DNA of 64,000 nt from Octopus sinensis (GCF_006345805.1 NC_043007.1:2542001-2606000); one strand, 5' to 3'. Shown: positions 1 to 64,000, numbered from the stretch's first letter. Notes: generated by a model from the sequence alone, not told the origin. A program made the numbers and translations.

Positions 1-420
1 ATTTGTATTTCATGTACTTAATATACTTTGTATATTGACACGCATAACCTGCATATCAGTACATTCACTTCTCTATATATAGTTATATACGTTTGAATAT
101 TAGCTAATAAAATACTCCTATATGTGTGTGTGCTTGTGAGTGTGAGCGTGTATATATGTGTGTATGTGTGTGTGTGTAAGTATATACATTTGGGTAACAC
201 GATTGATTTGTTAGCTAATATCGCTTTCCTTCCTTGGACAAAGAACAAAGAATATTGGAACCGTTGAAGTCGGTTTAACTCTGTTATACGATATTAACCA
301 TGTGTCCCATTGGATACTAAATCTGTAAATGTATGTAACCTGTGTATTAGATATAAATATAGATAGAAGAAATGTATTTAATTTCTCAATAGACTGAAAA
401 AGAAAGAAAAACTGATAATT

Positions 421-465
421 GCCTCAATCGATTTTCGAACCTCATTGGTTCTCATCCGAAGTGAC
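421..465 (-). ncRNA. Minimal type-I hammerhead-like motif (degenerate)
   Basis: Minus strand: CGGAUGA-gaacc-aauga-gguuc-GAAA-aucgau-UG; perfect 5-bp stem II and palindromic stem III; U4>G and N17=G deviate from consensus. Confidence 0.6.
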
Positions 466-724
466 GGTGACAATTTGACCAGAGAAGAGAAGAAGGATGG
501 CAATCCGTTTATATACTAAACAAATCTGTTGGCTACAAAGAACCGGAGCGACTGATTTGCTTACCGTAATTGTTTGCCGTTTATTTCATATTAAGGTCCT
601 CTCAAGGGAAATCTCACTCCTTACAGCATTCAAGGATTATATAATATATGTACCGCAAAGAAAATATATTTAAGCAGAGCAAATTTAACTAATACTTCTG
701 TAGAATGAAAACAAAATGTTGACA

Positions 725-770
725 ATCGTTAATCAATTTTCGAACCTTATTGAATTCTAATGCACCTTCG
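725..770 (-). ncRNA. Second, more decayed hammerhead-like copy
   Basis: Minus strand: gaauuc-aaua-agguuc-GAAA-auugau-UA; core decayed. Confidence 0.4.
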
Positions 771-1881
771 GTTTTACTCCATTGATCCTGAGAAGCAGTT
801 GGATGGTATATGAAACATCCTAATAAATCTGTTTCGTATTGGTTCCATCAATACCATCACTGTAAAAAAAAAACACCCAAAATTCTACAAAACGGATAAG
901 CATAGAGAGGTGTTGAATTTACTTGGTGAGCTTCATCTATGGAGATAATTCTCTGATATTATTATAGAATTAAATGTTAATGTTTAACTAATTCACACAA
1001 CGTAACAGAACTAAAATTAGTTGTTACTCGTATAAATGATAAGTGTCAGACTTAAAATTCGAATGGTTTATAAATGTCATGGAAGGCAGAGCGAAACGAT
1101 TGATCGATGACTGTTCGTTAACTGAAAAGTTTTGCGATCGTAATAATATATTTTTGGTACTATTAACTAAATATGTGAGTCAATAAAGCCAGCAATTTCA
1201 GTAAATGCTTGGAATCATTAATTTTTCTAATGTCAACACTAAATGTTATGTCATGAAAAATTATTCGTTTTATGTTACCGTGGATATATTTATAATGAAG
1301 CAGAATAGATTTAATAGCTAAAACAATGAAAAATATAGAAACGAAGTTGTCATACTTCAAATACGCTGGTATGAGGTACTAAAACCAAATAAACACGAGT
1401 AGATTCAAGTAGGGCAGCTATGGTCTTGGTTATTTTATGAATGTGTGCACGCACACGCACACATGGACAGGCGCACACACACACACTCGCTCTCTCACCC
1501 ATGAAGGCGTATTTAGAAAGACAGACTTACACACAAACGAGCGCAATCAGGCACACACAAAACAAATTCGCTGTCGAAGATAGAAGCACACGTTTATAAA
1601 CACAGAGAGGTATGCATATGAATAAATAAAACTTAACATTCCATTGCGGTTAGAACTAACGAAACTAAGGAAGATATGTGCGCGTGTGTGTATAAATATT
1701 CGTGGGAATTTATATGTGTGTTTGTGTGCATGTATATATATATATATGCATAGGTATATATGCATGTAAAGGCACACGCACAGTTACGCACACACACACA
1801 TATATATATATATGTATATATACTGGCACACACTAATATATATCTATATATGTGTGTGTATTTATTTATTTATGTATGTAC

Positions 1882-1924
<43 letters not shown>

Positions 1925-3382
1925 CATGATGACCATATTCCAAGTGACGCAAACATCAGAATGCTGAATGGCATAAAGTCGACAGATCGAAAAACTTAGA
2001 ATTTTGTAATATTTTTGCTAAAAACTAATTAGGTGAACCATTTTTTGAAAACATTTATTTACAGTTATAAAACTAAGTTGCTGTTTTTTTTTTTTGTTAC
2101 ATAACATATAACAAATTTAATTTGTACTATTTTTGACGTATCAGAAAACGAAACCGATATATGTGAAGCATATTCAATTACAATAACCATCACAGAAATA
2201 TACGAATAGTTATTGCACGGATACAATTTCGAAAACATAAAGTTATATTTTGATACTTTATCGATTACTCCGATCCTTTAGATTTTCTCTTTATTAAGTA
2301 ATTTTCTCATTTTTTTTTCGATACAATTTTGAAAATACGGAACGATTAAAGCATCGAAAAATTGAGAGGTCGAAATAAACTCCGTATATCGAGCTGCTAC
2401 TTGTCCGTAGATAGAGGACACAACTTCGGTATTACGAACGTGTGATTACAATATAACAGGAAAGATGATTCTCGAAGCCGCGCTCACTAGCAGAAAACCT
2501 ATGGCTATATTAAAAGCGACAAGTTTTGCTTGGGAATGCCGCCTCTAAGTTTGACGATATTTGTTTCTGATAGATCCCTATGAAGAAGGTACGTAAGCAT
2601 TCTAACCTGAAGAAAATTGCAGAAGAGATGTATGGATGAAGAGATACAAGAGAGGTCCGTCCCAGAGAAGGCGATACCGTTTTGATAGGAAATTCAAAGA
2701 AGTCAACGACCAGAACAAGGAAGTTGATATACGGGAGAGTTTGAAAATGCAATGCTAAACACAGTCAAGTTAATCGATTCTGTCATTGGAAAAGGATTCG
2801 AATTTTGTTTGTTCTATTGTTCTAAGGATGGGTACTGTCATGGACGACGGTTATTCATTAATTGTGTTACTACAACCAAATAGTTACAATTTCTTTAAAG
2901 TGACACATATACGTTAACACATACTATTCATACGTTGTATATATATGTATATATATATATATACACTCATAAGCGGATATGTTATATCTCAGTGGATTGT
3001 TGAAATGCAATATATGACAATTCTTTCCTTTGCTCATGTAAATAGAAATTTAGCCTGTGGGTCTAACTTTTATCTGCATATGATTGCAACCCAGTATCGT
3101 TGGCAAACGGAAGGATTCTGTGACAAAGATAAATGTTTAAATGATTGAAGCTGAATTTATATGCATTTCAACACTGAAAGATCCATTTGTAATTTCTACT
3201 GCCTCACCGAATGTATACCGTGCACAAATGACAAGTCCGCAATAAAACAAGCGAGCCGAAATATAATAGAACAATCCACTGGAAGATATTCGATTCATAA
3301 CAGTTGTTGTCTTGTAAAGACCAACATGTAATCTGAATAAATGACGGAGTTATTGAAGAGCAAATAGGCTTGGTGATCGATG

Positions 3383-3460
<78 letters not shown>

Positions 3461-3469
3461 CCTATCTAC

Positions 3470-3527
<58 letters not shown>

Positions 3528-3575
3528 CTATCTATCTATCTATCTATCATCTATCTATATATCTAACTATCTATC
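3383..3575. repeat. (TATC)n microsatellite
   Basis: Direct reading; gives the IYLS pseudo-ORFs. Confidence 0.98.
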
Positions 3576-3793
3576 TTGGAACCTACGCTCTTCAAAAGAA
3601 ATGAAGTGGAGATGAACAGAGAAAGAGAGAGAGAGAATAAAACATATATGTGTATATATATATATATATTATATATATATATATTATTATATATATATAT
3701 ATATATAATATATAGTGTGTGTGTATGTATATATATTGATATAGATATATGCATACATATATATAGATTGATAGATCAGAAAGCCTATTCACA

Positions 3794-3862
<69 letters not shown>

Positions 3863-3889
3863 CTGTGCGTGTATGTGCTTATAGATATG

Positions 3890-5200
3890 TTCGCACCACC
3901 CTTCCCCCTCAAGGTGAAATTATTATCAAAATTATTTTTAAAAATCTTAAAATCAAACTTTCTGTCACAACACAAGTATTATTCCATTATTAGTAAATTT
4001 TGAATAAAAGTCTCATGCTCCTGCACACCTAACCTCGGATCTATCATAGCTGCTCTCAATAGTCGCAAACTGTGAGGCCAGTAGATTGAACATATAAATC
4101 CCTATATAGCACCCCAATCGTATCAGGAAACAACAATGAACAACTCTCGTAGGCTAAGTAATTCTAAAATGATGACAGTATCGCGCAGCCCTAATTACCA
4201 AGTAATGGGTACTAGCTCCATAACCATTCATTCCAATTCTGTTAAAAAATCCGACTTAGATCCACCCTTACCGAAGACATGTCAACTTAAATTAGCCTCA
4301 CGTGTACGATACACTATCAAGCAAGCGAAAATCCTGTAACTGCCATGCTTCCAATTTATGCCCTCTTGAATGTTTTTGCAGATGCAAAAATGTAATATAT
4401 AAATGCATTGTGATGACACCCCGCAACCACCAGGCAATGGTATATATTGGGGGCAGAGTAAACTTTAAGTGTAGATGTCGTACACATATTAATTCTTTTA
4501 TTCATCCCAAAACTAGATGTTCTACTTCGCTAGCTACACATATCCATAATCTCAAAGTACAAAATATACAGTACAAACTATTCTGGTCAATAATAACAGA
4601 AGCAATCCCCACCGACGTTACAATTCATATATACATAAATGTAAACTCTGTATTAAAGTATCATTAACTATCCTGTGAATGTATAATTCTTCAATGATAA
4701 ATAGGTTTTCAAATGTTATCTTCTCTTATAGACATAGGTGTTATTCGTCTCGTAGACAGTTGGCTAACTCTCCATGACTTCACAATAGATTATTATTCCA
4801 TTAAATCTGAATTGTAATAGCTTGTATTATATCGTCTCCTTTAATCCTCCACCTCTAATATTATTAATAGTTACAATTTAATAATAAGTATATTCTCCCT
4901 ACCTACTTCTCTTTACAAAACGCACCCCAACACCTACACGCCACCCCTAACAATAAGTGTAGCTTTTTAATAAAGTTTGTCAAATTTGAATTCCACAACC
5001 TCAGCATAAACAAATGTAAACTTATTCTTTGTAAATTTTCCTGAAAAAGGGAATGAATTAATGAATTAATGGACCTTAAAATCTACTATATCTCTGGATC
5101 AATATGTCTCCAGAAACGGCGGTCGGACCTTAAGGAACTATAACCTGCCATATAGATTTATACCATTCAACTCTGATTTTAAACTCAACACATTCTATTT
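3890..5200 (+). mobile_element. Penelope-like retroelement 3' part (Naiad-type linker + GIY-YIG endonuclease + pLTR), pseudogenised
   Basis: IKVSCSCTPNLGSIIAALNSRKL at ~4005-4072; ORF 4302-4667 with CNCx5Cx5C, VIYK..VYIG, NFKCRCRTHINSF, STSLATHIHNLK, WSII; frameshifted CKLC at ~4640. Confidence 0.88.
5038..5127 (+). ncRNA. Hammerhead-like motif in the PLE pLTR (long stem II, G8 mutated)
   Basis: uuc-CUGAAAA ... ucucca-GAAA-cggcgg-UC-gga, about 370 bp downstream of the GIY-YIG ORF. Confidence 0.5.
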
Positions 5201-6854
5201 ATATATTTTTAATATCGTTTTGATTCTAAGTACAACTATATATTTGTATAATTTTAATATATTCTTAGTTTATTTGTATGGATATTATTTTATTCTTTTA
5301 TTCTCTTATATATTTCAGCTTTTAGGCTGCGGCCATGCTGGGGCAGCGCCAGTTATTATATATATATATTTTCAATGGATTTTTGATGTATTTATATATA
5401 TATCTATATATTTTTATTGCATGATTCTGTGCACATAATTTTTATAATTGAATATAAGTACATACGCGATTCTGGGTTAAAGAGTTGTAAAATCATATTT
5501 TTACTCACTTATTTCAGTCATCAGTATAGTATTTCAATTTTAAATTTGAGAGTACTGATAATTAACAAACAATTTCGACCAAGCGCCATCGAACAGCTTA
5601 TATCTCTTTAACCCAGAAACGCGTATATAGTTAATCAAAGCGGGTGGATTCGATATTTTTTCTCTTTACCTGCGTGAGTTGAGAGTATTACTGCCTGGGA
5701 GATAGCTTATGGTAGTGGAATAGTATTTAAGTGCTATTTCTAAATTTCGGTATGTGGTGAAGCGATTTTTGCTGAACCCTAATTATAATTATGCTTATAA
5801 TTATAGAATTTTTATATATGCATATATGTATATGATTATGACTTATAAGTCTGAAAACGTTGGTGCAGTGAGTCGAAAACTTAGCAGTAGCAGGCAATGA
5901 TTTTGATATGCAGGGTCTGATGTACCCTCTAAACTTGAGAGATTTTCTTCAAGCATCTCGAACATATTCGTAGTAGCGTACATCCCGAAGGTGAAATATT
6001 ATTTCTTTAGGGAACCCAAATGAATAAATAAATAGAATAGAAAATAATATATATGAAAACAACAAACATATTTTGCCTGGAGTATTGTAATATTCCATTC
6101 TGAATCTGTTACATGAAGAGACGTGATCGGCATATTTTTTTTTTTTTTACGCAAAACAGGAAACATTATCATTCTTTATATCCCATGGAATGCATTATTC
6201 ACTCGTGGATAATTCATCACTGTCTAGCGATACACAAGAAATTGATCCGCGCAATCTTTGCATGAATATATTTATAAAAGCCAAAGTCCCGGTATTTTAA
6301 GCTTAACGTTACCGTATCCAGATATAAATAGTGATCCAATATAATATATTCATTTCCAAAATGGTTTGTATTTAGATTTCATATCAGTAACGAAAGAACA
6401 GTAATTAGAAAAGGATAACGCCAGACTGAACTAATTAAAGAAAAAAACTTGATTGACTAAGATAAAAGCACAATATTTCTACATAAATCTAAATATCTAG
6501 ATTTATGTTGGTCTCACACATTAAACATAAATATAGTCATAATTAACTGACCAGCCTGGTTATAACGTCTATTATATCTAACGAAAACTAAGTGTTATAA
6601 TGAATTTTATGTTTTCTGAAATTATGTCTCTGTATTTTTCACCCAATATAAATATGTCCAGAAATTCCGGACATCATGTTTATGATAAGCATAAAAATAT
6701 ATAAATCAATCATAACTGAATTTCATTTAATGTGATAAAATTAATGCGAAGGTTAGTATGCTGGATCCGATATATATATATTGGATCCGATGCATAACTC
6801 TTGCCAGAAAAGCAAATATATTGGTTAGTATATTCTAGGGCTTGGGAAAACGCG

Positions 6855-7346
<492 letters not shown>

Positions 7347-7402
7347 TCGCTAAAAAATGTTAGTCATAAGTTTACTTGATTGTAGCTGATACCTAGGTTT
7401 AA

Positions 7403-7615
7403 CCCTTTAGTGTTCAGATTACTCTGTTAAATGTAACACTTTTTCACTCAAATTGTTTTGATTTACTCATCTTACAGCTTTGCGGTTTCAACGATGCAAT
7501 TGTTTATTTTTAGAATGTCAATGTAGGTTAGGTGTGAGAGGTTAGATATGGCTAATTCAAATATAAAACAAGTAGAATGTCTGGGCCAGATGTGGCCGGT
7601 TTAAACATTAAAGGG
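7403..7615. mobile_element. piggyBac-like MITE
   Basis: TTAA|CCCTTTAGTGTT ... AACATTAAAGGG|TTAA; 11/12 TIR match; TTAA at 7399-7402 and 7616-7619. Confidence 0.8.
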
Positions 7616-8203
7616 TTAAACAACAAAACAAAAAACACAACATGCTAATTAAAATAAACTCTTAGTTCAGAGGTCTAAATATTTTACAGCTGCAAATTAA
7701 TTGGTCGAAAGAGGTCGTTATGTATTCCGCTTAATTCAATCTATAAGCATTTGATTAGTTTGAAGAGTATGTTGTTCATCTTAATTGGTAATTATCTTAT
7801 TTACAGCAATCAATACATAAACAAGGCTAATACTATGAAATTGTATACAAGAAAGCAAAATGACGTATTTCCAACATTCAGCACATACGAACCTAAACAG
7901 ATGGATTGTATTCAGATAACGAAATATTCCACACAACTTGATGCACTTATAATATTTATGTTACGAAGTTTCAAACGCTAACAATATGAGTTACTAATAA
8001 TTATTTCGGAAGTTGACACAAAGCTTGAAATTTAGAGATACTGGTTAGGAGATTCAATTGGCAGAGGAATTTGATGGAAGAACGGAAAGAAGCCATTTCG
8101 CCATCGTAAGCGCCATCTGCAATGATAGTACTAAATCAAATATTAACCTAGAGAGAGAGACGGGGAGAAGGCAGAGAAAGAATGACAGCGAGAGGGAGGG
8201 ATA

Positions 8204-8238
<35 letters not shown>

Positions 8239-8240
8239 AT

Positions 8241-8298
<58 letters not shown>

Positions 8299-8319
8299 CT
8301 GCCTGTGTATGTGTATATA

Positions 8320-9210
8320 TACAAGATCTGAACAATAAGTACCCATAGTAACAAAGCTAAGGCATCCAGAGGGAAGCCGTTAGGCACAGATTGACCTTGA
8401 ACAGTGTTGTGCATGCGCACTATGTTTTAACATTCTAGCTCACTCCCGCTGTTTACAGCAGTGCTTCGAAGGAAGGCGTGTAGCGTGTGATCGTCGCATG
8501 TCCATGACAGAGAAAAATGTCATAGCGATACCTGTCCAGAGGCCAACGCAGATTTGCATAAAGTGTATGGAGAGGAGTGTATGAGCCGCACACAAGTGTA
8601 CGAATAGTTCAGACTTTTTCAAGATGGCAGAAAACAATGTCGATATCGAAGAACGTTCTGGGAGATCCACGACCAACAGCACTGACAAAAACATCGCAGA
8701 TGTGGGTGCAGGTTTGAGGGGAAATCGTAGAATCACCATCTGTGAGTTATCAGAGAATGTGCAGATCAGTTACGGTTCAGTTCAGTCCATTATCACTGAA
8801 GATTTGGGTAGGAGACGCGTGTCTTCCAAGTTTGTGCCCAAACTCCTCTCAGCTGAGCAAAAAGACATTCGGGTTTCAGTTACACACGATCTCCTTGATT
8901 TTGTGGAGGACGATGAAACATTTTGAAAACTTTGCAGACGCCATTTGAAAACTTTGCAGGTATAGCGAAGCTTTTGGCAAAATCTGATGCATATTCCCTG
9001 TCCAACTTTCTCTATCATGGTGAATACGACGGTCATACGTTACAGACTTTCCATCCAAGCACTGCTTAAAACAGCGGAAGTGATCTGAAACTGCAAAACC
9101 TAGTGCGCATGCACAGCAGAGGTTAAGGTTATCTGTGCCAAGCAGGTTCTCTCTGCATGCTTTAGTTTCGTTACTATGGCAAAAGTCCAGATACTTATTG
9201 ATCAGAGTAC
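8320..9210. mobile_element. Rearranged mariner: 5' half on + (HTH region) joined to an inverted second 5' end on -
   Basis: ORF 8624-8926 with RSGRS..RRITICELS..RRVSSKFVPKLL; minus strand MIEKVGQGICIRFCQKL; 8320-8520 is an imperfect inverted copy of 9010-9210. Confidence 0.85.
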
Positions 9211-9799
9211 ACATACATACATACATTCATACATACATAAATACATACATTCATACATACATACATACATACATACATACATACATACATACATACATAC
9301 ATACATACATTCATACATACATTCATACATACATAAATGCATACATGCATACATACATACATACATACATACATTCATACATGCATACACACATACATAC
9401 ATACATACATACATTCATACATGCATACACACATACATACATACATACATACATACATACATGCATACACACATACATACATACATACATACAAACATTC
9501 ATACATACATACATACATACATATATAAATACATACATACATACATTCATACATACATACATTCATACATACATACATTCATACTTGCATACACACATAC
9601 ATACATACATACATACATATATACATACATACATTCATACATGCATGCACACATTCACACATACATACATACATACATACACACATACATACATACATTC
9701 ATACATGCATACACACATACATACATACATACATACATACATTCATACATGCATACATACATACAACATACATACATACATACTACATACATACATATA

Positions 9800-9830
<31 letters not shown>
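9210..9830. repeat. (TACA)n microsatellite with ~40-bp higher-order variants
   Basis: Recurring cattcatacatgcatacacacatacata blocks; source of the HTYI pseudo-ORFs. Confidence 0.97.
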
Positions 9831-9940
9831 CCTTGTTATAATGCAAAAGTTCGTAAGTCCAAAACGATGTTTGTTCAGAAAGCGAAAATATAGTTTCACC
9901 ATTCCATAGCCAAACGGTTGTACTACACTTTGACAAGTTT

Positions 9941-9986
<46 letters not shown>

Positions 9987-9999
9987 GAACAAAGAGAGC

Positions 10000-10031
<32 letters not shown>

Positions 10032-10384
10032 AAGGGAAAAGATGATAAGGCACAGAAGATTTGTTTTACAGGATTTAAGAGTATATTAGAGCCATGATAA
10101 TAAAGATATACAATTTTTTGCAAAATAAGGTGTTGCTCATTCAATATAATTGAAATAAGGACCGGTTTCACTTTGCTAATCAAACTGAGGGTTGAAAGAG
10201 ATAAATTGCTGGGGGGGGGGGCTAAAATATTGCAGGGGGAGATAATTGTTCACTCACTTATTTTGTAGTGAAGGGGAGGTAAATCTCTAATGTTTATTAT
10301 TATTATTATTTTGTGTTCTCTATTTTATTCTGGATTATATCTTCCATTCGATGGCGGTAAGTCCTTTATTTTTAGTATGGTTTC

Positions 10385-10710
10385 CCACACGCTGAAGACG
10401 TACCAATATTTGCTCTAGAGAATCTGCAAGGAAATCTCCGTTGGACACCTTGTGACCGTTCGAAATAAGTGGAATAATCAAACCAGAAATCGCTGCATAT
10501 TAAGGGTAATTTAATATATTACTAGAAACTATATTGGAATAAAATAGAATCGATCGGAAAGTTATTGTATTTATAGACACTCTGAAGTATGGAATATTTA
10601 AGGAAAGCGTTGAAACCGTTCGAAATCAGTGAAGAACTCAACCAAAGTAATTCAATATATTACGAGGTAATATCTTGGAATGAAATACAATTCACCGGTA
10701 ACATATTTTT
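10385..10710 (+). repeat. Two diverged tandem units, possible pLTR remnant
   Basis: Both units have cac..ctgaag, ccgttcgaaat.agtg, gtaatt.aatatattac, ttggaat.aaata.aat. Confidence 0.45.
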
Positions 10711-10855
10711 AGTCGCTGAAGGAAAATTTTTCTACGTGGGATAATCGTATATCCTTTTTACATTTTCGATCCGAAACCTTTGGTTGAAAAGGAAACCAAG
10801 AAATAAGCTGGTTTAATAGAAAGCGAGGAAGAAAAAATATAATATAATATATAAT

Positions 10856-10899
<44 letters not shown>

Positions 10900-11524
10900 A
10901 ATATATATATATGTATGTATGTATATATGTATGTATTTATGTATGTATAGAAGAAAAACCGCCACATACCGATAATCGATCACTTTGATTACATTCTCAA
11001 CTCAAACCTTTCCAGCCTTATTTTCCTTACAGACTCACTTTGAGAAGTACATATATACAAATATGAACAAACAAATCGGCTTTTGAAAAAAAAAATACAA
11101 GGGAAAAGCCCTTGAAGCTAATTGATGCTGCATAGTAGAAGCTTGTAAACGTAAATTTGTCCATACAGTGGAACATTTTAAAAAAAATTACGTCAGATAA
11201 ACTTTCTTGAATCAATTCTCCGTGCGAGTTTAGAACCCCCGCTCCTGATTATCATCTATCAATTTGCTCTCCTCACTTTTCTCGCCTAGAATGCCTGCTC
11301 CCCCTCTCTCTTCTCAATTTATTCTCCTAGCTTTCCTCACCTAACCTCCCTCTGTCTCCTAGTATACTCTTCTGCTCGACTCTCCTCCCGTCTTCTCCTC
11401 TACCACCCCTCCCACCCTCTCCTGTTCTACTCTGTTCTCATCTTCCCTTCCCCTACTCCTCCCACTCCCGTGAAATCTCTATCGCGACACCCCCTCTCCC
11501 TCTCTCTGTACTCGTTTCTATCCA

Positions 11525-11910
11525 TGTCATTATTCAGTTTATTTCAAGATTTCTTGCCAATAGAGAAAGAGCCGGTTTCTAATCCAGATTCAAGGCTCCT
11601 TCATTGAAATTTCAGGACCAACAACAGGGTACTTTTGTATTTATGTATACATGCAGATCTACGTGTTTTGTTGTATATATGTCATATCGTGCTTATACTT
11701 GCATATCTAGACATGCTCATATTTACTTAAGAGATAAACATTTGGAATGTTTTACACATTTTTACAGTTCCAGTGATGGATTGAATCTGTAGTTTTCGAA
11801 TCAGCTTTCTTCTTTCTGGTTTTGAGAATACTAATTTCTCATGATTTGTATTTAGGCAGTATGTTACATATCCCAGTACCCCAATAATTACAAGTATAAA
11901 TTTGAACTTG
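11525..11910 (-). mobile_element. 3' end of R4-clade RLE LINE, TACA-associated family
   Basis: FILVIIGVLGYVTYCLNTNHEKLVFSKPERRKLIRKLQIQSITGTVKMCKTFQMFIS* plus 3' UTR ending aaaactgaataatga. Confidence 0.8.
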
Positions 11911-11940
11911 TGTGTATGTATATATGTGTGTATATATAAA

Positions 11941-12171
11941 GGCGGGTAGCTGGCAGAAGCGTTAGCACGCCGGACGAAATGCTTAGCGGTGTTTCGTCTG
12001 CCGTTACGTTCTGAGTTCAAATTCCGCCAGAGGTCGACTTTGCCTTTCATCCTTTCGGGGTCGATAAATTAAGTACCAGTTACGCACTGGGGTCTATATA
12101 ATCGACTTAATACCTTTGTCTGTCGTTGTTTGTCCCCTCTGTGTTTAGCCCCTTTGGGTAGTAACGAAATA
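11941..12171 (+). mobile_element. tRNA-derived SINE family B (Meta-domain-like core), full length
   Basis: A box tggcagaagcg, B box gagttcaaattc, core gcctttcatcctttcggggtcgataaattaagtaccag; several other copies in the window. Confidence 0.88.
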
Positions 12172-12537
12172 TGTATATATGTGTGTATGAATGTATGTAT
12201 GCATGCACGCATGTATGTATAGAACGTGAGGAATTATTCATAAGCTGCTTTAACCGGTATTCTCTTACGGCAAGGCCAATTAGTGTTATAACGCTTGCTG
12301 TATCGTATAGTGTTGGCCTTACATAAACGCGACTCTATATAGATCTTTCCGAGATGATACGTGGAGTCCGTATTCATTGAAGGATATTTTGTCTCACTCA
12401 TTTGCTTATTCTATCAAGAAACGCTCGATACATTGTATATAAAACATACACTCACTCACACACACACACACAAATGTGCACGCACACTCACAAATTTTAT
12501 TCATATCGATTATTCATCTATTTATATATGTAGATAC

Positions 12538-12583
<46 letters not shown>

Positions 12584-12728
12584 TATATATCTATATATAT
12601 ATATATATATACTTTCAGCAAAAACAATTAAGATTCAAGTGAATTCCAATGAATTCAAATGAATATGGTACTTAACTTAGATGCACCAGAATTCTTTATG
12701 GTATTAACCATAAAAAATGTGGGGTGAT

Positions 12729-12790
12729 TATAACCAAGAAAAAAGCAACAAGAATGGATGCTAAACCATTCTTGTTGCTTTTTTCTTGGT

Positions 12791-12794
<4 letters not shown>
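12729..12794. repeat. Perfect 29-bp inverted repeat with 8-nt loop abutting (TA)n
   Basis: tataaccaagaaaaaagcaacaagaatgg-atgctaaa-ccattcttgttgcttttttcttggttata. Confidence 0.95.
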
Positions 12795-12832
<38 letters not shown>

Positions 12833-14137
12833 TTATATTGTATTACATATACATCTTTAAGTTTTGCCATTTACGTATAGAAATATATGCAGCTGAATTA
12901 TCGCTTAAAATCGTAAATGTCTCACAAAAGAAATCTAAATGAAGGTTACATTTATTAACTAAAATATTCTCGTAATATCCTGTCTAAAACCAAAGCTAAA
13001 ATATCAAGTCTCTATAGCTCTGCGCTGCGTAATTTAGTGAATATATTTATCGTCTTCGCCATTTCTCTTTTAGATCTTAATACTAAAAACTCTAGGGAAT
13101 GATCAATGATAGCATTTTCGGTTTATTATGCTCAGAATATTTGAAAGACAGACAGGTGGCATGTATATTCTATACTCATGAGCGTTGAAAAGAAAGCAGT
13201 ATAATTAGAATGATTAAAGGGGCACCCAATATTGATTTTAACCTTTATTACCCTTCTGACGATTTCCTAATTAACGTATCCCAAATGAAGTCTAAACGTT
13301 GAAGAAGAAATAGATATCGTGCTAAAAAAACACACGCTAATTTGAGTTGGAAAGCAAATGAAAGGTCTTGAAATATTCGCTTCACCAATTCATTGAGTTC
13401 ATATATAAGAATATGCCATGATATATCTTTTAAAGTCTTAACCACTTGTCGGCATTATTTATAAAGAGAATAATTATGGGCGTTTATCCATGCCACGATC
13501 ATTACGAAGCATAATATATTAGTTCTGAATGGGTGTTAAAATACTTCTGCATATAGATATGCCAAAGAGCCAAAGTTCACAGTAATCCTTAACTTGCTTA
13601 TATTGTTTGGTCTGCTCCAATTATTTCCACATACGAGGTTATTTTGTGATATTACATCATCGAAAAGAAGTAATGTCTGGTGTTTAGAAGCAGCCCCTTA
13701 CGATTCGAACTCAGATGCCGCCGGTTTATATTTGCTTTTCATCTCTCTGGGTTCAATAAGATTAAGTACTCGTTTAACACTCTAGTCGACGAAATATCTC
13801 CCCTCGAAATTTCTGACTACATGTCTATTTCAGAAACATTTATTTCTGGAAAGCCAAATCTACGTAAACAAATTTCTCTTCAACGTTCTTTCAGCTTTCC
13901 CGAAAACAACAAAGATGATAAGTGAAAGTTAGATTAAAAGGATGCGTGTCCACTACGAGATTTTCACTTCTATGTAAATTCGGGAAACAAACAATTCATT
14001 TCCAAACACAAATTATTAAATAATTATGTCGCTACCAATGTTAATGTCAGTATCAGCATTTCCATACAATACGTTAACTTTAGCTGTGAGAAAAAAATTC
14101 CTAGGAACCCATAAATATAAGAACTTCAATAAAAATA

Positions 14138-15352
14138 TCAGGTCATTCTATAAATTCTGTCCGATTTTACCTTTATTAAAATTGAAGGAAATTTAATAGT
14201 ATTTTAGAATGTCTAATGGTATTAAAAATTATTTTTATGCATTTGTGTACATTTAAACTAATTAAATATTATTTTACAGAATAATAGAATTAGAATTTCG
14301 TTGATTAAAATCCTTCCTAACATGGAAGTATCCAAAGAGCATTTGAGGCATATAATGCTTTATGACTACAAAAAAGGAAACTCTGCAGCTGAAGCGACTT
14401 GAAACATACACACAGTTTATAGGAAAGAAAACTTGAATGAAAGAACATGCAAAAGATGGTTTGCAAAATTAAGAAGTGGAGATTTCAGCCTTTAAGATGA
14501 AGATCGAAAAGGACGTCCAGTTGAGTTTGATGATAAGCTCCTTGATACATTACTTGAAGAAAATACTACATTATCAGTTGAGGAATTGGCAATAAAGCTT
14601 AGTACAAATGATACAACTATTCAACGTCATCTTCAACAACTTGGAAAGGTTCCTAAACTTGGAAAACTCATTTCACCTTTTCTAGATACACTTGTCACAG
14701 GTGACGAAAAATGGATCTTCTATCGAAATATTAAACGTCGTAAATAATAGCTTGGTAAAAGGGAAAAAGCTCAACCACAACCTAGAAGGGAACTTCATAG
14801 GAAAAAGATCCTTCCCTCTATCTGGTGGGATTGCAACGGAGTAATTCACTTTGAATTGCTACCACCTAATGCAAAAATCAATACTCAAGTCAGCTGTCAG
14901 CAATTAGAGCGTTGTTTGAACCAAACTTTGAAGAAAAAAGATCCGCTTTAATGAATCGAAAAGGAGTTATGTTTCATCAGTAAGTGCGTGACGCCACATT
15001 ACAAAGATCACGTCACAGAAGATTGAAGAGCTTGGTTGGGAAAAGAATTCCTCATCCACCATATTCTCCCAACCTTGCTCCTTCAGACTACCATTTGTTT
15101 CGTAGTTTACAGAATCATTTGGAGGACGTAACTTTCGCAAGCCAGGAGGAGGTCGAAACTGACATTTCAGAGTTCTTCGCTTTGAAACCAAAAGAGTTTT
15201 ACAGTGATGGGATTAAAAAGCTTGTAAATAGATGGAAGGAAGTCATAGATAATCAGGGAAAGTACATTGATGATTAAATTTCAGTTAAATATAACATTTG
15301 GTCACTTGTTTTCTTTGTTCAAAATTCGGACAGAACTTATAGGATGACCTGA
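14138..15352 (+). mobile_element. Near full-length mariner transposon, inactivated transposase (14322-15277)
   Basis: TIRs tcaggtcattctataaattctgtccga / tcggacagaacttataggatgacctga; 5' TA; MEVSKEHLRHIMLY, RWFAKLRSGD, VTGDEKW, YSPNLAPSDYHLF; stop codons and an internal deletion. Confidence 0.95.
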
Positions 15353-16099
15353 TGCAATAGGAATCAATCTTCATTCAACTTTAGGTGAACGCGTAATTCT
15401 ACAAAAATAGCAAATTAAGAAAGCATTCCAAAATGGGAATTAACTTGACTGGAATCTCGAAAATACTGGAATCTCGAAATTTACTGTCTATTACAGAATG
15501 ATATTTAGAGTTGGTAATCTAATTACTCTGTTAGAGCTGATTGTCAAATTATCTCTGCTATCGGTTTGATTAATGATCCATTTTAAATTACAATCTAGTT
15601 AGTATCACTATGTTTCAGATTATTGAAGATCGCTCGTCTCAAATTTATCAAATAACATCTAATTTTTTAGATGTAATATAGATTGTAAAGTTATTTCGAA
15701 AATATCAGAGTAACCAAAAGTTTTATAAAGAAAGTGTAAACTACTATAACTATACGTATATCATATCATTTTATGGAAATATGATTAGCATTTTTTGTTA
15801 GAATTTTACCTGAAACACTCATTCAGAACGTATACAATCTCGTAGCTACGAATAAATAAAAAAAATTAGAAACAATTTAAAAGGATGCAACGTTAAGAGT
15901 AAGATAGGCGTATAATGTAATTTGAAATCTAAATAAATTAAATTTTTTAACATGCTCAGCATATCAATTTTATTGACGTAAATCGGAATTTTCACACAGA
16001 CATAGAAATATACAGTTACACAAAATCATCTGTGTATGTTTTAATGTACGCAAATATACGTACATAAATGAATGTGTGTATGTTTGTGTGTGCGTATAT

Positions 16100-16180
16100 A
16101 TAGGAGAGTTCACGGAAAAAAAACAAAAGACGAAGACAGGTGGTGTACAAAACAAACAGATGTATTAGTATAACGCTCAG

Positions 16181-16185
<5 letters not shown>
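16100..16185 (-). repeat. Tail fragment of the repeat family also at 61990-62148
   Basis: Reverse complement matches gagcgtt..actaataca.ctgtttg..gtcttcg. Confidence 0.7.
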
Positions 16186-16232
<47 letters not shown>

Positions 16233-16366
16233 TTGTGAGTTGTAATCAGCGCTACCCAGCGGGTATTGCTAAGAGTACAATATACATGTATATATGTGTG
16301 TGCGTGTGTGTGTATGTTTGTATGTATATAAATGTATACCAAGAGAGAGAAAGGTAGGGATATTAC

Positions 16367-16417
<51 letters not shown>

Positions 16418-17019
16418 TATATATATGCATCTATATACATATATACGTGTGTGTGTACATGTGTGTGGGTATGCGTGTATGTATATATATATATATACAT
16501 GCAATATGTGTACATGTATTTGCACGTGCTTATGCATAGCTACTTTCAAACGCACCAAACCACATGTGTCAATATACATGCTCATCAATATCAGTGATCT
16601 GCAATTGTGTACTGGAATGTACGGAAGTTTTTTTTTTGTTGTTACTGAACAGAATTTCTTACGACGTCAATCAAATATTCCCAGAGACCTGCATCAAGTT
16701 TGTTTTCAGAAAGAGAATACATCTTGTCTTCCATTATTCCATGGAGAACTATGATTAACAAATCTCACAAAGGTGTATCGGAGACGCAGTTGTACGTAAC
16801 GGTTCGATCTCATAAAGGAATATATTCGAGTGTTAATTAAGTATATTCTTTTATTGGTTTCAGCTATTGGATTGCGACCGCACGAGAAGCACCTTTGTGA
16901 AGGATTCTGTTCAATATATTCCATTAAGTACTTCTTGTTATCTGGTACTGACTAAATCGAACACTGATGTGAACATAAGCATGCTCGTGCTTAAATAAAT
17001 ACATTAGATATACATACAT

Positions 17020-17053
<34 letters not shown>

Positions 17054-17654
17054 TATATATATGAAGTTAATCCACATTTATGTATATGCATCAAAATAGA
17101 TGAATATATGGATTCCCAATGGCTCCGACGATGGGTTCTTGGTTTCGCACGCTGTATTACATGTTCATTGAATTAGAATGTTACTAGTTGGGTAATTCAC
17201 AGGCACATTCACTATTAATATGTCTCATAGGTGTAATAAATGTGACCAGCTTGTAAATTGCAAATATAATCCATCCGTCTCAATGTAGGGGTTCTAGAGA
17301 ATCCTATACAATACGAACTTTTTCCAAGATGGCGTACAGTATGATCGTACTTCGTATTTAGTGTTTGGTGTATGGCCTTTTGGAATCATCTGCCATTATG
17401 CTGCAATATATATATATATATATATATCCCCCTCTTGTACTGTCTTATATTCCTCCCCACCACCACAAACTCAATACCACTATAAAATGGTCAAAACTCG
17501 TCACACAGGAACTTAGTTTGATTTGAAAACCCCACAAGAATGGGAGAAAGCGCTAATACATGATCTAAGTTATATGATATATAAAAAATGTAATATACAA
17601 ATAAATATCTGTAAATATAATCCATTCGATCTTCTGAGTACCTTATTTCTTCTA

Positions 17655-17686
<32 letters not shown>

Positions 17687-17717
17687 GTATAAGTATATGT
17701 ATATATATATTCTATTA

Positions 17718-17930
17718 TTCTTTTATTCTTTGATTTATTTCAATCATTTGATTGCAGCCACGCTGGAGTACCGTCTTTAATCGAACAAGTCGAACCCAGG
17801 ACTCATTCGTTGTAAACCTAATATTTATTCTATCAGTGTCTCTCGCCGAACAGCTCAATAAGTTACGGGGACGTAAACATACCAGCATCGGTTGTCAAAC
17901 GATGTTGGGGAGACAAACATAGACACAGAC
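17718..17930 (-). mobile_element. SINE family A, 3' part
   Basis: Reverse complement of the 47040-47245 segment, diverged. Confidence 0.85.
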
Positions 17931-17940
17931 ATATACATAC

Positions 17941-17997
<57 letters not shown>

Positions 17998-18109
17998 GTA
18001 TGTATGTATGTAATACAATTTTGTGAACTTTCAGATTTTAATATGCTAGACCACTGGTTTTAAATTTATGTTAATCATATTAATATTCAATTTTTCATCC
18101 TCATTTTAA

Positions 18110-18200
<91 letters not shown>

Positions 18201-18769
18201 GGAGTATACATAAAACTTCGAACATACCATTTTAATTTTATATGCTTTTGATAGTTGGTGCTTGTACATGGTTTACGTTTGTGTTAGAAATAAACACACC
18301 CAATTACTTTCAGGTTTCATAGAATAATGTAATTCCAGATATAACCTCAAAAGACAGGATAACCAAGGCTGGAATGATTCTGGTCAAGACATTCCAACCA
18401 CCTAAATTTTTGGTACTTGATATTGTAATTCTTTCTGATTACATAAGTCATTGATGAGTAATATGTGTCATGGTTTGAATTCTGTAAGTAAGATGTTGAT
18501 GGTTGAATTTTACGGGACATTACAAAAAGTGCAAAATAATTTTGGTAAGGGAAAGTGAAAATGGATGATAAAGCAATGAAATATATTTATTGTATAATAG
18601 CTTTTGCATATAACCCCTCCTTCAAAACTGTCCACGAAGGCGCGTATCGAACTAATTTATGTTACTTATTGTTTTCTTATAGCTGGCTATAGTCTGTATT
18701 TTTCACATGCGATCGTATAGACACAAGAGGTAGAGCGATCTTTGGACTGGTTGAAATGAGAAAGAAACT

Positions 18770-19530
18770 ATGAAATCGTCAAGAATTTTGATAGAGCGAA
18801 GAACATATAGTTACGAAATTTGCATCGAAATTGATGTTCTAATCCCTCCAGCTACAGTTAGATATGTGAAATTAATGACTGAATTAATTACTAGCGAATT
18901 AAACAAAAAGCCTCTTGGAATGTGTTTTGCTTCCATTGGTACACTGTTTGATACTTTCTGCTGTTCGTGTGGGTTCGTATTATCTCAGTCTTTCAGAAAC
19001 ACAAATGAAATTGTAGTGGAAGTATTATATCTAAATTGGACAGTATTTGAAGTCAACAGTTCTTCAAGGTGAAGGATAGGGGGCTCGAAATATTAGCGGT
19101 TGGTCTTTGACAAAACACAAAATGAGGGAAGATACTCTCTGGGAAATCCGAGAAAGTCTTCCTTTCAGCTACATAAATGCTTGACATTTAAAACATTTCT
19201 CGTTTACCTTTCCCATGCATTTTATTTCAGTTCTATACTCTTTAGAACCGTCATTTGTTAGATGTATGGGAAATGTCTTGAAAAGCCCGGTCTAGTGTAT
19301 TTGAAGCAGGTTTTGGACTTCGTGGCAGTGTCATATTCTGTCACCTTCTCCTCTCTGTGTCCATTTGTCATTATTTTCTCTCTCCTTCCTGGAAGCCTGC
19401 TTTATTCTTTCAAGATGTTCTTGTAATCTTTCCTCCGTGGAGAGTATGTTACAGCTGAGATGGCGCTGTTCTTTGAAACGACGCCCCTTTTCTAGATTTG
19501 ATATAATTCCATTGTCTACCATTGAATAAA
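18770..19530 (-). mobile_element. Decayed Helitron RepHel N-terminal fragment
   Basis: In order on minus: EERLQEHLERIKQASRKERE charged tract, MGKVNEKCFKCQAFM*, LEELLT, FRYNTS, *LYVL; resembles Helitron GxMxxxCxxC..IRxYNS..QLY; many frameshifts. Confidence 0.5.
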
Positions 19531-20849
19531 TTATATTTTGACTCTGTTGAATTCTAAACGATTTATTTTTCTATGAACATAGTGGGGAAAAGTGTAAAAG
19601 GTTTTTGCAAAATTTCAAAACATTTTTACATTATTCAATACAGAACTGAATATATATGAGTGAGATAGAACTGCAGTATATATATACTTTTTGTTTATTA
19701 ATCGAAGTTTATAACTATTTTGTATGCACCTGAAGGAAGCTTTTCATCCTTAAAGAAAATGAAACAACAAACGAATGCATTTAGCGTTTTTGGAAAGAAA
19801 AGATATTATTTTCTTATGAAATAGTTTATTTTTAATATCTCCAATATGAAGGAGACGTATCTTCCTATTCACCAAACTGCAACTACTTTAAATATGCATT
19901 CTGCTGAATAGTTGATATTTAACTAAAAGAAATTGTTTATTTTAAGTCAAGAATATTTTTCCAGCTGACTGGAAAATTGGTATTGAAATGATAAATATCC
20001 GTTCACTTTCATTGTGTGCGTGTGTGTTTCACTTTAGAAAATGTGGAGGTGCGAAAATAATTTTTGCTTTATTTTAAAGAAGAAATGATTTACTCAGATA
20101 TCCATTCAACCGAAATACTTTTTTCCTTTCATTTCAAGTTTATAATATTTTATAATATTTTACGCTCATAAAGCATTAAGAAATGTCAGCCTAAAATTTC
20201 ATAATTTGAAAAAAAAAACTGTTTTCAATAAATGTAAAGATATGTACAATTCAAATGACAACGAAATCTATTTTTAGGGTAGATATGCGATTACATTTAT
20301 CTGTGATTCTTGATGGCAGTAAGGTGTTGTTTCGCTAGTGTTACAGCGGATAAATAAACGCACCACTTTTGTATGTACCCACACATATGCAAGTACCTCT
20401 ACTCGGATGCTTTTCCGTTTTCACATATAATGACAATAAGAAAATTTCAAGTGAAAAAATGAAAGTTTTAAGTTTCAGAAAGTGAAAAAATGCTTTCAAT
20501 GAATGTAGATATACACATCTTTATATATACAATATATGTATATAGGCAAAAGAAAGAATTGCATTTGTAAATTTTAGATTTTTTACTTGCTATGGGAAAA
20601 CAGAAAAATTTAGTTTAAAAAGTTTCTGTTTTATTAAAACAGAATGATTTAGTAGAAACTTTAAGGCAAATTACTGAGAAGGACGTGGGAGTTTATTTTA
20701 CATATAAACATTTATTATCATTTTTATGTCGCTGACTAAACAATTTCTCTTCAGTGTTATAAACACTCCTTTTATACGTACATGCATGCATGCATGCACA
20801 CATTCATGCACATGAACATACATAATATATACATGCGTACATACGTATA

Positions 20850-22572
20850 TAATGAAATCCGTTGGGAGGACAGCCCCAAGGACAAAGAAATAAGAACCTA
20901 CAGTATGGCTGAAGCCATAGCCACCCATAATACAAAAGGAGTACTGGTGAAATGTCTAAGTGAAAACCGCAATAAAATGTAAGCACAACATACCGGATAT
21001 AATGATTTGGGATAGAGAAAAGAAACGGACGTTAACATAAAAGTGAATACCTATGCTGAACTTTTTTTGAGGTATCTGCAGTTACTCTATCCAGATTACA
21101 AATCAAGGTTTATACCTGTAATTTTGGGGACCCTGAGATATGTAACACACTGCCTAAATACCAATCTTGAGATATTAGGTTTCTCAAAACCAGAAAGGGG
21201 AAAGCTAATTCGAAGACTTCAGATTCAATCCATCAATGGAACCGTAAATAACTGTAAAAGGTTTATCATTTAAATATATATATGCATCTGTGGATATGCA
21301 AGTATATGCATGATAATATATACATAAGACAAAACATAAAGAAAACATACACATCTGCACATATACATACATACACACATAAATACATACATAATGTATA
21401 TATTCATAATACATACATTTGCACATGAAAAGTGACGTAGACCGCATATACCTAAGACGAAAACAAGGTGGAAGAGGTTTAACATCGATCCAAAATGCCC
21501 TTGAATGTCGCATCATATCCCTTTCGTAACTTCTTTTAACCACCAAGTGTCGAAGTGCATCCCTTTACCAAGTTTGCATACATGAGACCGATAACATCAT
21601 AATACTTGGAAGGCAGCTCTTTGAGCAACTTTCCTTGTCTGATAAACTTGAATACATATCAAAAGCGTTCGCACGACTCTACCGCAACGTATCTGCAGAA
21701 GACATGATTATGTCAATAGAAAGCTCCGGGACAATTGTAACATTGATCATCAAAGCAGTCTGTCACGGACCAACAATCGGATTATTACCTCCCACTTTGA
21801 AGGGTATGAGTTTGCAATCCAAGAAAAAGAAATATCAACCAAATACCTGATGCACAAAAAACCGAAGGTATTACATCATAAGTAGTCGTCCGAAAATATC
21901 ATAATGTGTAATACACTGTTCAATGCCAATCTTGAGAAATTAGGCTTCTCAAAACCAGAAAGGAGAAAGCTAATTCAAAGACCACAGATCCAATCAATTA
22001 CTAGAACTGTAAAAATCTGTAAAACTTTCCAGAAGTTTATTATTTAAGTATATATGAGCATGTCTAGATATGCAAGTATATATATGAGAATACTTACAAA
22101 AAACAAAACATACAAATATGCACATGTACATACATACATACATACATACATCGGAAGGATATCCCGAGGACAAACAAAAAACCCACAATATGGTAGAAGT
22201 CATAGCTACTCATAATAAAGAGGAATACTGGTGGAATGTCCCAGTGAAGACCTCAATAAAATGTAAGCACGGCATACCTGATATAATGATTTGGGATAGA
22301 GAAGAGAAACTTTGCACAGTTGGGGAAATCAGGTGCCCAGTAGATGTCAACATAAAGCTGAAGGGCAGCGAAAAAGAGGAAACCCATGCTGAACTATTGA
22401 GATATCTGCAGTTTCTCTATGCAGATTACAAATTCACGATTATACCTGTTGGGGTACTGGGATATGTGAGAGACTTTCTAAAAAAATCTTGTGAAATTAG
22501 GCTTCTCAAAATCAGAAAAGAGAAAGCTAATTCGAAAACTACAGATCCAATCCATCACTGGAACTGCAAATA
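20850..22572 (+). mobile_element. Cluster of R4-clade RLE LINE fragments (three endonuclease/C-terminal copies plus one RT-thumb piece)
   Basis: EYWWNVPVKTSIKCKHGIPDIMIWDREEKLCTVGEIRCPVD (PD..E nuclease); VDRIYLRRKQGGRGL at ~21437; FEGYEFAIQ; C-termini at ~21270, ~22047 and ~22570. Confidence 0.85.
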
Positions 22573-22594
22573 TATATATATATAAAATATGTAC

Positions 22595-22625
<31 letters not shown>

Positions 22626-22656
22626 GATACATACCATACATACACATACATATATA

Positions 22657-22712
<56 letters not shown>

Positions 22713-22716
22713 ATAT

Positions 22717-22841
22717 ATTTATTATATAGAAGGACTACAACTAGTACTGTTTATTCAAGAGAAATCTTCAGGAAGCTTCCTGAAGATTTCTCTTGAATGA
22801 AACAGTACTAGTCCTGTAGAAGCTCCTTCTATATAATAAAT
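22717..22841. repeat. ~60-bp-arm spacerless palindrome (inverted pLTR) centred on ggaag|cttcc
   Basis: actagtactgtttattcaagagaaatcttcaggaag mirrors cttcctgaagatttctcttgaatgaaacagtactagt; outer arms atttattatatagaagga / tccttctatataataaat. Confidence 0.95.
22774..22824 (+). ncRNA. Type-I hammerhead ribozyme, core intact
   Basis: agcuuc-CUGAAGA-uuuc-ucuu-gaau-GAAA-cag-uacuaguc-cug-UA-gaagcu: 6-bp stem I, stem II with U-U first pair, stem III, GUA cleavage triplet. Confidence 0.78.
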
Positions 22842-22938
22842 TAATTTACTCTGCTATGTATTGAGTACCTTACTTACTGTGGTTAACCCCGGATCAACCG
22901 GGACCTACATATATATATAATATATATATATATATATC

Positions 22939-22969
<31 letters not shown>

Positions 22970-23447
22970 CTGTAACAAAAACATAATTTCATATAGAACA
23001 ATCAAACTTTTTGAGGAATCCAAAAAGAGAGAAAATAATTTGCTATAAAAATTCATCATATTCATAAAAATCAGCCGGAACAAGTAGTAACAATATGAAA
23101 ATAACAATTGAAAAAGTTCGTTATAGGTATAGAAATGCCATAAACGAGTATAAAAATGGAGAGACGATGTTAAAATCAAAATTGGATTTAATACATACGA
23201 ATGTTTCAAAAGGAAATACAAATATGTAAGAAAAAATTATAATAATGATAATAATTATTATTAAAGTTATGCATTATAATTCTCATCAGTGTGAAGATTT
23301 TAAGGAAAAACATCAAAAAAGGTATTGTTAAAAGTCAACAAGGAAAAGCTGATGGGGTAATGGGGAAAATTCAACCGGATATTTACAAATAAGTTGTAAA
23401 AGGGAAAAAATAAGAGAAACGAAAAAGTCTATTTGTGCACAAAAATC

Positions 23448-23479
<32 letters not shown>

Positions 23480-23633
23480 TATATTTTCACTATATATATA
23501 TATATATATACATATATGTGTATATAAATTATATATAACTATGCTTGTGTCTGGGGAGAGTCATTTTCTTTTTGTGCTTTATAATTTAACACACTCACCA
23601 GTAAAATTTCCATTTATTCCCTATATTTATTTT

Positions 23634-23673
23634 CCGAAAATTGTTGTTGAGTCTTGCAACTTTTTCAATAGTC
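23634..23673 (-). ncRNA. Decayed hammerhead-like motif with U3:A8 core
   Basis: Minus strand: cua-UUGAAAA-a-guug-caagacu-caac-AACA-auuu-UC; GAAA is mutated. Confidence 0.3.
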
Positions 23674-23678
23674 TTGAC

Positions 23679-23742
<64 letters not shown>

Positions 23743-23806
23743 GTTTGCGTATATACATATATATATAATATATACATGCACACTCACATATGCATATACA
23801 TAGTTA

Positions 23807-23854
<48 letters not shown>

Positions 23855-24587
23855 TAACTATGTATATATATATATATATATGAATGTGTTTAATATATAT
23901 GCACACACACATATACATACATATGTATATATATATACGCACATACATAATGTGTATATATGGTAAATATGTGGTTGATTAATAACCTTCTGTATTTCAC
24001 TTTGAAGTCAAGTATTTCTTACCTACGGCTTTATACAATTTGGTAACTCTACCATCTGCGCTAACTCTGTTTTTCTAATTTGTAGGTTCTTCACATCTGA
24101 TTCTGTTACAATATTTAAAAATTTTATGGAAAAGAAGAGAACAGGAAATTATCGTTTTATATCTGCAACATCTGATTTATCATGAAATAAGTGTTTGACA
24201 CTTCTTTGGATTCCGTGCAAGTAACTTACAGGAATCCTTACTGTAGAATGGGTTCTGTGATAAACTGATTTAGAAACACTGTCCATATTTTCTACACACT
24301 TACTCCCACACAAACCCACGTCTGTATGCTTATGTATTAACCATTCTTCAAGAATAATATTAAAGGGAACTTGGAAATTTCGGTTTAGTAACACTGCGCA
24401 CTGATATTGGTCCATAAAAAGAAACTTCGAAATTACCGTCAATGTCTTGTCTTGGGAATTTGATATGTAATCTAATGAAAACATTAAGCGATTTTACATT
24501 AAGCGATTTTTTCTATACATCCTCCCATAAAAACGAACATGAAAATATGTAGCATATTTTTGTGTGCATGTGTGTGTGTGTGTGTGT

Positions 24588-24631
<44 letters not shown>

Positions 24632-26449
24632 GTGTATGTGTGTGAGCCTGTATTTCCCACTGTGTCCGACTATATTATGACGGTAGCTTTTGGTGAAAAA
24701 GAATTTGGGTTGTTATGTCTAACAAGTTGTGCCATCTCTTGAATCGTCCCCCTTAGGTATCTGTGCCTGTCTGCGTATCAAAACATGGCACGAAGCCCTT
24801 TATTCTATCAGTGATACCCACACGCGAGCCCGTGCGCTCTCGTATGGGTTGCTAGAAATAGCTGTATTCATATCATCTTGAAATTTTAAACTACTAACTT
24901 GTAAAACATTTCTAGATATGCTTTCCTATTATTCAATGAATGGATAGAATTGTGACGTCGGAGCATCTTTGGTCATAAGAATTCCTAAGTGTGGCTGGCC
25001 TGGGGCTAAACAAATGCTACAATCCCATCAAAACCACCACCACAACAACAACAATAGCAACAATATACACCGCATGGTACTGATTCTAGTCTATCCTTTG
25101 ATCGCTGTTTATGTATAATTGAAAATAATCCATTAGTTGAGTTTCGGGAGATAATGGTTTATATTTGTTTTGTTTATTTCTTTATTACTTATCTGTAGAA
25201 TTGTAATAATCTCCCTAGCACCATCCTTGAAATGCTCTAAATTACTTTCCATTAAAAGTTATTAGAATTAATCATTTGATTTCTTTCATTAACTGAAATG
25301 TCTGCTGACGGATTTGTTTTAATTGCAAAATCTCTTTAAGCCTATCCTGCTTACGCATATCAATGCCCGATGCTGATTTGAACACGGGATCGTACGCTAC
25401 CAGACCATTTATCAAATACACTCCTAGGTGCACATATTTATGCGACATACTATTCAAATAGATTGTCAAATAGATAAAACTTTAAAACGTTTGTCACGGA
25501 AACAGCGCAACGCAGACAACAAGAGATAATCTTTAAAGTTGTAGTTCAGCAATCTACCTCCTCCATTTTGATTTAAGTTAGAGCGTTACCATTTTCTGCG
25601 AAGCGGTGTAATTTGGTTGTTATACCTGTCGCATCCTTGCTTATTGATGGGGTAACCGTGAAATAAACATGAAAAAATTGCGTGACGAAATGCTTCACGG
25701 ATTCATTCCAATGTGTGTCCAGACATTTAAGTTTTCTTTTTGTAAGTTAAGCAGCATATATCATAGATCTTACACAATTTATCCATCTACCTCATTTATC
25801 ATTTAATTGACTCAGACATTCTCTTCTCCGCCTCTAATCTCTATTAATTTTATTCACCTACACGTTACGTTGTATCCGTTTACACTCTATCAACGGTTCT
25901 ATGATAAACACAGCAGTCGAAGTCTCATTTAGAAAAAAAAACTTCAGGCTATATTTTCAATGAATTCATCCACTAATAATCAGTTTATTCAAATGTTTTG
26001 ACGAAATGTACGTTATATATGGAATTATGTTCAGCATGGTATTCATTTTACGAAAGTAACACTCCTGATAAAATATTCAACGAAATGCAAAAGCAAGTGA
26101 TTCGCTCGGAGCTGTTTGTTCTGTCTACAAGGAATGAAGACGACAACAGTAACAAATTCAACGAATTTTGGAGAGATTCTTCTGCTCCAAACCATTCATT
26201 CTTTACTATTGCCTTCTTATTTAATCGTATACGTCCAACTTAGTCACATTTAGCTGGAGATAATCTATAACCCTCTTCGTAGGACAGTCATCTTATTGTT
26301 ATTCCTTTTTTTTATCAGCGGTGTTAAATTTATTCATATTGGTTATTCTAATTCTTGCATCAGAATGAAATTACGAACATTAATTTTATCGTAGAATCGT
26401 ATCGAAATAAAGTATTTTCGTTCAACATTAGCTATTTGAAGCTCATATA

Positions 26450-26713
26450 TACATACATACATACACACCTACATAAATGCCTACAGACATGCATACATAC
26501 GTTACATACATACGTACATAAATGCATGCATTCATGCAAACATACATACATTACATAGACTACATACATAAATGCATATATACATACAAACATACATTAC
26601 ATAGACTACATACATAAATGCATACATGCATACATACATACATTACATAGACTACATACATAAATGCATATATACATACATACATGCATACATACATACA
26701 TACATACATACAT

Positions 26714-26748
<35 letters not shown>

Positions 26749-26840
26749 TACATTACATAGACTACATACATAAATGCATATATACATACATACGTAAATG
26801 CATACATACATACATACATACATACATTACATACATATGC
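26450..26840. repeat. (TACA)n/(GACA)n compound repeat with recurring cattacatagactacatacataaatgcata unit
   Basis: The unit recurs four times between ~26549 and ~26780. Confidence 0.92.
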
Positions 26841-27351
26841 AAGCACACACACAGGTACACGTGTTATTTTCGTAAACTGACTCTCATGGTGTTTTTTGCC
26901 TCATTTGATGCAGTGTTTCCTGCTCAACCAATGTCAATCCATTGACCAGCGATGTCTTAAACTTGTAGTTACAAACGTCGCATAATTCATTGCTGGAGTG
27001 AGAAAATCAGGCATTTGCGACCCAGAAAGACCGCCGCTTCCGTAAATGGAGACACACAGAATGTGTAGCATAAACGGACGCATTTGTGATTATCTGGGGC
27101 CCTGCATAGACGAATCACTTATCGTATATTTGAAATATACGTATATTTGAAATCTTTGTTTTTTTTACCATCAGTGGACACACATGATAACTTAAAGCCT
27201 GTCTTATTCTGTTTGATTGCTTTCTGTTTCTGTTTTTGTAAAATGGATTTATTTAGCTGTTTATTTTGACCTATTACTATGACAACCCCAAATTTAACGG
27301 AACAACTATCACTGACTTTCATATGACGAACACACACATAATTACATACAT

Positions 27352-27677
27352 ACGTAAAATTCGGTAAAACTTTTCAGACGTTTGTCATTTAAATATATAT
27401 GAGCATGTGTAAACATACAACTATAAGCATGAGAGTACATACATAAAGCAAAACATACAAATCTGCACACATACATACATACATACATACATACATACAT
27501 ACATACATACATACATACATACATACATACATACATACGTACGTACGTATATACATACATACATCAAACATACCCTTTTCCTGATGTTGAAATTCCAATT
27601 AAGGTGCCTTGGAAGCTGGTTAGAAACCAGTTCTTTCCCTATTGGCAAGAAATCTTTAAATAAAACTGAACAATGAC
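27352..27677 (+). mobile_element. 5'-truncated 3' end of the TACA-associated R4-clade LINE
   Basis: VKFGKTFQTFVI*, full 3' UTR with internal (TACA)n, ends aaaactgaacaatga followed by (CATA)n; catacatac also precedes it. Confidence 0.8.
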
Positions 27678-28167
27678 ATACATACATACATATGCGCGCG
27701 TTCATAATCTAACAAACTTATGCATAATTAATCTTTACAAGATGTCAGTCACGAACCTTTGGCCGCCCTCCATATTAAAAAATAGCTGCTCACTTTATCG
27801 TGCATAAAGTTCGAATACACCGCTCTGTGGTTGCATATCAAACGTCTTAACCTGACGGCTACAGCATAACTTTGTCCAACCGAAATGTAGAGAGAAGAAT
27901 AATTTTCGACAAAGTCTCTTTGTACGGAGGGATTAGTCGTTTTTGAGCAATACATGGTTGGTTCTTTATTTTAGCATCACAGGAATTATGTAAAATAAAG
28001 TTTGTGTCGTTAGAATTTGTATTCAAAAGTAAAAGGTCCATCAATAGACACCGCAAGTTATTTTGTCCGACGCACTAACAATTCTACCAAATTACGTCCA
28101 AAATTAGTTATTTTATTCTTTGTAATGTCGTTTATATGAAATTGCGCAGTTACAGTCGAATGATTAT

Positions 28168-28620
28168 GTTGCGTTGTCCGGAAGGTCCGTACCGATTCTT
28201 AAACGAAAGCAAAAGGTCAATAAATACCTGCCATTACATTTTTAATCAACCAAATATGAACCATTTTGTTGCACAATGCGTCTCCATCTTTACTTTAACT
28301 TGAAATACCCTCTTCCCAGAATTGAGGTGGTTTCATGGCAAAGAATTCATCAAGGTATCTTGTTACGTCATGCAAGGAATTGAAAGTTTTGCCATTATGA
28401 CTATTCTGCAGAGACCTGAATAAGTGGAAATCCGAAGGAGCAATGTCTGGTGAATATGGAGGGTAGGGTAACACATCCCACCCGAACTGCAGAATTTTTG
28501 TCTGGTTCCCAAAGAATCAAGTGCCGAAAAGGAACTTTCTTTTCTTCCATTTTAAAGGGTTACAGAATTGACACAGGTTGTAGGAACATAAACCTTCTTC
28601 CACGAAAAGATAGCAACGAT
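28168..28620 (-). mobile_element. Internally deleted mariner
   Basis: Minus: MEEKKVPFR joined to GWDVLPYPPYSPDIAPSDFHLFRSLQN..RWRRIVQQNGSYLVD*. Confidence 0.88.
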
Positions 28621-29236
28621 GCTTCAACAGGGATTTGAATACAATCATAAAGTTAATTACTGTTAATTTAATCCAACATCTCTCTAACACAACTACTAAA
28701 TAATCACATTTGTTCTTGTCAGTCTGTCGTAATTAGTTATAAATATATTTTTAAGGTCACTGCCAACACTCAGTATGTTCATATATTTTCTTTCAATGTC
28801 TATGTATTATGAATTTGTTTTATTTAATAATTCATTGGAAAAGAATTCATTTTGGAAATTGAGTTCCGTTGAATGATGTGTTTCTAACTACAGATGTAAA
28901 CGTAGATGTTGCTACCAGACTCGTTCATATTTACCATAGATTCTGTTTGCTCTGGACTGACCGGCCGATCTTTTGAAAAACTTCTTTTAAAGTCCTTTCT
29001 TTTGCTCGTTCATTTCGTGCTAACTCTATTGAATATTTACCAACGCTCAATTTTCGACTTATTCCCGATGAATGCAAATATGTGTCTAGGCAAAGCATTC
29101 ATCTTTCTCCAGACAAACTTTGCACGAAAAATATATAATATCCATTTCTCAAATTTATCCGTCTCTGAAGCAGAGCATCACCATTAACTGTCACTGAAGC
29201 AGTAATCTTCCTTCTTTCTTTCTTTTTCCTTCTTCC

Positions 29237-29267
<31 letters not shown>

Positions 29268-29641
29268 ACTTTCTTTTTATTCCAAAACAAAGATTAATTT
29301 CCTCAACTTTTTTTCTTGCACTTATACTTTTTTTCTTTTAGTGGTCTTCATCATATTTTACAATCTGATATAAAATTGTATGAAGCACGTTTTATAGCAA
29401 AAACTATGCAGATATTTATATGGGGGCTGGGGTGTACATATTTCTTTTGCTAGACTTTTGTTTGCTGGTGCGTTTGGGTGCGTTAAATGTCAGCTTTGAG
29501 CTTCTGTAACAACAGTTAATTCGGTTTGTCATTGTAATGACGTCGCTATGTTTATAGTGACCTTAAGATGCATACCAGTATACATTGGTTTATATTCACT
29601 CTTATGTAAATTATCATGTACTTCTCACCCGAGCACGTCTT

Positions 29642-29715
<74 letters not shown>

Positions 29716-29726
29716 ATATATATATC

Positions 29727-29810
<84 letters not shown>

Positions 29811-29880
29811 GTGTGTGTGCAGGGGTGTGTGTGTGTGTGTATTTATGTATGTATATATATATATATACGTATATATGTAT

Positions 29881-29975
29881 TTTTAACTTTTATATTTTAA
29901 AATTAATTATATGTATTGGCTTATGTTTTTCACTGTTTTATTTGCCTAATAGTGGTTTTATCTCTAATTTAATAT
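29881..29975 (+). repeat. Short dispersed repeat (inverse copy at 36460-36530)
   Basis: Shared gtattg..ttatgt.t.tcactgttt..ttgc.taatagtggttttatctctaatt. Confidence 0.7.
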
Positions 29976-31508
29976 AATATAACGTATATATATATATACA
30001 TGTATACATATGTGCATATATACATGTATACATATGTGTATATATACATGTATACATATGTGTATATATACATGTATATATATACATGTATATATATACA
30101 TGTATATATATATATAGAGAGAGAGAGAGACATATTTACAAATAATATATAATACACGCACAGACAAACACATAGACACACTGTCATATATATAGCTATT
30201 CACGTACTTGACATGCCTATTTGATCATTAAACCTCACACGGTTTTAAATTAGGAAAAATATGGAAAAATTACGTAAAACTTTTGAATTGAAAACAGTGA
30301 AACCAGATCCAGGTCAGTAAAATATTACTTTTGTTTCCTATACAACATAAAAGGGAAAAATAGATAAAAACATCCTTTCAATCGTTAAACTCACAAATGT
30401 ATGTAGTAAAATATTTTTCTAAACAAAAGACACGAAGCAACATGTTACTCTTTATTTTTTTCTTGCCCTGTTCCATCATTGTTACTTTATAATGTATGTT
30501 TCTAGAAATTGTATGAACTAAACTCTCTTTAAGTATACGTATGCGAACATAATTTTAGTTGAACTACGATACAAAACACTTATTCTGTGAAAACATATTT
30601 GTTATATTTTTATTTTTCATACACAAGCAGATAAAATAAAACAAAAATTATTTTCTACTTATGCTAAGAAGTAAAATATTTTTAATTACGCAATATATAT
30701 ATATATATATCTTTCGGTGGAGTTCATAACAAGTTTGACGATAATTTTTCGCCTCTCTTACTGCGAGTTGTCTTCCACGAATGTGTATCACGCTCTATGA
30801 TATTCTCAATATCTATCATGCAAATCATGCAGCATAAAATAAGGAGGTTTATGTCGTTAATTTCAAAGATTCAGCCATTTGAGAGACAGCCTCAGCTTAA
30901 TCGGACATATGACATCGATTTCTTTTTGACTAAATACGAACCTCCATTGGGAAAATTTCAAATCGTCTATATCGGACCAATATTTTTTCCAAAAAATCGT
31001 ACCATAGTTTTCCAGTGCTCTCTTCACTCTCATTGTTTATCTTAATCTTTCGTGGACAACTCACTGTATCAATAATGTATGATATATACATGTACTTTTT
31101 TATTTATTTATCTCGATCTAATCTAGACAGCATGGAATGTTCTATAATGTGGAATGATCTGACATTCGATTTTGTGGGGAAAAAAGCATGTAAGATTGTC
31201 ATTAAGGTTTTTAAACTGAAAAGCTGAGAAAGCAGCTTCCTCATCAATTACTTAAATTCTGTGAGTATTGAAAGGCAAAGAAACCAGTCACCGAAATTAT
31301 GGCATTCGTAGAATTTCAGAGATTTACAACGGAGGCTGCTTAACCCCAGGTCAGTCCTAATTCAACAAACTCTTCATTGGTAAACTGTCACAATCAGTGA
31401 CAGCCAGATCGCGATGATTAATGTTATGTTTTTCTTTTAATTATATTTATGACTACATGTCTACTTTGTAAGGTGATCGATGAAGATTTAAATGAAATTT
31501 AATGACTT

Positions 31509-32237
31509 CAGTAATCCTTCGGCTATCGCGGGCGTTACGTTCTAAAACCCCCCTACGATAGGTGAAAATCCGCGAAGTAGAATCAGTACTCTACAGTATA
31601 TTTTTTAAAATTATTCTTATAATTATATATATATTTTTTTGCTGCAGTTTCAGCTCAGAGCTGCGGCCATGCTGATGCATCGCCGTTTTGCTACACTGTT
31701 TATTACTAAGATCCTCCTTTAATATGTGGCACTTGGTGAAGAATGGAGTTGGATGTAGCTACCCTCATTTGCACCTCTTGCCGTGAGGTAGGTTCACCTG
31801 GGACTCTCGACAGGAAGATGTCCAGCTTTGATTTTAAAACGCCTACATCTACTTTTTGCAGGTTCTTTAGGCTCTTTTGGTGAAACCCAGGCTGTTGCAG
31901 TAGCTGGTCCTGAAATGCGATGGCGTTGCTGGAATCTTTGGCACTATGCAGTGTCGTCCCGTTCTGGCATTGGTGTAGCTTTCAATGCTAAAATTTGGCA
32001 CAATTCCTTCCAGTATATTCCAGATGTATATTACTGCATACCTCTCCAGTCTCCTCTCCAAAGAGTAGAGTCTTAGTTGCATGTGTTTTATTATAAAAGC
32101 AAAACAACATCGCGGAGGAATCGACGTAAGCTTCAATAATAAACCGCGATAGGTGAACCGCGATAGGTGAACCGTGATAGGTGAACCGTGATAGGTGAAC
32201 CGTGATAGGTGAACGGCGATATTGTGCGGAGTTACTG
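31509..32237. mobile_element. Tigger/pogo-like non-autonomous DNA transposon with nested LINE piece
   Basis: Ends cagtaatccttcggctatcgcgg and ggcgatattgtgcggagttactg|ta; five 14-bp aaccgYgataggtg repeats at 32142-32211. Confidence 0.7.
31634..32085 (-). mobile_element. CR1-group LINE 3' fragment
   Basis: LRLYSLERRLERYAVIYIWNILEGIVPN; 3' end cagcatggccgcagctctgagctgaaac followed by an A-run. Confidence 0.85.
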
Positions 32238-33370
32238 TATTTCTAACTGGGCAAGTGACTACATAGAGGGCTTATCGGTGACCATATATAATATTATTGT
32301 AATTGTCACCAAAACGGAAATTAAGAAGGTTGTATTAGTAGAGTGTAGAAAACATTTAGCAGTATAGAGTGTTTCTTGGAGGTAACTATATAAAAATTAA
32401 CTGGCAATAAAAAAATATTTAGAAACAAATTGCGTAATCACTAGAATGTTACAGAGAAATGAAATGAAATAAATATAAATTTAGAATTTAATGTGGGAAG
32501 GTTAAAATGAAGCAATATAATGATGGTATTTTATTGCACTATCTTTAAAACAAATTCATCCAGGGTCTTGAAATTAATGTACGGTTCAAGACTGTTCTTT
32601 GCGTTCTTCAACTCAACTATTCCCACACATTATTTTCATTCTATGTAATTTCAAAATTTATCAGGCCATTATAAATGCGAAGGGGTCTCTTCACTTTCAA
32701 TTACTGTTATTTGTTTTCGTTTGCCATTTCACAAAATATTACTCATTTTACCACATTTTTTTTTTCGCAATTCAAATCTTAATATTATAAATATCACAGC
32801 AATTCACGTAGCTGTTGTAGAATTTCTTTTTTCAAAACAACCACCTTCTGTTACCAATTAAATTCCAATATTATTAAATGAATAGGTTGAAATAGAGGTG
32901 GACTTTTCGTGGCAGTTTAGAATGTAAATTTCAGTGGAAGCGTCCGACTTGAAATTCAGTTTCAAATGTGACACCCGTTCCCTCAAATGTGCTCTTATCA
33001 GAAGGTTTATAGTTTACTGCTACTACAAATATTAATTATAATTGTTACTGATGCAAATACAACCAATTAAATTTGCCAGAGAGTTCTGTGGCTGAATGAG
33101 ACTCAGTTGTTGACACGAAACTACATTACCTATCCCTCAGAGATGAAAGAGTTTCTTGGCGGTATTTGTAATTAGAACACTTACATATGTACATGTATAA
33201 GTATATATGCATCTCTCTCTATGTATATCTGTGTATATATGAATACCCCCCCCCCACACACACACACATGCACACACACATATAAATAAGAATGAAATTG
33301 GTCGTCGTGTTAAAGGTCTAGAGAATACTGTTTGGGAAGGTTACGGCAATGGTGCTGTAATATACATATA

Positions 33371-33415
<45 letters not shown>

Positions 33416-33454
33416 ATGTGTGTATGTGTGTGTGTGTGTGTGTGTGTGTTTGTA

Positions 33455-33700
33455 AATATATGTATATGTGGTAAGTAGATTGCTTACCGACCACCTAGTT
33501 TCGGGTTCAGTCCCACTGCATGGCACCTTGGGCAAGTGTCTGCTACTATAGCCGTTTTTACGTCCTGATTTCGCATTCAACAGAAATCGACCTTGTCTTT
33601 CATTCTTCCGGGGTCGAAAAAATACCAGCTGAGCATTGAGGTGAATGTAATCAACTTATCTCTTCACCTGAAATTACTGGCCTTGTGGCAAAATTTGTGA
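33455..33700 (+). mobile_element. SINE A 5' part adjoining a decayed SINE B core
   Basis: gggttcagtcccactgcatggcaccttgggcaagtg then gtctttcattcttccggggtcgaaa. Confidence 0.7.
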
Positions 33701-34481
33701 TTGATGGATTTTGTACAGGTTTAATCTTTCGTCTTGAACCCCAGATTTCATTTCATATATTTCAGGGTTGCTTTATTCGCGCTTTTCGACAGATCAACTT
33801 CGACGAAACAGGCATTTACTGAAAGACATCCCTAATCTCGTGAAACTCTTTCCCCCCTTACTTATAAGAACATTACTCACCGTATCATTCCTTTACAATG
33901 ACAGAGTGTGATCTGAAGGAAATTGCACAGGTATTTCAAGCAGATCAAGGGACTAAGAAGATGCTCCTGCATCGAGCCAGAATCAATCCGTCTTTAACAT
34001 TACAAAGAAATACGGATTAAGAAACAAACCAACGTTTTATAATTAATCTCAAAATTTCCTATACTACAGAGACGAAATTACCAATGATAATTTTATTTCT
34101 AAGTAATATCTTGTTCTCAGTCTAAGATTAAAAGTAAAAGAAACTAAAAGCATCAGCCAAATGTTGCCTAATACAACTTCATATTCCCAAGATTATTTCT
34201 GTGGCGTCAGTGGTAGAGGATTAGATAATTACATCCCAAATAAAACGGGAATTAAAATAGAATTTATAGATAGAAAATGAAAGAGAATACACACACACAC
34301 TCATATATAAACACACACACACATACATATATACGTATATATACATATACGTATACATACATATATATATATATATTATATATTAAATATATGTATATAT
34401 ACTATATATATATATATATATACGTACATATATATATATTTGTGTATATATGTATATATTATATATGTATACATGTATCTA

Positions 34482-34531
<50 letters not shown>

Positions 34532-35537
34532 TTTACATATATACATACATGTATTTGCATACATTTACGTATACATACATATGCATAGATATATAGTTAT
34601 ATAGACGCATACCATGCGTGTACGTCGAAAAAGTTTGCTTCGCACTCACGTGCTTTGAGTTTCAGCGTTAGTGCGGTGAACTTTGACCAATTGCCGTGCA
34701 CGCAAGCAGGCAGTGATGCTTATCATATTTGTTTGTGTATTCGTCCTGATTGATTTATTTCTGATTTGGATTATAGATACATCTGTTATCTAGCAGTTCG
34801 GCAAAAGATAACGATGGAATATTTTCGTAACTGAAAGCAAGCACTGCAGTCGGTTTGTATGCATTAAAGCAACGACTATAGAATTAGCTCAGGGCAATAA
34901 GTGGAAAAAGTACAAGAATACCAGAATACCTGTTTGTGTGTGTGTGTCTGTGTGTGTGTGTGTGTGTGGGTGGGTGGGTGTACGTCGTGTATGTGTTTGT
35001 GTATGCGTGTGCGTGTGCCTGTGTGTGTGTGTGTGGGTGTGTGTGGGTGTCGTGTGTGTGTTTGTGTATGCGTGTGCGTGTGCCTGTGTGTGTGTGAGAG
35101 AGAGAGAGTGTGTGTCTCACTCCAGAACGGCCATCATTTCAATTACATCCCGTAATTTACCAGTTCGGCAACAGGATATCATTTGCATAAGTATCAAACA
35201 CAAAATAAATACTAAAGTAGATATGATTGACGAAATCGTACAAGGCATTGCTCCAGCAAACTCTCATTCAGTGGCTGAATCCAGAACGAAAGAATAAAAG
35301 ATTAAGTATTCTTTAAATCAAGCCTTACTTTCTTAATTATAAAAATATATTTATCAACTACATGACTCCTAATACACGATAGTACAAGAGGTTCCTTTGA
35401 ATACAATTTATTGTATTGACAAAAGACCAGTAGAAAAGCTGATGTCAAGGTTGTAAAGACTGGATGGCTGAATAGCCTTGTCTCTAATGGATGAAGTACA
35501 ATTTTTACCATTTAAACTTCGTTTCGAGTAAAGTGTA

Positions 35538-35828
35538 TGTTCCTTCTCCAGCCACGCCTTGCTCATAAGGGCCAGTTTTCCGGTTACCTTGCATATAGGC
35601 TTCCCACCTGGACGGGACGCCGGTCCGTCGCAGGTGAGCTGCAAGATGCAGGAGGAAAGAGTGAGAGAAAGTTGTGACGAAAGAGTCAGCAGAAGTACGC
35701 CATTACCGGAGCCGCATGGAGCTTAGGTATTTCGCTCATAAACACAAACAAATCGCCCAGTCTGAGATTCAAACCCGCGCTCCCTCGACCGCGACTCCGC
35801 TGCTCTAACCACTAGGCCATGTCCCTCC
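35538..35828 (-). mobile_element. tRNA-derived SINE family C, tail type 1
   Basis: Head tggcctagtggttagagcagcgg..ggtttgaatctc shared with the 52829 and 56829 copies. Confidence 0.85.
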
Positions 35829-36294
35829 ACGACTAAAGTGTATAGTAGGAACTAATATTATATATATATATTTTTTTTTTCAGAATAAATGAAGAGCTGA
35901 TTCACACCCAAATGGCAAAAGAGTGTTACCTATAGGAAAAAAAATCCGAGTTAGATATTAAAGGAAGACATTTTACTTTGTATGAGGAATTTCAGAAAGT
36001 CTGCTAAAAAAAATATCAGACACCGAAATTAAAATCAATTTCTCGAAATCAAAGTTTTCTTATTTACCAATTAGAAAAAAATGGCTTCAGTGATTATATA
36101 ACATAATTACATTAATTAACAGCTAATTGATATTTCTTAAAATACATGGGAAAATAAATTACGTTATGCTTCTATTTAAATATATCAAAAGGTTTTAATT
36201 TTTGATCGTAAATTATTAGACTGTCACGTTCTGAAGATATTCTTTACCGTTTAGCACCTTCAAGTATTATTAGATACGCTGTAATCAGAATCTA

Positions 36295-36452
<158 letters not shown>

Positions 36453-36625
36453 TATATAAAATATGAATTAGAGATAAAACCACTATTATGCAACTCAAAC
36501 AGTGATAGACATAAATCAATACAAAAATAACAAATATTATCTATATATAATATATATATATATATATAATATTTTTGGTTTTGTATATATAACTTATAAC
36601 TAGATCTCAAAAAGTATAAAATGAA

Positions 36626-36661
<36 letters not shown>

Positions 36662-37099
36662 TCACGCACAACTGTCAGGTAGACATAAAGTTTGTGGATA
36701 ATTTAGAAACGCAAATTTCTTTGAATCTCCATAAATAAAATTTGAGTGTTGTAAAAGAGTTTCGAGTAAAAAAAAATTGTCGAAGACTTACATCCTAACT
36801 TTGTATTGCATGTGTAAGTTCCCTTGCACTATCAGAATATTAGTAGAAGTTTGTATGAAAGTATTACACAAAAGATACACTGAACGGTAAAATTATTACT
36901 CAATATAAGTTTCCCAGACACAAAAAAATGGAAAAAATGTAATTACAGCGTCCAAGGAATTCTTGCGAATTGAAAAGCTGTAAATTCGAACATTGCAAAC
37001 GTTATTAAGTTTTCTTCTGTTTCTTCATTTTTAATTTCTTTTTCCTTCATGAAATAAAATACATTTAGACATTATTCATTATAAGGTCTATGTTATATA

Positions 37100-37240
37100 C
37101 TCTTTTACTATTTTACTCTTTTACTCGTCTCAGTCATTTGACTGCGGCCATGCTGGAGTACTGCCTTTATTCGAGCAAATCGACCCCAGGACTTATTCTT
37201 TGTAAGCCTAGCAGTTATTCTATCGGTCTCTTTTGCAGAA
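37100..37240 (-). mobile_element. SINE A 3' fragment
   Basis: cagtcatttgactgcggccatgctggag..cttattctttgtaagcc. Confidence 0.85.
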
Positions 37241-37372
37241 CACCTGAGTGCTCATATGTCGTTCTCGCGGGAGAATCTTTCATGCATGGAGAGATCCTCG
37301 ATGCACAACAGGAGTCTGTAGTGAGTAGGATGGTATTTCGAACGAAAAAAAAGCGAATAAAATACAAACATA

Positions 37373-37536
37373 GGCACAGGAGTGGCTGTCAGGTAAGTAG
37401 CTTGCTTACCAACCAAATGGTTCCGGGCTCAGTCCAACTGCGTGGCACCTTGGGCAAGTGTATTCTACTATAGCCTCGGACCGACCAACACCTTGTGAGT
37501 GAATTTGGTAAACGGAAGCTGAAAGAAACCCCTCGT

Positions 37537-37615
<79 letters not shown>

Positions 37616-37865
37616 ATTTGTATGTGTATATATATCTATGTGTGAGTGTCTTTGTGCTTCTATTTGTTCCCCTCATCACCGCATGGCAATTGGTTTTGGT
37701 CTTGCTTAGGTCCTCGTAACTTAGCATTTCAGCAAAAGAAATCGATAGAATAAATACAAGGCTATAAAATTCTGGCGTCGATTTGTTTCGACTAAAACCC
37801 TTCAATGCAGTGCTCTAGCATGGCCGCAGTCAAGTGACTTAAGCACATTTAAGAATAAAAGAATA
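37373..37865 (+). mobile_element. SINE A, full length, diverged
   Basis: Colinear with 46835-47246 including the internal microsatellite. Confidence 0.88.
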
Positions 37866-38132
37866 CACGAAGAAAGAACAGCCTACAATGACGCTTAATA
37901 CACCATTCTACTCCTATAAAAGAATACGTAACTGTTAGGGCAGAAGCAGCCCCTAATTTTCTGTAGTCTTTATAGAATGACATAATTATCCTAAATGGTC
38001 TTCTTCAGACTCTTAAATAAACGACCGGTTGTTACTGATGTCTATTTTGTTGACATCCGATCAATGAAGAGCAGAACCTGCCTCAAGTATATCTTAAATT
38101 ATGTTACAGCATTTACTTCATTATTGCGCACA

Positions 38133-38311
38133 ATGGGCTAAACATAGAAGGGACAAACAAAGACAGACAAACGGATTAAGTCGATTACATCGACTCCAGT
38201 GCGAAACTGGTACTTTATTTATCGACCCCGAAAGGATGAATGAACGTAACGGCAGACGAAATACGGCTACACATTTCGCCGGGCGTGTGAACGTTTCTGC
38301 CAGCTCGCCGT
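38133..38311 (-). mobile_element. SINE B with internal deletion
   Basis: Reverse complement of 11941-12171 lacking the B-box segment. Confidence 0.85.
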
Positions 38312-38837
38312 CTTCAAATTGTGTTAAAGTATTCAAGTAAAGTTTCTACTCTCGTAAAATATCCGGTATTCTTTGTATACTAATTAACTTGTATTATGTC
38401 AGTTCTATGAAAATTGTTAAACTGATTGAAAGGACATCTCATTAAACAGAAATTAGATAAACTTTATATTCATTTTGGTTTGGCATAAATACTTTTACAA
38501 CGAGGTAGTTTAATTAATGTTTTGATAAATTTCGTAATACGAATTATTATATTTCTTGTACAAGTGCTAAGTAATTAATTAATGACAATGTTGTCGTGTG
38601 TCTGATTAGGAAGCGGAAAAACCTGACTCACTTATTTCATTGTTGCACGGTCACTGACCAAATCACTTAAACTAATAGACTTTCACGTTACTCAGTGCAA
38701 ATCTAAGAGTTTTCTCTTCTGTTGATGGCTAATAGACACAATTTAATTGTCGCCAAAACTGTTCCATCTCCCCTCACCAAAAGAGTTCATGACTTTACAA
38801 TCAAAAGCCACGACAGACATATTTGTAGAGATATATA

Positions 38838-39088
38838 TAGGAGCACTCCGTCAGTGGCGACGACGAGGGTCCCAGCTGATACAATCAACGGAACAGCCTG
38901 CTCGTGAAATCAACGTGCAAGTGGTTGAGCACTCCACAGACACGTGTACCCTTATTGTAGTTCTCAGGGAGATTCAGCGTGATACAGTGTGACAAGGCTG
39001 GCCCTTTGAAACACAGGTACTACTCATTTTAGCCAGCTGAGTGGACTGGAGCAAGGTGAAATAAAGTGTCTTGCTCAAGGTCACAAGG
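38838..39088 (-). mobile_element. SINE with CORE-like body and tail type 2
   Basis: 38838-39020 matches 56448-56632; the upstream part on minus is ccttgagcaagacactttatttcac instead of the family C body. Confidence 0.8.
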
Positions 39089-39194
39089 ATACATATGTAT
39101 ATATTTTATATTTATATATATATAATATATTATATATATAATATATATATATATAATATATATATATATATTATAGAGAGAGAGACACACAAAT

Positions 39195-39225
<31 letters not shown>

Positions 39226-40846
39226 ACCGTGCGATGTCAGTGGGTCTTTTGACTTATTGACTTGCACCCTTGCGGCAGATCGGTCATGTTTCTTTCTCGG
39301 GAAGAATACTGAAGAACTGTCGTCATATGAATTCCAGTATATTTGAGATGAATTCTCTCATTTTCAGATGAACTGGGCGACAACTCTGGCACTACTCAGT
39401 ACGTCGACCTAAAGGTTTTCATATTACCGAAGGAGAAAATTTGATGGTTCTACTTCCGGAATCAGAATATTTTCGTTGCCGACTTGCATGTCTAGTCAAG
39501 TGCTTCCTATTTTGTGGCGCACTGATTATTGATGCTTTGAAATCTCGCAGAAGAGCAGTTTTATGTCTTTGACTGCAAGGGGTGAAGGCAGTGCCGCCAA
39601 CCAAAATTAAATTTTGACCAAAAAGTTCGGATAACTTTAGAGTTCTTATTGAATATACACACACAGATATGCATATACAATCTGCTTCTTTTTGTTTTCA
39701 GTTACCAGATCCTCTCACAAAGCATTGGTCGATGCGAAGACACTTGCCCAAGATGTCACGCAATACGACTGAAAAGAAGCCCTATACTTAATTTACTTAG
39801 TCTCCCCCGTATATTTGAAACGTATTTTCCCCAACACTACATTGCATGTCACTATTTACGTCTTATTTCGAACGTCGTCTGCAATACATTTTTGCATGTT
39901 TAACTTAGCCTTGCCGGATTCTTCTTATTCTTCCTCTTCTATTTCTTCTTACAATAATTCTTATTATTATCATTATTGATATTGTTATTGTTATTATATT
40001 TTGCTTATAGCATTATTTTCACATCGTATTGTTCTTTCACTAAAAAAAAAAAACGACTAGAGTGCATTTCCTTCGCCTTGGAAATACTCACCGTAATATG
40101 TCGCATATTCCATAAATACTTGAGAAAGCAAGGTAGTTCTATGGACCTTTTCGTAGGAAATTATGTTTCGAAGAAAAATCAGTAAAAAGAATATAATAAA
40201 AGGTTAATGTTTTGAAAGGAGGAAATTACGTTGATTTCTAATAATCTTGTTGAAGTTTAGGAAAGAGTTATCACGCAATTTCTTCAGTTATATCACACGC
40301 AAACGTTTCTCTATTATAATAATATATTAACCAGTCATTGAAAAGTTTTGATCTGACTGGCAAGAGTTTATCCATTACAAAATATATCACGCAAAACGTT
40401 AGTTACTATAATTATTTTCCAGTAGTCCTAAGTCTATTGCATCCTTCAACTGCACAAGTGATCACAGCTCTGTTCAGTTTGGGTAAGGGCGGTGTTTTGG
40501 TTGGGTTTTAACTTCGCTATTCTGTTGAAAGAAACTTCAAATATATGAGCAGTGCCTCGCGGTGTCTCAATTGTTTATGACAATTTACAAGCAATTTATT
40601 TGTATAGTGATTTTTTTTTTCTGTTTACAATCTTTAAGTTCCAGTCGTCTTTCTTTCCGGATTATATATTTAGAGGAACCGTTTCAAATAATTTACATAA
40701 ATTCTCGCGATTGATGCATTGATTAGTCTGTACGTCTATTCCTGGTTGTCTTTGAAAAGTTAATTCTTCGGATTACTCTCAAGCCCTCTCTATTTTTATG
40801 GATTAACATATCACAAAATATGCTCTTTTTTCATAGCGTGCGAGAA

Positions 40847-41180
40847 TCTATATTATAAAATCCGTTCTGTCTGTGTGTGTGTGTATCTTCTAGGATCTCG
40901 GGCATCCTCCATCCGATTGCGCTCAAATTTCATATGTAGATACCGACGATATCAGGGCGAGTATAAATCTTGCATAAATTACAAAAATCGACTTCAGGTT
41001 AGAATACGATCGATAAAGCTGTGGGAACGTGCATTTGTACGCGCAAGTACATCAGCTGTTGCGATCGATACTACGCGTACGCGAGAAAAATACACGTGCA
41101 GTTTGCGCAAAAAAAAGCCGGCTGGCTTGAAATAATGCCACAAAATGAGACGGTCGGACAAGTCGTTTTGAGAAAATTTG
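40847..41180 (+). mobile_element. Non-autonomous Helitron-like 5' end
   Basis: A|TCTATATTATAAAA, ctgtctgtgtg, ccgattgcgctcaaatttcatatg; same layout as the element at 41772; no 3' end found. Confidence 0.55.
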
Positions 41181-41605
41181 GTTTAAACGTTTGACAACTC
41201 AGCACCGTCCATTGGATGGGGGCGTGTTTTGCTCGTAGTAGTAGTATATGATTGAACCACCTTTTCTCTGTTGGCAATAAAATATAGCTCAATTTCCAGC
41301 GTTTGAATGCCTAAGCTCCATCTAATCTGGTTGTCTATGCCTTCATTTTTGTCTACATCTTCACTTCTGGTTAAGACTGGGCAGCGAGAGGCAAGGGAGT
41401 TGAAATTGTTACGTTTTAAACTGAATATCTTCTGCAGATACAGATAATTGATATGCTTGCATCGTTGCAGGTTTTCCCTGGCGAAGCTTTGGTTATGGAT
41501 CGCTATCAGCCTCAGCCTTGACTCACACACTTTTCAGGAATTGCTGTGTGACAATATTCTTTTCAGAGACTTGATTTGTTCGATAGAATGACCATATGAA
41601 AACTA

Positions 41606-41650
<45 letters not shown>

Positions 41651-41771
41651 ATATAAATGAAAGGATGGAGTCGAACGAATATTTTAACAAAATTCCTTTA
41701 CTCTCGACACATATTAGGATAATTCATTCACCTACTTAAATATATATATATATAAATATATATATATATTA

Positions 41772-43012
41772 TCTCTCTATATATAAAACTAAGAATGTGT
41801 GTCTGTCTGTCTGTATGTTTCCCTAAAACTTGAGAACTACTCAACCAATTTCATTCAAATTTTACACATGCCTTACCTAGGGTCCGGGGACTGTCATCGG
41901 CAAAGAAAATGTTCAACTTCTTGCCTAGGGCGAGCCCATAGTAAGTAATAATTAAAATCAAACTAAAGTATAATATAATCCTAACATAACAAAAGTAAAA
42001 ACAGCAATTGTATAAAATTGCATCAATGACTTGAACTTGAATCAGTGGTTTCACATGAATGGGGATAAATTAAATTAAATCAACTGCGTACTGCTTTTTG
42101 ATTCACCGTAAGATTTCTTGTTATTATTATCACTGTTTAACTATTGTTATCACGCTTGTTGGTTCCTCGTAAGGGAAACGTTGTTGTGTTGCATTTGTTA
42201 AATAATTGTAAACTGTAACCCTCCCCATTTGGGAGAAGGAGCTTTAGTTATTGTTTAAAAATTTCCCTGTTTGGGGAACTTGACAATATTTTCACCGTTT
42301 ACACGGAAGCATTTTTGTTAGAATGCCTTCGATAGAAGAAAGTCCAAAAATGAATTTCGCTGCAGCCGTCGGCGGGCGCGAACTTATTAAAATTAAAATG
42401 GAAGAAATACAGACCTATTTTGGATTGATCACCGACAAAGACGGTGAATCTAGGATAACACCACCAAACGAAATAAAAAATTGAATTAAAGAAAATACTA
42501 TTATCTATAAAATATACAATGTAAAGAAAAAAAATTGAACACTTGGAGGAAAGCACCATCGAAAAGAGTCTTGGTGCGACTATGAAAGATATCTTACCAG
42601 AGGCGGTAAATTCGCCACAATAGAAGCAAGGTTCGAGTCAACGGAGCGTGCAAGGGAGTACTCGACTCGAACTTGCAAAGTGGAAATATTTTATTTTTAC
42701 CTTTATATCTGGGACGTAGGACGTCCCGGATAAAAATTAAAAATATCCCCCCAGAAGTAGAGGTAGGCTGGATTGTAGCCACACTTCTATACAAAAGGGA
42801 GGACAAGATACAATTGATCGGATTGCAAGAGACGGGCCTACAATTCCAGTCTGTTATATATTTTAAGTATTGTTATCACTAGCGATATCAAGATATAACT
42901 TTGTATTTTGTATTTTATGTGTAGATGTATATATATAGATGTACATGTAATATGTACACATATATATACACATATATACATGCACTAGCACAACGACGGG
43001 TCATAACGCTAG
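41772..43012 (+). mobile_element. Non-autonomous Helitron with both termini
   Basis: A|TCTCTCTATATATAAAA ... caacgacgggtcataacgCTAG|T; A/T insertion site without TSD; subterminal hairpin degenerate. Confidence 0.7.
42323..42845 (+). pseudogene. Decayed LINE ORF1-like N-terminal fragment inside the Helitron
   Basis: MPSIEESPKMNFAAAVGG..; YLTRGGKFATIEARF..; LPLYLGRRTSRIKIKNIPPEVEVGWIVATL; stops and frameshifts. Confidence 0.5.
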
Positions 43013-43283
43013 TATCCTATAAAGAAAGAAAGGCAGCATCATTTCAACTGGTGAAATAAACATATTCATCTTATACCTCTTCTGTTTCTCTCTATCCTTA
43101 TTTTTATACACTCCCAATGAAACAAATATTACCAATTGGATTTATTGGATTTCAACTGCACCAGACAAATGCATTTCACCAGTTGGGTTTTTTTCGGGGG
43201 AATCCTATGGTCTTTGAAACCTGATCCATTAAAGGAGCTCTTTAATGAGCGCCACCTGATTTGATAAATCCGTATTGTGTGCA

Positions 43284-43398
<115 letters not shown>

Positions 43399-43446
43399 GG
43401 CTGACGGTTAGTAAGAAGAGACACAAATAAGAAAGAAGAAAACAAA

Positions 43447-43491
43447 GGACCACTGATGCGGTCACAGGAGTGTGACGAAAGAACTCTGGCC
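43447..43491 (+). ncRNA. Minimal type-I hammerhead-like motif
   Basis: ggacca-CUGAUGCG-gucaca-ggag-ugugac-GAAA-gaac-UC-uggcc: perfect 6-bp stem II; A9 altered and one extra nucleotide. Confidence 0.62.
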
Positions 43492-44566
43492 GAAATAAGA
43501 TTAAGCTTAATGTAAAAATAAATAACACTGAAGCAAAATAACACCAAATATATAGTGCCTGTGTTTTTATTGGCTAAACTGGCAAAATGACCATTCCGAA
43601 ATATAACAATATCTGTTTCAACACACGACTTCACATAAAAAAATCTTGCACAACAAATATATAAACGTATATATGTATATATATATATATATACATGGTG
43701 TAAATAAAACAAGTATAATTTTTAAATATAAGTAGAGAGTAATTTCATTCTGTATTTATATGTATGGAAAACAATCTTTGAACGATGCGCATTTACAGAA
43801 TGAATTATTTATATCATATTTCAACTGAAACTATAATCGTATACGTATTTTAAAGCTGCGTTTAGCATCTATCATATATATATATATAAACATATAATAA
43901 AAATGATAAAGACGGGAGGGAACAAGGAAAAGAAAAGCAAGGAGTCACATGTTACCTCTAGGCATTTGTATAGAAAAAGTTTTCATTATAAACTTTTTTG
44001 AGTTTTGCGTTCAAAAGTGTCTTTTTCGTTATATGAACAAAATCATATTCAATTGACCTAGAACCTGTTTCCTTGATTTCAGTTACTACTACGTTTTATG
44101 TATTTATGCCATATTTTTTCCTCTAAGTGTGTGTATGTCTGTGTGTGTATTTAGAGTAAATCTGAACATTTGCTTATTCCAATCATTCTATATCGATTTT
44201 TACTGTTGTATGTAAATCAAAATGCACGTTAAAGATTACGGAAAGATTATTTGGAGAGGTGTTGGGTACAAAAGCAGGGAAATAGTATTTTTTGAGATAC
44301 TATTATTTTCCATTACACGTGTTTCATTTTCTAATAGCAATCACAAAGAGTTATATGTTGCCTAGACATATAAGGAATTTCATTTTAGAGAAATCGCCAG
44401 ACAGAAAATCTTAGAAATACGAAAATAAAAAAAATTTCTGTAAGGTGATAATCTCTTATAGGAAACTACTTTCATGTCCATAAAACATGTAAATCTTTGC
44501 GATTCTTGTTCGAAATTGAAATAAATGTAATAAATAATGCCCCAAATTTCCATTTTTCTGTTTAAT

Positions 44567-44573
<7 letters not shown>

Positions 44574-44643
<70 letters not shown>

Positions 44644-44670
44644 TAGATAGAAGATAGATAGATAGATAGA

Positions 44671-44728
<58 letters not shown>

Positions 44729-44729
44729 C

Positions 44730-44760
<31 letters not shown>

Positions 44761-44779
44761 CATGTGTATATATATATAC

Positions 44780-44840
<61 letters not shown>
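44574..44840. repeat. (TA)n-(TAGA)n-(TA)n compound microsatellite
   Basis: Direct reading. Confidence 0.97.
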
Positions 44841-44842
<2 letters not shown>

Positions 44843-45030
44843 TATATATTGAAATTAGTCAGAAAACATGATCTAGGAACTAAAATAGAAGGTAAATGTT
44901 TTTAATTTTCATTCCCTAGGAGAATTTATCCATAATTAGTGGTTTGAGTTGCTTACTGCTCTTTCTAGTGCAAGGTTTTCCTATGATGCAAACTTCATAA
45001 TGTGCTTTAACGTATACGATATTTTATATT

Positions 45031-45182
<152 letters not shown>

Positions 45183-45693
45183 ATGCATTGCAAAGATTCT
45201 AATCCAGCCTGTTATTTATTGAGCTGCTATTGATCCTCTTACTGTTGCTGTCTTTTTAAGAATCTACATTCATGTCTCCTCTACTACGCCTGTAATTTCT
45301 TATATGAGAAATATAAAAAAAAATCACATTGAAACACTAAGTTCTTTGACAAGTAGATAGAGGCAGGTCATAAAATTTATTTTAGTAGAAGAAATGTACA
45401 CCTTAGTACATAAACGAACAATAATTAGTTCCATTCGATTATGATCGCAGTTGGGAATTCATTTGATATTAACATGTCTTCGGGTAATCATGTAAGTTTA
45501 TTGGCCTTGCGAAGCTCAAAGAAATAACAAACATATTTTAACAAATATCGCTTAGAATATTTAGAATTTGTGACCCGGCATTCCAAATTTGCTGGGATCG
45601 ATTTTACCTGTGACTAATCAGTCATCTATTATATATATATATACGTGTGTGTGTATGTTTGTTTGTGTGTGTGTATGTGAGTGTACATACATA

Positions 45694-45952
45694 GGTGCAG
45701 GTGTGGCTGTGTGGTAAGTAACTTCCAGGTTCAGTCCCACTGCCTGGCACTTTGCGCAAATGTCTTCTACTATAGTTTCGGGCTGACCGAAGACGGAAAC
45801 TGAAAAAGTCTGTCATATGTATGTGTGTGTGTGTGCGCGTCCTCCCATCATCGGTTGGCAACCATTGTTAGTGTGTTTACGTCCCCCTAACCTAGCGGTT
45901 CGGCGAAAGAGGAGAGAATAAGAACTATGCTTACAAAGAATAAGTCCTGGAG
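45694..45952 (+). mobile_element. SINE A with internal deletions
   Basis: Same head, body and ttagcggttcggc..cttacaaagaataagtcc. Confidence 0.8.
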
Positions 45953-45971
45953 ACGAATATATATATATATA

Positions 45972-46008
<37 letters not shown>

Positions 46009-46142
46009 GTGTGTGTGTGTGTGTGAACAAGAGAGACAGAGCAAGGCAGAAAAAGGAAAATACCACTTATATTTGAACACTATACAAATATTCCTTTAAA
46101 AAAACATTTCATTTAATTTTTCTAAATTTAATTATTTAATCG

Positions 46143-46186
46143 TTACAGTTGAAAAGGTCTCAAAATGACTGAAACCGGTACTGAAA
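46143..46186 (+). ncRNA. Minimal type-I hammerhead with U3:A8 core variant
   Basis: cag-UUGAAAA-gguc-ucaaaau-gacu-GAAA-ccgg-UA-cug: stems I and II, palindromic ACCGGU stem III, GUA triplet. Confidence 0.65.
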
Positions 46187-46231
46187 TGTTCTTTATAAAA
46201 TTATTTTAGCATTTTCTATTTTGACTTATTT

Positions 46232-46273
<42 letters not shown>

Positions 46274-46733
46274 GCATACTCACACACGCATATATATATG
46301 CTTAAATTCTAAAGTCAATACGAACGATTCTACTGTATCATCTTTAACAATTCTCACTGAATCTGTTGAGAAGAAATCGTTATGTAAGTACATCTGTCTT
46401 TGAAGTTATCGTACAGAATATTACAGCGCAGCGGCAATTTCTTTACATTATTTACTGTTGTTGGCCTTTTGCTTTCTGTTTGTAAATCAATCGTCTGCTT
46501 CTCACTACATTTACACTTCCTACCATGCTTATATTAACTTACAGTCAATAACATCAGATACGATTTATGAACAGAGGTCGGCTCAGATGGACTACGACGT
46601 TTCCTTGCAAGTTGAAAACATAAGTCAAACACACACACAAACACACACGTACCCAACACACACATATGCACATTTCTATATATGTATATATATATACAAG
46701 TGTATACTTAGGTATAGATTTATGTATATAAAG

Positions 46734-46832
<99 letters not shown>

Positions 46833-46834
46833 TA

Positions 46835-47246
46835 GGCGCAGGAGTGGTTGTGTGGTATGTAGCTTGCTAACCAACCACATGGTTCCGGGTTCAGTCCCAC
46901 TACGTGGCATCTTGGGCAAGTGTCTTCTGCTATAGCCCCGGGCCGACCAATGCCTTGTGAGTGGATTTGGTAGACGGAAACTAAAAGAAGCCTGTCGTAT
47001 ATATGTATATGTATGTATGTATGTGTGTGTATATGTTTGTGTGTCTGTGTTTGTCCCCCTAGCATTGCTTGACAACCAATGCTGGTGTGTTTACGTCCCC
47101 GTCACTTAGCGGTTCGGCAAAAGAGACTGATAGAATAAGTACTGGGCTTACAAAGAATAAGTCCCGGGCTCGATTTGCTCGACTAAAGGAGGTGCTCCAG
47201 CATGGCCGCAGTCAAATGACTGAAACAAGTAAAAGAGTAAAAGAGT
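46835..47246 (+). mobile_element. tRNA-derived CORE-like SINE family A, best-preserved full copy
   Basis: A box tggttgtgtgg, B box ggttcagtccc, CORE-like cttgggcaagtg, internal microsatellite, tail cagcatggccgcagtcaaatgactgaaac plus gtaaaaga repeats. Confidence 0.92.
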
Positions 47247-48834
47247 ATATGTTCATATATACGTATTTATATGTGTGAATAATTAATAAGTAAAAGGAAG
47301 CAGTCAGAATGTTGGATTATACTTTATTAGCGCTTTCGTCCGTTCATAGTGACACCTATATATGTTTATACATGTAAGTATATACATGCTTATATATTCA
47401 AATATCCATATCTATATTACTCTCAAACATACAACACACACGCACATGTAATATTATAGTGAAAATTACTACGAAATATTTCCGGTGATGTGGATAATTC
47501 AAGATCTGGTAATTTGAATATGCTAATGCTATATACCTGGGTGAAATACTGAAATCTCTAAGACTATAATTGTAATAAATATTCGATTCTTTTTCTTTTT
47601 TGTATTAAATCTTCTGTGCATATGATTTTTTCTGGAGACATGTGTTTTTTATAGTTTAAACATATACCTTCTTCATATTTTGTTAGTGAATCTTCAAACA
47701 CATCTTTTCCAGTGGAAATACAAAAACCTTTTTTTTTTTATTAAATAAATAGTTTCATTTTATTAGACATGTGTAACTCCCCAAATGGAAATTGAAATGG
47801 AATGACACGTTGTTTTTCATGATGTGCATGCCTTTTTATAAATATGGTTGTTGTTATTGGTATCTTAGGTAAGTAGGTCAAACTATTCCACTATACAATT
47901 TGGTGCCTATTGTATTGAACTGGATACAACGTGAAGCAAAAGTAGACTTGGTGAGTGTTAAAATAGGTCAGTGACAGGTAAGGAATTAATTTCTATTTCT
48001 CATTGAGTCCGGCCGCGCAACAGTTTCTGCCAACGATTCGCTTCTGTAATTCTTATTCATTTCTGGCTCTATTTTCTGAAGAGTTCTATTGGCAGGGGTC
48101 ATAGGAGTTTTCTCTTGGGGCACCGAATGTTATAGTTTTCATTCTGCGCGTTATACGTGTACGTATAATCGATGAAATTATAGACAAACATTATTGAAAG
48201 ACTTTTAATTAAATCGAAATAAGAATCTGTTAATCATAACACTCTCGTTGATTAAATCTCGCCTTACACATTGATTGCTTTTTCGTAGTTCGAAATCAAT
48301 ACTGCGTGGAAGGAGCTGAGGCGTTATTTTAAGGTCTTTTCCTCACCCACAAGAGTGAATGGCACCATCAAATATGATGTAGTTTGTAACGCGTACATAT
48401 TGTTTATCGATCCGCTATTTTATCTAATTTTATATTCTAGATTTTCTCTGGTCCTTTAAGAAATAGCATCCAACTTTCACTCAAATCATTCTACAAAACC
48501 GGAAACCAAAGGATAATGTATCCCAAGATGCACTATGAGAACAGATGAAATGCATTTAGCTTGACTGCTTTAGTTTGGCTATTTTATTTTGTTCAAAGTA
48601 TCTTTATAATTTTTTCCTTTGTTCAAATTACAAAAGAATTCTTTTTTCTAATAGTAATGGTGTTTATGTCACTAAACCTTAGTGGTGATTTGTTGGTTTG
48701 CTTTTCTGCATTTAAAAAAAACAAGCAAAACAAACAAACAGATATACAAGTTGCTGATAAAATTAAATAATAACGATATATTTACACATTTCCCTAAAAT
48801 TTGGGTTCCCTCTGCATCACATTTACACGCTTTA

Positions 48835-49658
48835 TATTGTGTTGAGCTAAAAATTTTGCAATATTTTGTTATCTGCTTTACAAAAATGCAGCCGAACATT
48901 CAATGAAGAATCCGACGTGTTGCACCATCTGAAGCCATCCTTCTGCCAGTTCTTTGATCTCATATTTATACTATTTCTTGTATTTGGAGGTAGAAAATTC
49001 CTTCATTGAAGCATCTCCATCCTCTGGGTTGATGAGCGCTTGGCGCGTGTCACGAACTGGAACAAACAATAATGTGTAGGACATATTTTCCCGCACTCCA
49101 AACTTGCATAAACATTGGTTCAGCAAAGGACGTATTCCCGAACCATTCATCAAACATGGACATCTCGAATTCAAGTTGAGGATCTGAGTCTGGTGGATAG
49201 TTCAAACAGCTGGAGAGGATGTATTGTAGTTTGCGGTAAAATTACCAATCATTCGTTAACAGAAATCGAACTCTTCTGCGGCAAGACACCACAAGACCTA
49301 ATAAAGCTCGAACGACTCAGAATAAACGCTAGAAAACTGATGAAAATGAACTGATTCTACATTTAGCTTATAGTGCACATCTAGATCTCACGGATTATTA
49401 CTTATTCCAATCAATGCCTCACTTCCTGTGCTCACGACTCTTTATCAAGCAACAGGAGGTGAAAGCTCCAGTGAAGAAGTTCTTCGCCTAGAAGGACAAG
49501 AACTGGTATCAAGAATCAAAGAAGTGGCGGAAAGGTGACCTTAGACAGTGCTACACGATGATCTCTAGAATGCTACGTTGCTTTTCTCCTAATAGTTTTT
49601 TTGCGAATAAAACAGCTATGTTTCAAAAATAGTGAAAGCCCTTTGACTCAACACAATA
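48835..49658. mobile_element. Rearranged mariner bounded by two inverted 3' ends
   Basis: TIRs tattgtgttgag / ctcaacacaata; minus IKELAEGWLQMVQH at 48900-48960 mirrors plus IKEVAER*P*TVLHD at 49515-49565; plus strand VNRNRTLLRQD..DYYLFQSM. Confidence 0.8.
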
Positions 49659-49666
49659 TTATTAAT

Positions 49667-49891
49667 CAATTGCAGCGTGGAAGGTGTTTATAAGCCATTT
49701 AAAAACACACAAAAACCGTTAGATTCCGTGCTGCACGGAATTTTGTCAATGAACGGAATTTTGTCAGTCAACAGGGCGGCGGTCTCAAAGCGACGAAAAT
49801 ATTTTGGCAAACCAAATTTAAATGTTGAAGTGAATCTAACGGTTTTTGTGTGTTTTTAAATGGCTTATAAACACCTTCCACGCTGAAATTG
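49667..49891. repeat. 60-bp near-perfect inverted repeat enclosing a hammerhead-like motif
   Basis: 49667-49726 versus 49832-49891; one mismatch near the outer end. Confidence 0.95.
49760..49811 (+). ncRNA. Hammerhead-like motif with G3:C8 core variant (decayed)
   Basis: uuguca-GUCAACA-gggcggc..gcgac-GAAA-auau-UU-uggcaa; the adjacent partial duplicate reads uguca-AUGAAC, so together they imply GUGAACA. Confidence 0.5.
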
Positions 49892-50753
49892 TTTTCGTTC
49901 CAGCACACGATCTTAGATCAGGTCACTCGCTATGTAAGTACATCTCCGTAATATTATTAAAGATTCCCGTATACAAAGAAAATCATGCTGCTAGGCAACG
50001 CTCTCAGTAACTGCGGTTCGGTTTACATTTATTATCACAACTTTATTTTTTATTACACATCTGTGATCTTTGCAATGATTTCAATTTCTTCAAGTACAGT
50101 TGTGTGACGGAAACTTACTGAAAACATAACTGAAACTGAAGAGAAGGACAACATACTGTGAGTATGGCCATTGTCAATATGAGACCACCAAATTATAGCA
50201 ATATCGATTTCAACATAAATCGAGCCACAAAACAAATTTTAAAAGACACGATTGCTTATTAATCCGTTATATTACATAGCTCTTAAACATTTTTAATTTG
50301 CATATTTTAGCGATACCGTTAATAAATATAGATTTCCAAAGATTCGATCGCCTGATTCAGTATCAACAATGATGATGGGTGTAAAAAGTGATTTGAAATT
50401 TTTAAAAATGTAAAAAATAAAGAACAAAACCTATTAATCTTCTGATCTGTTGGCAAACCAAGGCTGTTTAAGGCAAACGAAGTCTGACAGGTCGGAACAT
50501 CTGTACATAATTGACTTTTTTTGCAACAAAACTGAGATTGTCTTTTAAACTGCTTATCAATTTAAATAATTGATGCTTTCATTTTCTTAACAAAGAAACC
50601 AATTCCGAAACCTTAAGTATCTAGTGTACGTAGATTTCAGTTTACACACTCTAACTAAATTTTCGTAATTCCTAAGTTCTACAGTCTTGAGTTATTTTTT
50701 AGCTTTTCATACATATATATATATCTATATATACCGGAGTAAACACATAAATG

Positions 50754-51380
50754 TTAGTTAGTTAGTTAGTTAGTTAATTTGTCTCAAAAGCAAATAGCAA
50801 GGCCATGTAGGGGGACATGGAGTTAAGTACAGGGTGGTGTTCATGTAAAGAGTTCAGGCCACTTGAGGTCCAGGGAGGCTTTGAACAAAGCGGTCGTCGG
50901 CATCTTCACCATCTCGTCTGGCAGCTTGTTCCACGGATCCGCAACCCGGACGGAGAAAGCTCCTCTCCTTCGATTGAGATGAAATCGTCGCAGGTAGAGC
51001 TTTTCGGAATGACCCCGCAGCCGACGCTCCGGAGCAGGAGTGAAGAACAGCTCTTTCGAGAGGTTACACTTCCCGCTTATGATGTTGTGGGCGAGAATGA
51101 GATCACCGCGGCGGCGGCGTTTTTCAAGAGAATAAAGGTCGAGCGTCCTCAGCCTTTCTTCGTAGGACAAATTTTTGAGACCATGAACCATGCGGGTAGC
51201 CAGCCTCTGGACTCTTTCGAGGTGCTGTATGTCTTTGAGGAGATAAGGAGAAGAGGCTTGAATCCCATACTCCAATATGGGTCTCACCAGCGTGACATAG
51301 AGTGGCAGGAATATGGCTGCTGTGAGCATTCCGAATGACCGTCGAATCAAAAACAGAATTCCGCGCGCTTTGTTGGCAGC
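50754..51380 (-). mobile_element. Young 5'-truncated CR1 LINE 3' end
   Basis: Uninterrupted ORF 50841-51350 (LVRPILEY..LERVQRLATR..SYEERL..LYSLEKRRRRGDLI..RGH..WNKLP); short 3' UTR; (AACT)n tail. Confidence 0.95.
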
Positions 51381-51539
51381 ATGTGAAACAAAGTGGAAAA
51401 AAGAGTACTCAAATACAAGCGGTAGAGTAATATGCTTTATTTAAAGCAGCAGAATCAACAAAACCTGTTACTCTGAGTTTCCCGTTGCTGTTCATCAGAG
51501 TAACAGGTTTTGTTGAATTTTCTGCTGCTTTAAATAAAG
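51381..51539 (-). mobile_element. PLE-type pLTR remnant with hammerhead core inside a ~42-bp-arm fold-back
   Basis: Arms 51435-51476 and 51495-51539; minus strand CUGAUGA-acagcaacgg-GAAA-cucagag-UA-acagg; tail continues at 50733-50754. Confidence 0.75.
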
Positions 51540-51602
<63 letters not shown>

Positions 51603-51604
<2 letters not shown>

Positions 51605-51830
51605 CCGAGTAAGCACAATAAATATGTGAAACAAGGTTGAAAAATAGTACTCGAATACTGGAAGGAGAATAATATGTTTTATTTTTAAAGCTGAAAATAC
51701 ACCACAAAGATATCACAAAAAACAGCCCCTCAGAGTTTCACGTTCCCGTTCATCGGGCAGTTGTGAGCATTCTCGATCAGAGCTGTCCAATGAAAGGGAA
51801 CGTGAAACTGAGTAGCAGTATTTTGGAGAG
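51603..51830. mobile_element. Second copy of the same pLTR family with an inverted pair of hammerhead-like motifs
   Basis: Minus 51722-51762: CCGAUGA-acg-ggaa-cgu-GAAA-cucugag; plus 51783-51818: cugu-CCAAUGA-aagggaacgu-GAAA-cugag-UA-gcag. Confidence 0.7.
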
Positions 51831-52828
51831 CATAAAGATTAAGGCTGTAGTTGAGAAAATGTTAGCTGATATGGAAGACTGGAAGTTACCTAAATGTTGG
51901 AAAATAACCCCTTGTATCATGCTACTTCGCACCCGGTAACAAAATACCGACATCACGAATGCTTTTCATGATTTGTGAACTCTATAATGGCTTTACTGTA
52001 AGACGTTTCATCAACATTTCGAACAGAGAATGAGATGCTGGGTTCAACAGAAAGGGACACACACACACGCACATACATACATACACACGCACTTACTTAG
52101 GCCCAAAGAAACAGAGGACAATCGGTGGCCTCACGGTAAATACAATTCGATTTCATTTCAGGTTAATAAGCTCACTACAGGTAATGGAAGACAAGCTGCG
52201 GCCATGGCTAGACTGAGTTTCTGTTTTCTAATCCAGTCGGAAGAAACTTTGTCTTTCTTCCTCTCGGCTTCCATATATATAAGTAATACAATCAATGAAA
52301 TCCACTGACAACCTTTCCCAAATTTTTGCTCTTGTCACTGTGTTAAAAACAATTACAATCGTTAGTATAAGTCTGGTTATTGCATTGTTGTATTTAGTCA
52401 CGAACATCGACGTTCTGTGTTCAAAACCTATCGAGGTTATTCTAACTTTCTCTCTTATTGTATAGATAAAGGTGGTGAAAGGGGGATTACGGCATTCCTA
52501 TATTTATCTTCACACGTTGATGCTATATAATTCCATATTCTGCTGAGGTATACTTTGCTTTTCATCTTTACCGATCGATTATATAAGCACTAATTGATTA
52601 TGAAGGTCGATCTAATCGGCTATGCCCAAACGTCAGCGAAAGTCTTAGTGCCTATGTTGCGAATCAATATCGATTTAAGATGTTTACGTTTTGCTTGGAA
52701 ATCCTGCGAATATCGGATTTACGTTTCATCGATTTGGAATCAATAAAATAAATAGCAATCAAGAAACGACGAGACTTTACCGTTCGACTATATCGTGTGC
52801 AGTAGCAGCGGCAGCAACAGCGACTACA

Positions 52829-53195
52829 GGATGCGCAATGGCCCAGTGGTTAGGGCAGCGGACTCGCCGTCGGTGGATCGTGGTTTCAATTCCCAGACCG
52901 ACCGTTGTGTGTGTTTATTGAGCGAAAACACCTAAAGCTCCACGAGTCTCCGGCAGGGGGTGGTGGCGACCCCTGTTGTACTCTTTCGCCCCAACTTTCT
53001 CTCACTCTATCTTCCTGCTTCTTGTCTCCGACTTCCTACGCAGCCGCTGAGCCTGGATGCGCATTCATCCATCCGTCGATGCTCTCGGTGTCGTGGGGTT
53101 GACCTGCTTTCTCTTCTGCGGTTCTCACGAATAGCTAAGGACCACGATTCGGACTTCTCCCACTGCGAGCTGTGGGACGAAGACCGCTTCGCTCA
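52829..53195 (+). mobile_element. tRNA(Arg)-like SINE family C, tail type 3
   Basis: tggcccagtggttagggcagcggactcg..ggtttcaattccc; body shared to ~53020, then a unique GC-rich tail and (CAG/CAA)n. Confidence 0.85.
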
Positions 53196-53429
53196 ACAGC
53201 AACAGCAGCGGCAGCAGCAGCAGTAGCAAGCTCAGTGGTAGTAGTAGTAGTAGTAGTAAATGTTAAGGGATGGAAAGAGCCGATTACATCAACCCCAGTG
53301 CTCAAATGGTACCCATTTATCGACTTTGGAATGATAAATCCCAAAAATATAACGTGCCAAAAAAATAAAATTCCGAAATACCCCTAACATTTTCCTGGCG
53401 CGCTATTGATTCTCAAGAAACACTTCTTT

Positions 53430-53469
<40 letters not shown>

Positions 53470-53487
53470 TAATAATAATAATAATAA

Positions 53488-54018
53488 TTGGCTCTCATGG
53501 CTTCTGATCTTAACTGATTGGAAGTGTTATTATGTACATTGTTTGTCTTGGTATAAAAGATGGGCTACAGCAAATATTCTGCTCAATACCACAGATTTGC
53601 TTGTCAGTGTTGACCTTAACCAGTTGAGCATGTCCTTAGTGGCTGACGATATGTGCATCTCTGATCACGAGCCAGAAGTAGTGGGGGAGCCATCATAGCA
53701 TGTGTTGAGAGGAATTCTTTGGGGTTTGAATAATTCACCTCTGGAAAATGGGTGGTTCTTTCAATAACCTTAAACAACCCTTATTCAGGGACCTTTTGAG
53801 CGGGATGGGCTACTCAACCTGTAGAAAATTCTAACTGGGCCCCAGCTGCAAGGTCATGTGCTGTTTATCTTGATATGAGATCCCCATGTCGCGCACATAT
53901 GGTTGTGATGCATGTGCCTGGTGTACCCTTATTAGACGGGTAGTCATGATGGGTATATTGGGCTTCGTATATTTTATCCCAGTGTCACATTGATGGCATG
54001 AACCGCTCTCTCACTCAA
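53488..54018 (+). mobile_element. Non-coding retroposon 3' segment embedded in (TAA)n, copy 1
   Basis: Colinear with 55083-55610; both end tctcactc-aataataat. Confidence 0.75.
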
Positions 54019-54266
54019 TAATAATAATGATAATAATAAATAAATAATAATAATGATACTGAGAAGAGCATTATCGCTGTGAAAACAACATCCATTCATG
54101 AATTTATTTATTTATTAATTTTTTAAATACATATTTTATCTGTGAATGTGCGTGTGTACTCTGAGAATGCTTACAATGAGCCTCTCTGCCCTAGGTGTAC
54201 GGAAAATACTCGGCGAGAAACGGAAGAAAAATTTGAAGAAGGAAAAATAATTATGATAATAATATC

Positions 54267-54490
54267 TATTTCTTTACTACCCACAAGGGGCTAAACACAG
54301 AGGGGACAAACAAGGACAGACAAACGGATTAAGTCGATTACATCGACCCCAGTGCATAGCTATAACTTAATTTATCGACCCCGAAAGGATGAAAGGCAAA
54401 GTCGACCTCGGTGGAATTTGAACCCAGAACGTAACGGCAGACGAAATACGGCTACGCATTTCGCCCGGCGTGCTAACGATTCTGCCAGCT
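54267..54490 (-). mobile_element. SINE B
   Basis: Reverse complement of 11941-12171. Confidence 0.9.
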
Positions 54491-54499
54491 TGATAATAA

Positions 54500-54985
54500 T
54501 ATCAACCTGGCAATGTCTGCAGGAAGGAGACCTAAAAGGGCCCAAGGGGGTATTGGTGTGCAGCGCTCAAGAACAAGCTCTCACAACAAACTACTCCAAA
54601 TATCACGTTGATAAAAGCATTGATTCGCCACAGTGTAGGATGTGGTCTAAAAAAGGGAGAAAGTATAAGCCATATTGTTAGTGTATGTTGTAAGTTCGCA
54701 CAACGCGAATACAAAAGGGGACACAACAATGTGGCCAGGAATGTCCACTGGCAGTTGTGTGGTAAAGCAAACCTCGAAAGAGCCGAACAATGGTATGAAT
54801 ACAAGCCAGAGGGAGCAATGGAAAACAAACATTACAAAATACTCTGGGATTTTTACATGGAGGCGAGAGGGCCTGATATCCTAATCATCAATAAAGATGA
54901 TAAAGACGCAATGATAATAGATGTTGTAATACCAGGCGATTCGAGGGTGAAAGGTAAGGAAACAAAAAGGTTGAGAAATACCAAA
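54500..54985 (+). mobile_element. R4/Dong-clade LINE fragment (zinc knuckle + RLE endonuclease)
   Basis: AQEQALTTNY..CRM..ESISHIVSVC..EYKRGHNNVARNVHW..KILWDF..PDILIINK..IIDVVIPGD. Confidence 0.9.
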
Positions 54986-55057
54986 CATTCTACCAGTTCG
55001 TCATCTTAATAATAATAATAATAACAATAATAATGATGATGATGGTGATGATGATGA

Positions 55058-55610
55058 ATGCTTGGATGCAGCACCAGACAGTGACTCTAGTGGCTTCTGA
55101 TCTTAGCAAATTGGAAATGTTATGTACATTGTTTTATCCTGGTATAAAAGATGGGCTACAGCAAATATTCCACTCAATACTACAGATTTACTTGTAATTT
55201 GTTTGATTTTAACCAGTTGAGCATGTCCCTTAGTGGCTGACGATATGTGCATCTCTGATCACGAGCAGAGTAGTGGGGGAGTATCATAGCCATGTGTTGA
55301 GAGGGATTCTTTGGGGTTTGAATAATTCACCTTTGAAAACATGGGTATTTAGTTCAGCATCTTTAAACCACCCTTATTCAGGGACCTTTTGAGCGGGATG
55401 GGCTACTGAACCTGAAGAAAATTCAAACTTTGCCCCACCTGCAAGGTCATGTGCTGTTTATCTTGATATGAGATCATCATGGTGCGGACATATGGTTGTG
55501 ATCTATGTGTCTGGTGTACCCTTATCAGACGGGTAGTTATGATGAGTATAATGAGCTTCGTATATCTAGCCCCAGTGTTACTTTGATGGCATGCACTGCT
55601 TTCTCACTCA
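55058..55610 (+). mobile_element. Non-coding retroposon 3' segment embedded in (TAA/TGA)n, copy 2
   Basis: See copy 1; extends ~25 bp further at the 5' end. Confidence 0.75.
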
Positions 55611-55889
55611 ATAATAATGATAATAATATCATCCTCTCTACTAGAAGTACAAGGCCCAAATTTGGCGGGAGGCTTCTAGTGGATTACATCGACACTAATG
55701 TTTCTTTGCTACTTAATTTATCGACCCCAGAAGAAGTCGACCCGGCGGAATTTGAACTCAAAAACGTAGCGACAGATGAAATATCGCTAAGTACTTCGCT
55801 CAGCGTGCTAACGATTCGGCCAGGTCAACACTTTAATAATAATAGTAATGATGATGATGATCATAATAATAATAATAATAATAATAATG

Positions 55890-55925
<36 letters not shown>

Positions 55926-55960
55926 TAATAATAATAATAATAATAATAGTAATAATAATA

Positions 55961-56192
55961 CGCAAAATACATATCCTACGCAAAATATTCTATGTAATCC
56001 CAAGGTTTAAAACATCCTTTTTTTTTTTAAATCTATGTATTAGACATTCACTAGTACAACACCAAAAAAACCCCAAATATATGGCACACTAGGCATAACA
56101 ACAACGTGAACTTCCAACCTGTTGTCTCTTGAGGTCTCTGGGTGAGACTTGGAGCCTACTTGTACAGACATAAAGCAAAAGTCAAACATAGA
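55961..56192 (+). mobile_element. Another R4/Dong-like 3' terminus in (TAA)n
   Basis: HILRKI followed by a 3' UTR; TAA runs on both sides. Confidence 0.55.
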
Positions 56193-56446
56193 ATAATAAT
56201 AATAATAATAATAATTTCTACTACAGGCACAAGGCCTGAACTGATTTTTGTGGGGGTCAGGCGATTCGATTGACCTCAGTATGTAACTGCTACTTAATTT
56301 ATCGAGTCCTAAAGGAAGAATAATAATAATAATTCGATGAACAAATCTCTACCGCTGAAATACACACTAATACCGAAGAGAAACTGTACGAATCCCCAAA
56401 TGACACACCTGACCAAAATGGAAAAGTGTTTGTCGTTCAAATGTTA

Positions 56447-56829
56447 TGGAAGCACTCCGTCGGTTACGACGACGAGGGTTCCGGTTGATCCGAATCAACG
56501 GAACAGCCTGCTCGTGAAATTAACGTGTAAGTGGCTGAGCACTCCACAGACATGTGTACCCTTAACGTAGTTCTCGGGGATATTCAGCGTGACACAGAGA
56601 GTGACAAGGCCGGCCCTTTGAAATACAGGTACAACAGAAACATGAAGTAAGAGTGAGAGAAAGTTGTGGTGAAAGAGTACTGCAGGGATCACCACCATCC
56701 CCTGCCGGAGCCTCGTGGAACTTTAGGAGTTTTCGCTCAATAAACACTCACAATGCCCTGTCTGGGTATCTAAACCGCGATCTTATGGCCGCGAGTCCGC
56801 TGCCCTAAACACTGGGCCATTGCGCCTCC
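56447..56829 (-). mobile_element. SINE family C, tail type 2
   Basis: Head matches the 52829 copy; tail matches 38838-39020. Confidence 0.88.
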
Positions 56830-56834
56830 ACATT

Positions 56835-57275
56835 CAAATATTAAGTTCATCACCCAAAATAACTTTCTAACTTCAAGGACAGCACATACAGACAAATATC
56901 TGGGATTTCGAAGGGAATGAGGGTAGCCCCCACTTTTGCTAATCTTGTCATAGCATACTTCGAGGTCCAAATATACAAAGACGCCACACTCAAATTCAGG
57001 ATATTTTCCATAAATACTTATTCGCCAACAGGTAATGCTACCTGGCTGATTGTTTCATTCCGTGTTCACACAACATGGATCAACACCTGGATTTTAAAAA
57101 CTTAATTAATAACACAATCCGCACTTTAGAATTTCCGTTGGAGATTCAAAAACATCATAAAAATTAGTCTTTAGGCATCATAAAATGACTTACTAACAGA
57201 AACCAACTCAGAAATCAATAACTGCTATTCCGCAACCCCACCCAAAACACCCCAAAAACCAATATAGCCTTTAAC
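56835..57275 (+). mobile_element. Penelope-like reverse transcriptase fragment
   Basis: FKDSTYRQISGISKGMRVAPTFANLVIAYFE (RT5-like), YLADCFI (decayed YLDD), TNIAFN; frameshifted. Confidence 0.8.
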
Positions 57276-57345
57276 GTACATACAAATACATACATGCACA
57301 CACATACATGTATACATATATATATATATAATATATATATAATAT

Positions 57346-57622
57346 AGATTTGGTAGACGGAAACTGAAAGAAGCCTGTCGTATATATGTATATATTTATA
57401 TGTAAGTGTGTGTGTATTTGTTTGTGTGTCTGTGTTTGTCCCCCTAGCATTGCTTGACAACCGATGCTGGTGTGTTTACGTCCCCGTCACTTAGCGGTTC
57501 GGCAAAACTGACCGATAGAATAAGTACTGGGCTTACAGAGAATAAGTCCCGGGGTCGATTTGCTCGACTAAAGGCGGTGCTCCAGCATGGCCGCACTCAA
57601 ATGACTGAAACAAGTAAAAGAG
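57346..57622 (+). mobile_element. SINE A lacking the 5' head, little diverged
   Basis: Near-identical to 46964-47238. Confidence 0.92.
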
Positions 57623-57655
<33 letters not shown>

Positions 57656-58160
57656 TATAGGTAAACAATGCATACATAGATACATATACATATATATATA
57701 TATATATGTATATATATATTATATATATATATTATATATATATATATACATACATATACATATAAATATATACATATACATACATACATACATATTTATA
57801 TATATTTATATACATACATATATATATATACATATACATATATATATGCGCGTGTGTATGTACACATACATATATGTGTATATATTTACTAGTCATGCCT
57901 GATATTTAATATGTATTTGACAGTTCCGTTCCGGTGATGGATAACTCAGTTATTAAGACATTAATAGGCTATCATCATTTTCTCCCGCCTCCTAAGCAGT
58001 ATTTCTGCCTTCTTTATTTTCATGTCTGTGCGCGTCTATAATAATATAAATATCTATAGCTATGTGTGTGTATAAATGTACGTACACACACACATATATG
58101 TATACATATATGTAAATATGTATATATATATACATATCTATATATGTATTTGTTTATATT

Positions 58161-58192
<32 letters not shown>

Positions 58193-58364
58193 TGTATAAA
58201 TATGTATATATAAATATATATATATATATAATACACACACAAATATGTCTACCATGTCTATCAAATCAGTCAAATAATTGTAATGATTATAGTAATTGTT
58301 AAAAAAAAAGTGTTCGAACATAATTGATATTGATAATATATATTTTTTGATTGATATGAGTTCC

Positions 58365-58424
<60 letters not shown>

Positions 58425-58426
58425 AC

Positions 58427-58470
<44 letters not shown>

Positions 58471-59504
58471 ATATATATACATATGTGTGTGTGTGTGTGT
58501 TGCTTTCCTCCAAGAAACACACATTATTTAAAACTCATTTTTTTTTGACTGGCCGGACAGAATCAGTGCACGGGAAACTAATTTGATTTAAATTATGACA
58601 TTGTTTTTTTCTGTCTCTACGGGATTGATAATCACTGAACGAAATCTAAATTCGTATATGTTCTATTACCAGTGACCATTTCAATTCCAGTCATAAATCT
58701 CCTGTCTTTTTCACCTACAGTAGTCCCTGAACAATACTATTGAATCGCGCTTGTGAGGAATATGTTTTCTGTAGCTTATTTTTTTATTAACTACATCGAG
58801 CTGCAGCATCTAACCTCTAGTATCACTGTGGTCCAGTCAAGTTAATGCCGAGAGTTCGTGGGATACGTTCAATTTTTTGCAGCTGTTGCGGTGCTAAATA
58901 AAGATTTCCTTATAATAAGGCAGATGAAAAACAAAATTGAATATATCAAAGTAGATTCTTTATCTTCAAGAATCAGTTCATTTTTGAGACGTTTTCAAAC
59001 GTTCTGCCTCTAAAAGCCTATTCCAACGATAAAGCAATTCGCAACAGTTCAGTTATGCATTTCAACTGAGGGGCAAACCGAGTTGGGTGTGTCTATAAGT
59101 CTTTGAAAACACCAGGATGCTGGGAGAATATTTATGTAAATAACACGGGTCTTAGCTAATGAAATTTGTTGGATACCACTGATGTAGAGGCTCGAACGCT
59201 GACACGCCGTCTTTGAAACTTTACCACCTACAACACGCCGTCTTTGAAGCTTTACCACCTATAACAACTGTCAGTCCTTTATTTATTAAGTTTGACAGAA
59301 GCACAAGGCGACATGATTTGGAGATGGACCGTACGGTCTATCTTATCCTGTAATGTTCTTAAATGCATTTTTTTCATCAGACATGGACAGATGAATGTTA
59401 AAGTCGACTAAGTTGGGATTTGATCTCAGATATACATAATTTAAGACCACATGACCGATTCGCAGCTCTTTTTCTCTCAGACGAATAAATATAATACACT
59501 AATT

Positions 59505-59740
59505 TGTTTTATCTTTACTACCCAAAAGGGGCTAAACACAGAGAGGACATAAAAGGACAGACACACGGATTAAGTCGATTGGATCGCTCCCAGTACGCAA
59601 CTGGTACTTATTTAATCGACCCCGAAAGGATAAGAGGCAAAGTCGACCTCGGCGGAATTTGAACTCAGAACGTAAAGCCTGACGAAATACGACTACGCAT
59701 ATTTCACCCGGCGTGCTAACGTTTCTGCCAGTTCGCCGCC
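59505..59740 (-). mobile_element. SINE B, full length
   Basis: Reverse complement of 11941-12171. Confidence 0.9.
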
Positions 59741-61622
59741 TTATAATGATAATACAATAAATTCCGAGGAAACGTGTGATGGGTGCGTCGGCAAGTTGTA
59801 AATATTCTTAACGACCACAGATCTAAAGAAATCGGTATGCCATGTTGAAATGCTGTCTAGCAATGAGTGCTGAGCCCTTTAACTGCAGAGGAAATTCTTC
59901 AAAACGTTACATATGTCGTTTTCGTCACGGTGAAGTAATTCATTCACATATGTATTAGAAAATATTTAATCGAATATACTTCGACCCAGAAATATTGAGA
60001 GCTTTTGCTTCTCGAACAAATCAATAAATAATTTATTTTTGAAATACTGCGAGATTTTCTTTGAAGTTGCGATCAATTGTGTGGTTTTTTTTTGCTTTAT
60101 TTTTCACTTTCATTTCCGTACGATAAAATTATCTCAGTGAAATAGATGATTGTTGCCACTGTCGGTATTATATAATAAATAAAAGAGTTTCTGATTCAAA
60201 CTAATCGATTTGACATCAAAGCAGACATATGCCATACGAACAGTTAATATGCTAGAATTCAAAATGATTTCAAAATTCGATAGCGTTGTGATATATCGTT
60301 GTTAGTTGTTGTTGTAATTTAGCCGGAAGATATCCCTGATGGAATGGTTCCATTATCTAAAACTGATAGTATATTCACTGGTTATTTCTGTTAAAGATAT
60401 GTAAGGCAAGAGTGATTATGTGGAGGATCTCCTTCGCTCAACGATAGGGATTCCGATGTTCGATAAACTAAATTAGCTGCTCATGAATTCACGTGTAAAG
60501 GCATGAGAATTTGCTTTCAATAGAAAAGGCTTATGTCGGACTAGCCACACTTTTCGGAAATATTGATTGCAGAAAGTTGGTGCAAAAGTTTATCACACAC
60601 CCAAGGCACAACATACTTTTCAGGATTTTCTATTAGAGTTCTCCATCACGTAAGTTAGTTGCATTTGCCACAGCTTGGAATCCAGCCCACCTGGGTAGGC
60701 TAAATGCGCTCCAAGGTGCTAAAAGTTTCTAAATCACCCTTAACGTAATTCTCAGGTTAAACTCGCATTTAAGAGTGTGTAAAACGGACTTTTGAATTAG
60801 ACACAATCCAAGCAATGAGCCTCTGTAATGTTTCCGTTATTTCACTCACAAGGTATGTGTGGTTATATAAAAAAAGGGGTCATTTACCCAAGATTCCACG
60901 CGGTGTGATCGAAACAGGGTCCTTACGGATGCAACAGTATGCCGAGGCTGCCAATAAAACTTTAGTTAAGACGCATTAAAGTTTTATAATTACATTTCCT
61001 TTAATGTAATTGTGGCCAGCTGGCTGACAAAATCGTTACCGCCCTGGGCCGAGCGGTATTGGTTCTATCTATTTAAGTTTTGAGTTCAAAAACCACCGAG
61101 ATCGATTTCTGCCTTTATTCCCTTCGGAGATCGATAAAATAAGTATCGGTTTTGCACTGGAGTCAATGAAACTGATTTGAACCTCTCCCAAAAATACTAT
61201 ATGTCTTCTTCCAGCATTTTCTATGATACTTCTGTATTTTCCCATCAGATTGGTTCCCTTTGTGTAAAGGTATTTATTTTCCGTTTAAGCATTTTGGGTT
61301 TCAGATAAATTCCTTCGATATTTTTCCTTTTATTCTAATCGTTCCGATTGTCATGAATCACCACGAAAATATTTTGATCGAATTTATCGTAGTGATGTGT
61401 GTTTGCGCGCGAGTGTGTGTTTGTTGATGTATTCTTCCTCTACAACTTGTATATATTTCGACGTTGCATGAAACAGGTGCGCGATGTACTACGTGTCAGG
61501 TGTCGAAGTGATTCCAGCGCAGTGTGTAATGAAGTGCTTTGCCATGAACACAACATACCGCCCTGTCTAGGAATTGAAACCACGATCTCGCGTGCAACAA
61601 CCTAACCACTAGGCCACGTACC

Positions 61623-61737
<115 letters not shown>

Positions 61738-61739
61738 CC

Positions 61740-61946
61740 TTCTTTTATTTCTTTTATTTGTACATCATCTGACGGCGGTCATGCTGGAGCACCGCCTTAA
61801 AGGGTTTTAGTTGAAGAAATCCAACTCCAGAACTTATCCTTTGTAAGCCTGGTACTTATTCTATCGGACTCTTTTGCCGAACTGCTAGAAAGGGGACACA
61901 GACACACCAGCATCGGTTTTCAAGCGATGGTGGGAGACAAACAGAC

Positions 61947-61950
<4 letters not shown>
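61740..61950 (-). mobile_element. SINE A 3' part
   Basis: catgctggagcaccgcctt..tttgtaagcctggtacttattctatcgg. Confidence 0.85.
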
Positions 61951-61983
<33 letters not shown>

Positions 61984-61989
61984 CCACTA

Positions 61990-62141
61990 AACCTTTTCTA
62001 TTTTCTCTTCCTGTTTATTTCTGTGGTCCCTTCTGCCGAAGAGCGTAGACACGATATGTAAAAGACTTTCTCACTTCCCGAGCGTTAAACTAATACACCT
62101 GTTTGATGTTTACACACCCGTCTTCGTTTTTTTGTAAATTC

Positions 62142-62148
<7 letters not shown>
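61990..62148 (+). mobile_element. Probable pLTR remnant with decayed hammerhead-like motif
   Basis: CCGAAGA-gcguagacac-GAUA-ug-UA-aaag at 62036-62064; tail shared with 16100-16185; (TA)n on both sides. Confidence 0.4.
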
Positions 62149-62192
<44 letters not shown>

Positions 62193-62246
62193 ACTTACCT
62201 ACATAATACATACATACATACAAACATACGTACATACATACATACA

Positions 62247-62277
<31 letters not shown>

Positions 62278-62802
62278 TGTCCCTTGAAAAATAAAAAAAA
62301 ACAAAGCTAAACTCTGTGGGATGTGAACTCAGAACGCCAGAACCAGAGATTTTTACGCCTCCGTATTTCGTACAACATTTCTATATCTTTGCCAATAGCC
62401 TACCTACGTTTCTCCACTTTCCAAACTTTAATATCAACGCCTCATCCTTCTTCTTATCAACCATCATCCTCATTCACACATAGTCACATGGATATATATT
62501 TATGCTCGTATATCGATCTTTGTGCGTTTGTGTAAGTATGTGTGTTCGTTTGTGTATGTGTGTGTGTGTATGTGTAGTTATTGTGTATGTATGTTTATGT
62601 TTGTATATAGAAAGAGAGGGAAGTTTGTTCTAGGTGTTTATTCGATGAATGATGCAGCATAATATTATTACATCAAATTTTATAAACATAGGATGCGATA
62701 TTCATGACGTCATCAAATTTAACAGTCAGTTATGTATATTAACTACCTCAAGTAAAATAGTTGCTGGGTTTACGTGATTCGCTTTGTACAATACACACAA
62801 AA

Positions 62803-62975
62803 AGCGTAAGGAGTGGTTGTGTGGTAAGTAGCTTGCTTACGAAGCATAAGGCTCCGGGTTCAGTCCCACTGCGTGGCATCTTGGGCAAGTGTTTTCTACT
62901 ATAGCCTCGGGTCTACCAAAGCCGTGTGAGTGGATTTGGTAGACGGAAACTAAAAGAAGACCGCCGTATAAATGT

Positions 62976-63023
<48 letters not shown>

Positions 63024-63068
63024 ATATATATTTATATATATATATTTATATATATATATTTATATATT

Positions 63069-63112
<44 letters not shown>

Positions 63113-63366
63113 GTGTGTGTGTATGTATGTATGTATGTATGTGTGAGTATAAGTTTGTGTGTCTGTGTTTGTCCCCTCAACATCGCTTGACAACCGATGC
63201 TAGTGTGTTTACGTCCCCGTAACTTACCGGTTCGGCAAAAAGAGGCTGATAGAATAAGTACTAGGCTTACAAAGAATAAGTCCTGGGGTCGATTTGCTCG
63301 ACTAAAGGCGGTGCTCTAGCATGGGCACGGTCACATGACTGAAACACGTAAAAGAGTAACAGAATA
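62803..63366 (+). mobile_element. SINE A, full length with expanded internal microsatellite
   Basis: Colinear with 46835-47246. Confidence 0.92.
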
Positions 63367-63390
63367 ACAAAAATTTTTTAATAAATAAAA

Positions 63391-63441
63391 CGGCGGTGCC
63401 ACAGCATGGCCGCAGCTCTGAGCTGAAACTAGAAAAAAAAA
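63391..63441 (+). mobile_element. Extreme 3' end of the CR1-group LINE seen at 31634
   Basis: cggcggtgccacagcatggccgcagctctgagctgaaact followed by an A-run. Confidence 0.8.
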
Positions 63442-64000
63442 TTATATTGCGAAGACGATGCTGAGTCAGTTCTGCGCATCACATCTACCAAATAGACGTA
63501 TACTTGCCGATAATCATGTCGCTGCTGTTGCGGCCTCTGTCACCGCCGCTGCGCCTCCTCAGGCCAAGGCTAGCTGAACAGACAGATGAGCAAAGTATCC
63601 CAGTCATGCCCATCCCGTTTTATTAAAACGAAAACCTTTGCTTATTGCTCTGTACTCAGTCCGTTATGTCGTTCTGCAAATATTAATGTCACAAGGATAT
63701 GATTTGAACGCTTTTTGGTTGGTACTTCTTGTAGAACCCTCTTTGGGTCACGCAAGTCTCTTTGTTTTTCGATAAACTTTCGGATACACTTTGCTAATTT
63801 TTCGACCACATGAAATTTCGTGATGGGACTACTTTCTGGCTTCAGTCGGGTCATTATCTTTCGGGAAAGTATCGACTTTAAAATGCATGTGCTTCTAGAC
63901 AAAGCTGTCAGGAAATATTGAAACAACAGTGTACTTTGCTAATATAATGCCACTCACTCCGTTACCAATTCGTCAGCAGATTATTAAGCATCGAAAGAAG

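Follow-up and report, generated by a model that had tools for sequence, protein, structure and literature searches.

Positions 3 and 8 of the hammerhead ribozyme pair with each other in the catalytically active fold. Lunse, Weinberg and Breaker are said to have found in 2017 that the small hammerheads of Penelope-like elements (PLEs), with their reduced stem III, cleave as dimers. In the covered parts of the literature cited here, U3-A8 is described in PLE hammerheads, with about 1,300 hits in S. mansoni (PMC4209133), and natural U3/A8 compensatory core variants are given by Perreault et al. (2011; PMC3088659). The engineered C3G/G8C swap rescues activity in vitro relative to the single mutants, the rescue being partial (PMC9901934), and it also rescues the PAc PLE hammerhead, whose cutting is helped by the element's protein (PMC11167929). 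The 2'-OH of residue 8 serves catalysis in the active fold (PMC8495972), and a C3-G17 mispair can act as a trap (PMC3884650). The role of PLE hammerheads is debated, since the minimal ones cut weakly in vitro (PMC4209133), cleavage is dispensable for insertion in one reconstituted system with uncut RNA as the main template (PMC11167929), and the hammerheads have been suggested to be mere passengers, Naiad PLEs spreading without canonical ones (PMC8557442).

The window analysed here is a stretch of 64,000 nt from a genome of 2.72 Gb in which (TA)n and short repeats abound. Five motifs in it are small type-I hammerhead frames inside short repeats, running from stem I through seven core letters, often one extra letter, stem II and GAAA to a palindromic or short stem III, UH and the closing strand of stem I. 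Cores reported by a sequence-only reading of the window are present as it described them: CTGAAGA at 22780-86 and CTGATGA at 51498-92 on the minus strand (both C3-G8), TTGAAAA (U3-A8) at 46149-55, and GTCAACA at 49767-73 with the ATGAAC of an adjacent partial duplicate at 49749. A second TTGAAAA core, which had been placed at ~23664-23670 on the minus strand, is also present, 2 nt away at 23668-23662. The repeat families of the cores at 49767, 46149 and 23668 are called G, U1 and U2 below, and a further family, O, is introduced with its relatives. The features are as follows.

49670..49951, plus strand: copy of the pLTR (terminal repeat) of a G family PLE, with a 5'-inverted arm, a short internal duplication and then a direct unit of ~190 nt
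49740..49754, plus strand: partial duplicate of the stem I strand and the start of the core, with ATGAAC at 49749 and a private A3
49759..49811, plus strand: G3-C8 hammerhead fold, core at 49767-73, G12 at 49795, palindromic stem III AATATT
46025..46237, plus strand: U1 family, 5'-truncated 3' end of a young PLE, then (TA)n
46141..46189, plus strand: intact U3-A8 hammerhead, core at 46149-55, stem II 46156-59/46167-70, GAAA at 46171-74, palindrome ACCGGT
23546..23679, minus strand: decayed copy of the U2 family pLTR, U3-A8 core at 23668-23662, with G12A, A14C and a broken stem II pair
22722..22830, plus strand: palindromic insert with a C3-G8 hammerhead, core at 22780-86, U.U at the base of stem II, 4-bp stem III
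51434..51544, minus strand: palindromic insert of a C3-G8 family, core 51498-92 at the inversion junction, 5' strand of stem I lost
43547..43658, plus strand: 3' fragment of an O-like pLTR without a hammerhead, 73% over 116 nt

Only the copies at 46149 and 22780 are intact matches to their family motif. The 49767 copy carries G5->C and a disturbed stem II, and is predicted to be inactive through this private change; the 23668 copy has lost G12, A14 and one stem II pair. The 51498 core is a junction chimera: it arose at the point where an inverted arm abuts the core of its family, lacks the family's 5' strand of stem I and so has no intact stem I. Predicted cut sites lie after U17 at 49804 for the 49767 motif, after A17 at 46180 for the 46149 motif and after the A at 22818 for the 22780 motif. 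The direct unit of 49670..49951 ends at the fixed 3' end of the G family, and duplications like 49740..49754 are also found in loci L005 and L015. U1 copies are 98-99% identical to one another. The families of 22780 and 51498 are known here from their insertion style and hammerhead alone. In loci L131-L138 the latter often has C4 (CCGATGA), a GNRA loop and a stem II of 3 bp whose closing pair is A-U, A.G or A.A, and a second, more diverged inverted relative of it lies at 51730-51815 in the window, with cores CCGATGA and CCAATGA.

The genome was searched with flank-only patterns in which the seven core letters were N, and consensus counts were made by hand on the first 100 matches listed in genome order for each family, some of these rows being two arms of one insertion or segmental duplicates. 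For the G family (1,102 genome matches to the core-blind pattern), the 100 matches listed include 95 with G3, 92 with C8, 87 with both and none with C3/G8. The consensus GUGAACA, which had been deduced from the damaged 49767 copy and its duplicate, is borne out by an exact GTGAACA in 76 of these 100. All 100 matches listed for U1 (131 in the genome) carry U3/A8, 97 of them with the exact core, and among the 100 listed for U2 (1,050 in the genome) U3 occurs in 94, A8 in 99, both in 93, C3.A8 in 5 and C3/G8 in none. Reversed-pattern control searches of the genome gave 0 matches. G3/C8 and U3/A8 are the consensus states of their families, which is the outcome that the sequence-only reading had asked to be checked. 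Within the U2 family, C3.A8 is commoner than other single changes and may mark a minor subfamily or a hotspot. Two G subfamilies differ in loop II with the core unchanged (12 of 12 Gb copies have GTGAACA); GCTAACA 'cores' (5/69) were discarded as inversion-junction artefacts.

The G unit is also present in public-run contigs under four organism labels. In the contigs of four runs (B, C, D and the presumed-RNA run of A) no core variant reaches 3%, and subfamily variants within the G ribozyme are frequent only at the stem I wobble site and in loop II. Since most non-CpG sites are equally quiet, the quiet core shows the majority state only, not selection or transcription.

With regard to the other marks of a hammerhead, the majority of each of the G, U1 and U2 families keeps U4, G5, A6, A9, G12, A13, A14, A15.1-U16.1 and a non-G residue 17, and O has the conserved letters as well, read through A15.1; the window copies at 49767 and 23668 and one sister family of U1 depart from them. 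Stems I and II flanking the core form the minimum-free-energy (MFE) fold of intact G, U2 and U1-sister copies, and the 3:8 pair is Watson-Crick in 87, 100, 93 and 90 per 100 matches listed for G, U1, U2 and O, respectively. Palindromic stems III are present (AATATT, AATT and ACCGGT); on cofolding, the U1 palindrome pairs between copies, whereas the G and U2 palindromes do not. As had been claimed, such motifs are invisible to CUGANGA searches, because this descriptor cannot match U3/A8 or G3/C8 cores. Rfam gave no hammerhead on any of five G family loci or at 22780, and scored 46149 as HH9 with 16.7 bits (E 0.076), below the gathering score of 52, so that by Rfam gathering score the G loci, 22780 and 46149 would not be counted as hammerheads, nor would the G loci and 46149 by a literal CUGANGA. 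A strict hammerhead scan of the window returned 46149 and one chance match. An Rfam scan of the whole window had no hammerhead among the 150 matches listed of 293, all of them microsatellite or hairpin matches below gathering, and the repeat listing of the window is dominated by simple repeats.

Three of the five families lie within the pLTR of PLEs, where RT and/or GIY-YIG frames precede the G, U1 and U2 motifs by 0.6-1.1 kb. In U1, a 721-aa RT frame (Pfam RVT_1, E 3e-9) lies 615 nt before the core; its Cys-rich linker and GIY-YIG-like C-terminal end were read by motif, without a Pfam match. In G, a 427-aa frame with a YVDD motif and a Pfam GIY-YIG domain (E 3e-5) lies 1,043-1,059 nt before the core in two loci, L260 and L261, upstream of the same ~190-nt unit as in 49670..49951. 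In U2, an endonuclease 49% identical to that of G is found 818 nt before the core in one locus, and endonuclease matches in the genome coincided with none of the listed U2 sites, so no further U2 locus was obtained. The order RT, GIY-YIG and hammerhead pLTR is seen in G and in U1 (L229 and sister loci), and its endonuclease part in the single U2 locus. A Cys-rich linker before the endonuclease, together with placement on a reference RT tree, would mark the Neptune/Nematis clade; the linker reads C-x3-C-x2-C in U1 and is similar to this in G. The G and U1 proteins are only distantly alike, at 23-25% in two short stretches. The 3' end of G copies is fixed, and the copies are located at (TA)n and often have 5'-inverted arms. 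The frames, fixed 3' end, (TA)n sites and inverted arms, which are the marks given in the covered part of PMC8557442, identify the repeats as PLEs with a C-terminal endonuclease. Most of the copies examined are solo or inverted pLTR pieces, unlike the tandem hammerhead monomers of non-LTR retrozymes.

An initial assignment of the G protein to Naiad was dropped, as its endonuclease is C-terminal. A tie of U2 to a U1-like ORF in L202 was rejected, as the U2 part begins after a (TA)n tract, and an L055-type hammerhead in L237 lies 1.9 kb from the endonuclease of that locus and is not its pLTR. A PDB search with the U1 protein gave 0 matches. The 5' ends of the G loci L002-L030 and L139-L168 form a cluster some 15-25 nt upstream of the core, which would fit a template RNA starting there, and G copies also occur inside a segmentally duplicated block (L139, L143, L144, L163 and L165-L168).

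The strongest evidence is that the 49767 (G) and 23668 (U2) families are, on their sequence, homologous, which the sequence-only reading had missed. Their pLTR tails 3' of the ribozyme agree in 66% of aligned pairs, a score reached by 0 of 1000 shuffles. The O family, found by following a PLE fragment in the randomly drawn locus L237, has 239 matches; of the 100 listed, 90 are C3/G8 and none U3/A8 or G3/C8. Across G-U2, G-O and U2-O, the tails agree in 65-74% of aligned pairs, with 0/1000 shuffles reaching the score in each case. G and U1 tails show no significant alignment (264/1000 shuffles reach the score), and U1 and U2 appear unrelated, as had been stated (986/1000). The homologous cores are CTGAAGA in O, TTGAAAA in U2 and GTGAACA in G, and the homology of the three repeats places all three pair types within one PLE group.

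The G and U2 cores differ only at positions 3 and 8. Stem II shows a C-G to U-A swap with pairing kept, and stem I two compensatory pair swaps, read by eye; in O, a G-C to A-U swap in stem II also keeps pairing, and N7 is variable. When 42 G and U2 sequences (33 distinct) were aligned with MAFFT, pairing was kept in 97% of the 198 cells of 3:8 and stem II, a figure that counts one event per pair many times, compared with 14-57% in slid registers; only 3:8 and stem II were counted because MAFFT misaligned stem I between the two families. Rough neutral odds, from local identities that are biased upward, come to about 0.01 that the two swaps are both complementary and to 0.02-0.05 that none of the nine remaining core letters changes. 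As a consensus reflects the state of one founder, each family counts once and the selection argument needs the comparison between families; the G/U2/O trio is unrooted, and the G-C state is a single event.

A descriptor blind at positions 3 and 8 was run over 900 kb of fetched loci plus the window. It gave 20 clusters, merged into 12 families and one stray T.G singleton, which is non-Watson-Crick. The majority 3:8 pair is Watson-Crick in all 12 merged families (7 C-G, 4 U-A and 1 G-C), including all seven that the sequence-only reading had not chosen, five of which are single copies and among which L180/L130/L055 and L147/L133 are related. By chance, 27% of pairs would be complementary, and shuffled controls gave 0.4 hits per replicate. 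L180 (C3-G8) and L130 (U3-A8) form a second close C-G/U-A sister pair. L055, L130 and L180 are related hammerhead repeats with a CAAUA-like loop II, L055 being U3-A8. The scan is incomplete, as it missed O and a family with A13->C.

This last family is a sister of U1. In U1 sister PLEs of about 92% protein identity, U3/A8 is kept together with G10.1-C11.1 (the motif is present in 4 of the 6 close-relative loci fetched), so the G.U of the window U1 subfamily is a tolerated wobble. In sisters of about 70% protein identity, the core is TTGATAA, stems I and II differ in sequence and are pairable, and the palindrome ACCGGT is kept. These have GCAA for GAAA in 5/5 PLE loci (L255-L259) and in the incidental L102, and A13->C is here a family-level change at a normally invariant position. 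The sister PLE has many long open frames, up to 784-789 codons, which suggests recent activity of that family.

Taken together, the motifs are minimal type-I hammerhead folds whose 3:8 pair is set by family and which probably act as slow self-cutting RNAs in their parent elements. Two motifs of a tandem-pLTR transcript would pair through the palindromic stem III, and the dimer would take on the active fold, with a 3:8 pair that positions the 2'-OH of residue 8. A slow cut after residue 17, probably aided by the element's protein, would then trim or process the RNA. Any isosteric 3:8 pair would be tolerated, so lineages could switch between pairs. Selection would act on the mobile masters only, and inserted copies would be truncated products in neutral decay. 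In U1, A17 could mispair with U3, by likeness to the C3-G17 trap (PMC3884650). The earlier claim that these are selected non-canonical ribozymes and not decay finds support in the family consensus and in the covariation among homologues, but does not extend to the window copies, two of which are predicted to be dead; on sequence comparison, it is for the master elements that selection can be argued.

How far cutting itself matters was approached through the ends of inserted copies, in 18 arms of 17 short loci, which were taken from the first 20 among 3,594 genome matches to a 3' anchor of the G family. Among G arms anchored 3' of the cut, 15/18 keep the whole core and 0/18 begin at the cut site, which indicates that inserted G cDNAs come from uncut RNA, as in the system of PMC11167929. 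It is conceivable, if on balance rather unlikely, that the hammerhead-like fold including 3:8 is selected as a structure, for dimerisation, PLE protein binding or RT initiation, with cutting marginal or incidental. The lack of arms beginning at the cut site would fit such a role, as would insertion in vitro from mainly uncut RNA and without need of cleavage (PMC11167929), the spread of Naiad PLEs without canonical hammerheads (PMC8557442) and A13->C in a successful U1 sister family. Against this, pairing of 3 with 8 is part of the catalytically active fold (PMC9901934), and G, U2, O and U1 all retain G5, A6, A9, G12, A14, A15.1-U16.1 and a residue 17 other than G. A founder effect, in which degenerate masters with a 3:8 pair complementary by chance or as a relic hitch-hiked with retrotransposition, seems improbable to us. 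In its favour, independent events are few, the 46149 family stems from a single young burst, each of the changes C3->U and G8->A is a transition, and copy counts can show only neutral decay inside families. But a change between U-A and G-C takes two transversions at exactly the paired sites with nine other core letters fixed, further stem pairs are swapped, 12/12 families are paired, and U3-A8 persists in the U1 sister of ~70% protein identity, with stems I and II of different sequence.

An origin of the non-canonical cores by private mutation within CUGANGA families, which the sequence-only reading had named as the result that would overturn it, is refuted with near certainty: although the window G and U2 copies do carry private damage, C3/G8 occurs in 0 of the 300 matches listed for G, U1 and U2. 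Points counted against slow self-cutting, the preferred reading, are the few events, the link of U2 to an ORF from one locus, the single-copy and partly related families of the descriptor scan with its stray singleton, the arms that keep the whole core, the failure of the G and U2 palindromes to pair between copies on cofolding, the A13->C sister, the A17 of U1 and the 5/100 C3.A8 rows of U2, together with the partial rescue by G-C (PMC9901934) and the weak cutting in vitro (PMC4209133). A stronger form of it is put forward tentatively, with somewhat more doubt than belief: that one PLE lineage may have moved its 3:8 pair through C-G, U-A and G-C with the hammerhead kept working, that G3-C8 may be an unreported natural active ribozyme in thousands of copies, and that its survival would show propagation to depend on a cleavage-competent fold.

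The families share with the PLE minimal hammerheads of PMC4209133 a pLTR downstream of RT-GIY-YIG, a short stem I, a palindromic stem III, an extra nucleotide between A9 and G10.1, G10.1-C11.1, and mostly solo or inverted copies. In contrast, G3-C8 is absent from the parts of that text and the rows of its supplementary alignment that were covered, and three states in homologous families of one genome are unreported there. The variants of Perreault et al. show the same compensatory change at 3:8 and a U.U at 10.1-11.1, as at 22780, but in the covered part of PMC3088659 U3/A8 is named and G3/C8 absent. The engineered C3G/G8C molecules (PMC9901934, PMC11167929) have the same G-C pair as laboratory mutants, whereas in the G family it is the consensus state, and that family has 1,102 core matches with exact flanks and 3,594 matches to a 3' anchor. 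Natural covariation at 3:8, as claimed in the sequence-only reading, is seen among homologous families and was overstated as new, U3-A8 being published (PMC3088659, PMC4209133). As natural U3-A8 is already in print, only G3-C8 and the three-state series may be new.

For natural G3-C8 our literature search found engineered mutants only; Lunse et al. 2017 and Hammann et al. 2012 may hold it. The dimer hammerheads of the former, which are reported to have the reduced stem III and the dimer cleavage proposed here, may already include 3:8 variants. As far as searched, a natural high-copy G3-C8 family and a three-state series in one PLE group are new. Since the 3:8 pair is part of the active fold, finding it in three paired states among homologous families gives comparative evidence that this fold is under selection, and the series is a natural set on which swaps could readily be tried. 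A descriptor with a fixed CUGANGA or UUGANAA would pass over entire high-copy families, so animal ribozyme censuses and 'no hammerhead' claims may undercount.

The window also holds other repeats. An abundant SINE-like repeat at 46835-47245 and 57575-57625 (plus strand) has a 3' tail with a stem-loop followed by GAAA..TA, which resembles the 3' half of the U1 hammerhead without the core strand. An open frame of about 199 codons lies at 50844-51440 (minus strand) and may resemble the C-terminal part of a CR1/L2-type LINE protein. A short PLE RT-like fragment, 56% identical over 36 aa to the U1 protein, is found at 56872-56979 (plus strand).
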